Part shown: positions 1-64,000 of the stretch, in pieces | Position numbering within the stretch: the stretch's first letter is position 1 | Layout: each line of letters opens with the position of its first letter | Source of the DNA: Lama guanicoe | Taxonomy: Eukaryota | DNA length: 64,000 bases | Direction of reading: 5' to 3' | NCBI GenBank assembly: GCA_013239625.1 | Contig: MU054575.1 | Span: 185,687 to 249,686 of the forward strand | The notes under the pieces: model-generated | What the model was told of the DNA's origin: nothing | Databases searched by the model: none | What the model saw: only the letters and a program-made list of their open reading frames with translations | Translations under genes and position numbers: made by a program

Positions 1-1110
1 CCCCCCCCGAGAACTCCCACTCACTCCGCCCCGCCCGCCTCGCCTAATCTGGTCTCCCCAGTGCCCTTGACTCCCCTGGGTGCTGTCCTGTCTACCATGC
101 CAGTCCCAGAGGTGAGCGGTGAGGGCGTACAGTGTCCCCAAGTGCCGGGGGCCCTCCCGCACCAGCCCCTGGGCCGCAGTGCCTCGTGGGAACGGCGCGT
201 CCGCAGGCCAGGCCCCCAGCAGCCTCCTTGCTGCGGGAATCTCTCAGGGGCCCACCCTGCGGCCACCGCTCCCTCCAGGTGACAACCCGCTGCGGTTCCC
301 CGCGCACTGCTCCTTCTGTCCCTTTCTCCAGCCCTCGAGGCTCCGGCTCAGGCCGTGGGAGGCCTGGACGGAGCCGCTCCTGTACCTTCTCCTAAATGAA
401 TTGCAGTGGGTGAGGTGGCGGCTGGGGACCCTGCGGTCCTGAGTCCCCTGCCTCGTCCTGTCCGACCCGGGCCTGGAATGCCCCCGCAAGTGCTGGATCT
501 CTGCGGCCCCCTGACACCTCCCTCGCTGGCAGCCCTTCCTCTTCTCCCCGCTACTCTCTCGAAATGCTCTTCCTGCCTGGGACGGCCTGCGGCCCCCAGC
601 CTGCCTGGTCTCAGCTCCCCCTGAGACGGTGTCCCCTGTGCTGCCTGCCCTGCCATCATCCCCGCTCTGCCGGGCAGTCTCCCGCTTCACCTCGCCGGCC
701 TTGCTCCCAGAGCCTCCTGGTGCAGAGGCCAGTGGAGCAAGGCCCAGGGAGGGGAAGGGGACTCACCTGGCCCGGCAGACCGCTGTCTCCACCTGCCCAC
801 GGCTGCCAGCTACACCGCCACGGCCCCTGGCCCCGGGGCGCACCACTCTCCAACTGCCCCTGTCCACCAGCCGCCACGACCTGAAACCAGAATTGACCGG
901 GATGAATGTCTGGCTCCCCCCTCTTCCTCCTGCACCCCCGGCTTGGGCCCCTCACTCTCCAGCCGATGCTATCCTGCCTCCTGGGCACCTGGGAGCCCGC
1001 ACCTCGTCCCCACCAGGCTCCCAGGTGCCCGCCAGCCCTGCCCAAGCCAGCCCCTCAGCCCCTCTCCGCTCCTGCCAGACTCCAGATTCCAAGGTGATCC
1101 TGGGCCCAGG
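1..1110 (-). ncRNA. H19: H19 imprinted lncRNA, most of exon 1 (its 3' end and the downstream exons lie left of the window; the TSS-proximal part is not seen adjacent)
   Basis: The reverse complement contains blocks matching human H19 exon 1 as I recall it: GAGACCAGAtTAGGCGAGGCGGGCGGGGCGGAGTGA (21-56), CCACCTCACCCACtGCAATTCATTTAG (~392-418), GGGGAGCCAGaCATTCATCCCGGTCA (~894-919) and CACCTTGGAATCTGGAGTCTGGCAGGAG (~1069-1096). The miR-675 hairpin is in the expected position and ICR-type CTCF repeats lie upstream. Confidence 0.95.
105..173 (-). ncRNA. MIR675: pre-miR-675 hairpin within H19 exon 1 (5p about 164-142; 3p 132-113)
   Basis: Minus strand reads CCCAGGGGCUGGUGCGGGAGGGCCCCCGGCACUUGGGGACACUGUACGCCCUCACCGCUCACCUCUGGG. 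The 5p arm begins UGGUGCGG. The 3p arm CUGUACGCCCUCACCGCUCA differs by 1 nt from human CUGUAUGCCCUCACCGCUCA. Confidence 0.92.
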
Positions 1111-1226
1111 CACACACCAGCCGATGCTGCCTCCTGGGCACCTGGGAGCCCGCACCTCGTCCCCACCAGGCTCCCAGGTGCCCGCCAGCCCTGCCCAAGC
1201 CAGCCCCTCAGCCCCTCTCCGCTCCT
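961..1226. repeat. Direct duplication of about 110 bp (961-1073 and 1119-1226), each copy with a perfect 15-bp inverted repeat
   Basis: Seen directly: gggcacctgggagcc-N18-ggctcccaggtgccc at 983-1030 and 1136-1183, with shared flanks. Confidence 0.9.
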
Positions 1227-2202
1227 CTCCTGCAACCGTGCTTGGGGCCACCACAAAGCCCACCTCCGCCGGCTCGGTCTAGCGCACGTTCCTCGCCTGT
1301 CCTGGAATTCTCCAAAGAGGGCCTTCCCCGCACCCCTCCTTTGGCATCCTGTACACAGGGCTTGGCATTGTCCCCAAGCCTCCCCTCCCCCCTTCCCCGG
1401 GTTGAAACGGTCATGTCCCCTCAGGGCGGACCGTGCCGTGCAGGCGGCTCCCCGCCCAGCCCCCACCGGGCGCACACTCTGCCCTTGGATGGAAGTCCTA
1501 GCTGGGGCCCCAGGGGCTCAAGTGAGACTTGGGGACGCCTTCTGCCACCACCACGGCTGAGACCGCATTTTACCCCAAGGTCCCAGGGTCCACGGAGAGG
1601 TCCCGCGGGGTGCGCTGGGGGGTCGGGGCTCAGGCTGGGCCCGAGAAAGTGCCCGAGGTCTGCCTGTGTCAGGTGGGCGCCAGCGCCCAGCTCCAGGACC
1701 GTCTAGTTGATGGTGCCTATTGCAAGCACAGCAGGTTTTATGTGGTGGGCTCCCCGTTGTGGCCGGGGCGCCTCGTCCCCTCGCCACCGCGGTCCGTCGT
1801 CTGGACGCGGCACGCCTGCCGTGTCCTGCAGCTCACGGGTGCGCTCTGGTGACAAGCCGTGCAGCCTCACAGCCCTGCCGTGGCCGCCCTATGCACCGCC
1901 GCCCGGAACACGCTGCCGTTCAGTCAGAACAAAGACCTGTGAGCTTCGAGCCCGCCCAGCTACCCCTGGATACCCCGTCCTTGGGGCGGTCACCTTGGCC
2001 TTGAGGGGGTGGGGGGAACTGGGACCCTACAGTCCAAAGGGCTGGGCCACCAAATCTAGGGTGCTGCTGCCATTGGGTGAGGTCACATCTAAACAAGGGA
2101 CCTCGAGCTTTACAGGGTCCCCCGCACCTCGGAGAGAGCCTTGGGGAGACCCTGCTCCTGGGAAGCGCGTGAAGTGCTGCGTGTCCCCTGCCAAACCTGA
2201 GA

Positions 2203-2368
2203 GCCAGCTTTTGCCATGGGTGAACCCCCAAGTTTACAGTGGAAAACCCAGCCTTTGCTATGGGTGAACCCCACATTTACATTCGGAAAACCCCAGGCTT
2301 TGCTATGAGTGGACCCCCAAACTTATTGTGGGAAAACCCAGCCTTTGTCATGGGAGGAGCCCCAAGCT
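2203..2368. repeat. Minisatellite, ~45-bp unit x ~3.7 (ccagcctttgctatgggtgaacccc...ttaca...ggaaaac)
   Basis: Four imperfect units are visible between the promoter region and the first CTCF site. Confidence 0.85.
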
Positions 2369-2446
2369 GGGAAGAGGTAGACCCCCACGTCTGGCCGTGA
2401 GCAGACCGCAGCCTCGGCCAACCTGGCAGTGATGTCCGAGCCTGCG

Positions 2447-2463
2447 CTGCCGCCTCGCGGCCG
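2447..2463 (-). promoter_or_regulatory. ICR CTCF site (CCGCGAGGCGGCAG) with ZFP57 hexamer
   Basis: ctgccgcctcgcggccg in B-repeat context. Confidence 0.85.
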
Positions 2464-2870
2464 CCTCTGGCCCCACACCCACGGCTGCTTGGTGCCACTC
2501 GGTGCGAACGGCCTGTGGTACTGGCCCAAGGCGAGGAGAAGAGACCCCCACAATCCTCTTGCGCTCGGCAGGGCAGCACCCAATACCCTGCTGCTGGAGG
2601 CCCGTGGGAAGGGTCTCCCTCTGAAGCCGAATGCACGTAGCCCGAGGTGTGGGGAGGACTCATTGCTCCCAAGTGCCCCCTCTCCTCTCCGTAACTTCAA
2701 CAGTGCAGCCGAGGGTGACTCAGATGGGGTGACCTGGGATGGCTCGGATGAGCGCCCCATCTTGCTGATGGTCCTTGTGAACCACGCGGTATCCGGCCGG
2801 GTTGGACCCGGCACGCCGTGCAAGTGGATCCCGGTCCCGGCCACCCAGGTCAGAGATGTCCGAGCCTGCA

Positions 2871-2887
2871 CTGCCGCCTCGCGGCCG
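2871..2887 (-). promoter_or_regulatory. ICR CTCF site (CCGCGAGGCGGCAG)
   Basis: ctgccgcctcgcggccg in B-repeat context. Confidence 0.85.
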
Positions 2888-3339
2888 CTTCCATCTTCAC
2901 ATCCACAACCACTTAGCATTGTTTAGGGGCGCGAACAGCTCACAGGGTGGCCCCTCATGCAGGGGGCGGTTCCCAGGGCCCAGTACTGCCGGTGGCCTGT
3001 GCGGCAGGTGTCCCTCCGGAGCTTGGGCTGTGACTCTCGGGTCCCATCGTGTCCTCATCACTCCAGGACACGGGGCCCCACTATTCCCGTATCCCCTCTC
3101 ACCCCATGGCCTTGGACACACGGGGCCATGACCCTAGCGGCAGTGGGACCCACCCCCAGCAGCACATGGGCTCCAGGGCAGACCCACGGTGCTCTATCTG
3201 GGAAACGCACCTCCACGGGCTCGTGAGGTCCCGGAGCACAGCGTGAGGAAGTGACTGGCCACAGAGCACGCTTGCCCGTCGAGATCCCCACCTTTAATGG
3301 TCCCTAGGCACTAGGGTGCCCCTGCACCCTACATTGGTG

Positions 3340-3393
3340 GCGGCACTTGCGCGAACCGCCGCCCTGCCGCGGCAGAACCCGGAGGCAGCGGCA
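3340..3393. promoter_or_regulatory. Cluster of four ZFP57 (TGCCGC) motifs; repeated at 5587-5640, 6535-6588 and 8613-8666
   Basis: gcggca (3340), palindromic tgccgcggca (3365-3374, two overlapping motifs), gcggca (3388). Confidence 0.75.
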
Positions 3394-3399
3394 GCTGCC

Positions 3400-3482
3400 T
3401 GGGCCCTAGCCCGGGCTTTTTCTAGCTGGAGCAGCCCCGCCCAGAGTTCCCGCCCCTGCTCCGCCAGCCAATCAGAGCGGGG
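3400..3482 (-). promoter_or_regulatory. H19: H19 core promoter (TATA-like TAGAAAAA 3424-3417, GC boxes 3435-3456 incl. E2F-like TTCCCGCC, CCAAT 3468-3472)
   Basis: ctagcccgggctttttctagctggag...ccccgcccagagttcccgcccctgc...gccaatcagagc matches the conserved human/mouse H19 minimal promoter as I recall it. It is directly followed by the H19 upstream sequence (ctggaattctccaaaga...). Confidence 0.8.
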
Positions 3483-4450
3483 ACCGTGCTTGGGGCCACC
3501 ACAAAGCCCACCTCCGCCGGCTCGGTCTAGCGCACGTTCCTCGCCTGTCCTGGAATTCTCCAAAGAGGGCCTTCCCCGCACCCCTCCTTTGGCATCCTGT
3601 ACACAGGGCTTGGCATTGTCCCCAAGCCTCCCCTCCCCCCTTCCCCGGGTTGAAACGGTCATGTCCCCTCAGGGCGGACCGTGCCGTGCAGGCGGCTCCC
3701 CGCCCAGCCCCCACCGGGCGCACACTCTGCCCTTGGATGGAAGTCCTAGCTGGGGCCCCAGGGGCTCAAGTGAGACTTGGGGACGCCTTCTGCCACCACC
3801 ACGGCTGAGACCGCATTTTACCCCAAGGTCCCAGGGTCCACGGAGAGGTCCCGCGGGGTGCGCTGGGGGGTCGGGGCTCAGGCTGGGCCCGAGAAAGTGC
3901 CCGAGGTCTGCCTGTGTCAGGCGGGCGCCAGCGCCCAGCTCCAGGACCGTCTAGTTGATGGTGCCTATCGCAAGCACAGCAGGTTTTATGTGGTGGGCTC
4001 CCCGTTGTGGCCGGGGCGCCTCGTCCCCTCGCCACCGCGGTCCGTCGTCTGGACGCGGCACGCCTGCCGTGTCCTGCAGCTCACGGGTGCGCTCTGGTGA
4101 CAAGCCGTGCAGCCTCACAGCCCTGCCGTGGCCGCCCTATGCACCGCCGCCCGGAACACGCTGCCGTTCAGTCAGAACAAAGACCTGTGAGCTTCGAGCC
4201 CGCCCAGCTACCCCTGGATACCCCGTCCTTGGGGCGGTCACCTTGGCCTTGAGGGGGTGGGGGGAACTGGGACCCTACAGTCCAAAGGGCTGGGCCACCA
4301 AATCTAGGGTGCTGCTGCCATTGGGTGAGGTCACATCTAAACAAGGGACCTCGAGCTTTACAGGGTCCCCCGCACCTCGGAGAGAGCCTTGGGGAGACCC
4401 TGCTCCTGGGAAGCGCGTGAAGTGCTGCGTGTCCCCTGCCAAACCTGAGA

Positions 4451-4616
4451 GCCAGCTTTTGCCATGGGTGAACCCCCAAGTTTACAGTGGAAAACCCAGC
4501 CTTTGCTATGGGTGAACCCCACATTTACATTCGGAAAACCCCAGGCTTTGCTATGAGTGGACCCCCAAACTTATTGTGGGAAAACCCAGCCTTTGTCATG
4601 GGAGGAGCCCCAAGCT
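4451..4616. repeat. Second copy of the ~45-bp minisatellite (part of the 2248-bp duplication)
   Basis: Same sequence as 2203-2368 at offset 2248. Confidence 0.85.
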
Positions 4617-4694
4617 GGGAAGAGGTAGACCCCCACGTCTGGCCGTGAGCAGACCGCAGCCTCGGCCAACCTGGCAGTGATGTCCGAGCCTGCG

Positions 4695-4711
4695 CTGCCG
4701 CCTCGCGGCCG
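4695..4711 (-). promoter_or_regulatory. ICR CTCF site (duplicate of 2447)
   Basis: ctgccgcctcgcggccg. Confidence 0.8.
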
Positions 4712-5118
4712 CCTCTGGCCCCACACCCACGGCTGCTTGGTGCCACTCGGTGCGAACGGCCTGTGGTACTGGCCCAAGGCGAGGAGAAGAGACCCCCACA
4801 ATCCTCTTGCGCTCGGCAGGGCAGCACCCAATACCCTGCTGCTGGAGGCCCGTGGGAAGGGTCTCCCTCTGAAGCCGAATGCACGTAGCCCGAGGTGTGG
4901 GGAGGACTCATTGCTCCCAAGTGCCCCCTCTCCTCTCCGTAACTTCAACAGTGCAGCCGAGGGTGACTCAGATGGGGTGACCTGGGATGGCTCGGATGAG
5001 CGCCCCATCTTGCTGATGGTCCTTGTGAACCACGCGGTATCCGGCCGGGTTGGACCCGGCACGCCGTGCAAGTGGATCCCGGTCCCGGCCACCCAGGTCA
5101 GAGATGTCCGAGCCTGCA

Positions 5119-5135
5119 CTGCCGCCTGGCGGCCA
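5119..5135 (-). promoter_or_regulatory. ICR CTCF site (CCGCCAGGCGGCAG)
   Basis: ctgccgcctggcggcca. Confidence 0.85.
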
Positions 5136-5650
5136 CTTCTGTCTCCTCACCACAATTGCTCGGCACTGTTTGGGGGCGCGACCAGCTCGCAGGGTGGCCC
5201 CTCGTGCAGGGGGCGGTTCCCAGGGCCCAGTACTGCCGGTGGCCTGTGCGGCAGGTGTCCCTCCGGAGCTTGGGCTGTGACTCTCGGGTCCCATCGTGTC
5301 CTCATCACTCCAGGACACGGGGCCCCACTATTCCCGTATCCCCTCTCACCCCATGGCCTTGGACACACGGGGCCATGACCCTAGCGGCAGTGGGACCCAC
5401 CCCCAGCAGCACATGGGCTCCAGGGCAGACCCACGGTGCTCTATCTGGGAAACGCACCTCCACGGGCTCGTGAGGTCCCGGAGCACAGCGTGAGGAAGTG
5501 ACTGGCCACAGAGCACGCTTGCCCGTCGAGATCCCCACCTTTAATGGTCCCTAGGCACTAGGGTGCCCCTGCACCCTACATTGGTGGCGGCACTTGCGCG
5601 AACCGCCGCCCTGCCGCGGCAGAACCCGGAGGCAGCGGCACGCCCAGATC

Positions 5651-5690
5651 TTTAGCATCTCAAACACCAGAACTGCATGGAGATGTTAAT
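5651..5690. promoter_or_regulatory. Dyad octamer (OCT/POU) element of ICR A-type repeat, copy 1
   Basis: tttagcat (rc ATGCTAAA) at 5651-5658 and atgttaat at 5683-5690, resembling the dyad Oct-binding sequence known in mouse/human ICR1. Confidence 0.75.
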
Positions 5691-6066
5691 GACTGGCTGT
5701 TAGGGTCTGAGGTTCACACTGAAGGCAGATTTGGGCTCAGTAAAAAGCCCGGAGTTCTGGAGTACCGCCTTTGGTGTGCCGCCGTCCTCGTACCTGGCAG
5801 GCGTGACGTGGGACCCACACCGCGGGACCTCAGACGGGGACCCATGGCTGAAGCTGCGATGTGGCCCGACCTGGGGACTGGGGTAGCACGGACGAGCGCC
5901 CCATGTCCCTGAAGTCCCTCGTGGACCACCGCGGTATCTGGCTTGAGCGGACCCAGGAGGCTGTGCGGGTGGACCTGTAATGCTGTGCGAGTGGATCCGG
6001 GACGCTGTTCGGACAGACCCGGGACACCACGCGGGTGAACCCCAGCTGAAGATGTGTGAGCCTGCA

Positions 6067-6083
6067 CTGCCGCCTGGCGGCCA
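6067..6083 (-). promoter_or_regulatory. ICR CTCF site (CCGCCAGGCGGCAG)
   Basis: gatgtgtgagcctgcactgccgcctggcggccacttc, the closest match to the human B-repeat as I recall it. Confidence 0.88.
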
Positions 6084-6598
6084 CTTCTGTCTCCTCACCA
6101 CAATTGCTCGGCACTGTTTGGGGGTGCGACCAGCTCACAGGGTGGCCCCTCGTGCAGGGGGCGGTTCCCAGGGCCCAGTACTGCCGGTGGCCTGTGCGGC
6201 AGGTGTCCCTCCGGAGCTTGGGCTGTGACTCTCGGGTCCCATCGTGTCCTCATCACTCCAGGACACGGGGCCCCACTATTCCCGTATCCCCTCTCACCCC
6301 ATGGCCTTGGACACACGGGGCCATGACCCTAGCGGCGGTGGGACCCACCCCCAGCAGCACATGGGCTCCAGGGCAGACCCACGGTGCTCTATCTGGGAAA
6401 CGCACCTCCACGGGCTCGTGAGGTCCCGGAGCACAGCGTGAGGAAGTGACTGGCCACAGAGCACGCTTGCCCGTCGAGATCCCCACCTTTAATGGTCCCT
6501 AGGCACTAGGGTGCCCCTGCACCCTACATTGGTGGCGGCATTTGCGCGAACCGCCGCCCTGCCGCGGCAGAACCCGGAGGCAGCGGCACACCCAGATC

Positions 6599-6638
6599 TT
6601 TAGCATCTCAAACACCAGAACTGCATGGAGATGTTAAT
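6599..6638. promoter_or_regulatory. Dyad octamer element, copy 2
   Basis: Identical to 5651-5690 at offset 948. Confidence 0.75.
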
Positions 6639-6970
6639 GACTGGCTGTTAGGGTCTGAGGTTCACACCGAAGGCAGATTTGGGCTCAGTAAAAAGCCCGG
6701 AGTTCTGGAGTACCGCCTTTGGTGTGCCGCCGTCCTCGTACCTGGCAGGCGTGACGTGGGACCCACACCGCGGGACCTCAGACGGGGACCCATGGCTGAA
6801 GCTGCGATGTGGCCCGACCTGGGGACTGGGGTGGCTCGGACGAGTGCCTCATCTCTCTGATGACCCTCGTGGACCACTGCGGTATCTGGCGTGAGCGGAT
6901 CCGGGATGCCGCTAGCGTGGACCCCGGACGCTGTGTGGGCGAACCCCGGTCGATGATGTGTGAGCCAGCA

Positions 6971-6987
6971 CTGCCGCCTCGCGGCCG
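6971..6987 (-). promoter_or_regulatory. ICR CTCF site (CCGCGAGGCGGCAG)
   Basis: gatgtgtgagccagcactgccgcctcgcggccg. Confidence 0.85.
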
Positions 6988-7352
6988 CTGCTGTCTTTAC
7001 ACAGACAACAACCCAGCACCTTTCAGAGGTGCAGTGGGCCAGTGGGGTTGGCCGAAGACCAAGGGGAGAGACCCTGAAATACTTTTGCATTGGGCAAGGC
7101 AGCCCCCAGGACCCCTGGGCTGCTGGAGTCCCTGTGGGAAGGGTTTCCTTCTGGACCTGGTCTCCTGTCCCTGGACTTCCATCCCCTGGGCTCCCAGCCA
7201 GGTTCACTCCAGGGCAATGGGATGGCTGGATGAGCGCCCCATCTTGCTGATGGTCCTTGTGAACCACGCGGTATCCGGCCGGGTTGGACCCGGCACGCCG
7301 TGCAAGTGGATCCCGGTCACGGCCACCCAGGTCAGAGATGTCCGAGCCTGCA

Positions 7353-7369
7353 CTGCCGCCTGGCGGCCA
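7353..7369 (-). promoter_or_regulatory. ICR CTCF site (copy of 5119 module)
   Basis: ctgccgcctggcggcca; close to the assembly gap. Confidence 0.7.
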
Positions 7370-7758
7370 CTTCTGTCTCCTCACCACAATTGCTCGGCAC
7401 TGTTTGGGGGCGCGACCAGCTCGCAGGGTGGCCCCTCGTGCAGGGGGCGGTTCCCAGGGCCCAGTACTGCCGGTGGCCTGTGCGGCAGGTGTCCCTCCGG
7501 AGCTTGGGCTGTGACTCTCGGGTCCCATCGTGTCCTCATCACTCCAGGACACGGGGCCCCACTATTCCCGTATCCCCTCTCACCCCATGGCCTTGGACAC
7601 ACGGGGCCATGACCCTAGCGGCGGTGGGACCACTCGTGAGGTAGCACAGCGTGAGGAAGTGACTGGCCACAGAGCACGCTTGCCCGTCGAGATCCCCACC
7701 TTTAATGGTCCCTAGGCACTAGGGTGCCCCTGCACCCTACATTGGTGGCGGCGCGGCA

Positions 7759-8230
7759 NNNNNNNNNNNNNNNNNNNNNNNNNNNNNNNNNNNNNNNNNN
7801 NNNNNNNNNNNNNNNNNNNNNNNNNNNNNNNNNNNNNNNNNNNNNNNNNNNNNNNNNNNNNNNNNNNNNNNNNNNNNNNNNNNNNNNNNNNNNNNNNNNN
7901 NNNNNNNNNNNNNNNNNNNNNNNNNNNNNNNNNNNNNNNNNNNNNNNNNNNNNNNNNNNNNNNNNNNNNNNNNNNNNNNNNNNNNNNNNNNNNNNNNNNN
8001 NNNNNNNNNNNNNNNNNNNNNNNNNNNNNNNNNNNNNNNNNNNNNNNNNNNNNNNNNNNNNNNNNNNNNNNNNNNNNNNNNNNNNNNNNNNNNNNNNNNN
8101 NNNNNNNNNNNNNNNNNNNNNNNNNNNNNNNNNNNNNNNNNNNNNNNNNNNNNNNNNNNNNNNNNNNNNNNNNNNNNNNNNNNNNNNNNNNNNNNNNNNN
8201 NNNNNNNNNNNNNNNNNNNNNNNNNNNNNN
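7759..8230. other. Assembly gap (472 N)
   Basis: Run of N. Confidence 1.
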
Positions 8231-8676
8231 TGCAGGGGGCGGTTCCCAGGGCCCAGTACTGCCGGTGGCCTGTGCGGCAGGTGTCCCTCCGGAGCTTGGG
8301 CTGTGACTCTCGGGTCCCATCGTGTCCTCATCACTCCAGGACACGGGGCCCCACTATTCCCGTATCCCCTCTCACCCCATGGCCTTGGACACACGGGGCC
8401 ATGACCCTAGCGGCGGTGGGACCCACCCCCAGCAGCACATGGGCTCCAGGGCAGACCCACGGTGCTCTATCTGGGAAACGCACCTCCACGGGCTCGTGAG
8501 GTCCCGGAGCACAGCGTGAGGAAGTGACTGGCCACAGAGCACGCTTGCCCGTCGAGATCCCCACCTTTAATGGTCCCTAGGCACTAGGGTGCCCCTGCAC
8601 CCTACATTGGTGGCGGCACTTGCGCGAACCGCCGCCCTGCCGCGGCAGAACCCGGAGGCAGCGGCACGCCCAGATC

Positions 8677-8716
8677 TTTAGCATCTCAAACACCAGAACT
8701 GCATGGAGATGTTAAT
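8677..8716. promoter_or_regulatory. Dyad octamer element, copy 3
   Basis: Identical sequence after the gap. Confidence 0.7.
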
Positions 8717-9048
8717 GACTGGCTGTTAGGGTCTGAGGTTCACACTGAAGGCAGATTTGGGCTCAGTAAAAAGCCCGGAGTTCTGGAGTACCGCCTTTGG
8801 TGTGCCGCCGTCCTCGTACCTGGCAGGCGTGACGTGGGACCCACACCGCGGGACCTCAGACGGGGACCCATGGCTGAAGCTGCGATGTGGCCCGACCTGG
8901 GGACTGGGGTGGCTCGGACGAGTGCCTCATCTCTCTGATGACCCTCGTGGACCACTGCGGTATCTGGCGTGAGCGGACCCGGGATGCCGCTAGCGTGGAC
9001 CCCGGACGCTGTGTGGGCGAACCCCGCTCGATGATGTGTGAGCCAGCA

Positions 9049-9065
9049 CTGCCGCCTCGCGGCCG
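9049..9065 (-). promoter_or_regulatory. ICR CTCF site (copy of 6971 module)
   Basis: ctgccgcctcgcggccg. Confidence 0.8.
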
Positions 9066-12000
9066 CTGCTGTCTTTACACAGACAACAACCCAGCACCTT
9101 TCAGAGGTGCAGTGGGCCAGTGGGGTTGGCCGAAGACCAAGGGGAGAGACCCTGAAATACTTTTGCATTGGGCAAGGCAGCCCCCAGGACCCCTGGGCTG
9201 CTGGAGTCCCTGTGGGAAGGGTTTCCTTCTGGACCTGGTCTCCTGTCCCTGGACTTCCATCCCCTGGGCTCCCAGCCAGGTTCACTCCAGGGCAAGGGGA
9301 CCCCTTGTGCCTCCAAGCATCTGCTGTCACCTTACTGTTGACCCAGGTGACAGGGAGCCGAGTCAGGTCCCATCCCTGTGGTCAGGCTCCCTGTATTGCG
9401 TGGGCTCCTGGGCAGACCCAGAGCGCTCCTGTTGGTTCTGTCTGCTCGGGCCACAGCACCAGGACCCGGAAGTCCTCCCGGTTCAGATCCGCACTCTGCT
9501 CGTGCACCTCTTCTCTTTACTGACTCTCGGCTGGGGAGGATTTGGGGATATTTGGTGACAGCCCGTGACCTCAGGCTGTTTGCCTCCTGATGGGATATTT
9601 GCATTCTATGGACGGAGTGGAGGAGAGGTGGGCGGCAGCTTCCACTGCTGGAGAGGACTCCCTAGCGGAGGGATGGCCAGGGCTCCCCAGGGCTCCCAGC
9701 ACCCGGGCCAGGTCTGGTCTTGGCTGCAGTAGAGTGGGTGGCTCGGGGCTGTGATTCCCAGGCGGGACAGCACCAAGACGAGCTGGGTAGAGCCCCCGCC
9801 CAGGTGCCCAGAGCCTGCAGATGTGGGCGGGCCAGGGAGGCGGGCTGTCGTGGGCAGACCTCTTCTCCCACAGGCACTCTCGGCCCTTGTGCTGCGGGCA
9901 TCTCCAGCCCTGCACGGCTTGACCGGCATCTCACTGCCTCAGCCTCCATCACCCCCACACCCCCAGGAGCAAGATGGAGAGCTCTCCGGAGACACAGCCC
10001 TAGGAAGGAACCCTGCCACACAGAACAAGGTCGCCTCCCAAGCGTCTGCCTGCTGCAACTCATGGGAGAGCCCGGCCCAGTAGCTGCGCCCCCCTCTGGC
10101 CCTCACCTGGGCACTGGGCCACCTAGGGCTACCACCTGACACTGTGCTGCTCCCGTCCAACTGCTCAGCCCTCAGAAAGGTACTCAGACGGCAGGCACCG
10201 CGCCCAGCCCCGGGGACACGGCGTGACTGCCTCGGCAGCTGGGCTGGGGTGCGCAGTGGGCTGTCCAGCCCTTCCGGGCAGGGTCAGCTCCAGGGCAGGT
10301 GCCCGCGGGAAGGGCTGCTGGCGTTTGGAAGCTAGAGGAAAGTGCTGGCTGGTGACGTCTGAGAAGTCACTCTGCAGTCCCCTGCTGGCTTAAGACTGGG
10401 TGATGAGGGCCTCCCAACGCGAGTGACTAGAAAGGGTGTCAGAGCAATGCCCTTCCTCACCCACTGGGGTGAGGCCGGAGCACAGGGGGCGTCTTCGACG
10501 CTGATGCCCGGCAGGCACAGGGGTGACAAGTTGGGTCACCTTGCAGACTTCTCTGACGAGCTGGGAATGACTCCCTGGAGTTCCAAGTGGGGGGCCCGGG
10601 GCTCCATTTAGGCCCACGAGGACATAAGGCCATGGTCACATGGGCTGTCCTGGAAGGAAACTGCAGAAGGCCCCACCCTGAGCCGGGCAGAGGTCCAGGA
10701 GCATCACTGCGTCCGGAGGGAGGCAGAGACAGGAGCACGACGGGGGACAGCCAGGCGCGGCAGAGCCTTCAGGATAGGGTGATGAGCCGGTGTCACGTGC
10801 TGAGGACAGCCGAGGCTGCGGCGGGCAGCCCAGGTCCTGTGGGGCCACGGAGAGTGCGGACCGGGGCGGCGGGGCACAGGCCGGCTGCCGTCACCCGTCT
10901 GTGCTCCTCGGCCCACGCCCGGCCCCTGCCAGCGCTTGTGCCCTGATCCCAGCCCATCAAACCCTTGGAGGCTCCAGTCGAAGAACTAACGCGTCCCCAG
11001 CCTCTGTCCCGGCAGCCCCACATGTGCCTCTAGGCCCCAAGCCCAGCCACTGTTCCCTCTACCTTGCCTCCCCCACGTTCCTTTCTTAGAGGTGGCCTCA
11101 TCACCCTGTCCCTTGCTCTCTCCCAGCCTCCAAATCCAGTCAGTAAGAAGTTAGTCACTTCTACCTCCATGAGCTGGTCCATCTCCCTGCCCTTCCCCTC
11201 CACCCTGCCAGCCCCAGGGCCAAATTCATCAGCAAGACTCAGTGATACCTCCACGGGGTACCAGTCTCCCACCAGGGTGCCAGCCCCCCGCCTGAGTGCC
11301 GTACAGCTTTCCACCAGACTAGCCTCCCACGCAGTGCCAGCCTCCTACCTGGGCATCAGTCTCTCGCCCAGGTGCCAGCCCCTCTTCTGGGTACCAACCT
11401 CCCACCCAGCGCTGTGTCCAGGCCCAGCCACACCAGCTGACCGTCCGCCATCGTCTGAACCTGGATCTGCCACCTCCCCGGAACCCGGCCGGCACAGACT
11501 CTCCCCTCCCTCCCTGTGTGGCCCCCGCGTCCGGGTACAATCGTGTGGCCATCCTAATGCCTCTGGGGGCCCTGGCTCCCGCCTCCTCCTCCTGCTGAAG
11601 AAACTGCTCTCCTCTTCCTCAGCTGCTGCAGGACAGGTCCTGGTCCTGGTGCCCGTTAGACCGAACAGCAGCCCCCCTCAGCCTCCTCGCTGCACACCTG
11701 GCCCCTCCTTCCTGCAGTGCCTCTGGGTAGCACACACATTTCACACTGGAAACTTTGAGAGCTTTTTTAAGCAAACCCAAGTCTTCTCATCTGACACTCA
11801 AAACCTCAGTGTGTGGGCGTCAGGTCACTCCCCTGCCCTCCCCAGAACTGCAGCGTCCCCTCTGCTCCCCAGACAGGGCTGGATGCCTCGGGCCCCACTC
11901 CGGGGGCGGCAGGGCTGAGGAGCAGGAGCCTGTTGGGTGAACCCCTTGGTATTTGTTCCAACCGCATACACCATGCACGGCTAATTGCCCCCCACTTCCT

Positions 12001-12195
12001 TACACACCCATCAAATCTGTTATTAGAAGCTTCTAGTTGCTGTATTGTTATGGTGTTACACTTACCAGCCTCCCTTGCAGCTAGGTGTGCCCGTGGGACT
12101 GGTTCCTGACCTCAGGGACGTGGCCATCCTCCCAGAGGTCCGGACCTCTGTGGCCCCTTCCCCCTGGCTCTGATGTGCATGGATAGTCAGACCCT

Positions 12196-12645
12196 GAAGT
12201 TCCCTGGGGCTGCTGTATCCAAGTCCCACAGACTGGGGGGCACTAGAATAACAGGAATTTAATCATTCACAGTTCAAGAGGCCAGACGTCCAAGATCAGG
12301 GTGTCAGCAGCAGAGGTCCCCTCTGCGAGCTCTGAGGGAGAATCTGTTCCAGGCCCCTCCCCCAGCTTCTGGCCGTGACCCACGGCCCTTGGGGGTCTGT
12401 GGCTGGTGGCCACAGCACTCCCGTCTCTGCCCGGGCCTTCACGTGGCCTTCTCTCTGTGTCTGTGGTTCTCTTTTGACAAGGCGCCAGTCACACAGGCCG
12501 CAGGGCACTTCCTGCTCCAGGAGGACCCCGTCAGTGATCTCTGTCACGACCCTGTTTTCAAATCAGGTCCCATTCTGCAGTGCGGGGGTTAGGGCTCCGA
12601 CCTCTGCATCCGGGCGAGGGAGAGGGACAGAATTCAGCCCACTGC
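12196..12645 (-). mobile_element. ERVL-MaLR solo LTR (MLT1C/D-like)
   Basis: Characteristic ggggctgctgta...caggaattta...cacagttc...gaggccaga.gtccaagatcagggtgtcagcag...gagggagaatctgttcca...ttcaaat.aggtc.cattctg. Confidence 0.8.
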
Positions 12646-13433
12646 ACACCCAAGGTGGAGACCCTGTGTCAGGGGCAGAGCTGCCAGACTGGTGGCGGGC
12701 CTGTCACTCTCGGCCTCATGACCTCACCGCACAGGCAAGCCAGTTCGGCCGGCTCGGGGCCCCGCTCGTGTTCCTTGCTGCCCGGCTGCACCTCCATCCA
12801 CTCTGATACTTGCCTGAGACCAGGCGCCGTGGGCACGCAGAGGTGGCCAGGCTCTGGGTGCGGGCGCAGGTGCAGGTGGGGAGCTCCGGGGGAGCTGAGC
12901 ACAGACAGCATCCAGGCAGGGCTGCTGGGCTGGGAGGAGCCGGCGTGAGTCTGGGAGCCAGCGAGCAGGTGGACTAGGGACAAGGGAGCCGCACTGAGAC
13001 CTGCTCCCCTTGTTTGTCTCAGGTTGCTCTGCTCTGGAGCTGAGGCTCTGCTGACAGCTGGAAAAGCTGTACGTTCTCACCTTGGGAGGGCACCTCTGCT
13101 GCCCAGCCTGGGTTGAGCGAGCTCACCCCGGGGAGGTTGGACACCCGAGCTGAGCGGCCGCATCCGTCGTGGCGCAGATCCCCTGGGGCCCTCCCCCAGG
13201 CTGCCAGCCCCACACCCCCGACCCTCCTCTTCCTCCCTCTGCGACCCACCCAGAGACCCACCGGACTCGGCTGTGAGGGGTAGGATCCCAACCCCAGCGG
13301 CTTCAGCTGGATCCCAGAACTGCGTCCCCCGGGTAGGTGTCCCTTGGCAGCCCTTGGCCCTGATGCCTGTTTATTCTTGCTTCTGGAGGGTTATCCAAGC
13401 AGCCCCAGGACAGCAGCCTTCCAGTGCAGCACC

Positions 13434-13846
13434 TGTAATGCGCTGACGGTGGCCCCCCTAGAAGGTATGTCTCCGCTTCCACCCTCAGCCCTGTGAAGGA
13501 GGCCTCAGTGGGGAGAGTCCTCACAGCTGTAACGGCTTCTTCTGGATCGCCTCGGTGCGCCCTGAATCCAGTGACATGTGTCCTCAGAAGAGAAAGGCAG
13601 AGCGACACAGGGAGAGGAGGAGGACACTTGCAGAGGCCGGAGGGATGTGGCCACCAGCCGAGGGATGCCTGGGGCCCCCAGAAGCTGGAAGAGGCAGGAA
13701 GGACCCCTCTCCAAGCCTTTGGAGGGAGCCCCGCCCTGCCGCCTCCTTGACCTCAGGCCTCCGGCCTCCAGGACTGAGAGAGAAGGAGGGCCGGTTGTGG
13801 AAGTCACCCAGTGTGTGGCCACGTGCATAGCTGCCCCAGGAGCTCG
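13434..13846 (+). mobile_element. ERVL-MaLR solo LTR (MLT1C/D-like)
   Basis: ccctgaatccagtgac..gtgtcctcagaagaga...ccagaagctggaagaggcaggaagga...ccggcctccaggactgagagaga. Confidence 0.8.
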
Positions 13847-14290
13847 GAGGCAGGCTTCACCGTGGAACGAGGGCGTCTCCCCTAATGTTCCCAGTGAAGG
13901 TCCCAGAGATGGGTCTTGTGGCCTAGCGCAGGTCCTCGCCCAGCCTATGTCAACCCCTGGGCCCCAGAAGCCCGATTCTCACACAGCAAGGGCACCCCAC
14001 AATCCTGGGCACGGTGGACACAGCCAGCCCCCCCGGCAGAGATGGAGGAGGGGTCCTGGGCAGGCAGAGATGGCCGGCACCCAGTGCGCCCCAAGACAGG
14101 GCTCAGAGCGTCCTTCCTGCAGACGCCTTCCTGTCTTCACGTCTCACAGTGTCCAGGTCTGTGAGCTTTGACACAGCACAGGGGTCACGGAGCCGTGGCG
14201 GGGGGCTGGGTTGTGCTCTCCATTGCCGCGTCCCCGAATCCCCTTCCCCAGGTGGATTGCGGCTGTTGACCACGCGAGGACACTGCTTGA

Positions 14291-14635
14291 TGTCATGGCT
14301 GAACTGTGTTCTCCAATGTTCCTGCACTAGAGTCCTGAGCCCCAGAACCTCAGAGTCAGGCTGTGTGTGGAGAAAAGACCTTTAAAGGGGTGATTAAGGT
14401 CAAATGAGGTCACTGGGGTGGGCCCTAATCCCGTAAGATCAGTGTCCTTACAAGAAGAGGAGATCAGGACACAGACACACGCAGAGGGACGACCATGTGA
14501 GGACGTGGGAGAAGACGGCCGACTCCAGCCGAGGAGAGAGGCCCGTGGGCGGAGCCGGCCCCGCCCACGGCTGGGCCTCGGACTCCCGCCTCCAGGGCGG
14601 GTGACCGTGACTGTCTGTTGTCCAAGCCACTCAGC
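14291..14635 (+). mobile_element. ERVL-MaLR solo LTR (MLT1A/B-like)
   Basis: Starts tgtcatggctgaactgtgt; contains gtgattaaggtcaaatgaggtca...ggtgggccctaatcc...gtgtccttacaagaagagga. Confidence 0.85.
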
Positions 14636-14979
14636 TTTCCTGTGGCTGCCATGACAAGCCGTCATAAGCCGGGCAACTGAAATCAACAGTAAGTCATTCT
14701 CTTAAAGTCTGGAGACCGGAAGTCAGAAATCAAGGTTGCAGGGCTGGGGTCCCTCCTCAGGCTCCAGGGGTGGGTCCTTCCTACCTCTTCCGGCTCTGGG
14801 GGCTCCAGGCGTCCCTGAGCTGGCGGCCGCCTCCCTCCAGCCTCTGCTCTGTCCTCACGTGGCTTCTCCCCTACATGTCTGTGTCTCCATGTTCAAGGCT
14901 CCCTCTTCGTACAAGGTCACATGTCACTGGGTTGATGGCCCACTCTGCTCCATCGTGGCCCCATCTTCACTTGACTGCA
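14636..14979 (-). mobile_element. ERVL-MaLR LTR (MLT1C-like), tail-to-tail with the previous LTR
   Basis: tttcctgtggctgccatgacaa...ttctct..agtctggaga.cggaagtc.gaaatcaagg...cctcttccggctctgggggc. Confidence 0.75.
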
Positions 14980-17900
14980 GGGAATTCCTTTGGTGTCAGT
15001 TGTTTGGACTCGGTGACACTTGCCACATGGGTCACTCCCGTGGAACCTGCTTTTCCGTGGCACTATGCACACAGAGCTCATTTCTAGTTCTTGATAGAAC
15101 TGTGCTTAATTCTCAGCATTAGTCTGGGCTTCTAAGGGCTGTGCTGTAACGCGATACATCCTGTCGTACTGTTCAAACCCGAGCGCGTACACTCTGTCTT
15201 CACGGAAGCATTGTCAGTTAGTCTGTCACCCCTGGCATGCAGCGTGATGTCCCAGCCATGCTAATGACTTATACTTCAGAATTTTCCAAGGCAGTTCTTT
15301 GGATCCTATAAATGTGAATTTTGATGTAATAACTGCAAATGAAATTACACTGAAACAGTAAAAATAAGAAAGATCAAGTGTGGGCCCCGCTGGCCTGTGG
15401 GCTGTCTGTCGGGATGTCCTGCAGTTGCCACTCCCTGCCTGCATCCCCAGGTCCCTGGCCTCCCCCAGGCCCAATTTCTATTCCTTTCTTCAGGATGCTT
15501 CTCTCTCATTCTCAGCACTCACAGGTCTGAGACCATGGAGGGGCACCCCCCCTACCCCACCACTCTGGAGCCTCCATCCCCCCCAGCTTTCCTCACGTGG
15601 TCCCCTGGCTGCCCCCTTTCTGACTCGCTCAGGAAGACGATTCTCAAACAGCTCAGCCCTGTCTCCAGGGCTCTCACTGCCCTGACCCACTCACCCTCGT
15701 GGGAACTGTCAAGACTCTCCCCAGACAAACATGGTCCACCACCCAGACGACCCCTCAAAGGCAGTCTGGGCTCCGGGCCTCCTGCCCCTCCCCCAAAGGC
15801 TGGTCTGGGGGTCCTCGTCTCCTTGACCCCTGTCCTCCACCCACGGGGACCTCGAGTCTCAGTGAGTGCCCCAAATGCTGCGGGCCAGACCGCGGAGGCT
15901 GGAGAGCTCTCCGCACGGCAGCTTCATGCAGGAGGGGTGTCCAGCTCTTACCTGCGTTGGAGATGGGAAGGGAGTGAGGGGGTGGCCCAACTCCATCTGT
16001 GGGAACGGGTACCAGGGCGCACAGCATGCGTGTGAGGGAGGCTGCAGGAAGAGGGGAGCGGCGTGAGTGCCGGGGGCAGGAGGGGCCTGGGCCGGGGTGG
16101 GGTCTTGAGCCCTGGCCGCAGGTCTGGGTCATAGCAGACGTGTTTACTGAATAAATGAATGAGCGAGTGAGTGTATGAACAGGCTGATGCCAGGAGAAAG
16201 GAAAAGAACGTGGCCTCATCCTTTCAAGGTACAGAGGTGCCTTCCTGGCCCGGATTCCAAGAGGGGAATGAGGGCCTTCCTGCTCTCACCGGGGCGGTTG
16301 CTCCCAGCCCCTTCTAGAATCATCTGGAAGCGAATCCCTTCGAAAACAAATATTTCAGACATCTCAACACAGGCCCTCAAGTGGGAGCCTCAGCAGATGG
16401 CCGGAGGCCTGGACACTCTCCCACAGCCCCAGATGCATGAGCGCACCACCGCCTCTCAGCAGCATCCACGGGGGACACAGGCCTCGGCCAGGAAAGTGTC
16501 AGAGCCGCCAGCCACCTGCCTGGGCCCCCGCCCCTGGGCCCCGTCCATTTTCCTTGGCAGCTCCGGCCATGGACAGGACATTCCTGAAGACTGAGGCTAC
16601 ACGTCGGGGGCTGGGGGCTGGAGAGGCCTTGCGGGTCCATGGTCACCACATGGCCGAGCATCACTTCTGTCTCTTCTGCCCCATCTTCCTGGTCCCTGAG
16701 GTTGACCCGGGAGATGGAGCGCTCTTCCGACATCCCCCGCACAACCAGGCCGGGCCTGCCCGCCCTGGTCTTCGCCTGCTGAGGGCCCTCTCTGCCCAGC
16801 GCCCACGACACACAGGGCCAGATTTGGGCAGGCCTCGGGCCCCATCACAGCGGCCCCCTGTGGTGGGGGCGGCCTTCTGCGATCCTTATCTTCTGCTCAG
16901 GGCCTGGAAGAGGCCTGCTCTGGGCACCTCAACGTCCCCATTTGAGTCTTTCTCCCACCCAGATTGCAAGCTCCCTGAGGACAGACTGGTCGGCAGAGCC
17001 GGCCCATTGGGGAACTCAGGCCAGTGGGCTGAGCGCCGTCACGAGCCCTGGGAGGGGTCCACCCAGCCTACAGAAGACCAGGGAGCCGCATCCTGAGGCC
17101 GTGGGGACGGCAGAAGGGCTGGTCAGGGAGCGGAGGGACAAGAGCCTGGAGGCGGACGGGGTGCTGCCAACAGGCGTGGGAGGACCAGTCTTGGGAGGAC
17201 GTCTTCCAGCACCATGCAGGGCGGGCGCCAACACGCGCAGGAGCCTGCCCAGGGCGTGTGAGTGGGAGGGATTGTGCCCCTCTGGGTCTGGCCCATCAGT
17301 CTCCGTAAGGACCCTCTGCTGGCTCTTCTTCCTCGACCCCCAGCTGGACGGAGAGGACTGCCCGCATTCCCAGGAGTGCGGAGCCACAAGACAGCAGGAA
17401 CCCGGGCCCTGCAGACGCCTGGAGCAGAGTGCCTGCCCTCCGTGGACAGGCCACCTCACTGAGCGGAGACCCACGGCTCCCACTGGCTCGGGAGGACACC
17501 ATGGGGACGGGACAGGATCACAGGGTGGTGATGGGAGAGGCGGCGGGGTTGGGGGGGACCAGGCTTGGAGGTCACCCGGCCTGTGGCTCTGATGGTCTAG
17601 GGTGCAGCCAGCCCACCCAGGACTTGGGCTTGGACCCTCCAACCCATGCCACCGAGAGTTGGGGCAGCCAGGAGTGGGGACGGGAGGAAGCTGTGAAGGT
17701 GAGGGTCTCGAGGAAGAGGGGCTGTTGGCGGGTGGAGACCCCCGCTCTGTCTGAAGGAGCACCAGGGCCTGTCCTTTCTCTCACCCCTCACACCACATTT
17801 TCCGGGAAGAAAGCACTCCCATCTGCGCAGTGGCCCCCGGAGGCGGGCGTCTCCATCTGGGCTGCGCTGATGACCTCTGCTGGAGGGGACTTCCGCGTTG

Positions 17901-18539
17901 ACTCACTTCCCGGCCAAGCTCACGCGGGGACGTGCAGGGGAGGCAGAGGGACAGGGATGCATGGGAGGGAGCTGGCCGCTGGGCAGGGGCTTGGCAGCCT
18001 ACGCTGGGCCTGTCCCCACCTGCGGGGGCGGGATGCTGGCGTGACTGTGAGTCGAGGGCCTGCATTCCCCGTGGCCGGGGATCTGGGGGCGGGGGCCGTC
18101 TCTGCAGCGCGGCCCCTCCGGACTCCTCCCCAGGGTCCTCTCGCACAACTGCTCTGGTACGCCGGTTCCCACACTGTGCTTCCAGCCGCTGGGCCCCAGC
18201 TCCATCCATCACTCGGCTGAGGAAATGTTCACTGCTGTCATCCACCCGGACCTGGGGCCTCTCTGCATCCCTGGACCTCACTCGGGGCAACGGCCCAACT
18301 CGAGCCTCCCCCACTGCTCTCCTCTCCTTGGGCTGCGCACCTGGGCTGGGGCTCCGTCCTGGCCAGCGGGACCCATGACCTGGCTCAGGGCCCGACCCCT
18401 TCCCTGGCCCTGCTCTGGATCTCCCACCCTGCTCTGCTCCAGGCACGTCCAGGCTCCCCTCTTCCCAAGGATGTGCAAACGTGATGCTCTCTCCTCTTCC
18501 CGTGTTCCTGCCGCAGCCTCTCCCGCCTTTTCTGGTGGC

Positions 18540-18904
18540 TGTCAGGGGCCGAACTGTGTTCCCCAAATTCCTAAGTTGGAGTCCTGACCCCCAGTATCTC
18601 AGAGAACTTGGAGGTGGGGGTCTTTACAAAGGTGAATAAGGTAAAATGAAGCCACTGGTGTGGGCCCTAATCCCAGGGGACGGGTGTCCTTACAAGACGA
18701 GATCAGAACGCAGACACACACAGAGGGACGACCACGTGAGGGCCCGGGGAGAAGGCGCCGTGTCCACGGCGAGGAGAGAGGCCCCGAGGAGCCGGCCCCG
18801 CCCACGCCTGGGCCTCGGCTCCCGCCCCCAGGACAGGACGGTCTGCGTCCGCTGGTTAAGCTCCCCTGCAGGGCTTTGTCAGGGCAGCCTGAGCCGACAG
18901 CGAC
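18540..18904 (+). mobile_element. ERVL-MaLR solo LTR (MLT1A/B-like)
   Basis: gaactgtgttccccaaattc...gtcctgacccccagta.ctcaga...taaggtaaaatga...tgggccctaatcc...gtgtccttacaaga. Confidence 0.85.
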
Positions 18905-21900
18905 AGTGACATTTCTGCCCTGCTGCAGTCTCCCCACCACCTTCTGGCCGGTCTGCTTGATTTTCTGGGCACATCGCTCCCCCTTCCCAGCAGTTGGAAA
19001 GGCCCCCTCTGCAGGACTCACCTCTCACGGGCAGACCTGTTCTCGGGGGTTTTGGGGAGACCAAGAACAACCTTCGGTCTCTCAGGGCACCTCCATGCTC
19101 TGATGCCCGGGCGGCCCCCTGACCACCCACCACCCAGGCGCAGCACCCACAGGCCTGCCCTCTGAGCCCTCCCTGTTCTGAGGTGCAGGACGCCTTGGGG
19201 TCCCTTGCCTGGGCACCCTGCTGTGGCCTTTCTGGGTCTGGACAGGGGCAGCTTTGGAAGCTGAGGCCCTTCCAGAGTCAGGCCCTTTGCCATCCAGACA
19301 AGGACCCCAAGGCCCATGGCAGGTGGGGGAGCACAGCCAGGTCCCCCATGCCAGCAGGTGGCAGGTGAGCTGCCCCCCTGACCTCACTGAGGGGCAGGGC
19401 CTGGCCACCTGGGGCTCAGGATTCTGTCTCGTCACCTGTGCTGGAGGGACAGCCCCTCCTGGGAACTGACAGCGGATGTGAGGGCAGCAGGGAATGGCTG
19501 AGCACAGCCTCCCATGTTGGGTGGAGCTGGTGGGGGGCTGCCCTGCAGTGGCCGTGAGGGGCCCGCCAGCCTGGGCCCAGGTCTCCCTCTGACGTGGGGC
19601 CTAACCTTGGTGACTCCCAGACCCTCAGCCACCACCCGCCACCACCCGCCACCACCAGCTGCTGTGTTTCTGGTTGAGTCTGCCTGCCCTGTGCCCCCAC
19701 TGACACCCTGGCCTGCCTCAGTCCGCCGGGCCCGAGCCTTGGTTTCACATGGGAGATGATGGGGATGGTCAATCCGCCGCCACTGCAGAAAACCACCTCC
19801 TGCCTCGCAGAGAAGCCCAGGGGGGTGGGTCCCGTCCCGAGCCCGGGCCTGGCGGGGCTGCTGCCTGACTCCGTGCTCCCGGACCCTCCCGAGGGTGTGC
19901 TTTGGGGCTTCCAGGGCTGCCTCGGGGCCAGAACCCTGGCCAGCGGCCCCGGCCCCTCACGGCTGACCATGGAGACTTGAGGGGCTGCGGTGGGCGACCT
20001 GAGGCCACCCTGTTCTCTCTCGCAGGAGCTGCCACCTCCTGGGCTGTAAATGGTGGAGAAACACTTGCCCCGGTGAGATCCTCTTGGCATGTGGGTTTCA
20101 CGGTTGTGGGCCCCCTGGGAGCGTGCAGAGTGGGTCACTGTGGGGCCCAAAGGGGCACTGACTGGCAGGGTCCTGCTGGCCAAGGAGCCTGGTGTCTCCA
20201 GGCAGAGGGCAGGCTGGGCTCTGGGCCCCTGGAGGCCCTCCCGTCCACTCCCACCACTCTCACCCCCTCCCTGTTGGCCCTCTCCCTTCTCCCTGTACCT
20301 GAGGGGTCCCACATGGGGGTCCCACTCAGCCCAGACTCGGGGGCTGGACCGGGCTGAGCAGGTGAAGCTCCCCACTGCTTGCTCATGGCTGCTCCCTTCG
20401 CGGCTGTCCACACTCCCCCAGTTCACTCCACGCCTGCCCCACTGTGACCGAGGGCGCGCCCCTCCCAAAGGAGACTCGGGGTGCTGGGGGCCCTGCAGGG
20501 GCGGGGGTCTACTTCTACCATGTGTCTTCAAAGCACCCAAAGGCCCCACACACTGCCCAGCACCCCCCAAAAGGGACAGGGTGGAGGTTAACTCCCAGAG
20601 CCCACAGAATCCCTGAGCGGTGGTCTCCCGGCCTGGCCCCTCCCCCAGGGATGCCCCCAAGAATCTGGGCTGCTCCACCCATTCCCGCCAGATGGCCTTC
20701 GGGGGTCTTCACAGCCCACTCCCCCCTGTCCCATGCACAGCGCAGGTGCGCGGGGCGGCGGTGTGTGAGCTCCCAGCAGCCAGGGCGTCGGCTGGCGCCG
20801 CCCCCCGACCTCGTGCTCTGAGCACCCACACCAGATGCATGTTCCCAGCTCAGAGCTGCGGGCGGGACCAGAGGGACGGCCTTCAGGGGAGGCGTGGGCT
20901 CGGGGCCTCCAGTGGCCCTGCCCGTTCTGCCCTGGGGATTCCGGCCTGGGCTGCAGGCAGTTCAGCCAAAGACTCGCCGGAATGTGTGAAGCCCAGCCCT
21001 GCCTGGGAAGGTTCCTAGGGTGCACAGAGCCCCTGGCCACCACAGAGGAGCCAGGCTCCCCCTCTGCAGAGCTCCTGCTGGGGGTCTTCAGGCTCTGGCC
21101 TGGTCAGGCCCTGAAGGAGCTCTCTACACTGAAGGCCAGTGGGCAGCAGCTGGGCTGTGTTCTGGGCAGGTGTCCGTCTGGGTGCCCACGCGGCCTGGGG
21201 CCTAGGGGTGCCAGGCCGGGCTCAGGCAGGGACCCCATCCTCACGGGGCATCTGGTGTGCAGGGCTGGGGAGGAGGCTGCTGCCCCTCCCGCGGGTGTTC
21301 TCCAGCTGGGCAGGGTTTAGAGCTGCTCGTGGAGTGAGGACATACAGGGAGTGACTCCCCCTTAGAGGAGACCCCTGCCCATCTATGTGGTCCTTGTACC
21401 AAGAAGAGAGGTCCTTAGACCCGAGGCCCCCGACCATCCTGGCGACGCCTAGGTGGCTGGGACCACTCCGAGGTCCCCCCTCCAGCTCCCTCTGGATCCC
21501 ACTTTTGGGCCCAGTGCCAGGCAGCTCCATTCCGTCCCAAAGACCCCCAGCTGCCCATCCAGCTCAGTCCCTGTCCCCCGGCCTACCCCTGCTCTCTGGC
21601 CCCCAGCCCCGTCTCCATGTGCCCTCTGGAGTGTGGTGGCCCCTCCCCCGCAAGGTCTGTCAGGCCCAGGGCCAGGTGGGCAGCCTTGGCTCCTGTCCCT
21701 GCTCCTCTGACCACCCCGCCTGGCCTGGTAGTCCTGGTGGGTTTCCTCCACCGTGGGCTTCAGGCTGCTCGTTGGGCCGACACCAGCTTAAACGTGCCGC
21801 TCATCCCCTCCTCTCCCTCCTCCTCCTTCCTGCCCGGCCAGGCCGGAGGCTCAGGGGTAGGCGCTGGGGTGAGGACTGGGCTGGGGCCTCGGGGCCCAGT

Positions 21901-24900
21901 CCAAAAAAGACCTTTAAAGGTTGAGACGGGAAATAACAAGACAGCCTTTCCCAGTCTCCCTCCCTCTCTGTGTCTCTGTGCCCCTCTCCCTCCCCTCGCA
22001 TCATAAAACAAGGAATTTATTTTTCACTGCGCCTGGGGTTGCAGACGGCTGTGGCTGTCCTGCTGTGTCGGGCTGGGTTTATTTGGGGTGGGGGCGGGCA
22101 GGGGGTGCTTTCTGTTTTCTTTTGCTTTTGCAAGGAAAGGGCGGGCAGGGGCTGGTGGACCCGCAGGGCGCCCCTCCCTCCCCCACTCCGAGGGGGGCTT
22201 TCCTTCCCCCTTCACTTCCCTTTTCCCTTTTGGGGGCTGAGGTTAAACAGAGGGCGCCCAGGGCCCGTGACCTTTACCCTCTGACATCTTTGAGCTCAGG
22301 AGGGCTTTGATGTCTTAACTGCCTGCCTCACACCAGTCACTCTCTCCCCCCACCAGGAGCAGGACCCTCTGCAGTTGCCCTTTCTGGGCCCCCCAGGTCC
22401 CAGGAAATTGGCCTCACAAATAAAGCCAGCGAGGGACTACCTCGTCCAGGTGGCCTGGAGCTCGGCCACCTCCCCTCCTTCCTCGCTGTCCCCAGAGCCC
22501 CCGCCTACCGTCCCTCCTGCCCACACATGGCCTCACGTGCCCCCCTGTTATCCCACCTGTCCAGCCTTCCTCTGCCCATGGGCTGCCACCTCCTGGGACC
22601 TTCTCAAGGAGGCACACAGCCCCAGTGGCCTCTGGTCCCCAGCCCCAGAGCCAGCTTGGTGGGCACCCTGTTCTGCCCCGTTTCCCTCCAGTGGCAGGAA
22701 CCCACAGCGGTACTCAGAGGTCAAGCAGGCCGGGGCCCAAGTCGCTGATGTGACCAGGTGGAACACTCAGTGGGAGAGAGGCTGAGGCCCAAGAGGGGAC
22801 ACCCCGGCCTTCTCACCTGTGGCTCCAGGGAGCAGAGCTGGCCACCAGGCTGGGCTAAGGCCTGCCTGTGCATCCTGCGTGCCTTCCTGGGCTGGCCGTG
22901 CGGGATGCCAGGTGGGCACTGGGCACGACATCGGGCTGCCCTCTGCCCTCCGCTGCCCCTCTCCAAAGCCAGAGCTCCCCCTGGCCCCAGTTACCCCTCA
23001 GCCTGGCCACCACGAGGCCCCTGAGGTCCAGAGGTCCCTCCTCCACTTCCCCAGGGAATGCTTGGAGCCCTCAAGGATGCTGTGGGGTAGCCTTTCTGGG
23101 TTCCCCCATCACTGCCCACAGCAAGGGCCACCAAGCCCCTCGGGAGCCCGGCCCTGCTCCCCAGCACCAGCACAACTGCCTGATCTGGGCTCATTTTCCA
23201 AGGGTTTCCTCTGCACCCCGCCGAACGGGCCTTGTGTGCTGGGCTGGCACCTCGGCTGGCCTCCCTCCATGCCTGTCACCAAGCGGTGGGCTCCAGGGGT
23301 CTAGGGAGAGTGTGAGGGGTGGAGGCCCTCTGGCCCCTAGAAATGACCTGCATCTGTGGTCTTGAGACCAGGGTGCAGGTGGGACCCCTCGTCTCCTTGG
23401 GGAGGGCAGGGAACCTGGCTGCAAGTGGGTTTCAGCCCAGACAGAGAGAGAAAAAAGGAGATAGAAAGGGTAAGCTGATGGGGTGGGGAGAGGGCAGAAG
23501 CCCCCGGGGGAAGGGGGCCACTGCCGGGAGTGGAGGCCAGAAAGGGCCCGACAGCATCCTGCAGAGTAAGACCCAAGGCAGAGAGCGTGGCACTGACAGG
23601 GACACACGCGGCCTCTTCCGATGGAGCCACGTGCCCACATCTGTCCCCAGACCAGCCCCCTGAACATGCAGCCAGGACCCCCCCCCCGGCCGGCCTCCCC
23701 ACCTCAGCCCTGCCGGGGGCCTTGGCATATCCGTGTGCGGACCAGAGGTGGGTGCCCACGGGGCCAGCTGCCCACATTGCCTGGCGTGGGTGCCCCCTTG
23801 CTGCGCCGACCTGAAGCCCTTCACCTCCGTCCTCAGACACGGAGAGAGGGCCGCCCAGCCCGCCCCAAGCTCGGAGCCCATGGAACACACCAGCAGGGAC
23901 AGTTCCCTGGGACTGGGGTTCAAGGCTGAAGGCCCGTCTCCCACCGCCTCGGGTGTCCGCCTTGGCCTGAGACTCGGGCCCCTGGCCTGCCCAACCTGAC
24001 CCACGCCCGGAAGCAGGGCCGCGTCCCCTGCGTCCCCTGCCTCCACGCGGACGGTGGCCTCGGGTGGGCTCTGGATCGTGCGTCTTGTCACAAATCCTGT
24101 GACCACATTGGTGAATGGAACGAGCTGAGTGGGGCTGGGACTGGGGCCAGCAGGGCCCCCGGAAGTGAGGGGTGAAGCCCGGACGTGGCCCCAGTCCTCT
24201 CAGGCTCTACCCACCTGTCCCCACATGCCACCGCCCCAGGCCCTCCCCTGCCCTTCTCTTGTGCCCTCCGCGGCCTCACCTCTGCCCCGGTGTCTCCTGG
24301 CCCTCTTTGGCCCCTTCTGGCCAGGGTACCTCTGGGGGTGTCTTCCAGGCCGCCCTGCATGCCCTCCACAACCTAGCATGTACGAGGCACTGGGGTGGGG
24401 GCTGGGTGGAAGCCTCCTGGCGGCGCCAGGTGGCCGCAGGGCCTGGTGGATGGGCAGAGGCTGGGGGCAGGGCCCATTGGGCCCGAGGATGCCAGCGTGG
24501 CCCCCTCGCCCTCACCCCCCGCAGTCCAGCCTCTGCCAGGTTTCTGAGGGCCATTGTTATTAATATTATTATTACAGCCGCTGCAAAAACACTGCGCTAA
24601 GCCCCGCAAGTGATTTATATAGCGTGTGGCCTTATTGATTAGGCCAACTTTCCACGGTGCTGGGGGAGGCGGCGCCCTGGCTCCGGGCATCTCTGATCCA
24701 TGGGGGCCGCCCACCGGGTGCCTCTGGGTAGACTCCGAAGTCGCGGCCCCTCCCACCCTGCCAGAGGCTCCCTCGCTGGGGAAGAAGCAGCCCCTGGCCC
24801 TGAGAGGGCCCTGTCTGAGGGGGAGGCAGCCCCTGTGCCAGCGAGACCCTCATCTGAGGGTGGAGAGGCCGCTCTGCCTCGAGGCACGGCCGGCGTGCGC

Positions 24901-27900
24901 TGTGCCTGCGGCCTGTGTCGGGGGGCCTGTGGAGATCCCCTCCCCCACCGAGGGCAGCCTGGGAGCCCTGCAGGTATCTGTGCTCACCACCCCCACGTGT
25001 GGGGGCTCAGCCCAGACCCCTGGCCCCCGGGCTCCTCCACACCAGCCCTTCCTCACCCACCTGATCAGAGCTCACCCACCCAGGGGAGCAGGCATTTCCT
25101 TCCCCCTCCAAGGGGAGGCCAGACCACTGCTTCAGGGCTCTGTGTCGCCCAAGGTCATGGGCCCTCGAAGCCTGCTGGCCTGGCCTCCGGCCCCGGGGTC
25201 CCCACGACACCTGCCACCGGGGCATCGAGTCCTCAGCTGGCCGCCAAGATGAAGCCCTCACTCCCGCCCCCTTGCCCCCGCCCCAGGAGGCTGCGCGGAG
25301 TCCCCTGGCCTCCTGTCCCCTAGGGCCACCCAGAGGCTCCCCAGCCCCTCGGTGTCCAGAGCCTGGAGAACCCGGGGTGCTGGGCCTTTGAGAAGCTGGG
25401 GCTCAGTGTTGGGATCTGCTGGGGAGAGTGGTGGCGGGGGGCCGGCTGCCGGGCCTGGACAGCCTCGGCTGCAGGGGAGGCCTGCGGGCGTCTGTGTTCT
25501 GGGCTGGCCTCCTGGGCCAGGTGGGTGTGAAGGGTGTGCGGGGCAGTTCGTCCCGCCTCCAGCCCCAGGCGGCAGGTCCCCAGCGCCCCTTGCTGAAGCG
25601 CCAGAGTGCAGGAGAAGGAGGCAGCGCTCCTCCTAAGATGAGGATGGAAGGCCAGGGTACCTCCCCACCCCGGGCGGGGCTCCCAGGGTCTGACTCCAGC
25701 TCTGATGTCTGAGTCCACATTGCGGCAGGGCCGGGAGAAGGGCTCGGGGGTCAGGCCGCTGGCCCCTGCTGCGGTCTGCGGTACAAGTTAGGGCAAAAGA
25801 GACCCAAAGGGAGAGGGCCCCTCTTCAGATGTGGGTCCTGGGGAGCTCTCCTGAGGGCTGGGGGCTTGGGGGGCTAGGGATTTCCAGCAGGGAGAGATGC
25901 AGGAGTGACACAGTGGCCTGGGGCCCGTGTGGTACGGACCCCCAAGTGCTTGGAAGGAGGTACAGAATAGGGGGTCCCCTCGGGGGTAAAGCCCAGGCCG
26001 AAGGGTCTCAGCTCGGCCGCAGACACCTCACAAGCTCTCTGAGGGCCCTTGTCCCCCTCCACCCAGGTCGAGTCGAGGGGGCCGAGGTGGGGGCCCTGCG
26101 GCTCCACATCCCAGTCCCCCGTCCCCCGGGAACAGGGCCCGAGGTGAACATGCAGGACACGAGTCCGGGATTCCCGCGGGCGCCTGTCCGTGCTGGTGGA
26201 GGAGGTAATTGCAGCTCCAGTTCCAACGCGGCTGGAACCCTCTCCACTGCCCTTTTTATGACTAATAAAAGGGATTGTAAACTCTGTATGTGTACAAAGT
26301 GCACCCTATAAATAGCTCCTGGTAATAATGACATTTGCAGCAGCGACCCTCGGTGCTCCGGCAGGGCCGGAGGCGGTGGGGGAGACCACCCTGGCCCTCG
26401 CCCGGCCCACCCAGGGATGGCGCAGGCTCACACCCTCTCCAGGACCGGCAGGACTGGACAAAAGGCCCCCAGGCCAGTGATGCAAGAGGGACTTGGGAGG
26501 AGGAGGGGACGGCCCGCACTCGGGCCTCCCCTGGCCCAGGCATCTCGGTTGGAGATGCCGGCGGCTCCCGTGGCCAGCCTCCCGGGAAGCGGGGCAGACT
26601 GTGGGCCTTTGGCCTCTCCCCTTCATGGGGCACGGCCCCTACCTACAGGCTCGAGGTTTCCTCGTCTGACTCTGGGGACCGCGTCCACCTGGAGGTGCCT
26701 CGCTCCAGGCGGCCCGCTCCGGTCCTCCTCCCAGCCCCCAGGTGCAGGCGCCACGGGCTTGGGCTGGGCCACGGCCATGTATCTCCTTAGCCAAAGCCCA
26801 CAGGAAAGCCGGGGAGGCTTGTTTTGGGGGTTCCGACCTGCTCCATCTCGTCGAAGGTGCCCTGGGAGGCGATGGTCACCTCTCGAGGTGAGTCCCCTGT
26901 CAAGGCTCCTCTGCAGACAGTACACCAGAGAACGCCTTGTCGCCAAACCCACGCTGCGGGCCCAGGTGTGCCACCCCGGGGCGGGGCGGGCGGCGGGAGT
27001 GCGACTCGCAGGGAGCGTCCCGGCTCCCAGCTGGTTAGCCGTGTGTCAGAGCTCCCGTCCTTGTTCGACCCGCGGCAAGTACTTCCCCCTGAACACAGTT
27101 CTTGGGAATTTATTTTGTTGCCAACTTCTGGTTTTCAGGAGCATCACGGGTGGCCCCGGCCCCGTGGCTCGGGGTTGCAGGCCTGGCCCATCTCCGGCTG
27201 CAAGTGTCCCCTCACACCGGATTTCAAGATACTGTCAGGCGTCACGCCACTGGAAGCAGAGAAGGGAAGGGATCCGGCCGCCGGGAGCTGTGACCTGGGA
27301 GGGGGTGCTGTCCTGCGCCTCTAGCCCCATCCGCGTCCCCCTCCACGTCCAGAGAGGGGTCTTTGGTTCAGTGCCAGCCTCCTCTCTCCCGCCCAGGCCA
27401 CCTGTCCTGAGTGGACCTGCTCCAAGTGCCCTGCACCCCGTGGAGACAGAGGAAATTGGCTTGAATCCACGAGTTCCCCACAGAGAGGGGAAGAAACACT
27501 GAGGGAACCGGCTTCCCGACTTCTCAGCATCCTGGGCGGCCCTGAGCATCCCTGAGCCCAGGTCTGGAGATGCGGGGTGGTTGTGGGGTCCCCCGGGCCC
27601 CCGGTGGGCTGGGGTCCCAAGAGTGGCCTGTGGGAGTGGGCTCCGCACTCACTCCCATCATGGGAGACGTCGTGCCCGCCAGGCCCCGGGCAGAGCAGCT
27701 GCCTGTGTCCCTCACACCACTCTGTCTGTCCACTCTGTCTGGGAAGAGTGTTCTGGGTCTGCACTGTCCAGCCTGGGAGAAGCAGCCCCCAGCCTCAGGA
27801 AAGCGCAGAATGAGGGGACCCTAGGGTGGGGGGCACCAAGGAACAGCCCCCCAGGAGCTCTGGTCTGACTCTGCTGTGTCCCAGGCTCAGCGGTAGGGCG

Positions 27901-28724
27901 CAGGGTTGGTCTGGGGTCAGCAGGGCCTTCATCTCCGCTATGGGTAACAGGGGATCTGCATCTGCCACAGAGATGGGGGCTCTGATGCTTGGAGGAAGAG
28001 GCAGGGTGGACACCCGCGTGGCAGGTTTCCCATCTCAGCTCCCAGACATTTCTTCTCCGTCTGCAACCACGCCAGCACCCGGCTCCCATTAACTCACTCC
28101 TGGGCTGTTGCAGCAGCCACGCCCTCTGCTTCCCTGGCTCTGCACACAGTAGGCACCCTCCATACGGCCAGCCTCGTGGTGGCCCTGGGACAGTCCCTGA
28201 GCCCAGCCGTCCTTCCCAACTGCCAGCCAGCTCTAGGTGAGGGGCGTCAGCTTCTACCCCGGGGGCGGGATGGTTCCCACTCTGTCCCCTGTGTGTGAGG
28301 GGACAGCACGGTGGGGACCAGACAGAGGAGGCTACACTGCTGACCTCCTCAGCGGCAGAAGCCATCCCATTTCTGAGCCCTCAGCCCTGCCTTGCCGGCC
28401 GCAGGTGGACAGGCCACCCTTGTGAGAATACAGTCATTCTGCTCCATCCAGGCCCGCCCTGAGGAACGCGGCAGTTTCTGCCCAAACCCTCACCGTCCAG
28501 CAGAGCCTTCCCGTGATGCAGCGAGCGTTCTGGGTCTGCGCTGTGCCCCCGGGAGGCCTCCAGACGCTGCTCGCTTCATTGTAATTCATCACAGCGTAAG
28601 CGGCCTCATGTGTCTGGAAGTGACTCTGTTGGACGACGCAGATTCGAACCGAGCTCTTGGGGTCAGAAGTGGGGTCGGGGAGGTGGCCGCCCACTGGTGG
28701 GCCGTTGATCGGGCCCTGAGGGGC

Positions 28725-28936
28725 GGGTCACCAGAGAAGATGCACGATGCCCAGATAAATCTGAGTTTCAGGTGAAATAATGAATGTTCCTTAGTTATGA
28801 ATGTTTCTTAACGTGCACCATGCAATGTTCGGGACACTGTTGAGGACACACGTATGTGCTAAGCATTGATTTGCTCTTTGTCTGAAATTCTGATTTACCA
28901 GGGGTCCTGGACTTCTATCGGCTACTCCGGCCGCCC
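28725..28936. mobile_element. MER53-like palindromic DNA-transposon relic
   Basis: gatgcccagataaatctgagtttcaggtgaaataatgaa ... ttgtctgaaattctgatttaccaggggtcctg, inverted arms matching the MER53 consensus as I recall it. Confidence 0.7.
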
Positions 28937-29110
28937 ACAAGTTGCAGGTCGGTCCTTCAGTAGCAGGACAGCCGGCGTCCAGAATAATCACACGGTGGGC
29001 AGTCTGAGCAGGGCTGGGGAGGCCAGCACTGGGCCTGCTGGCCCTTGAAGACAGACGGGGTCCTGGCTGCGGCCCTGGAAGGCAGCGGACCTGCAGCTCA
29101 GACTGCCCCA

Positions 29111-29494
29111 GGCTGACATCGTGCCCCCAGAGTGTTCCTGGGGTCCTGCCTTCCCTCCGAGGCCCATCTCTACCCTGATTTCCATCCTCCCCATCAGACA
29201 CTGGTCCTGCTGGTCCAGTGCAGACAGCCGGCTTGAGGCCGGAGTCACCCCTAGCCTCCACCCCACGCAGCCACAGGGCAGCCCTGCTCAGGGGGCAAGA
29301 CGCCCCAGGGCTGACATCGTGCCCCCAGAGTGTTCCTGGGGTCCTGCCTTCCCTCCGAGGCCCATCTCTACCCTGATTTCCATCCTCCCCATCAGACACT
29401 GGTCCTGCTGGTCCAGTGCAGACAGCCGGCTTGAGGCCGGAGTCACCCCTAGCCTCCACCCCACGCAGCCACAGGGCAGCCCTGCTCAGGGGGC
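29111..29494. repeat. Tandem duplication, 198-bp period (29111-29296 and 29309-29494)
   Basis: Two apparently identical 186-bp copies, also visible as repeated peptides in the ORF track. Confidence 0.95.
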
Positions 29495-32443
29495 TGGGCC
29501 GCTGGCTACAGGAGTGTCCTTTCTGGGCCGGACTGGTGGGCAGAGGCCCCGCTCCTCCATGGCCTCCCAAGATGCCTGGGGCAGGCAGCCCGGCTCTGGG
29601 GTGCAGCTCTGGGAAGCCCCCAGCTCAGGCCAGACTCTGATTCTGTCCCGTCTCCCTCACTGGGAGGACTGCACCCCTCTTTGCACTCGGCCTGAGGCCC
29701 CCTCGTGTGTCTGAGGGGCCCTCAGGGTGTAGGGAGCAGTCTGAGAGGGGATTCGGGGGGGCCGCGAGCTCTGAAGACGATTCCTTCTTGACTCTCTGCT
29801 TGCAGGGCCCCCGCCTGGGAAGAACGTGTGTGTGTGCAGGTGTGTGTGAGGGTGTGTGTGCAGTTCGCGCTCACGTGTTTTTGAGGGAGGCGAGGCCTGG
29901 CACCGGAGAGCCAGCAGGCAGAACCCAGCGTCTCAGGGGCCGGGGCCGGATGAGGGCTACCCCTCCCGTGAGCAGGACCCTGTCCCCATGTGCCACCAAC
30001 CTGAGCCGTGGTAAGGGGACAGGGGCCTGTGTCCAGGGCCTGGCCTTGGTCCCCTGGCTGGGGCGTGGACCTTCTCCCCTCCTCTCCTGGGAGGCAAGGA
30101 AGCTGCAGCACTGGAAAGACGGAGGATGGTGGGCTGCATTTTTGGGGGGCCTGACTAAGGCCGACACAGCTGGGCCTTCCCAACCTGACCTGGAGACAAG
30201 GTGGGCACTGTGAGGGTCCTCAGCACCCCGCTTTCCCATCCTGGCTTCTGGGCTCTCCCACATCGGCGGGCAGCTCGCAGGTTTGGGAGCTAAGGGCCCC
30301 CTGCAAGGCCGCCTACTTGCCTTCCCCACGGGCTCCTGCTGCCAGCGGTGGCCTCCGTCCTGGTCTGGGACACCCCCTGCGTGTGGGCCCCGGCCTGTCT
30401 GAGGGTCCCCAGGTGATTTGCAAATGTAGATTCTGTTTGGTTCCATTTAAGAGAGGAGGGAGGGGAGAGTTTCTTCGGAAACCACCTTGCTGGCCCCGGA
30501 CCAAGGGTAGGAAGCGAGGGCTTTTTCCTTTGAAAAAGACTTTCCCTATTGAAAGCAAGTTTTCTCTTTTTATTTTTTTTTTTCAAGGAAAATAATTTCA
30601 GATTCCGTTTTTCCTTATGTGCCTTCCAGACAGGGAACCCTCCAAGGCCTGGGGACCCCAGGCTGGCGGCCCTCACCTCCAGGCAGACAGGTCCCCCCAG
30701 GCTCCCAGGGTCACCACTGTCCCTTACGAGGCCACCTGGGCTGTGAGCTGAGGCTGCATCTCAACACTTGCTCCCAAGGGCTGGGGAGTCCAGGAGGCTG
30801 GGTGTAGGAGCTGGCAGGTGGGGGCATGGGTGGACAAGCAGTCCCTGGGGAGGGCCTTGGAGGTGGCTCTGGGAGAGGGGCTTGCTGGGTGACCAGCCAG
30901 TGACCAGGCTGAGCAGACACCCCAAGAGGAGGAGGGGCTCCCCTAGGCCTTCAGCTCTTCCCCAGGCCGACCCACAGCAGACAGCTGGCCGCCTTCCAGC
31001 CCCCTCCCCAGGCCGGGGTGTCTTCCCCCTCTGCCTCCCCACCTCCAGGCCTCCCCTGTCCCTGAGATCCCCCTCTGACCTCCAGCCCTGGCTCCCCAGT
31101 GTGTGCCAGTGTCCTGGCCCCTGTGGGATGGCATAAAGGATGACAGAGGTCACAGATGTGCCCCGCAGAAAGAAGGAAAGAGAAGTCTCTCTGCAGCCGG
31201 AGCATTCAGGGCCCGTGTGCGGGGTCCTGGTCACGCCCAGCCCCGTCATCCAGCACGGGCTCTTCCTGGCCGCTCCCCTCCACCCGGCGTGTCCCGGGCC
31301 CTGCAAGGGTGGGGCCGCTGCTGTCTCCCTTTGCCTCGAAGGGCTCCATCCCCCCAGGCTCCCCTCTTCAGCCAACAGGCACATTCCTGAGGGTCAGCCA
31401 AGCGGGCTGAGGGGTCCCAGGGACTCCAAGCCCCTCTGCCAGCTCTGTCCATGTCCAGGGTGGATGACAGGTCTGCCCGCTCGGCCCCTGCAGACCACCT
31501 TCCCCCGAAGGAGAGGTGGGAAGCTGGCTGCTCAGGAGGGCGTGGGGAGGACCGCCTGGGCAGAAAGCCTCGGCCTCCTGAGGACGACTGGTCCAGGCCG
31601 TCCGCGTGCACGCCCCCACCCGCTCGCATCCCTCTGTGCTGCCCACACTGGGTCCCCTGGGCTGGAAAGAGTGCCCCGCACCTGCTCGCTGCCCGGATTC
31701 GGGTGCAAGAGGGCAGGATCTGCCCCTCCCCGCAGCGCCAGGTGGACTGTCGTCTCCCAGGGCAGGCACTGCCCACTGTTGCTGTCTGCCCTACCCGGGC
31801 TCCTGCCACCCAGACGGGCCTGAATGACCGCATCACCCATGGGAGCCCACCAGAGAACCCAAAGAAACGTCAGGAACCCTCACTCGCATGCCCTAACTCT
31901 TAGCTTCTCAGGGACCACATTCCCGTCCCCTGATGTCTGCTGGTGGGTGGGGCCCTGTCCTCTCCTGACGGGGCTGTGCTGGGGAGCATGGGTGGGACTC
32001 CAGCAGCAGAGCCTGCACCCTGGTGGGGAGCCCCAGACAGCTGCCGGTGTCCCCTTGACTGGCACGGAGGACAGCCGTCGGACTGGGCTGACCAGTGAGG
32101 GATGGGTGCTTGATTGCTTGGCACGTGTGGCCATGGAGGGCTTGGTCCCTGCAGAATGCCCACTGTGTACCCACCGCAGGGGACGATCCAGGGTGCCAAG
32201 GAGAGGACAGGGTGGGACAGGGCCTTGGACTTGGACGTGGGCACTCATGGGCCAGGAGAGCTGGCCAGGATGAGGAGGACAAGGGCACAGGCTTGGAGCT
32301 GGGTCCTCGTGGGCAGGGGGCGTCCAGGGGAGGGGACAGTGAGCAGGGGCCAGAGAGAAGGGGAGGGGTGGTCAGTACTGGCATGTGCACCCTGGGAGCT
32401 CAGAGGCGCCCATCCCCAAACCGAGGGAGGCCCGTCCTACACT

Positions 32444-32520
32444 GCACTTGACTGATGGGGAAACTGAGGCCCTGAGAGGGAGCTGAGTCTGCTCAAGGCC
32501 ACAGAGCCAGGAGTGCGCAG
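32444..32520 (-). mobile_element. MIR SINE core fragment
   Basis: gatggggaaactgaggccctgagagg...ctgctcaaggccacagagc. Confidence 0.7.
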
Positions 32521-35500
32521 CAAACCTCCCGTCCCTGCGCACCTCTCTGGGAGGGCTCTGGGTGGCTTCTCTTGATGGGAGTCTCCAGGCAAATGGGCGG
32601 ACGCTCTGGTTGGGCGTCCCACGTGCCACAGAGCCCCAGGGCCTCTCAAGCCGCAGTCCCTGCTGTCCCCGTGGGTGCCAGCGGAGAGGGGTGGCAGTGG
32701 CGGGGCTGGGCAAGGCCAGCGGGATGGCTCCCAGCGAGAACCTGCCAAGTGTTCCAGGAAGCGCCTTTCCAAGGAGCCAAGCTGCGCAGAGCGGGCTCCC
32801 CAGCCGCTCGTCCCGGACCAAGGAAAGCAAACACGGGGAGCGGGAAGCACTTGAAAGCAAGAAACTTTAGCAAGTGAGAGCGGGTGAGGCCTTGGCCTCC
32901 AGGAGCCACGTCACACGCAAACACGGCACGGGGCCACCGCCCCCGCCGGGGGCCGCCCGCCGCCGCGTTCTTTCCACTGCCCGCAGCTGCTCCTCTCGGC
33001 CCCCCTGCCTGGCCTCTCTCCCCGGCCCAGCCCGCGCAGCCTGCCCCGTGAGGCCCCACCGTCTGCGTGGGACAAGGAAGCAGGTCCCTTCCAACCGGGG
33101 CTCCCTGGGGGAACCACAGCCTCTGCCTGCCCTCCCTGCCCAGCCCAGCCTGCCCACAGACCCCCGGCAGGGGGAAAGGGGGCTGAGACAGGCAGGGCAG
33201 CGGGTGCAGGGTGATTCCGAGTGCAGGAGCCTCGTGCTGGGGGCAGCCAGCCCCCTGACTGCCCAGATGTCCCTGAGGGCCACTTCAGGGCACGGCTATT
33301 TCCAGCCCCATGGCTCGGTTCTCCTCTTCCCAAAGAGGCAGGGAATGTGGGCACTGGGGACAGCTGAGACCCCAAAAAGGGCATGAGCTGCTGAGGTGAC
33401 AGCAGTAAAAATGGAAGGGCAGTGGCCGTGCTCGGGTTTCCTTGCTCCCCCTGCCACCGTGTCCCCTCTGCCTTGCACGCACCCCTCACCCCCAAGCTTC
33501 CAGGCCCGATAGGGGAAGTGGCCAGACAGGGGTTGTCACAACAGGTGTGGTGCACAGAACGAGGTGGGTTCCAGCGGGGCACTGGGGCCTGTACCCCTTT
33601 GCCCACGAAGCCAGCGGCTCTGTGCTGGGGCCCAAGGGGTCCCTCCATCCATAAAGCCAAGGAGACCAAGCTCCCCCTCCTCCGCACTGAGCCAGGACCA
33701 CCCAGCTCTTATCTGAAGGCTGGGGACCAGAGGGGGCTGGTGGGAGGGGCGTGGGCGCTGACCAGCCTGGACCTTGAGCGCTTGCACCCCCTTCCCACCC
33801 CACGTCTTGTCCCCAGCAGGGGACATCCTTACGGTCCTTTCTGGCCAGCTGTTCCCTCCCATCTCCACAGGCTGCGAGTGGCAGCCCCAGCTGCTGCAGC
33901 CTGCCTGGCCCCGGCCCACTGCCAGGCGCCCCCGCCAGTCCCCTTCCTGGCTCGTGGTGGGTGCGGGGCGCTCGGAGGGGCCGTCGGCCTTTTTTGGGCC
34001 TGTCCACCCCTGGGCACCTGAGCCTCCAAGGAGAGGCCAGTCAGCACAGCCACCCGCACGAACGCGTGGGCCAGTGGACAGCGGCTATTTCGGGCCGGGT
34101 GTTGGCTTCCCCGTCCTCTGCCCAAAGAGGAAGGGAATGTGGACGTCTGCCTGACAGGCGCCGGCCGGGCGCCCCACGACACCGAAAAGGGCAGTGAGGG
34201 CCGGGCGGAGAGGCCACCTCGGGCTGCCCACCTCTCCTCTCATGCACTGTCTCAGGGGCTTCAGTCACAGTGGTTCCAGGGCCCCACCGTCACTGCCTTC
34301 CCAAACCCACATTCTTGGGAGCTGGCCCCTCTCAAGGGCGGCCGAGCAGAGGGTGGGCGTGTGCAGCTCCATGCTGGCCCAGTGGGCCTCAGGGACCCCA
34401 CTGCCCCCGTGTGGCCCCCAGGCCTTTCGGGCGGCCCGCCTGGCTCTCCACGCCTGGGCAGGAAGGCTTAGCTTTGAGGCTGGGCCCACCGGGTCTCAGA
34501 GGACAACCAGAACTCCCTCCTCTGCACACTAGTGGGGCAGGGGGCTGGCGCAGGTTCAGGCCAAGATGTGGAGCATCTTAGGGAGGCGTCCCTCGGCCGG
34601 CCTGGTGTCCTGGGGAGGAGGCCACCTCCATCCTGAAGGCATGGCAGGTGACTGGTACACAGGCCCCAGCTGAGCACTCCCGCAGGACGGACAATGAACG
34701 TGACCTTCTCTGCCCTCCCCCAAGTGTCTCCTCTCCTCGTCTGCCCTCTGCTCCCAGAAAGCCGGAGCATACCCAAGCAGGCCTGCCCTCGGGCCACTGG
34801 GAGCTCAGCCCTCCCTGTGTGGCCAGGCAGCCAGTGGGCTCACTGCTGTCCAGAGCCGAGGAGGGCAGGAGTGCACGCTTCGCCCAGAGGGCAGCGGGCA
34901 GAAGCGATGGGTAGGACTGTGCCAGCTCAGCCAGCGTGCTGTGAGCGCCCCGGGTGTGGGCCCGCCCTGAGGGCCGTGTCCTCCCCGAGATTCCCTGGAG
35001 CGTGCGTCCCGGGGCTGAACACACCCGAGAACACACTTGCAGGAGGCCCATTTTCCTTCCCAGGAAGTGTGCAAAATGGGCAGGGTTTGCCGAGACGGCC
35101 AAACCGCTCTTGCCCCGGGGCTCTGCCGAGCAGCCAGGAGCACAGATGCTCCAGGCAGGGTACCTAGGCCCTGGCCTGCGACCCCCAAAACAGAGCCGGG
35201 CTGTCCTACCGCTTCCAGGGCGGAGCTCCCACTGAGCCCCAGGGCTGTCCCAGCCCACGGCCCCCACCCCATCCCTGGCCATGCCTACCTGCCGCTCCCT
35301 CACCTTGGGCAATGGGGACCAGGGGCCGGCAGCCCTCCCAGCTCAGCCTGCTGCTGTAGAGCGGGGTGTGGGTGGGGGCAGTAGGGGTGGCCGCGCAGCG
35401 GAGCCCGAGTTCAGTTCAGCCTGCGGGGCCCGGAACTTTCTTCTGACTACATGCCTTGAAGCTGGGACCAGAGGCCTCCCCTGCACCGGAGGCTACTGGG

Positions 35501-38500
35501 GGAGTGTTGGCTGGAGTAGGGGACTTGAGAGAGTGAATTGTGGGCCTCAGAGCCAGTGCCAGGCAGGAGCGCCCGCCAGCTTGGGGAGACTCCGGATCAG
35601 GACCAGAGGTAGCTCTGCCCGCAGGGAGCTTGCGGTCTCCCTGGGAGGACACTAATGCTGTAATGCTGGACCCCAAACTGGGCCTGCTGGAGCAGCGCAG
35701 AACTAGCAAACTAGAGGTGTACCCCTCCTGGGGCGCTGGGCCTGGTTTGGGGTCCAGCATTTGCCCCCAGGCCAGGGGCTTTGGCCAAGCGGTCTCCATG
35801 TCTCTCAGCAAGACCAGGAGAGCAGGCCAGGGGTCTCGGGCAGCAAGGCTGAGGCTGGAGCCCCTGAGCCCAGAGATTTCGGCCCAGGCCAGCACGCAGG
35901 CAGGCTGGGGCCGCAGGGCTGGTGGCTGTGCCTCCCTGGAAGGGTGCACTGATGGTCACCCTGGGGGCTTCAGGGCTGCTCCTGGGTCCCACCTCCTTTC
36001 CCTCCTCAATTTTCCAGACCCTCCCAGGGACCCCCTCACCTCGGCGGCCCCCCTGCCGTTCGGTTAGCCAGGCGCAGTGGGAACAGATGCTGGTCCCAGT
36101 GAGGGGCCAGCGGTGCGGGCTGTGGGGAAGGGGCTTTGTGGAGCCCTGACTGTTGCAAGAACTGATGGAGGGTCCCAGGTGGCCTTCAGTGGTGGGGGGA
36201 GTGCAGCCATGACCCCCAGTGTCCCCCTACCAGCCACCTGCCCCAGGCAGGTGAGACCCAGCCTGGGTGGGAGGCAGGCAGAGGTCAGGGTGATTGGGCC
36301 CCCAGGGGACAGGCCCCTCCCTAGGTGTCCTTCCCCAGGGTCCCAGGGAGCATGGCAGCTCCGGCTTCCATCCACCTGAGTCTCCACTCCTCAGTCTGTG
36401 GGGCAGACAGTCAGGCCTGGGTCACCCCAGAATGGGGCCAGGAGAGCAAGGTGGGCGTTAGCATGGGGGTCTTTCCCCACCATCCACCTGCAGGCCGTAG
36501 TCTCAGGCAGGGCCACATGGTGGCTGGCCCTCCCTTCAGCCGTGGAGCCCAGGAATATGTGGGGTCCAGACATGTCCCCGCCAGGAAGTAGCCGCCTTGC
36601 CAAAGGTGCCCAGGCTGGAGAGTCTCCTGAAACAGTCATGGCGTTGGCAACCATGACCCCGACATGGGGTGCCCTGGCCAGGGTCCCCGAGGTGCCCCTA
36701 AAAGGCTGTGTCAATAAGGATTTGTTGAAATATCTCTGAGGGGGCCTGTGGGGGCCCTTCTGTGGCATGACTCATCTCTGGATGCTGCGGGCACCGGGGC
36801 CCTGCCAGGATATCTTAAAGCGCCCCCCGCCCCACCGCTGACATGCTGCCGAGGGCAGCGCGGGGCGGATTTTGGGACTTTGGTTTGGATAGAGGGGCCA
36901 GGGATGCTTCTGGGGCCAAGAAGCCGGGCGGCCAGAAAGCGCTGAGGGTAGATGGTGGCAAGAGGCAGGTCCAGGGGCCGCAGGAGGCAGGCAGGAGGGG
37001 ACTGAGGGGCCGCTGACTGCAGTGCCGCAGCCTTAGAGTGACAAGCGGCTTCCCAGGGCAAGGCGGCCCTGCCAGGGTCGCCTCCGTCTGTACACTCGGT
37101 CTTGTTGCCCCGAGGCGCACCAGGGCCCTCGCACAGGGAGGCTTTGTGGAGGCAATGATTTACGAGGTGCAGCTCCAGGTGGGGACGATAGGTGTGGGGC
37201 TGGCATCGGGGGTCAAGGGGTGTCCCGGAGGCCCTGCCAACCTGAGGTGGGTAGCTCAGCGTCCAGCAAGATGGCAGCAGCCCGGGGAACCCGGCAAGCA
37301 CGCCAGGGTCTGAGCTGGGAGGTGGGGTGTCCTGGTTAGCTCGGTGTGCCCAGCCCCGGGGTGGGGGCTCCTGGGGTCCTGTTGAGTGAGGACAAGCCGG
37401 CAGCCCTGCCTCATCGGGCTGTGGACCGTGCTCGTGACACGTGGGACACACCCCCTGTCCCGGCTTGGTCCTGAAGCCCAGAGGACCAGGGGAGCGTGGG
37501 GAGGGGCAGAGTGCGTGGTGGCTGCTCTGCCCCCGGGGCTTCTGCACCCGCCCCGGCCTTCCCCAAGTGCACCCCACACCTGAGAAGCTTTAGGGGGTGG
37601 CCCTGGCCCCCACAACCTCACTAGTCCTCACCTCTCAACTGCCCGCTGGGCCCACTCCACTGCCTGGAAACCTTCACACCACATCCCAAAGTCTGGGGCA
37701 GACTTCACATCTCCCAGCACATTTTAGGGTGGAGACTCCCCTTTGTTGACACTCTAGGAAGCCTTCCTGGTCCCTCTGGCCCTGGGACACCCCCATGCTG
37801 GCCTCTGCCACCCAGCAGGTGCCAGAGCCCCAGAGGCCTTGGTTCCTGCTGCTGGAGTGAACCACCCGCAGGGCCCGTCCCAGAGAAGACCCAGCTCTCG
37901 GCCAAGGCCAGCTGGGCGGGGCCCTGAGCCGCAAGCACCCCGGGGGGCCGGGAGCCTTGGAGGGGAGCTGTGGGTGGCGGGGCCAGCAGGGAGCCCTCTT
38001 TGTCTGGGCCTGCTGTCCTGCCTGCACTTCACACTGTGAACCCCGAGACTGCCTTGGGTACCCCCACACAGAGCCTTAGCAAGCTGGAGAGGCTCCTCTC
38101 CCCAGGCGCTGGCCGGAGTTTGGGTAGGCTGGCCGCCTGCGTCCTTGGCTCCCTGGAACCCTGAGTTCCTGGCGGGGAGGAAGCAGGCTGGGCCGGCCTC
38201 GGAGTTGCTAGGAGTGCCCGGGCCTGCGGCTCTCTCTAATTGCTCTTTCTAAGAAATCCCTCAAAATCTTTCACAGGGAGAAAAGCCTGGAGGAGTGGGC
38301 CCAGCCCCTCCAGGTGGCTGGTGGTGGGAGCCGGTGGTGGGAGCTGGTGGCTCTGGGACGGCGGGGGTGCCATCAGCTCAGAGCCAGACCCAGAGGTGAC
38401 TCTCCCCGGAGGCTGCACTCTGGCTCGGGTGCCAGGGCTCCCCAGGCCGACCCTCAGTGGGGCCCTCAAACTCCGCTCTGCTCTGGCTCCTCCTCCTCGC

Positions 38501-41500
38501 CCCACTCGTGCTGCAGCCCCAGGCCCAGCAGGCCCGCAGCGCTAGAGCAGCCTAGCCCTGGGACTCGGGCAAGAGGAAGCAGTGAGACCCAGGGGAGGCC
38601 GAGCCGCCCCGCCACGGCCCCAGATGCCCGCACAGGGGGCACTTACCGCCCGAGCCTCGGGCCGGCCTGCGGGCCGCGGAACCAGGAGTGGGTCTGGGCA
38701 GAGCCGCCCCCACCGCAGCCGGTCTGGGACCACAGGCCTGGAGAGCCAGGACTCTTTCCGCCAGGGCCAGGGAAGCAGGGCAGGAGGGGCCAGGGCTGCA
38801 GCCTGGGGGAGCCCTAGGAATCTGAGAGACACCTCACTCGGGGTTGCATTTTGTGTCCCTGGCCTGGGACACTTTACCCTGGGGCATGGGGCTTAAGGAC
38901 CCTGTGTGGGCTCTTCCTCCTGCTGGCCGCCCTGACATCCCTTCTACTCCCCTCCCCGCCTGCCTCCCCCTCTTCTGTCTGCAGCCGTGCTTTCCGCAAG
39001 TGGGCACTTGGCCTCTACCTCCCCAACCCAGCTGAAGCCCTTTAGTGCCCCATTGCGTCTTGCTAAGGGACACCAAGATCTCCACTACTGGCTGGCAGGG
39101 GGGCCCCACTGCTTTCTTGGCGTGTGGGAGGCTCAGCCAATGTCTCCCCATCGGCCAGTGGGGAGCCCAGCGACGGTCCAGGACTCCTGTGGGCAGACCC
39201 CAGGGTGGCCAGGGAGAGAATTAGGGGAACAGGCAGCTGGGAGGGGCTCCCAGTTCTGTCCCACTCAGGACAGCAGTGCCCACTCTTAGGTGGCAGGGGA
39301 GGCCAGGCCCATGCCTGGGTGACGCATGGAAATGCAGGAAGGGAAGCAGGGGAGAAGAGGGGTTGCTGAGGCTGGACCCAGGCTGCCAACGACAGCCACA
39401 CAGGCCCTGGGGAGGGGGGAAGAGCAGCTGCCAGGGCTGGCGGGGGGTCCCCGGCCCCTACACAGAAGGACACAGCCGAGGGCCCGGCTGGAACCTGGGC
39501 CCCAGTCCTGAGGGTGGAGGCCAGCGCTGGCCACGACCTCACCAAGGCCCCATCTCCCCGCACCCCGTTCCCTCCCAACTGGCGCCCCGCCCTCTCATCA
39601 GTGCGGCCCAGCCAGGGTGCCGGGGGCCCAGGCCGCAGGACGGCACGGGCAGCTACTTTCTCATGGAGAGGTATTTCCGACCCCAGCCGCCCGGGAGAGG
39701 CCTTCCCGGGGGCCCAGCTTCCCCTTCCTCACTAACCCTGCTTCCTGTGTTTATCCCGCTGGGCCCAGAAGGAAGCTGCCTTGGAGACAGCCGTGCGAGG
39801 GAGGGTCCGCAGGGTCGGGGGCAGCTGGGGCGGCTGGTGCAGGCCCACGTCCTCGGAGCCACTGGGGGTCTCAAGGAAGGGCTGGTGGGGCAGAAGGGAC
39901 CTGTGGTCATCAGTGTGTTGAGAGGGCACAGGAGATGAGGAGGTGACGGGCAGGACAGCAGGAAGGCCCCCCCGAGGCGGCGACGGAGGCTTGGGCGGCC
40001 TGAGGAGGTTCGGGACAGGGCGGGGCGCGGGCTGCAGGCTGGGCGGCAGGACTTGGGTGGAGCCCACGGGAGAGGACAGTAGCCGGTCCAGGACTAGGGG
40101 CCGAGGGGTGGGTGCTCAGCTGGGGGCAGGGCCTCCGGCCCAGAGGCCAGCAGTGTGGATGTGGGTCCCCGGCCAGCCACCCCGGTGGATGGGGGACACT
40201 GTCTTGAGTCACAGCTGAGTCCCCATAGCCTGCTCAGTCCCTGGGGCCCCAGGGCTGCCGAATCCTCACAGAACTGCCGTGCGGCAGGAACAGGGGGCCC
40301 TCACGGCCTCCAGCCAGGGGTCCAGCCCAGGGCCCGCCTTGGGACTGCTGTGAGGCAGGCCCTCCCTCCAAATGCCACCTCGAAACCCTACTGTTCCCCA
40401 CTAGAGCAGATTCAGAGACACCCTGGGGTCAGTGCTCCAGGCCACTCAGGGCAGGCGAGGGTCTTGTCCGAGATGGAGGAGGCAAAAGCTTCTGACGGCG
40501 GAGGTGCCTCTAGTCAGAGGGCCCAGACCTTCACCTGCTTAGGGTGGGTCAGGGGCGGAGGACCCTGCAGGGCTGGGGGAGGGGGCTGGGCAGATGCCTG
40601 GAGGTGCTCTGGCTTCAGCCCAAGCAGAGTCCCTCCTCACCAGGGTTCAAGCTCAGGGCTGAAGGGTCAGTGCCAGTCCACAGCCCTGGGGATGCCCCCT
40701 CCCCAGGCAGAAGCCAAAGGGCTGGGCTCCTCTCCCCCAGCAGGCTGGGGCCCTCAGTCAGATAATGCCTCATTGTCCAATTTAAGCCCAAATTAGCTGC
40801 AACCTTGGCCTGGAAAAACAGGTCTGGCAGGGAAGCGGCCGGGGCGCTGGGGTTCCGGAGGGAGAGCAGGAGGTCCGGGAGGATGCAGCCGGGCCTGGAG
40901 GGCCAGATAAGGCCTGAGGCTGTGGCTGTACCCGCCGGTCCAGCTCTGTGGCTGAGCGAGTCGCCGGATGTGGCCCTGAAGAGGTGGGCAGGTGGACGGG
41001 GTGCCCTGCTCCCTCTCGGTCTCAGCATCCAGAGCAGGGCCTGGATCCCACATTCCCCCGAGGAGGCCCTGGGGAGACCCCAGTGCTGACAGGGAGGGGG
41101 ATCTCAGGCCACCCCAAGACCCATGGACAGGAGTCAGGCAGGCTGCCCTGAGGGTGACGGGAAGGTCTAGGGTGCAATGGCCCAAGCGGGGCCCTTCCCA
41201 AGGGGGGAAACGCAGCCACGCTGGGTGATTCGGAGATGAGCCCCGAGGCCATGCCTGGAAGGTGGTCGGGGGGCACCTCTGCCACGGGAGTGGGCGTCTG
41301 AGGAGGGACAGTCCCGCCCTGAGGTTGGCCAGACACAGGGCAAGACGGAGTCACCACTCAGACCTGGGAGTGGGCCCTGAGTGTTTCGGGGAACAGGTCA
41401 CAGCAAGGCCCTGGAGGCGAGGAGGCAGGTGCCAGATCTCAGAGCGCGGGCCCCCAGGGTCCGCAACATCTACTGTTGGAAGCCTGGTCCTGCTGGCTCG

Positions 41501-44500
41501 GACGTGGGCTGCTGGCCAGATGGGCTGGCAGGCCAGGTGTTCGCAGCCAGGAGGCAACCTCCCCCGCCAGGTCTGGCTGGGGCTGTCAGGGAAAGGCAGA
41601 GCCCTCAGGAAGGCTCCTCAGTGCTTCTGGAGTGTGGGGTCTTGGGGGACACCTCCCTGCTGGTGAGGGGTCTCTGAATGACCTGCTGGGGTGCCACGGT
41701 GGCAGGTCAGCCTGAGGGAACCTGCCCCAGCCTTCCTTCCCCTTCCCGAGCCTCACGGGTCCCCCGAGGGCCTTTGCATGGAGGTGGGGCTGGGACAGAG
41801 CGGGAGGTTGGAAGGACCCTGCAGAGCAGGCGTCACTCACCAGCCGAGGAGGAGGAGAGGCCGGGAGAAAGGCGCTGGGGGCCCGCAGCCTGCTCTGCCC
41901 GTGCTCAGCCGGCCCCTGCAGCGGCGGGGGCCGCCTCTCACAGCCGCTAGGGCTCTGTCCCCCCTCTGCCGTCCCTTAGACTGCGGGAGACTCCCGAGAA
42001 GGCAGACTTTGGAGCCCCTGAAAAGTCACACCTCCCAGAATTTGCCCTGGTGACAGGGACATGCGGCGCCCCTGAGTGGGGGAGAGCGGCCGCTCGCCTG
42101 AGGCCTGCGGGGCAGGGATTCCCACCCACCAGCCATGGGGGTTCGGGGACAGACCCACGCGGGACTGCGCTCTCCAGGGACACCCAGCCCCCGGCTTGGC
42201 CAACAAATGGGGTGGGGGGCAGCACCAGCAGGGACGGGCACACCCGCGGGACCTCACGGAGTTGAGGACGGTGTGGCGGGCAGATGCTCGCTTCCGGGCG
42301 GCCCTGGGGCTGCGGCTGCCGCCTCGTGGGAAGACAGGCAAGCCCAGTGCGGGTGTCACTCTGCCACCAGCCTGCAGGCCCAGAGCCCCTGGGCCGGGGC
42401 CCATCAGCCCTGGAGAGGAGCCGGCCTCCGGTCATGCCCAGCCCCGAGGGCAGAGCAGGGCCCCCTGGGCTCTGGGGCCCCCTCCCTCTAGAAGCCTCTG
42501 GAAGCCCAGCTTCCCCTGTCTTGCATTGTCGCGTGGCCCGCAGCCCCTCAGCTGCTTGGAAACCGCACGTGGCCCCTGCCTTGTGGGGGTCACTCGGGAA
42601 GCTCAGCCGTGAAGCAGGGGTCCCCACCAGCTCAGAGGCCTTCTCAGCGTCCTTTCTGTCCCCTCAGGGCCCTCCTGCCACTGCCCAGCCAGGCCCTGAG
42701 TCCTGCTGGACCCGCTCACAGTGCAACAGGCACGCCGCAGCCTAAGCCCCGGACCCGGGGCTCGGGGCTGCGCCCTGGCTGCAGACAGAAATGGAGTGGT
42801 CTCCCAGGGCCTGGCCCGGGCCAGCCCCCACAGTGGGCAGGTGAGGAAAGAGACCCCGGGGCCTGCTTGCTGGCCCAGCCAGGCTCCCCTGCGCCCCCTC
42901 AGCCCCCGCCCCGGGCACCCTGGACCTGAGTCAGAGCCACGTCTCTCTCTGCAGCCAGACCTGGGCGGGTGCGGGTGCCGGTGTGGGCAGGGACACAGGG
43001 ACGGAGAGCGCCTTTCCCAGGAGGGCACACACCTTCCATCGGCCCCGGCTGGGGAATCTCACACCGCTTCCCTGAGGGGTCTCCTCCATCCAGACCATCT
43101 TCACCTTCTCCAAAGTCACAATGAGCTGGAAGGAGGCTTGGTGGGAGGGAGAGTTAACCCCCTCCCCTCCGGGGGAGCACGGAGACCCTGCGAGGGAAGG
43201 GGGCTGGTACATCTCCATCGTGCTCCCCCTGGCCTCGTGCCCACCATGCTGCAGGGGGAGTGTGCGTCCCGCCCCGGGGCAGGGTGGACATCTGTGACCA
43301 GCACCCCGTCCTGCCTCACAGCCGGCCACCAGCTGTCTTCTGAGGCTATGTCTCTGGCCTCCGGCTTCTCAGAAGCTCCTGCCCATTGGGTGCTTCCCAC
43401 AGCTCAGTGAAGCCTGGGGCTCCCGTCCTCTGATCTTTCTCCCCAGTGAACCCTGATGATAATGGGGACCTGGTCTCAGGTCTCTGAACCACCCCCCTGA
43501 TCTGGGGCCCACGAGTGAGCTCTGTCCCGCTCCCCAGCTCATGTGAAATGACCCGCAGGCAGGGTGGCCCTCCCGAGGGTCCCCGTACGGAGGGCGGGTG
43601 TGCTGGGAGGCCGTGGGGAGGTGGGGGCTCCAGGCTGGTGACCCCTGGCCATGCCAGCTCTTATCAGGTCCGCTGCTGAGATCCAGGCCTCCAGCAGGCC
43701 GAGGGGCCCAGGGCCCTGCCACCTGGGAGACGCCTCCTGTGGGTTTCGGCTGAGCGCTTCATGCACTGAGTCCTGCGAACCCCGGGCTCTGCTTCCAGGG
43801 GTGGTGTCGCATCCCCAGACCTTTAGCAAATGTGAGAGCTGAGGGCAGGGTTCGGGGGCTGCGGACAGAGTGAAGATCCTGTCAAAGCCAGACCTGGGCT
43901 CCCTTTGGGACTAAGCGGCCGGTCTGTGGGCCCAGGAGCAGAGGGGCCTCTGTCTGCTGGGAGGAGGGTCCTGGTCTCAGGGAAGAGAAAGGAGGCAGGG
44001 TCTCACCTGGAAAGATCTGCCCCCTTCTCAAGCCTCTGGACAGCCTGGGCAGAGGGACCAGAAGGAAGGGTCTGACTTGGGGGATGGTGGAGAGGGGTCC
44101 AGGGGTCACTCCCGCTGCCCCCCAAAAAAGCCCCACCTCACTGGCCAAAGTGGGTGTCATGATGCCCACTGACCTCACGGGGGCGCAGGAGACAACAGAA
44201 TTTCAGCCGCTCACGGGGAAGGACATACGTGGCCCAAGCCTTGTGGGCTGAACAAGCTTCTGGGGGACCCCCAGCCCTCGCCCCCATCTGAGGAGACCTG
44301 CCCACCCTCCCTAGCTGCTCCCTAAGCCCGGGGCTTCCTGACAAGCGTCTCCCCCCTTCCCCTGCCGCCGCTGGCCTCTGAGCACATCCCTTCCCCTCCC
44401 TCCAGCTCCCTCTCTGTCCACAGGGCCGGGCCTCCAGAGAAGAGTAGGGGCCCCACCCTAGGCTGCGCTGAGGACCACGACCCCAGGGCGCATAGCTCCA

Positions 44501-47500
44501 CCCAGTCTGTGCACTTGGGAGGGGGCTCCAGGGGCGCCCTAGGGTGGAGTTTCGGGGGGCAGGAAGAAGGGGACTGGGCAGTTCTGGGAAAGGCCTGGGA
44601 GGGAAGGAGGGGGTGTGGCCGCTGCTGGGAGCCTGGGAGAGGCAGCAGGGGTGAGGCTGTGTGGGGAGGGCCCCAGAGCTGGTTGGAGGCCCTGGGTGGG
44701 GAGTGGGGTGGCTGAGCCTTGAGGGGCAGGGGGGGCGGGTCAGGCAGGGGGCAGCCCTGGGGAGGGGATTCCAAGGATGTTTAGGAGGTTCGGGGTGGGG
44801 GGCAGGAGTCAGGCAGGGCCCCGGGAGGGGCAGCAGGGCACTGCTGTGCTCAGCAGGGTCAACAGTCCAGGACCTTCAGAGAAGGCAAGGGGAGATGTGC
44901 AGGAGCAGATGGAGGGGAGGATGCCCGGGGGAGGAGGGGTGGAGAGGGAGCCCAGCTGTGGCGGACAGGTGCAGGGAGCAGAGATAGGCCGCCCTTGCCC
45001 TCCAGGTGCCGGGGAGCCATGGAGGGCTGAGCAAGGTCAGTGTGTCCAGAAGCTGGATGTCTCTGCCCCCAGCTCAGCTCTATCAGGGTCGGGTCCCGGG
45101 GCACAATCCCCACGTTCCGGTGGGCTCCCAGAGTCTCCTGGCCTGCCAGGGGCATGGGGGGTGACTCACCCAGCACTCCTGGGCTTGTCAGACTCTGCTG
45201 ACCTTTGCAGACCATTTCCAGGCTCCTAAGCAGAGGTCCCTTCCTCCCAGCACTGGCCGGGCCCTGGCCCTGGGGCCGCATTCCTACGGGGGGCTCCCCA
45301 GAGGCTGCCAAACACACTTCGGATGGGGGGGGCGGCCGGCCCTTCCCGCTTCCTGCCTGGATGCTAGGGTTTGGGGCAGAAAGTTTGGCCAGCGGGCAGG
45401 GGAGTGGTAAACTCAGGGTGGGGGGCAGCTCACCCATCATTCCTGAGGGAGGAGCTGGGCAGAAAGCCCCCTGCATCTGAGGAGGGAGGGGGCCGTTCCC
45501 TCCCGCCAGCACTGGGGAGCCATGGAAGGTTGCTCGGCAAGGGCAAGGACAAGGCCAGAGCAGGGAAGCCAGCCGGAGGGGGACAGACATGGTCCGCCTG
45601 AGGGCCCGAGGCCGGGGCCCCCCAGCCCACCTCCCCCATCTCGACGCGCCACAGGCCGGTCCTGAAGCAGTTGCTGCCCGTCTGTCCCAGCCAAACCCAG
45701 TAAGCTCAGCTGAGTGGAATCTGCCCTGACACCTCCGCCGGCTTTCGCCATGCTCTGTCCGCCTCACTCCACTGCCCGCAAGGGGCACACGGCGGAGGGA
45801 CACGGGGCCGTGGCTCGGCCGGGCCCTGCGCTCAGACCTCGGGATCCGTGGCTGCTCCCCTGGCCCCAGGGCTGCTCCCTGCTCCCCTCACACCTTCCTC
45901 CCTGGCCTCTGTTTCCTCACTTGCTCTCAGCTCCTGGCCAGGTCTTGGCACTGGCTCTGGGGTTGGTGCTGCGTGGGACTGGGGCGCCCCTAGGAGAGCA
46001 CCCCTGTGTGCGAGGGGAGCCTAGAGGGGGCAGGAGAAGGGCCCCCCAGCATGGGCTCTCCAGCCTGTCACTGTCACTCTGTCTGGGAGCAGGTGGCTCA
46101 GGCCCAGCCCACGCGCACAGATCAGGAGAGCCCTGCCAGGTGGCCGTGGGGGCGGGGCCCAGCCCTGGGGCTGGGCAGGTGGGGACCAGGAGGGGCTGGC
46201 GGGTGTAGGTGCGCAGCCCTGGCAGGCCGCCCCGCTGCCGCGAGGCTGGAGCTGCGGGGCCTTTTCCTGGAGAAGCACCAAAAGCGGCCTTATCTCCTCT
46301 GTTTTCTCCAACCTTTGCTTCCCGGCTTGTGCAACGCCCCCTCCCCCGGCCTTCACCTCTGCCTGGGGTGACAGCTCGCAGGTGCCCCTGGCACCTGCCC
46401 ATCGGCCTGCCCGCTGCCTCTGGCAGCTCAAGGGGGCACTCTGAGCCCCAGGGGCTGCGGGCCACCTGCCCCACCGTCCGTCAACCAGCCGCCTCCCAGC
46501 CCCAGGCTGGCAGCAGGGCCTGCGGGGGCTCCTGCGCAGGCTTGGCTGCGGGCCGCCGCTGGGCAGGTGGGGGCACGTTTGTGGGTCGGGCATGGAGGTG
46601 CCCCCCAGGGCCAGAGCCAGGTGGAGGCGCACAAGTCTGGGTGTGTTTGGGGTGGTTTTAGGAGGGGCTGGTAAGGGTCCTGAGTCTTCTCAAATCTTCA
46701 TCCTCGAAGACAGGACTTGGCTTGTGAAAACCGCCCAGAGGCTCTGAGAGCCAGATATGGAGAGGGCGGGGTGGGGGGAGCCGGTGAGGTGGGGAGAGAG
46801 GCTCAGGGATGGGGAGGCCCAGGTAGTGTAGACGCCCAGATAGGGAGGGAGGCCCAGATGGAGGCCTGGGTGGGGAGCGCGGCCCAGGTGGGGTAGAGGC
46901 CCGGTCAGGGAGGCTGGAGATAGGACGCGCCAAGGGCCCGGCCGTGTCTGCCATCCGGGGGGCCTGTGAGGCACGGACGGTTCCCGATGCGTGCTGGCAG
47001 ATACAGGGTCCCAGCCGCCCTGTCTCTCGGGCACCCCAGCTCCTGTCCCTGGGTGGACAGGCAGCTGGGCTCGCCGCCACTTTAAGGGGGTCCTTGCTCC
47101 CCGCATGGCCTGCCTCCCAGGGGCTGCTCCCCTCTTTCCATCGTGAGCCTGACCCTGCTGTCCTGGCCCAGAGGCTGGGGACCCCCTGAGAGGTGGGAGA
47201 GCCAGAGAGGAGCCCTCCTGGGAACCTGCTCCCGGTTGCCGCTGCCAAACCATTCTTTTTCATCACCCTACGACCTCTGAGCCTCGAGTCTCACGTCACC
47301 ACCAGGCTACAGACTCCGCCTTCCTTGTCACTGTCCCCCCAACCTCAGGTTGCCCCACATTTCCAGGAGCTTACACTTACCCGCCTCTGCCCTTCCAACC
47401 GTCTTCCTACCGTGATTCTTAGGGATTCTCATACCTCCACCCCTGGTCTTCTCAGAACCCTGAGCCCCGAGTGCCAGTGTGTGTCCTCCGCTCCTGGCCC

Positions 47501-47689
47501 CAAGTCCCTCGGGAGCTCCTGCGCTGACCACCGGTGCCTCTGGCTCCTGACTCCAACACTCCCGCCCCCGGGCTCAGGTCCTGCCCGCCTGCCCCCTCAT
47601 GTCTGTCCTTACGTGGGGCAAACTCCAGGTCCAGCAGCATGGTCACCCCTGCACACATCCTCAACACCCTGCACTTCCTGGCCTCGTGG

Positions 47690-47922
47690 TACTGACCACG
47701 GCCGGTTAAACACCCCTGGACCTGGGAGATCTCTTTTTCTGGGTACATTTTGACCCCCTTCAGCCACTTTGACCACATCTCTTCTCCATCCCTGACAAAT
47801 GACAATCTTCTCTGTGTCTGAGTTGAGTGTTTTCAATTCCACAAATGAGTGAGGGCATCACCCAGTATCTGTCCCCCTCTGTCTGCCTTATGTCACTGAG
47901 CTTCGTGCCCACCAGGTCCGTC
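47690..47922 (-). mobile_element. L1 (L1MA-like) 3' UTR fragment
   Basis: ttccacaaatgagtgagggcatca.ccagtatctgtc...tctgtctgccttatgtcactgagc. Confidence 0.7.
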
Positions 47923-48004
47923 TGCGGGCAGGCTCACTCTAACGCGGAGTCACCACGGCTAGGGAGGCGTTGTCAGCTCCCTCTGCTGTGTCACCCGGGA
48001 GGCG

Positions 48005-48350
48005 CACTCCACTCCCCATTCTCGGTACCCGACTCTCTGTTATTAATGCTCCATACTCCGTTCTCAACGCTCCACGCTCCATCACTAGTCCTCACACTCC
48101 GTACTCCATTTGAGACTCTGTTCTCAGTACCCCAGCTCCATCCTGGGTGCTCTGGACTCCGTTCTCCATTACCACCTTCATTCTCCACACTCTGTACTCC
48201 ATTCAATACTCCACGCTTCGTTATTAGTCCTCCATACTCTGGTATTCCGTTCTCGGTACTCAGCACTATGCTATTAACACTTCATACCCATTCTGCATGC
48301 TCCACACTCCATTGTTAATGCTCTGCACTCTGTTCTCCATTTTCACCCTC
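48005..48350. repeat. Degenerate ~7-mer low-complexity tandem tract (ctccata/ctccaca/ctctgtt)
   Basis: Recurring ctcc(a)-based units, strongly C/T-skewed. Confidence 0.75.
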
Positions 48351-48544
48351 CTCTGGGTCCACTCGCACCCCCTCTCCCAGAGGCTCTTCCATTCCTCCCC
48401 CTTCCTCTCTGACCCCAGTGGCCCTGCAGCCTCCCGTCTGACCATGGTCTGGAGGTCGCTGTCACTGCTGCTCGCCCCCAGCTCACCCCCGCCCTCCCCC
48501 CACTGCCGGGCGTGAATGCTCCGCACTCTGTCGTGGCCTCTCAC

Positions 48545-48790
48545 CTGCAGCAGGTGCCCCCAGGATGGGATCTGTGGCGTTGTGCAAAGGACCCAGAGAG
48601 CTCCCTGCCCGCCCCCCCCCATGTGAGGATGCAGTGAGAAGGAGCTTTCCACGAACCACAGAAAGGACACCCTGTCCAGTCACTAAACACGCCGGCATCT
48701 TGGTCTCGGACCTCCAGCCTCCAGTGCTGTGAGGCGTGTGTGTCTCTCTCATCGAAGCTGCCCCGCCTGTGATATTCCCAGACTGAGACC
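48545..48790 (+). mobile_element. MaLR LTR fragment (MLT1A/MST-like)
   Basis: atgtgaggatgcagtgagaagg...catcttggtctcggacctccagcctccag..ctgtgag. Confidence 0.7.
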
Positions 48791-49709
48791 ACCACTCACT
48801 CCAACCTCCCCTCATCCCTCCCCTCGGCGGCCTGAGCCCCAGGACATGCCCTTCGGAGGCTGGGGCCACCGACCCTGTCCGTTCACGGTTACCCTTGGGC
48901 CGGAAGCACCGAGGGGCACTTGAGCGCTCACCTGAGCTCTGCACACATCCCCCCAGGGCTGCACTGTGACAGCGGCCCTCCCACGTCACGGCCCGAGCGT
49001 GCCTCCTTCCAGGGTCAGGACACCGGAGCCCAGGGCGGGGCCGGAGCGCCAGCCCCAGACGGGCTCTGAGAGTGTAGGCGAGTGGCCCACCGGACAGCCC
49101 CTGCTTCCACCCCTCAGTTCCAGGAACTACGCATTTTCCCGCTGGGGACACAGCGCCGCACCGAAGGTCTTTGATGTGTGCCAAGGATCCCCTCCAGGAG
49201 GCTGCTCCGGTTGGGCCGTCCACAGGCGAGTCCGGCCCCTCTGAGGGCGGTGTAGGGGCTGTCCCAGGGCCCTTCTCCCACACCAGCTGCCCTTCCACGC
49301 CGCCTGGGACGCAGCCAGGCCCAACCTGGGCGTGGGCTGTGCTGTCTCTGGAGAGCAAAGGGCCTTTCTTCATCGCAGGGAAAGTGAGATGCCCCAGCAT
49401 TTATTCTGAAGGTGTCCAATCATGCCCCTGCCCAGGGACCTCTAAAACCCGCTCCAGAGTCCGACCCCGAGCATCCACAGGGCTTGCCGCGCGCCCTCCG
49501 GAGCGCACACCTGGACACAGACTTGAACTCCCTGGCCGCCCCCTGCTCATCCTTCCTACCTGGAGGTTGGTGACGACTCATTATGATCATTAACAGTCGG
49601 CGAACGATCAACTGTTAAGATCATTGGAGCTCAGCTGGTGATCAGCCATTTCAACAGGCAGTACCACGCGGCTGTCCTGGCATCCAGACCCCTTCTGACT
49701 GCCTTTGTT

Positions 49710-50510
49710 CTTAATTCTGCTAAAAAATATGTAATGTAAAACTGACCATCCATCCACTTGCAAGGGTACAGCTCTGCGGCATTAAGCACTTCCACACGTT
49801 GGGCAACCCCCGCTGCCATCCGTCCCCACAGCTTCATCCTCCCAAGCTGGCACTGTCCCCGTCAAACTCGAACTCCCCACCCCTCCCCCAGCTCCTGGCC
49901 CCCGGCCTGCCTTCTGTCTCCGTGGATTTGACAACTGGAGGACCCCCTGTGAGTGGACTCGGACAGTGTCTGTCCTTCTGTGTCTGGCTTACTTCACTGA
50001 GCGCCACGTCCCCAAGATCCATCCACGCTGTAGCCGTGTCAGGACTTCCCTCCTTCCTAAGGCTGAGTAACATTCCCCTGTGCGATGGGCCACACTCGTC
50101 TATCCGTTCATCCGTCAGCACACCCTGGGTTATTCTACCTTCGGACGCCTGGGAACGGCGCTGCTTTGAACACAGGTGTGGAAGCATCTGCTCGAGGCCC
50201 TGCCTCTCGTTCTCCTGGGTTTATACCCCGAGGGGGGACTGCTGGATCGTAGGGCAATTCTGTGTTTAAGTATCTCGGAGAAGATCATACCGTTCTCCGT
50301 AGTCACGGAGCCGTAATCCATTCACGTCAACGGTGCTAGGGAGCCCCGTTTCTCCACACCCTTGCCATCTCTTGCTTTCTGCTTTTTTTTTTCCTTTGCT
50401 ATTGAGTTGTGTGAGTTCTTTTTATACTTTGAATATTAGCTCCTTACCAGACAGATAACTTTCAAATATTTAAATATTTTCTCCCATCCCACAGGTCACT
50501 TCCTCCCTTT
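49710..50510 (-). mobile_element. L1MB-like 3' region, GC-shifted
   Basis: gtctgtccttctgtgtctggcttacttcactgagc...tccatccacgctgtagc...ttcctaaggctgagtaacattcc...gctattgagttgtgtgagttc. Confidence 0.8.
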
Positions 50511-51593
50511 GACTGGCTTTTAACAGATGCCGGAAGATGTCCCAGAAGCGCCAGGGCAAACCTGTAGCTCACGTTGTTGTCCACTCCACGGGCCGAGAGC
50601 TGCATCAGGCTTCTGCTCTGACCAGTCCTGAGGTGAACACACCCACCAAATCAACAGTCACGGCCCACACAACAGCCTTTAACGAAGTGCCAGGCCTGAC
50701 ACGTGGGCTGTGACCGGGGACCCCGTGGGCTGGAGCCTGGAGTGATACCTGACAGCCATTCTCCAAGACCTGCTCAGTTCCCGCAGGGCCAGCCTGGGGT
50801 TACGATGGAAGCGCAGTTGGTGTCACCATACATCCTCAGCAGCAGCATGAATCTGCCCCCCACCTCCACCAGGGTGCCAGATGCTTCCGATTCACCATCT
50901 TGACCAAGGGTGATTTGGGGGCTACACTGGACCTGGGGCCATGGAGCATGATGGAGCTGTCTGGGCGTCCAGTCCTTCTGACCACCTTTTGTTCTTTGTT
51001 CTGGTGATATACACATAATGTAAATTTTGTGTACACGTCATGGTAGGGGAAGGGCCCCGGGGCACCCCCCCAGAGAGGACTCCCTTGTTGGGATTGCTGA
51101 CTGCCAAGTATCTCCGTGCCAATTATATATTCAGAGACAATAAAAGTGGCCACCAGGCGGGTCCTTGAAGCCAGTGCACCCAGTGTGAGCTGGACATTGA
51201 CCTGGGCCGCATTTGTTTCTTGACCCTGTAGGCCTCCTCTCTAGCAGAGACCCCAAGATAACTTCCGGTTTGGGGTAACAGTGCCTTGTATCCAACAGCC
51301 CCACAAAATTTGGGGTCCCCTGTTCCTGCACACGCAGCCACTTGAATGAATGGCCATGGTCACTTTTGGGGAACAACCGAGAGTCCCTGACAGTTGTCCT
51401 TGCTGGGACATGCAGGACCCTCCCCTCTCCATGCAGAGGTTCTGGGGCAGAAAACAAACCCAAATCTAGCCCCAGAGCGAGGGCCAGGCTTCCCGGGGGG
51501 CAGCGCCCTTCAGCCTCTTTCCGTCTGTTTCTGTGTCTTTAAAGAACAGCTGTATTGAGAGACAGGTGACCTGCATGTATTTAAAGGGCACAG

Positions 51594-51655
51594 AGTCTGT
51601 GCACCAGAAGCTAACACAGCGTTGGACGACGACTGTATTCCAATTGGAAAATAAG
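51594..51655 (+). mobile_element. Severely 5'-truncated L1 3' tail with target-site duplication
   Basis: ctgtgcaccagaagctaacacagcgttg...actgtattccaat, flanked by taaagggcacag (51582-51593) and taaagtgcacag (51656-51667). Confidence 0.6.
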
Positions 51656-52159
51656 TAAAGTGCACAGCTTGAGAGGTTCTGACATGTGTCAGCCTCACAG
51701 GGGTGTATGTTGCCTGAACCGCGGCCACAGCCGGGCGGTGGGCGCACGCGCCGCTCCCACGTGTCCTCAGGCCCCTGCTGACCCCTCACTGCTGCAGTTT
51801 CTGGAGTTTCCTGCCTGTGGACACATGCAGTGGGTGCCTTTTCCCCTTGGGCTTCTTTCCATCAGCACTACATTTCGAGGTCTCTCCGTACTGCGGTGGG
51901 CGCCGCTAATTCCTTCCTTTCCATTGCCGAGTGGATGCAATTACCTGGTTCACCCCGTCCCTCTTTATCTGTTTGTCTTCTGTAGACGTACTTCGAGATT
52001 GCTTCCAGTTTGGAGTTCAAGGTACCAGTTTGGAATTAATAAGGCTACGATGAATATCCACCTGTAAATCTTTATGGGGACAGATTTCTTTTCTCTGGGG
52101 AAATGCCGAGGTGTGGAACGGCTGGGTCATATGGCTGGTATGTGTTTGGGTTTTAAGGA

Positions 52160-52324
52160 AAAACAGATTTCTTCTGTATAGCACAGGGAACTACATTCAA
52201 TAACTTGTAGTAACCAACAATGAAAAAGAATATATGTATGTACATGCATGCTTGAAACAGAATGCTTTACACCAGAAATTGACACATAGCTGACACATAG
52301 TAACTGACTACTTTGATTAAAAAA
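52160..52324 (+). mobile_element. Younger artiodactyl/camelid-type L1 3' end
   Basis: ctgtatagcacagggaactacattcaataacttgtagtaacc...aatgaaaaagaata...accagaaattgacaca...actgacta, followed by an A tail. Confidence 0.75.
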
Positions 52325-52690
52325 GAGCAAAACTCGTGCTGTGTTCCGACGTGGTTGTACCATTTGCACCGCCCCCCCAGCTCCTGTCCCCGGCGGTGTG
52401 TGAGCCCTCTGGTCCTTCCACACCCTCACCTGCAGTTGTGGACCGTCTCCCTCATCTTAGCTCTTCTGGTCCCCTGATGACTAATTACATGATGCATCTT
52501 TGCACATACTTACTTGCCGCCTGTGTATCTTCTTTGGTAAAGTTGCTGTTCAAATCTTTTGACTTCTTTTTAAGTTGAATTGTTCCTTTTCTTATTGTTG
52601 AGTTTGGAGAGTTCTTTATGTTTTCTGGATGCAAGTTCTTTATCAGACATGTGGTTTGCAAACATCTTCTTCCAGTCTATGACCTGATTT

Positions 52691-53890
52691 TTCTCTCTTT
52701 TTCTTTTTAATTAAGGCATAGTTGACATATAACATTATATTAGTTTCAGGTATACAACTTAATGATTTGATATTTGCATATATTACAAAACGATCACCAC
52801 AGTAAGTTGGTTAACATCCATCACTACACAGAGTTACGCATGTTTTCCTTAAGGTGGGAGCTTTCAGATCTACTCTGCTAACAACTTGCAAATGTGCGAT
52901 ACCGTCCTGTTAAGTACAGTCACCGTGCTGCACTTCTCATCCCCATGACTTCATTATTTTGTGACTGGAAGTTTGTGCTCCCTCCATCCATTTCTCCCCC
53001 CTCAGCCCCTGCCTCTGGCGACCACCCATCTGTTCTCCCTTGTGTCTGTGAGTTCTGCTTTGGCTTTTGTTGTTGTTTTAAGCTTTCACCTGTACATGAT
53101 CATACACATTGTCTCTCTTCCTCTGTCTGAATCGTTTCGTTAAACACAACGCCTTCAAGGCCCATCCGTGTTGCTGCAAACGGCAGGATTTGCTTCCTTT
53201 TATGGCGAATAGGACTCCTCACACGAGGGTACACACGCATGCGCTCGCCACACCTGCTTTCTCCGCTCCTCTGTTGGTGGGCACTTAGGCTGACCGCAGC
53301 AAGGCATGCTGCTGTGAACACGGGGGTGCGGACATCTTTTCCAGTTAGTGTTCTTGTTTTCTCGGGCTACATCCCCAGGAGTGGAATGGCTGAATTATTT
53401 GGTAGTTCTGTTTTTAATTTTTTGATGGACTCCCCACACTGTTTTCCACAGTGGCTGCGCCAATTTACATTCCCACCCGCAGGGCCCCCTTTCCTCCACG
53501 TCCTCACCAGCACTTGTAACTTGTTGTCTTTCTGACGACAGCCGTTCTGACAGGTGTGAGGTGGTGTCTCATCGTGGTCTGGGTCTGCACTTCCCTGGTG
53601 AGCAGTCATGGTGAGCGTCTGTCCACGTGCCTGTTGGCATCTGTGCATCCTCTCTGGAGAAGTGTCTAGTCAGGTCCTCTGCTTATTTTTTATTCACATT
53701 GTTTGGGTATTTTGTGGGGGTTTTTGGTTTTGTGTTTGGGTTTTTTTGGCTAATTTTGTATGCATTCTTTATGTATTTTGGATATTAACCCCTTATCAGA
53801 TATATGATTTGCAAATAACTTCTCCCATTCCATAGGTTGCCTCTTCACTGACAAGCCTCTTTGGCTGTAAAGAAGTTTTTAGTTTGCTAT
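52691..53890 (-). mobile_element. L1MA-like 3' region (~1.2 kb)
   Basis: atagttgacatataacattatattagtttcaggtatacaac...ccccaggagtggaatggctg...ttttggatattaaccccttatcagata. Confidence 0.85.
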
Positions 53891-54877
53891 TGGTGGGCTG
53901 GAAGTAATCCCCCCAGGGTTCTGCAAGCATCCTGGTGGCAGATCCCAGAATGGATGGGCGCTGGGCGGTGGCAGAGATGGGGGAAGCTGCCAGGGGCTGC
54001 ACGGTGGTCCAGGTGAGAGACACGGGGCTGGACAGAGCCTTGGAGAGGGCAAGACAACACAGTCAGGAGTCCACAGCGGGCCCTGCAGGGAGTGGTGCGT
54101 CTGGTGGTGTGAGGAGGGGCAAGATTGCAGGGTGGCCCACTGGCAGGTGGGGCAGGGGCCTCCAGCGAAGAGGAGACACATGTGACAGTTCACTGGGAGG
54201 GGGCCTCGGTCAATCCGAGTCTGATCAAAGACCCCACACTCAGTGTGGCCTGGTGTGCCAGCGACAAGCATGTGCAGTTGGCGGAGGGCTGGCCTGACGG
54301 TGGAGCCATGGCCCCTCCTTCCCCAGGTAATACATGCTTCCAGACCCTGCTCCTCGTGGCCGTATCTGTCCCTTTGATCCGCTTCATCTGTCCTGAGCCT
54401 GTCTCCTCCTTCCTGTGTCTGCTGCCCTGGGGTGCCCTCAGAGGTTGCCCCATTCCTCCTGTGCTCCCAAACAGGGCATGGCTACAGGGCTGGGGCGGGG
54501 GCTGGCTTTTACCAGCCCTTTGCCCAGGGGGAGCTGGGCCACTTGGAGGGGTATGTGGGGAGGGGAGGCAGAGACGGGGTGGGGCCAGCTGGGAGTTTTG
54601 TCACTCACAGCTGGGGACACAGGACAGGTCAGTGAGGCCCCAAGCAGAGCACGGAGCTGGTGAGCACCACCCCACTCTGTCCTGTGGTGTCACTGGGGGC
54701 CGGGCTGCCATCATGGGATGGCAGGGATGCCCCGCCCGAAGCCCCAGAGCTCTGTGGGGACAGCCCAGGCGCTGTGAGAGGGGCGGGGTCCCCAGGCTCT
54801 GCTCCTGGGGCGGTAGCTCCTTGCAGGTGGGGTCTGCACCTAGATCACTGTCTGGTACCCATGGAGGCCATGTACAC

Positions 54878-55068
54878 GGTGAGTGAGTAGGCGAGTGTGT
54901 GAGTGAGTATGAGTGAACGAATGGATGGGTGAGTGAATGGGGGAGTGAATGAACAGATGAGTTCACGGCTCGGCTCCGAGCTCTCACTATCCCTTTGGAC
55001 TCTCCTTCCTAAAGGCGGCCTTTGGGCTCAGCAGACGCGGGCCTCCCTGGCCTGAATGAATGGATGGA
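54878..55068 (+). repeat. (GAGT/GAAT)n tract (L2-tail-like) interrupted by a 92-bp insert (54963-55054) that is also present at 55671-55762
   Basis: Seen directly; 3 mismatches between the 92-bp copies. Confidence 0.85.
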
Positions 55069-58000
55069 GGAGTCAGTCTTCCAAGAGGCCTGGGCTAGGC
55101 CTTCCCCTTTCCTCGTGTTTCCGGGGGTGACCACACTGGAAAGCGTGGGTGACGATCTCCCACAACCCACTGCCCCAAGCCCCACCTGGGTGCCCCATCC
55201 CTCCTGGGTGCTGGGCCTGGCACGTCACGTGGGTCCGCATCTGGGGGCTCTGGGCCCTCCCTCCCCAACCACCCCTTACTGCCAGTTTTCCCAGCTGGAT
55301 GTTTGCGCAGCTTCCCCGGCCGGTACTGAGCCCCGACCCCAGCCCGCAGGCCTTAGAAGCTCTGTCTGGGACAAGGACGGTCCACCCAGAGGCTTCTGGG
55401 GCCTTACCCCTCACCTGTGGTCCAGGGTGGTGGAGCTGGTCCTGGACACATGATGGCCTGGCTTGGGCTCAGCAGCCTCTTCTGAAAGACGCCCGGGGAA
55501 CCTCCGGGCGGATTCTCCACCAGGAGAACATGCCCCTCAGTGCAGACTCTCACCTGGGGAAGGGACAGTATCAGAGCCGGGGCTGGCATCAGTGGGCTTG
55601 GCTGAGCGTCGAGCACAGGTGCGTCCCTCCTCCCTGCCTGACGCCGCTCACAGGGACGCCCCAGGGCGCCTCACGGCTCGGCTCCGAGCTCTCGCTATCC
55701 CTTTGGACCCTCCTTCCTAAAGGCGGCCTTTGGGCTCAGCAGACGCGGGCCTCCCCGGCCTGTTCTAGAAGGCCCGCTGGACTCGGCGCTGCCGGGCAGC
55801 AGGCGCTTCTGGTGGCGTGGAGCGGGCCCCCGGGGGGCTGCTGGGCGCTCTGACGGCTGAGCGGGCTCGTCAGCCAGGCTCCCCCAGGGCTCTCTGACTC
55901 CCAAGAGAGATCCAGAACCTTCCTCTGCGTCGGGCCTAGTGATGCCTGGCAGACCCTCTGAGCCAGCCCCTGCGTGGCCGGGCTGGTGAGGCTTGGAGCA
56001 GGATGAAAGCAGGACAGGCCACCCCTGTGCTCGGACTCCCTGAGGGGCCAGGGGCTAGCAGCAGCCAGACCCACCTCCTCCCTAGTGCTCTCAAGGGGGA
56101 CAGCAGGGGACAACTGGAGCAGGAGATGGAAACAGACCCACCGCCTCCTCCTTGTGCATCAGACCGCTGAGGTCTGGGGTCCCAGAGGGACCACTCCTGT
56201 CCCACGTTCAGGGGTTCTGCCTGCGCCCTGTGCACGCAGAGGGTCTGCGGTGAGGTTTTCGTGCTCGCCTGTGTGCATGGCGGGGTCCAGCTGGAGGCTG
56301 TGCCCCCTGCCACACGCGTGGCCCCAGGGGATGCAGCCAGCTGGAGTCTCGGGTTTGGGTTCAGAGCAAATATTGTCCTGAACCAGTTCTGAGACGTGCG
56401 GACGTGCTGTGGTGTGTCGTCCGCGTGTGTTTGTGTGTTTGTATGTTTTCTTTGGGAGGTGCTGCGTTGACTGTGGCTGCCGGCCAGCCCTCACAGAGGG
56501 CCAAGGGTGGCTGGCGGCATCGCGGGCCCCCACACCCGCATCTCACATCTGGCTCGGGTTTTCGTCCACGTGGCCTATCGGCTGGGGCCGCCCTCTAACC
56601 AGGAGCCCTGTCCTAGCGGGTCCCGATGGGGACCCTGGTCCTGAGAACCCCGGGACTGATCACCACTGCCACCCCAGTGCCATCTGGGGGCTTTGATAGG
56701 GTGCTGGGCCCCTGGTGCCCACAACCAGGCCACTGGTCCACCGTGGGGCCTTGTTCTGTGGCTCGGTGTCCTCCACGTCCTTGGCCGGTGCGTGGGGCAG
56801 TCACCTACATGCTCCCCGAGGAAAAGCCCTGGCAAAGGGGTGACCTGGAGTGGGCAGAGGGGCCTGCCTTGTTCCACTAACAGGGCCAAGCCAGTCCCCA
56901 CCACCAACTCCAGAGCACCAGAGGGCGGAGGCAGGAGAGAGGCCAGGATGTTCTGGGAGGGGTCAACACTAGGACCATGTGACAGGGACTCTGGCCACTC
57001 CCTGAAGCGCAGCCAGCCAGTAGGGGGTTCCGGGGGTCCCGAGACAAGGTGATGCAGCTGACTTGTCTGGGTGTCAGACCCATGACAGGAGAGGACAGGC
57101 TGGGGACCATGGGCAGCAGGTTTCAGCTCCACAGACAAGAGGACCAGCCAAGAGCTATGGCTCCTCAGCGCAGGAAAGTGCTGAAGGTGAAGTGCTGAGC
57201 TCCCCGTGGCTGGGAGTGATCGAGCGGAGACCAGCAGGAGTGCTGCAGGGATGCCCTCGGGCACACTGGGGACCAGGACAAACAGCATCTGGGGTGCTGG
57301 GCCAGGAGCGTCTCGGCCCTGAGTCCTGGGGCCTGGTGGCTGCCTGCAGGTAGCTGGGACCCCGAAATCCAGTCGCACGCAGGCAAGCCGTTCTGTGTAC
57401 CTTCACTCAGCCCCACCCCACGCTCAGCCCTCAGAAGTGCTGCCTGAGCGCCGGCGCTGCTCAGGATGGTGTTTGTTGACTGATCGTCCAGCGTTGCTCA
57501 GCTCCATGGCGTGTGCGGCCCTGGGGCCCGGAGCTGTGAGGCCCCAGCCTCGGGCCCCCCATTTCACCTTCTGGGTGTGAGGAGGGCATCACGCTCCACT
57601 GTCACTGGGTTCAAGTTCTTCCCCAAAGCAGAAGCCCTCAGAAGTTCCAGGTTTTCTCCCTAAACACCCCTTGGGAAGGTGTCGATGTGCCTGTCATTAA
57701 CCTGTTCGTTCGGGAGACCCCCGGCTGCCAGCGGGGTGTGGTGGGTGGGCCCAGCCCTGGGCTCCGGGAGAGCGGTGCCAGCCCTGGGAGCTCAGCCCCT
57801 TCTCTCCCTCCACGCCCATCTGCACCCTCTTCTTACCCTCTTCCCCTGCAGCCCCCGCCCCCTGGGCCCAGGGCTGCATGCCTTCAAGCTCCCCTGCCGC
57901 CAGACCACCGCGCCTTGGCCTTGACCTCCGGCCCCAGGGTCCAGGAGGTGGAGCTGGGAGGGCAGAGGCCAGGAGAGGGCCTGATGTACTGGACACCGCA

Positions 58001-58280
58001 GGGAGAGAGGCAGGGGTCTTCCCTGACTGCCCCAGCCCTGCAGCTCGCTCTGCCCTCCCAGGCCAGACCCCATCTGTGGGCTCAGTGCTGGAGGAGAGAA
58101 TGTTGCAGGGAGGGGGAAGTTTGGGGAGGGTAGGACAGAAGCGAGGTGCCCCGGCCCCTAAATGGCCCCAGGGAAGCCGGGAGGAAGGGCTGGGCTGGCA
58201 GCCCCGGCTGAGGGACCCTTATGCTGCCCACTCACCCAGCCGGCTCTGGAAAGATACTTGACTAGAGGCTGTCCTTCCAG

Positions 58281-58440
58281 TTTTTTATGGAAAATTTCAA
58301 ACACTAACAGAGGCCAGAATAATGAACCTCTGAACCCATCACCCAGCGGCAGCAACGGACACTTCGCTGCCTCCCCACCAGGTGTGGACAGGACCACATC
58401 TTTGCCTCTCCCAGTTCCTGCGTAATTTGAAGCAAATCAA
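58281..58440 (-). mobile_element. Ancient L1 (L1ME-like) 3' end fragment
   Basis: ttttttatggaaaatttcaaaca...aataatgaacc...acccatcacccagc. Confidence 0.5.
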
Positions 58441-59959
58441 GTGCACTTTTTTTTTTTGGAAGGAATAAAAGAATATAAGAAGCTCTGGATGACGGTCCGA
58501 ACAACATGGAAACGCAAAGTCAGGGGCTCCCCGTCACACCCCCAAAGTGAGAGCTTCCCCTTAGCCTCCGTAGCTCGTGCCAGCACCTTGACGTCTGCCT
58601 TTTCCTCCTTTGAGCAGAACGTGGAGCCGTCGAGTTCGTGCTTTCCTGCAACCTGCTCTTTCCGTTGGGAGCCCGTCGGGTGCCTCTCGGGGGGCGGGGG
58701 GCAGGCAGCAGGGGTGGACAGGCATCGTGTGCCTGGTCCCGCTGCAGCCCCCACCTCCTCGCCAGCCAGCTCCCGGCTCTCGAACCCCTGCCCACTGGTC
58801 CTGCTCTGTCCTTCCTGGGCGCTGGACGGCCAGAGTGGGCTGCCAGGCCCCAGGCGAGGTGTGTTTTAACATTATTAGGTACGACCAATTTCTTTCCCGA
58901 GAGCCGTTTTCAGAGCAGCCAAAATCATTAACAGGGGCAGGAGGCAATGCGGGCATGAGGTCCGGTGGGCAGTGCTACGGGGGTGGCACTAGCACATCAC
59001 AGGTGACACACTGCCACCCCCCATGCCGCCTCCTACTCAGTGTCACCCAGGGTCCCACATGGTCACCTTCCTAGCAGCACTCTGCTGCAGCCATACTGAC
59101 CAGGACCAGGGAGGAAGGGACCCTGCTGGGCTCCCAGGAGGGGCCCTCCTGGGGTCCACCCCATCCCTGCCCACTGGAGAGGGCATTCCTGGTGGGACCA
59201 CTCAGCCTTTGCACCCGGGTGCTTTCCGGGCTGACGCTGGAGAAAGGGGCCAGCACATCTGGAAGTCTCATGCGAGAGGCTGAGAGGTTTGAAGCCCAGA
59301 CCCACGGGAGTAAAAGCCTGCGGGGGGGGGGGCGTGCACACGGGGAACAGGACCAGTGAACAGACACAGAATGAACAGAAATGAAACGGAGAGCCCACCC
59401 AAGGCGGCCCAGCTCTGTGGACAGAGAGTGTGGCTAGGCTGACCCTCTGTAGCTCGAATCCAAAGGGGGGAAACTAATGTCTGACTCACCCTGGGGGCTC
59501 TGAAAAGCTTGGGAAGGGTCTGGAGCAGCGTCAGGACCACCCGGAGTGGACTGTGGGTGGCAGGTGGGGTGGAGAGGCCGGGAGACCCAAGCATGGTCAG
59601 ACTGGCCACAGTGGGGCCAGGAGGGACAGGGGAGCCCCTGTGGGTCGGGCTGGTGCTCAGAGCCAGGCCAGCAGGAATTTCCGGGGGTACCCAAGGGCAG
59701 CTGACCGGGTCTCAGCACAGCAACCAGGGGTGCCGATTTGGGGGTGCTGGCCCAGAGCTATCGGCCGCAGCCGTGAGTCTGGCTCAGAGGGTGTTGGCGG
59801 GTAGAGAGGACAGCTTGGAACAGGCTGAGAATTTGAGCATGAGGATGGGGGACAGGCGTGGTCACCGTCCCATGCCAAGGAAGGGACAGGCGGGCTTGTG
59901 ACGAGCAGGGCCGCAGGACATGGCCCCCGGAGGTCGGCAGTGACCTTCTGGGTGGGGGT

Positions 59960-60335
59960 TACATCCAGAGGCTGTGGTCATCAAATCCAGAGGCAGGAAG
60001 GAGGACGGTGGGGGCTGGGGAGGGGGAGGGGAGCACCTGTTTCAAGGGGACAGAGTGTCAGTTAGGGAGGACGAGTAATTTCTGGAGCTGGACGGCGGTG
60101 ACAGCTCCTCAGCATGGTGAGCGTCCTGGGGCAGGGGCTGAGCTCAGTGGCAGAGTGCATACTGGGCACGCACACGGTCCTGGGCTCAGTCCCCCGTGCT
60201 CCATTAAGGAAGTAAAGATAAAAATAAAAAAATAAAAAGACTTAAAAAAAAACATTACGCCTGAACTCAAGGCCCCTTAGAAATGGCTAACACAGCAAAC
60301 TTCCTGCCAGGCGTGCTTTACCACCATCAAAAGAA
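59960..60335 (+). mobile_element. L1MB-like 3' end hosting a SINE insertion
   Basis: gggacagagtgtcagtt.ggga.ga.ga...ttctggagctgga.gg.ggtga ... cttagaaatggctaa...aaacttc...ctttaccac. Confidence 0.65.
60128..60252 (+). mobile_element. tRNA-derived SINE, Vic-1-like (camelid)
   Basis: gggg...agctcagtggcagagtgcat...ggtcctgggctcagtcccc.gtgctccatt plus an A-rich tail; degenerate Pol III A/B boxes. Confidence 0.75.
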
Positions 60336-60602
60336 GATGACATCTACTTGGTTTTAATCTACTTTAAGATTTTTCACATGGAGACCCGGTTGCGATCAAG
60401 ATACTCCCTTTGGCACAGTCAGAAAGGCTCATGGCCGTTTAAGCCGACAGGAGAGCTCTTGATCCTGCGTGACCCGTGGGGAAGCCCTCTCGTCTCCTGG
60501 ACTCTGCTGTGTTGTGTTTAAACGTGGTGATAATGCCACCAAGGCTGCCCCGAGCAGGTGCCTCTTGGAGATTCAGCTTGGCTGCAGTCGCCTGCACCAG
60601 AC

Positions 60603-60794
60603 CAGGGTCCGTGGGTGGCAGCTGGGGGCCGATGAGACCACCGTTCGTTTCTGCAGACGTGCTTTTACGTCACGCGTCCCCTCATTCAGGATGAGTGGCT
60701 TCTGGCTGCAACAGAGACCCTGAGACCCTGGGGCCAGCAAAGCCTAAATTATTTGCCCTCTGACCTTTTACAGAAAAAGTTTGCCAACACCTGA
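60603..60794 (+). mobile_element. MER58-like hAT DNA-transposon relic
   Basis: gcaacagagacc...gcaaagcctaaattattt...ctctgaccttttacagaaaaagtttgccaacacctg. Confidence 0.75.
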
Positions 60795-61266
60795 TTTGCA
60801 CTGATCAAATACGTAGCATACTCTATTGCCAAATACCCACGTGGAGATTTATCATTCCTCCTCTGGTTCACAGCTAAAAGGATCTGTAATAAAGCAAGAT
60901 TCAAGCAGTAAGAAATCCAAATGCTTCATCTGCAAAACAGTGGCCCCAGCATTTGGGCCTGAGCAGCAAAATCGTGGTGATCTTCCGGAGGGAGGCTGTC
61001 GGGAGGAATGGCCTTCGCGGAGGGAAAGAGGGGGCCTGGCTCACAGTGGCTCATGTCCGTGATGCTTCTGGATCCCTCAGAGGGCTGAGAAGACAAGCAG
61101 GGGGCCGGGGAGGCAAGCCCAGGAGCCAGGGGCGGGGGCGGGGGTGGCGGAGGCAGGAAGGTAAGTGTGGGGGTCACGCCCTCCACGGACGGGATTGCCC
61201 AGAGACAGAAGGGGGAGGGTTAGAGGTGGCCGGGTCCCAAGACAGTGACTGGGCAGAAAACATTCT

Positions 61267-61435
61267 CTGGTGGCCCTAAATGCCATCACACGTGTCCTTG
61301 TAAGAGAGAGGCAGAGAGAGGTCTGCCTTCAGGAGAGACCCCATGAGGACAGACGCAGAGACGGGGCTGACGCGGCCACAAGCTCCCGAAGCTGGACGAG
61401 GCGGGAAGGCCCCTCCCCTAGAGCCTTGGGAGAGC
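61267..61435 (+). mobile_element. MLT1 LTR fragment
   Basis: ggccctaaatgccatcacacgtgtccttgtaagagagaggcagag...gaagctgga.gaggc.ggaagg...ctcccctagagcc. Confidence 0.75.
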
Positions 61436-63264
61436 TCACCACCTCACCCTGCTGTCTGGGGACAGGGGCAGCATCCCAGAACCCTCCCCAGATGGGGCGC
61501 GCATACCTTCCCCCGCTGGGGGTCTGGGCCCGGCCCCGGGAGCAGCCTTATTGGCCTGGCGAGCACCAGCAAGCTGCAGCCTGCTCATCCCAGGCCCTGG
61601 GCCGGGCAGGGCTGGACACACCAGGGCCAGAGGACTGTGGGGCCACGCGCTGGGGCCCCCGGCCTCCCGCCCCTGCAGGACAGCCGCATCCCAGCACCCC
61701 CAGAGCCCCGACCTGGACGTCGGCCGCCCACATCCCAGCCACACCCTAGGCGGGGCGCCCGAGGAGCAGATGGAGGACAGGAGGCTGAGGGGACAGAGGG
61801 CAGCTACAGTTTGCCGACGGAGCTGACAAGCCAGGGCCCAACTGGGCAGCAGGCCCTGGGCGTCCAGGCTGGAAGGGGGGCCGGGACTGCATGCCCGCCG
61901 CGGTGAGGGCAGGAGAGGTGGCCGGGGCTGCTGACGCTCCGCGCTCCGTGCTGGCCGGCCCCGCCCACCTCGCGGTCGCCGTCTGGATTCTGCGTGCCTG
62001 TGGGGCCAGGTGCCCTGCGAGGCCCATTTTCTCAGCTGTCAGGCCAGATGCCCACACCTGGGACTCACATCCAAGCAGACGTTCTGGCTACCGGGCTCCA
62101 CGGGATGCTGCCACCTGGGCGGGTGAGTGAGTGCTCGCGATGCCTGGAACTGGAGCCCCATCTGGCTCGTGGGTCAGTGAGAAGGCCCGCTGGGAGCAAT
62201 GCAGCTAAGGGAGGAAAGCTGGGGCTGTGAGCACGAAGCAGCCACGCTCAGCGCCCACGCCCCAGCCTGGCCCCCTGGCTTTGCCGACAGCCTCGAGGTC
62301 CCAGCCAAGCCAGGGGCCCCTGTCGCAAGGATGCTCGGGCCTCTGGGTCTTGGTCCCAGCCGGGTGGCGCCAGGCACCTTGTGGGCATACAGTCCACAGC
62401 TGCCTGTGACACAGTGGGCTCCAGTCCTCAGAAAAGCTGGGGTGTGGCATGCACGTGGGTCCGCTGGGCAGGTCCCCTAGATGTGGCCTGCGGCCCGGCC
62501 CTCTCCTGGCCCCCGGCCCCTCTCGGCTCACCCAGGAGCCACCAGACCTGCCCGGGGATTAACTTGGCTTTGCGCATCATTCCCAAAAGGCCCCCAGGCG
62601 CAGCACCCCCACTCAGCCTCAGAAAGCCACCACTGTCCTCCCTGGGCCAGCTGCCCCCCACCCCCCTGTGGGCTCGCCCGTCTGGCGGTGTGGCCTCCAG
62701 CATCTGGACTGATGACCAGCTTCCCCCACGGTCCCCACACCTGCTGACACAGACACACGTGAATGCCGGGGGCCTGGATTTCTGGGCCCAAAGGGGCAGT
62801 CAGGGCCCTTGTGGTTTTGAGGACCCACAGGCCTCTGGAGCTGTGCTCCAAGCGGATGCTTCTCTGTCGGGTCCCCACCAGGACTGCAGGCCGGCGGCTG
62901 CTTCCTGCTGCCACTGGATGTGGGGGCCAGGCAGGCCTGCCAGGAGCAGCCAGAGCCTTCCAGAAGTTTCACCATAACTCGCCCCTCCTCCGACCCTGCT
63001 CCTCATCTTCCCACACTAGGAAGGTCCCCCCAGGCCATCTCCCCCCAGGGCCCAGAGCTGCGGCCTGCGCCCTGCAGCCTGACCCTCCTTGTCTGACCTC
63101 CTCCTTAGCTCTCCCTGCCTCCGGCCCCTGAAGAGCTCAGACAAGGTGAGCAGAGAGAGAATTTGGAGTGGACAGGCCTCAGATGCACACACTCGACCGC
63201 CCCAGGCTCCTGTGGGCCTTGCCTGTAGACAGAAATGGATATTTGGGGTCCTCTTTTGAGGAAA

Positions 63265-63415
63265 AAAACTGTAATCATGCGGGGCAATGAATGTGAACTA
63301 AACTTATTGTGGTGACCATTTTGCAATAGGTACACATATCAGATCATTATGACGTAAGCCTGAAAACGAACACAACGTTCTGTGTCAGTTGTATCTCAAC
63401 TAAAAACAATTAAAA
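63265..63415 (+). mobile_element. L1 3' terminal fragment
   Basis: aacttattgtggtgaccattttgcaata..tacacatatcagatcattatg...cctgaaaac...gtcagttgtatctcaa. Confidence 0.75.
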
Positions 63416-64000
63416 GTGGGCGCCCTGTGCCTGCGTTGGGCCAGGGCTGGGGAACCGGGGAGCAACCACCAGGCTGTGATCGCTAGGACCGGCCACACCA
63501 GAACTGGGGCATGCTGGCCCCAACCCCAAACTGCAGCGCAGCTCTGTGTGGTGTGGCCCCACCAGGAAAGCAGAGCCTGCCTGCTGTCAGCTCTGGAGCC
63601 CTCTGCCTGGCAGGCCCCTGGGGCAGGCAGCGACCCCACAACCCCACCCCTGAGGCCTGGCCACCCCAGAGCCGGGCGGTGACTCCAGGCAGCCACGGCA
63701 CCATCTCAGCCTTCCAGGGTCCTGGGGGGCATCTAGGCTGGATGAGGCAGGGGCTGGGGGCCAGCGGTCCTGCCTGCGGGGGCGCCCTTGGGGTGGGGCT
63801 CCAACAGCGTGGAAGAGAGGAGGCTCCACGTCTCAGCAGACGCCACCTGCCCCCCCGCCCCCACTGGTGAGCCCCAGCAACCAGGAAGGGGCAGAGGCCA
63901 GAGCTGCGGGGGCTGAGGGTGTCAGGGCTGTGGCCCAGGGCGCTCCAGGCCCTGGCCTGCGCGCCTCAGTTCGCAGAGCCCCCACCAGCATGGCTGCTCC

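What the first reader, a model, noticed from the sequence alone, without database searches (positions are those of the whole stretch)
2430..9295. Expanded, homogenised modular ICR1: at least 8 CTCF sites, 3 octamer dyads, 4 ZFP57 clusters
Seen: module order (B = CTCF repeat, X = ZFP57-cluster segment, A = octamer segment) is B1-B2'-X-[promoter]-B1-B2-X-A-B3-X-A-B4-B2-X(deleted)-gap-X-A-B4. All CTCF motifs share one orientation. Known: human ICR1 has seven CTCF sites in diverged A/B repeats and mouse has four. Inference: even after discounting suspect copies, a core of B1-B2-X-A-B3-X-A-B4 remains, with almost identical X-A units at a 948-bp period. This suggests a young CTCF+ZFP57+OCT cassette under concerted evolution and possibly a copy-number-variable ICR. 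It is the best candidate for undescribed biology in the window.
Basis: partly seen in the sequence, partly recalled or inferred. Interest (0 to 1): 0.75.

Follow-up and report, generated by a model that had tools for sequence, protein, structure and literature searches.

The report
H19 imprinting control region, falsely expanded
This is the imprinting control region upstream of the H19 gene of a camelid; about half of its apparent repeat expansion is an assembly error, which leaves an ordinary region with four CTCF motifs and one internal duplication whose two copies are almost identical.

Summary

Two large blocks are not supported by contigs of four public runs from four studies.
- Block 1235-3393 copies 3483-5640. 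It separates the H19 promoter from exon 1. In 3 of 4 runs the contig over the promoter continues left of 3394 into letters found nowhere in the window.
- Block 7223-9300 contains the gap and copies 4983-7222. In 4 of 4 runs the B4 contig runs from 7222 straight into 9301-9330.

The supported layout is promoter, B1, B2, X-A, B3, X-A, B4: four CTCF motifs, two X-A units and two TGCCGC clusters. It resembles mouse in site number and human in A/B repeat style.

The "octamer dyads" are 2-mismatch matches of no statistical weight.

B2 is a B2'/B3 recombinant. B2' appears at about half depth in 2 of 4 runs, which points to segregating gene conversion. Contigs cannot settle the unit number; one run has raised depth.

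Interest is modest.

The parts
105..173 (-). mir-675-like hairpin in H19 exon 1. It fixes H19 on the minus strand.
   Evidence: RF00897, 52 bits, E 2.8e-7, below the gathering score of 86, minus strand.
851..918 (.). H19 conserved region 2 (H19 exon 1).
   Evidence: RF01973, 85.2 bits. Rfam reports it on the plus strand, opposite to mir-675.
1235..3393 (.). Unsupported duplicate block, a copy of 3483-5640. It carries the B1 copy (2445-2464) and the B2' variant (2869-2888; divergent stretch 2880-2957). It most likely represents the second haplotype, placed in tandem by mistake.
   Evidence: 99.1% identity, with 17 of 19 differences clustered in 2880-2957; the contig runs unbroken through 3482|3483; in 3 of 4 runs the letters left of 3394 are unlike 3393 and before; B2' contigs (2850-2987 and 2850-2955) stand at about half depth, in X1 and X9 only.
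3394..3482 (-). H19 core-promoter-like stretch: an inverted CCAAT box, two GC boxes and an A-rich box.
   Evidence: Read directly. The likeness to the human H19 promoter is recalled; contigs continue from here into letters absent from the window. All 4 runs read other letters at 3425 and 3432.
3483..4662 (.). Spacer between the promoter and the first CTCF repeat, including a 45-bp tandem repeat (3.6 copies) at 4452-4613.
   Evidence: tandem repeat; one contig covers 3394-5127/5139.
4693..4712 (-). B1 CTCF-type motif (core CCGCGAGGCGGCAG).
   Evidence: 1 mismatch to the cattle consensus.
5117..5136 (-). B2 CTCF-type motif (core CCGCCAGGCGGCAG), a recombinant of B2' on its left and B3 on its right.
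5110..5884 (.). Homogenised unit, copy 1: the right part of the B core, X (5205-5640) and A (5641-5884).
   Evidence: 6 differences in 775 bp against 6058-6832, while the flanks are about 84% identical.
5587..5640 (.). TGCCGC (ZFP57-type hexamer) cluster of X copy 1: 4 hexamers in 54 bp.
5651..5690 (.). Inverted pair of degenerate octamers in A copy 1 (also at 6599-6638).
   Evidence: 2 mismatches each, not above the window background.
6065..6084 (-). B3 CTCF-type motif.
   Evidence: a B3-specific contig (5855-6087) is present in 4 of 4 runs.
6058..6832 (.). Homogenised unit, copy 2: X (6153-6588), A (6589-6832) and the TGCCGC cluster at 6535-6588.
   Evidence: one contig covers it, at 1.6 to 2.4 times the depth of the flanking contigs.
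6969..6988 (-). B4 CTCF-type motif, an exact match to the cattle consensus. The B4 tail runs to 7222.
   Evidence: the contig over 6803/6806-7222 runs on into 9301-9330 in 4 of 4 runs.
7223..9300 (.). Unsupported block. It holds a B2 copy and an X with an ~84-bp loss (7223-7758), the gap (7759-8230), and a copy of X-A-B4 (8231-9300 = 6153-7222). The block is colinear with 4983-7222.
   Evidence: no contig bridges 7222|7223 or the loss at 7631-7643.
9597..9604 (-). Perfect octamer ATGCAAAT, 531 bp beyond the distal CTCF motif.
   Evidence: 2 matches in the window against 0.35 expected.

Best explanation
The region is the camelid counterpart of the H19/IGF2 imprinting control region. It lies about 1.3 to 3.8 kb upstream of H19, which is on the minus strand.

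Its supported layout is: promoter (3394-3482), spacer, B1, B2, X-A, B3, X-A, B4, then the unique sequence from 9301. That gives four H19-type CTCF motifs, all pointing towards H19, and two 775-bp units that are 99.2% alike and sit inside older repeats that are about 75-85% alike.

The further copies in the window (1235-3393 and 7223-9300) are most likely a second haplotype of the same region that was not purged and was stitched in tandem, partly around the gap. That doubles the motif counts and splits the H19 promoter from exon 1.

The near identity of the two units, and the fact that B2 is B2' on its left and B3 on its right, are best explained by gene conversion between the repeats. One conversion allele is still segregating.

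The function is inferred from what is established for this region in mouse and human. CTCF binds the unmethylated maternal copy and insulates IGF2 from the enhancers beyond H19. The methylated paternal copy is kept methylated through ZFP57 at TGCCGC. Nothing about methylation or binding was shown here.
For: Position and strand:
- mir-675 lies on the minus strand at 105-173.
- H19_2 lies at 851-918.
- A promoter-like stretch lies at 3394-3482.

Motifs:
- 8 CTCF motifs, all on the minus strand, with chance expectations of 0.33 and 0.00.
- 18 TGCCGC in the 2560 bp of 4663-7222, against 27 in the 54.7 kb of 9301-64000. CpG observed/expected is 0.60 against 0.38-0.40.

Artefact reading (runs X1, X3, X9 and X10, four organisms and four studies):
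- One contig covers 3394-5127/5139 without a break at 3482|3483. In 3 of 4 runs it continues left of 3394 in letters unlike the window. X10's contig starts at 3412.
- That 30-letter continuation is absent from the whole window.
- The B4 contig continues behind 7222 in 4 of 4 runs, with letters identical to 9301-9330.
- No joints and no bridging contigs are seen at 3393|3394 or 7222|7223.
- Contig depths are similar for 3394-5127 and for B4 (8.98/10.1, 12/13.5, 24/27.5, 10.2/11.6). For X-A they are 14.9, 22.2, 52.3 and 26.
- The B3-specific contig is present in 4 of 4 runs. Because B3 is flanked on both sides by the shared unit, at least two units must exist.

Conversion:
- 6 differences in 775 bp, against 12 in the next 74 bp.
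- (alignment A1): B2 is identical to B2' in columns 1-42 and to B3 from there on, apart from 2 columns.
- B2' contigs stand at 4.5 against 8.98 (X1) and 13.9 against 24 (X9). The main contig of these two runs stops at 5127, one base before the first B2/B2' difference.
Against: - The runs are kept as contigs, not reads. The tool itself warns that holes prove nothing, that rare variants are dropped and that the depth is no copy number. My reading of 1x and 2x is therefore only indicative.
- Adding a third B3-X-A unit would create no new junction, so contigs cannot exclude it. X10 has raised depth on both X-A (2.4x) and B3 (1.6x).
- Three versions of the B2 region stand in the window (C+B2', C+B2, A+B2). 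A diploid source should give two. The A at 7319 is the letter that X3 and X10 read at 5085. Block 7218-7758 is therefore not simply the other haplotype of one animal.
- I do not know which run, if any, is the source animal.
- The promoter identity and the meanings of the motifs rest partly on recall.
Confidence: 0.8

Rival explanations
1. The array is real as assembled: a camelid control region expanded to eight or more CTCF sites, with the promoter embedded in it.
For: The letters are in the window. The B2' variant of block 1235-3393 exists in real data (X1 and X9). Three versions of the B2 region are more than one diploid animal should give.
Against::
- No contig supports 3393|3394 or 7222|7223.
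- Contigs pass 3482|3483 and go from 7222 to 9301 unbranched, in 4 of 4 runs.
- The contigs over 3394-5127 and over B4 have the same depth as each other, not twice it.
- B2' stands at about half depth and stops the main contig exactly at the first difference, as an allele would.

As assembled, the H19 promoter would drive transcription into an X module, and the first exon-1 letters seen in the contigs are missing from the window.
Confidence: 0.05
2. The 949-bp B-X-A unit varies in number between animals (2 in most, 3 in some), as human IC1 repeats do through unequal recombination. The assembly's excess partly reflects a real longer allele.
For::
- Depth ratios of X-A to the flanks range from 1.6 to 2.4.
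- In X10 both X-A (26 against 10.2-11.6) and B3 (17.1) are raised together, as a 2/3 heterozygote would give.
- Adding a unit makes no new junction, so the contig topology is blind to it.

The near-identical 775-bp units are a good substrate for unequal exchange.
Against: - The tool warns that contig depth is no copy number.
- X1's ratio of 1.6 together with a B3 ratio of 0.9 shows that noise of the same size exists.
- The window's own extra copies are joined through B4|preB2 and X|promoter, which are not the joins a unit gain would make.
Confidence: 0.2
3. The two X-A units are alike because the duplication is very young, not because of gene conversion.
For: 99.2% identity over 775 bp is what a duplication of the last few million years would show. 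I have no outgroup to date it.
Against: - A fresh tandem duplication of a 949-bp unit should be uniformly alike over all 949 bp. Here identity drops sharply to 84% (12 differences in 74 bp) and then to 75-85% in the remaining ~170 bp.
- B2 is a clean B2'/B3 mosaic, with both forms present in the runs.
Confidence: 0.2

Closest known systems
[quoted passage not shown]
   Same: - It lies upstream of H19.
- It is built of two kinds of direct repeats in two reiterated units: two 450-bp A repeats and several 400-bp B repeats, the B repeats carrying the CTCF target sites (bioRxiv 10.1101/250407, abstract and section 4 part 1; PMC3542864 passages).
- Here too there are two A-like modules and a B-type repeat that carries the CTCF motif.
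- The Sox-Oct motifs of human lie in the A repeats (PMC3855764 passage).
   Different: - Human has six to seven CTCF target sites (PMC3542864 passage). Here four are supported.
- The human unit is A plus three B repeats. Here the unit is B core, X and A (949 bp), with an extra X segment rich in TGCCGC.
- Homology of the camelid A or X modules to the human A repeats was not tested, because no reference sequence was on hand.
- The octamers in the camelid A modules are degenerate.
Mouse H19 ICR
   Same: - It has four CTCF sites upstream of H19.
- It has a Sox-Oct pair between sites 2 and 3 and a consensus octamer 450 bp upstream of site 1 (PMC3855764 passages).
- Here there are four supported motifs, A modules between B2/B3 and B3/B4, and a perfect octamer 531 bp beyond the distal motif.
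   Different: - No A/B repeat units of this kind are described for mouse in the passages I read.
- The camelid has a near-identical internal duplication.
- Sequence similarity was not tested. PMC6599137 (passages) reports that the human and mouse control regions are not recognisable by BLASTN outside primates and rodents.
Cattle H19 DMR
   Same: The published 20-letter CTCF consensus of the cattle DMR (PMC9241299 passage) is matched exactly at B4 and B2', with 1 mismatch at B1 and with 2 at B2 and B3. The cattle region also holds ZFP57-site clusters and several predicted CTCF sites (same passage).
   Different: The cattle DMR is placed about 6 kb upstream of the H19 promoter in that passage. 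Here the motifs lie 1.3 to 3.6 kb upstream. The repeat layout of cattle was not compared.

Membership tests
H19/IGF2 imprinting control region (IG-DMR) | [quoted passage not shown] | tested here: met
   H19 is on the minus strand (mir-675 at 105-173; H19_2). A promoter-like stretch lies at 3394-3482 (the likeness is recalled). The motifs lie at 4693-6988. IGF2 itself was not sought in the window.
H19/IGF2 imprinting control region (IG-DMR) | Several CTCF target sites of the H19 type, in one orientation. | tested here: met
   8 in the assembly, 4 in the contig-supported layout, all on the minus strand, 0.33 expected; exact or near matches to the cattle consensus. The generic CTCF consensus (recalled) does not hit them at 1 mismatch or fewer.
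H19/IGF2 imprinting control region (IG-DMR) | Enrichment of the methylated-DNA ZFP57 hexamer TGCCGC. | tested here: met
   18 in the 2560 bp of 4663-7222, against 27 in the 54.7 kb of 9301-64000. There are two clusters of 4 in 54 bp. That the hexamer is the ZFP57 site is recalled.
H19/IGF2 imprinting control region (IG-DMR) | SOX-OCT motifs between CTCF sites. | tested here: inconclusive
   no octamer with 1 mismatch or fewer in the A modules; 2-mismatch matches occur 3.6 times per kb throughout the window. Perfect octamers stand only at 9597 and 52772. The published probe sequences are in a supplement that I could not see.
H19/IGF2 imprinting control region (IG-DMR) | Methylation of the paternal allele set in the male germ line. 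| not testable with these tools
   No methylation data. A CpG observed/expected of 0.60 against 0.38-0.40 in the flanks is only compatible with it.
H19/IGF2 imprinting control region (IG-DMR) | CTCF binding and enhancer blocking on the maternal allele. | not testable with these tools
   No binding data.
Human-type modular IC1 (A/B repeat units) | Two reiterated units, each with an A repeat and B repeats. | tested here: met
   two B core-X-A units at an offset of 949, plus B1 and B4. B3 contigs in 4 of 4 runs require at least two units. Common descent of the modules with the human A and B repeats was not tested.

The most novel reading that the evidence does not exclude
The 949-bp CTCF-X-A unit of the camelid H19 control region is an actively recombining cassette. 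One conversion that replaced the CpG-bearing core of CTCF site 2 (B2', CCGCGAGG...) with the B3 form (CCGCCAGG...) is still segregating. Some animals may carry three units instead of two. This would be natural variation in the number and methylation sensitivity of insulator sites at a growth-controlling imprinted locus, in a livestock species.
Probability: 0.25. Interest if true: 0.45.

Novelty: new member of a known kind. Interest (0 to 1): 0.25.

Why it matters
Practical point:
- This assembly misrepresents the H19 locus. The promoter is cut off from exon 1, the start of exon 1 is missing, and the control region is roughly doubled.
- Motif counts, CpG-island calls, primer designs or methylation assays based on it would be wrong.

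Biological points:
- The supported layout gives a first sketch of a camelid H19 control region. In the literature I could search, such regions outside primates and rodents are said to be unrecognisable by similarity (PMC6599137, passages).
- The region combines the mouse number of CTCF motifs with a human-like repeat-unit style.
- The B2/B2' pair is a natural test of whether losing the central CpG of one CTCF site changes allele-specific binding.

Tried and rejected
- Generic CTCF consensus (recalled) at 1 mismatch or fewer: 5 matches against 4.2 expected, none in the region. It is of no use here.
- Octamer scans. At 1 mismatch or fewer, nothing lies in the A modules. At 2 mismatches or fewer the hits are background. 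I therefore drop the "dyad" as evidence.
- The control-region modules have no copies elsewhere in the window (no BLAST hit outside 1235-9400).
- Rfam reports H19_2 on the plus strand. I rejected that as the gene's strand because mir-675 is on the minus strand and the promoter-like stretch reads on the minus strand.
- Papers on a camelid H19 control region:
  - 11 papers hold all four terms, 6 were listed, none on camelids by title.
  - 1,319 papers hold 3 of 6 terms, 20 were listed, none about H19 in camelids.
  - These are weak searches. I claim only that I found none.
- One search gave nothing useful.
- Earlier notes of the scan gave two sibling notes on this window and nothing on assembly habits.
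- I considered an unequal crossover instead of conversion for B2. It would change the unit number, which the layout does not show, so I prefer conversion.
- Two 18-letter contig matches at 2176-2193 and 7123-7140 (the same 6392-letter contig in X3, and the like in X1 and X9) were set aside as chance.
- Homology to the human or mouse modules, dating with an outgroup, and any read-level test of 7700-9300 could not be done.
- Supplements were closed. The probe table of PMC3855764 may bear on the octamer question.

Full report
WHAT IS IN THE WINDOW

The window has one N run, 7759-8230. A self-comparison of 1-13000 shows that the finding is built from a few large, almost identical blocks:
- 1235-3393 = 3483-5640 (99.1% over 2159 bp)
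- 6153-7222 = 8231-9300 (99.4% over 1070 bp; the second copy starts at the first letter after the gap)
- 4983-5397 = 7218-7631 (99.3%)
- 5092-5958 = 6041-6906 (97.3%, offset 949)

Older, weaker repeats (74-90% identity) link the stretches around the CTCF motifs.

- CCGCNNGGNGGCAG gives 9 matches in the window against 0.33 expected. Eight lie in 2447-9062, all on the minus strand.
- The 20-letter CTCF consensus reported for the cattle H19 DMR (PMC9241299, passages) matches at those same eight places with 0 to 2 mismatches.
- TGCCGC gives 66 matches against 38.8 expected, and 38 of the 66 lie in 2430-9295, with clusters of four in 54 bp at the end of each X module.

The octamer claim does not hold up:
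- No octamer with 1 mismatch or fewer lies in an A module.
- The two 2-mismatch octamers per module are of a kind found 3.6 times per kb across the window.

WHERE H19 IS

Rfam finds H19 conserved region 2 at 851-918. It also finds a mir-675-like hairpin at 105-173 on the minus strand (52 bits, below the gathering score; E 2.8e-7). H19 therefore reads leftwards.

The 89 unique letters at 3394-3482 that separate the two big copies carry, on the minus strand, a CCAAT box, two GC boxes and an A-rich box. From recall, they resemble the human H19 core promoter. As assembled, this promoter fires into an X module rather than into exon 1. A sibling note of the scan (s1-863148) had seen the same displacement.

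TEST WITH PUBLIC RUNS

Twenty runs of 8 studies hold 1700-7699, all kept as contigs. I laid four of them, from four organisms and four studies.

(1) The promoter side.
- One contig covers 3394-5127 (X1, X9) or 3394/3412-5139 (X3, X10) without a break at 3482|3483.
- In 3 of 4 runs it continues left of 3394 in letters unlike the window. X10's contig starts at 3412.
- That 30-letter continuation occurs nowhere in the window, even with 3 mismatches.

(2) The B4 side.
- One contig covers 6803/6806-7222.
- In 4 of 4 runs it continues behind 7222 with letters identical to 9301-9330.

(3) No joint or bridging contig supports 3393|3394, 7222|7223 or the ~84-bp loss at 7631-7643.

(4) Contig depths.
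- They are alike for the 3394-5127 contig and the B4 contig (8.98/10.1, 12/13.5, 24/27.5, 10.2/11.6).
- They are higher for the X-A contig (14.9, 22.2, 52.3, 26).
- The tool warns that contig depth is no copy number, so I use this only as an indication of about two X-A copies.

(5) A B3-specific contig (5855/5858/5886-6087) is present in 4 of 4 runs. B3 is flanked on both sides by the shared unit, so any haplotype that carries it has at least two units.

RESULT

The supported layout is: exon 1, promoter 3394-3482, spacer, B1 (4693), B2 (5117), X-A, B3 (6065), X-A, B4 (6969), then 9301 onward. That gives four CTCF motifs, two A modules and two TGCCGC clusters.

Blocks 1235-3393 and 7218-9300 are colinear with 3483-5640 and 4983-7222. 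Together they amount to a second copy of the whole region. I infer that this is an unpurged second haplotype stitched in tandem.

THE GAP

- The left flank ends at the X position that corresponds to 5591, plus six ragged letters. The right flank restarts X at its first position. They are not continuous within one module.
- By the register of the other copy, 561 letters would be needed where 478 stand (6 letters plus 472 N).

WHAT REMAINS OF THE IDEA

The two units are 99.2% alike over 775 bp (5110-5884 against 6058-6832, 6 differences). Identity falls to 84% in the next 74 bp (12 differences). This is the pattern of a conversion tract inside an older repeat, not of a fresh 949-bp duplication.

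Of the 19 differences between 1235-3393 and 3483-5640, 17 are packed into 2880-2957.

The alignment of the B cores shows that B2 equals B2' up to a point inside the CTCF core and equals B3 from there on, apart from 2 columns. The conversion replaced the CCGCGAGG core with CCGCCAGG.

B2' is real. Contigs identical to it exist in X1 and X9 at about half the flank depth. In those two runs the main contig stops one base before the first B2/B2' difference. In X3 and X10 it reads on with the B2 letters. B2 and B2' therefore look like alleles, and homogenisation looks ongoing.

Copy-number variation stays open:
- An added B3-X-A unit would make no new junction.
- X10 shows raised depth on both X-A and B3.
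- X1 shows that noise of the same size exists.

UNEXPLAINED

Three versions of the B2 region stand in the window. The third (7218-7758) carries at 7319 the letter that X3 and X10 read at 5085. That block is therefore not simply the other haplotype of one animal.

HOW IT LIKELY WORKS

The following is inferred from what is established in mouse and human (PMC6599137 and PMC3855764, passages) and is not shown here:
- CTCF on the unmethylated maternal copy blocks IGF2 from the enhancers beyond H19.
- The paternal copy is methylated and is kept so through ZFP57.
- Octamer and SOX sites help to keep the maternal copy unmethylated.

Supporting features here are the motif density and a CpG observed/expected of 0.60 against 0.38-0.40 in the flanks.

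COMPARISON WITH WHAT IS KNOWN

- Human IC1 has two reiterated units with two 450-bp A repeats and several 400-bp B repeats (bioRxiv 10.1101/250407, abstract and section 4 part 1). It has six to seven CTCF target sites (PMC3542864, passages).
- Mouse has four CTCF sites, a Sox-Oct pair between sites 2 and 3, and a consensus octamer 450 bp upstream of site 1 (PMC3855764, passages).
- The camelid has the mouse number of sites, a human-like unit style, and a perfect octamer 531 bp beyond B4.
- PMC12958509 (passages) added only that the human region has three OCT4/SOX2 sites.
- I found no paper on a camelid H19 control region (both weak searches).

VERDICT

The expansion is an assembly artefact. 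The core is a real but ordinary member of a known kind of element, with a modestly interesting trace of ongoing conversion.

Noticed in passing
window 3425 and 3432: Within the H19 promoter-like stretch, all 4 laid runs read other letters than the window (G>A and C>T). These are probably assembly errors or private variants of the source.
   Followed up: no
window 971-1073 and 1124-1226: A 103-bp stretch of H19 exon 1 is repeated at an offset of 153 with 99% identity. It lies outside the stretch laid on reads, so it may be real or another assembly duplicate.
   Followed up: no
window 1234|1235: The start of H19 exon 1, as seen in the contigs left of 3394, is absent from the whole window. The assembly has therefore lost part of exon 1 at this join.
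   Followed up: partly
window 4452-4613 (copy at 2204-2365): A 45-bp tandem repeat, 3.6 copies, 79% matches, lies between the promoter and the first CTCF motif. A 22-bp repeat lies at 5949-6025, just before B3.
   Followed up: no
window 24037-24050: A ninth H19-type CTCF motif (CCGCGTGGAGGCAG) lies on the same strand, about 20 kb upstream of the H19 promoter. It could be a conserved intergenic CTCF site.
   Followed up: no
window 851-918 and 105-173: Rfam places H19_2 on the plus strand and mir-675 on the minus strand of the same exon. The H19_2 model seems to be built on the strand opposite to the RNA. The mir-675 hit is well below its gathering score (52 against 86).
   Followed up: partly
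window 9597-9604: One of only two perfect ATGCAAAT octamers in the 64 kb (0.35 expected) lies 531 bp beyond the distal CTCF motif. This parallels the mouse octamer 450 bp upstream of CTCF site 1 (PMC3855764 passage).
   Followed up: partly
window 7218-7758: This block carries a third version of the B2 region (A at 7319), a 1-bp gap, an ~84-bp loss at 7632-7642 and a ragged end at the N run. It is more than a diploid source should give, and its origin is unresolved.
   Followed up: partly
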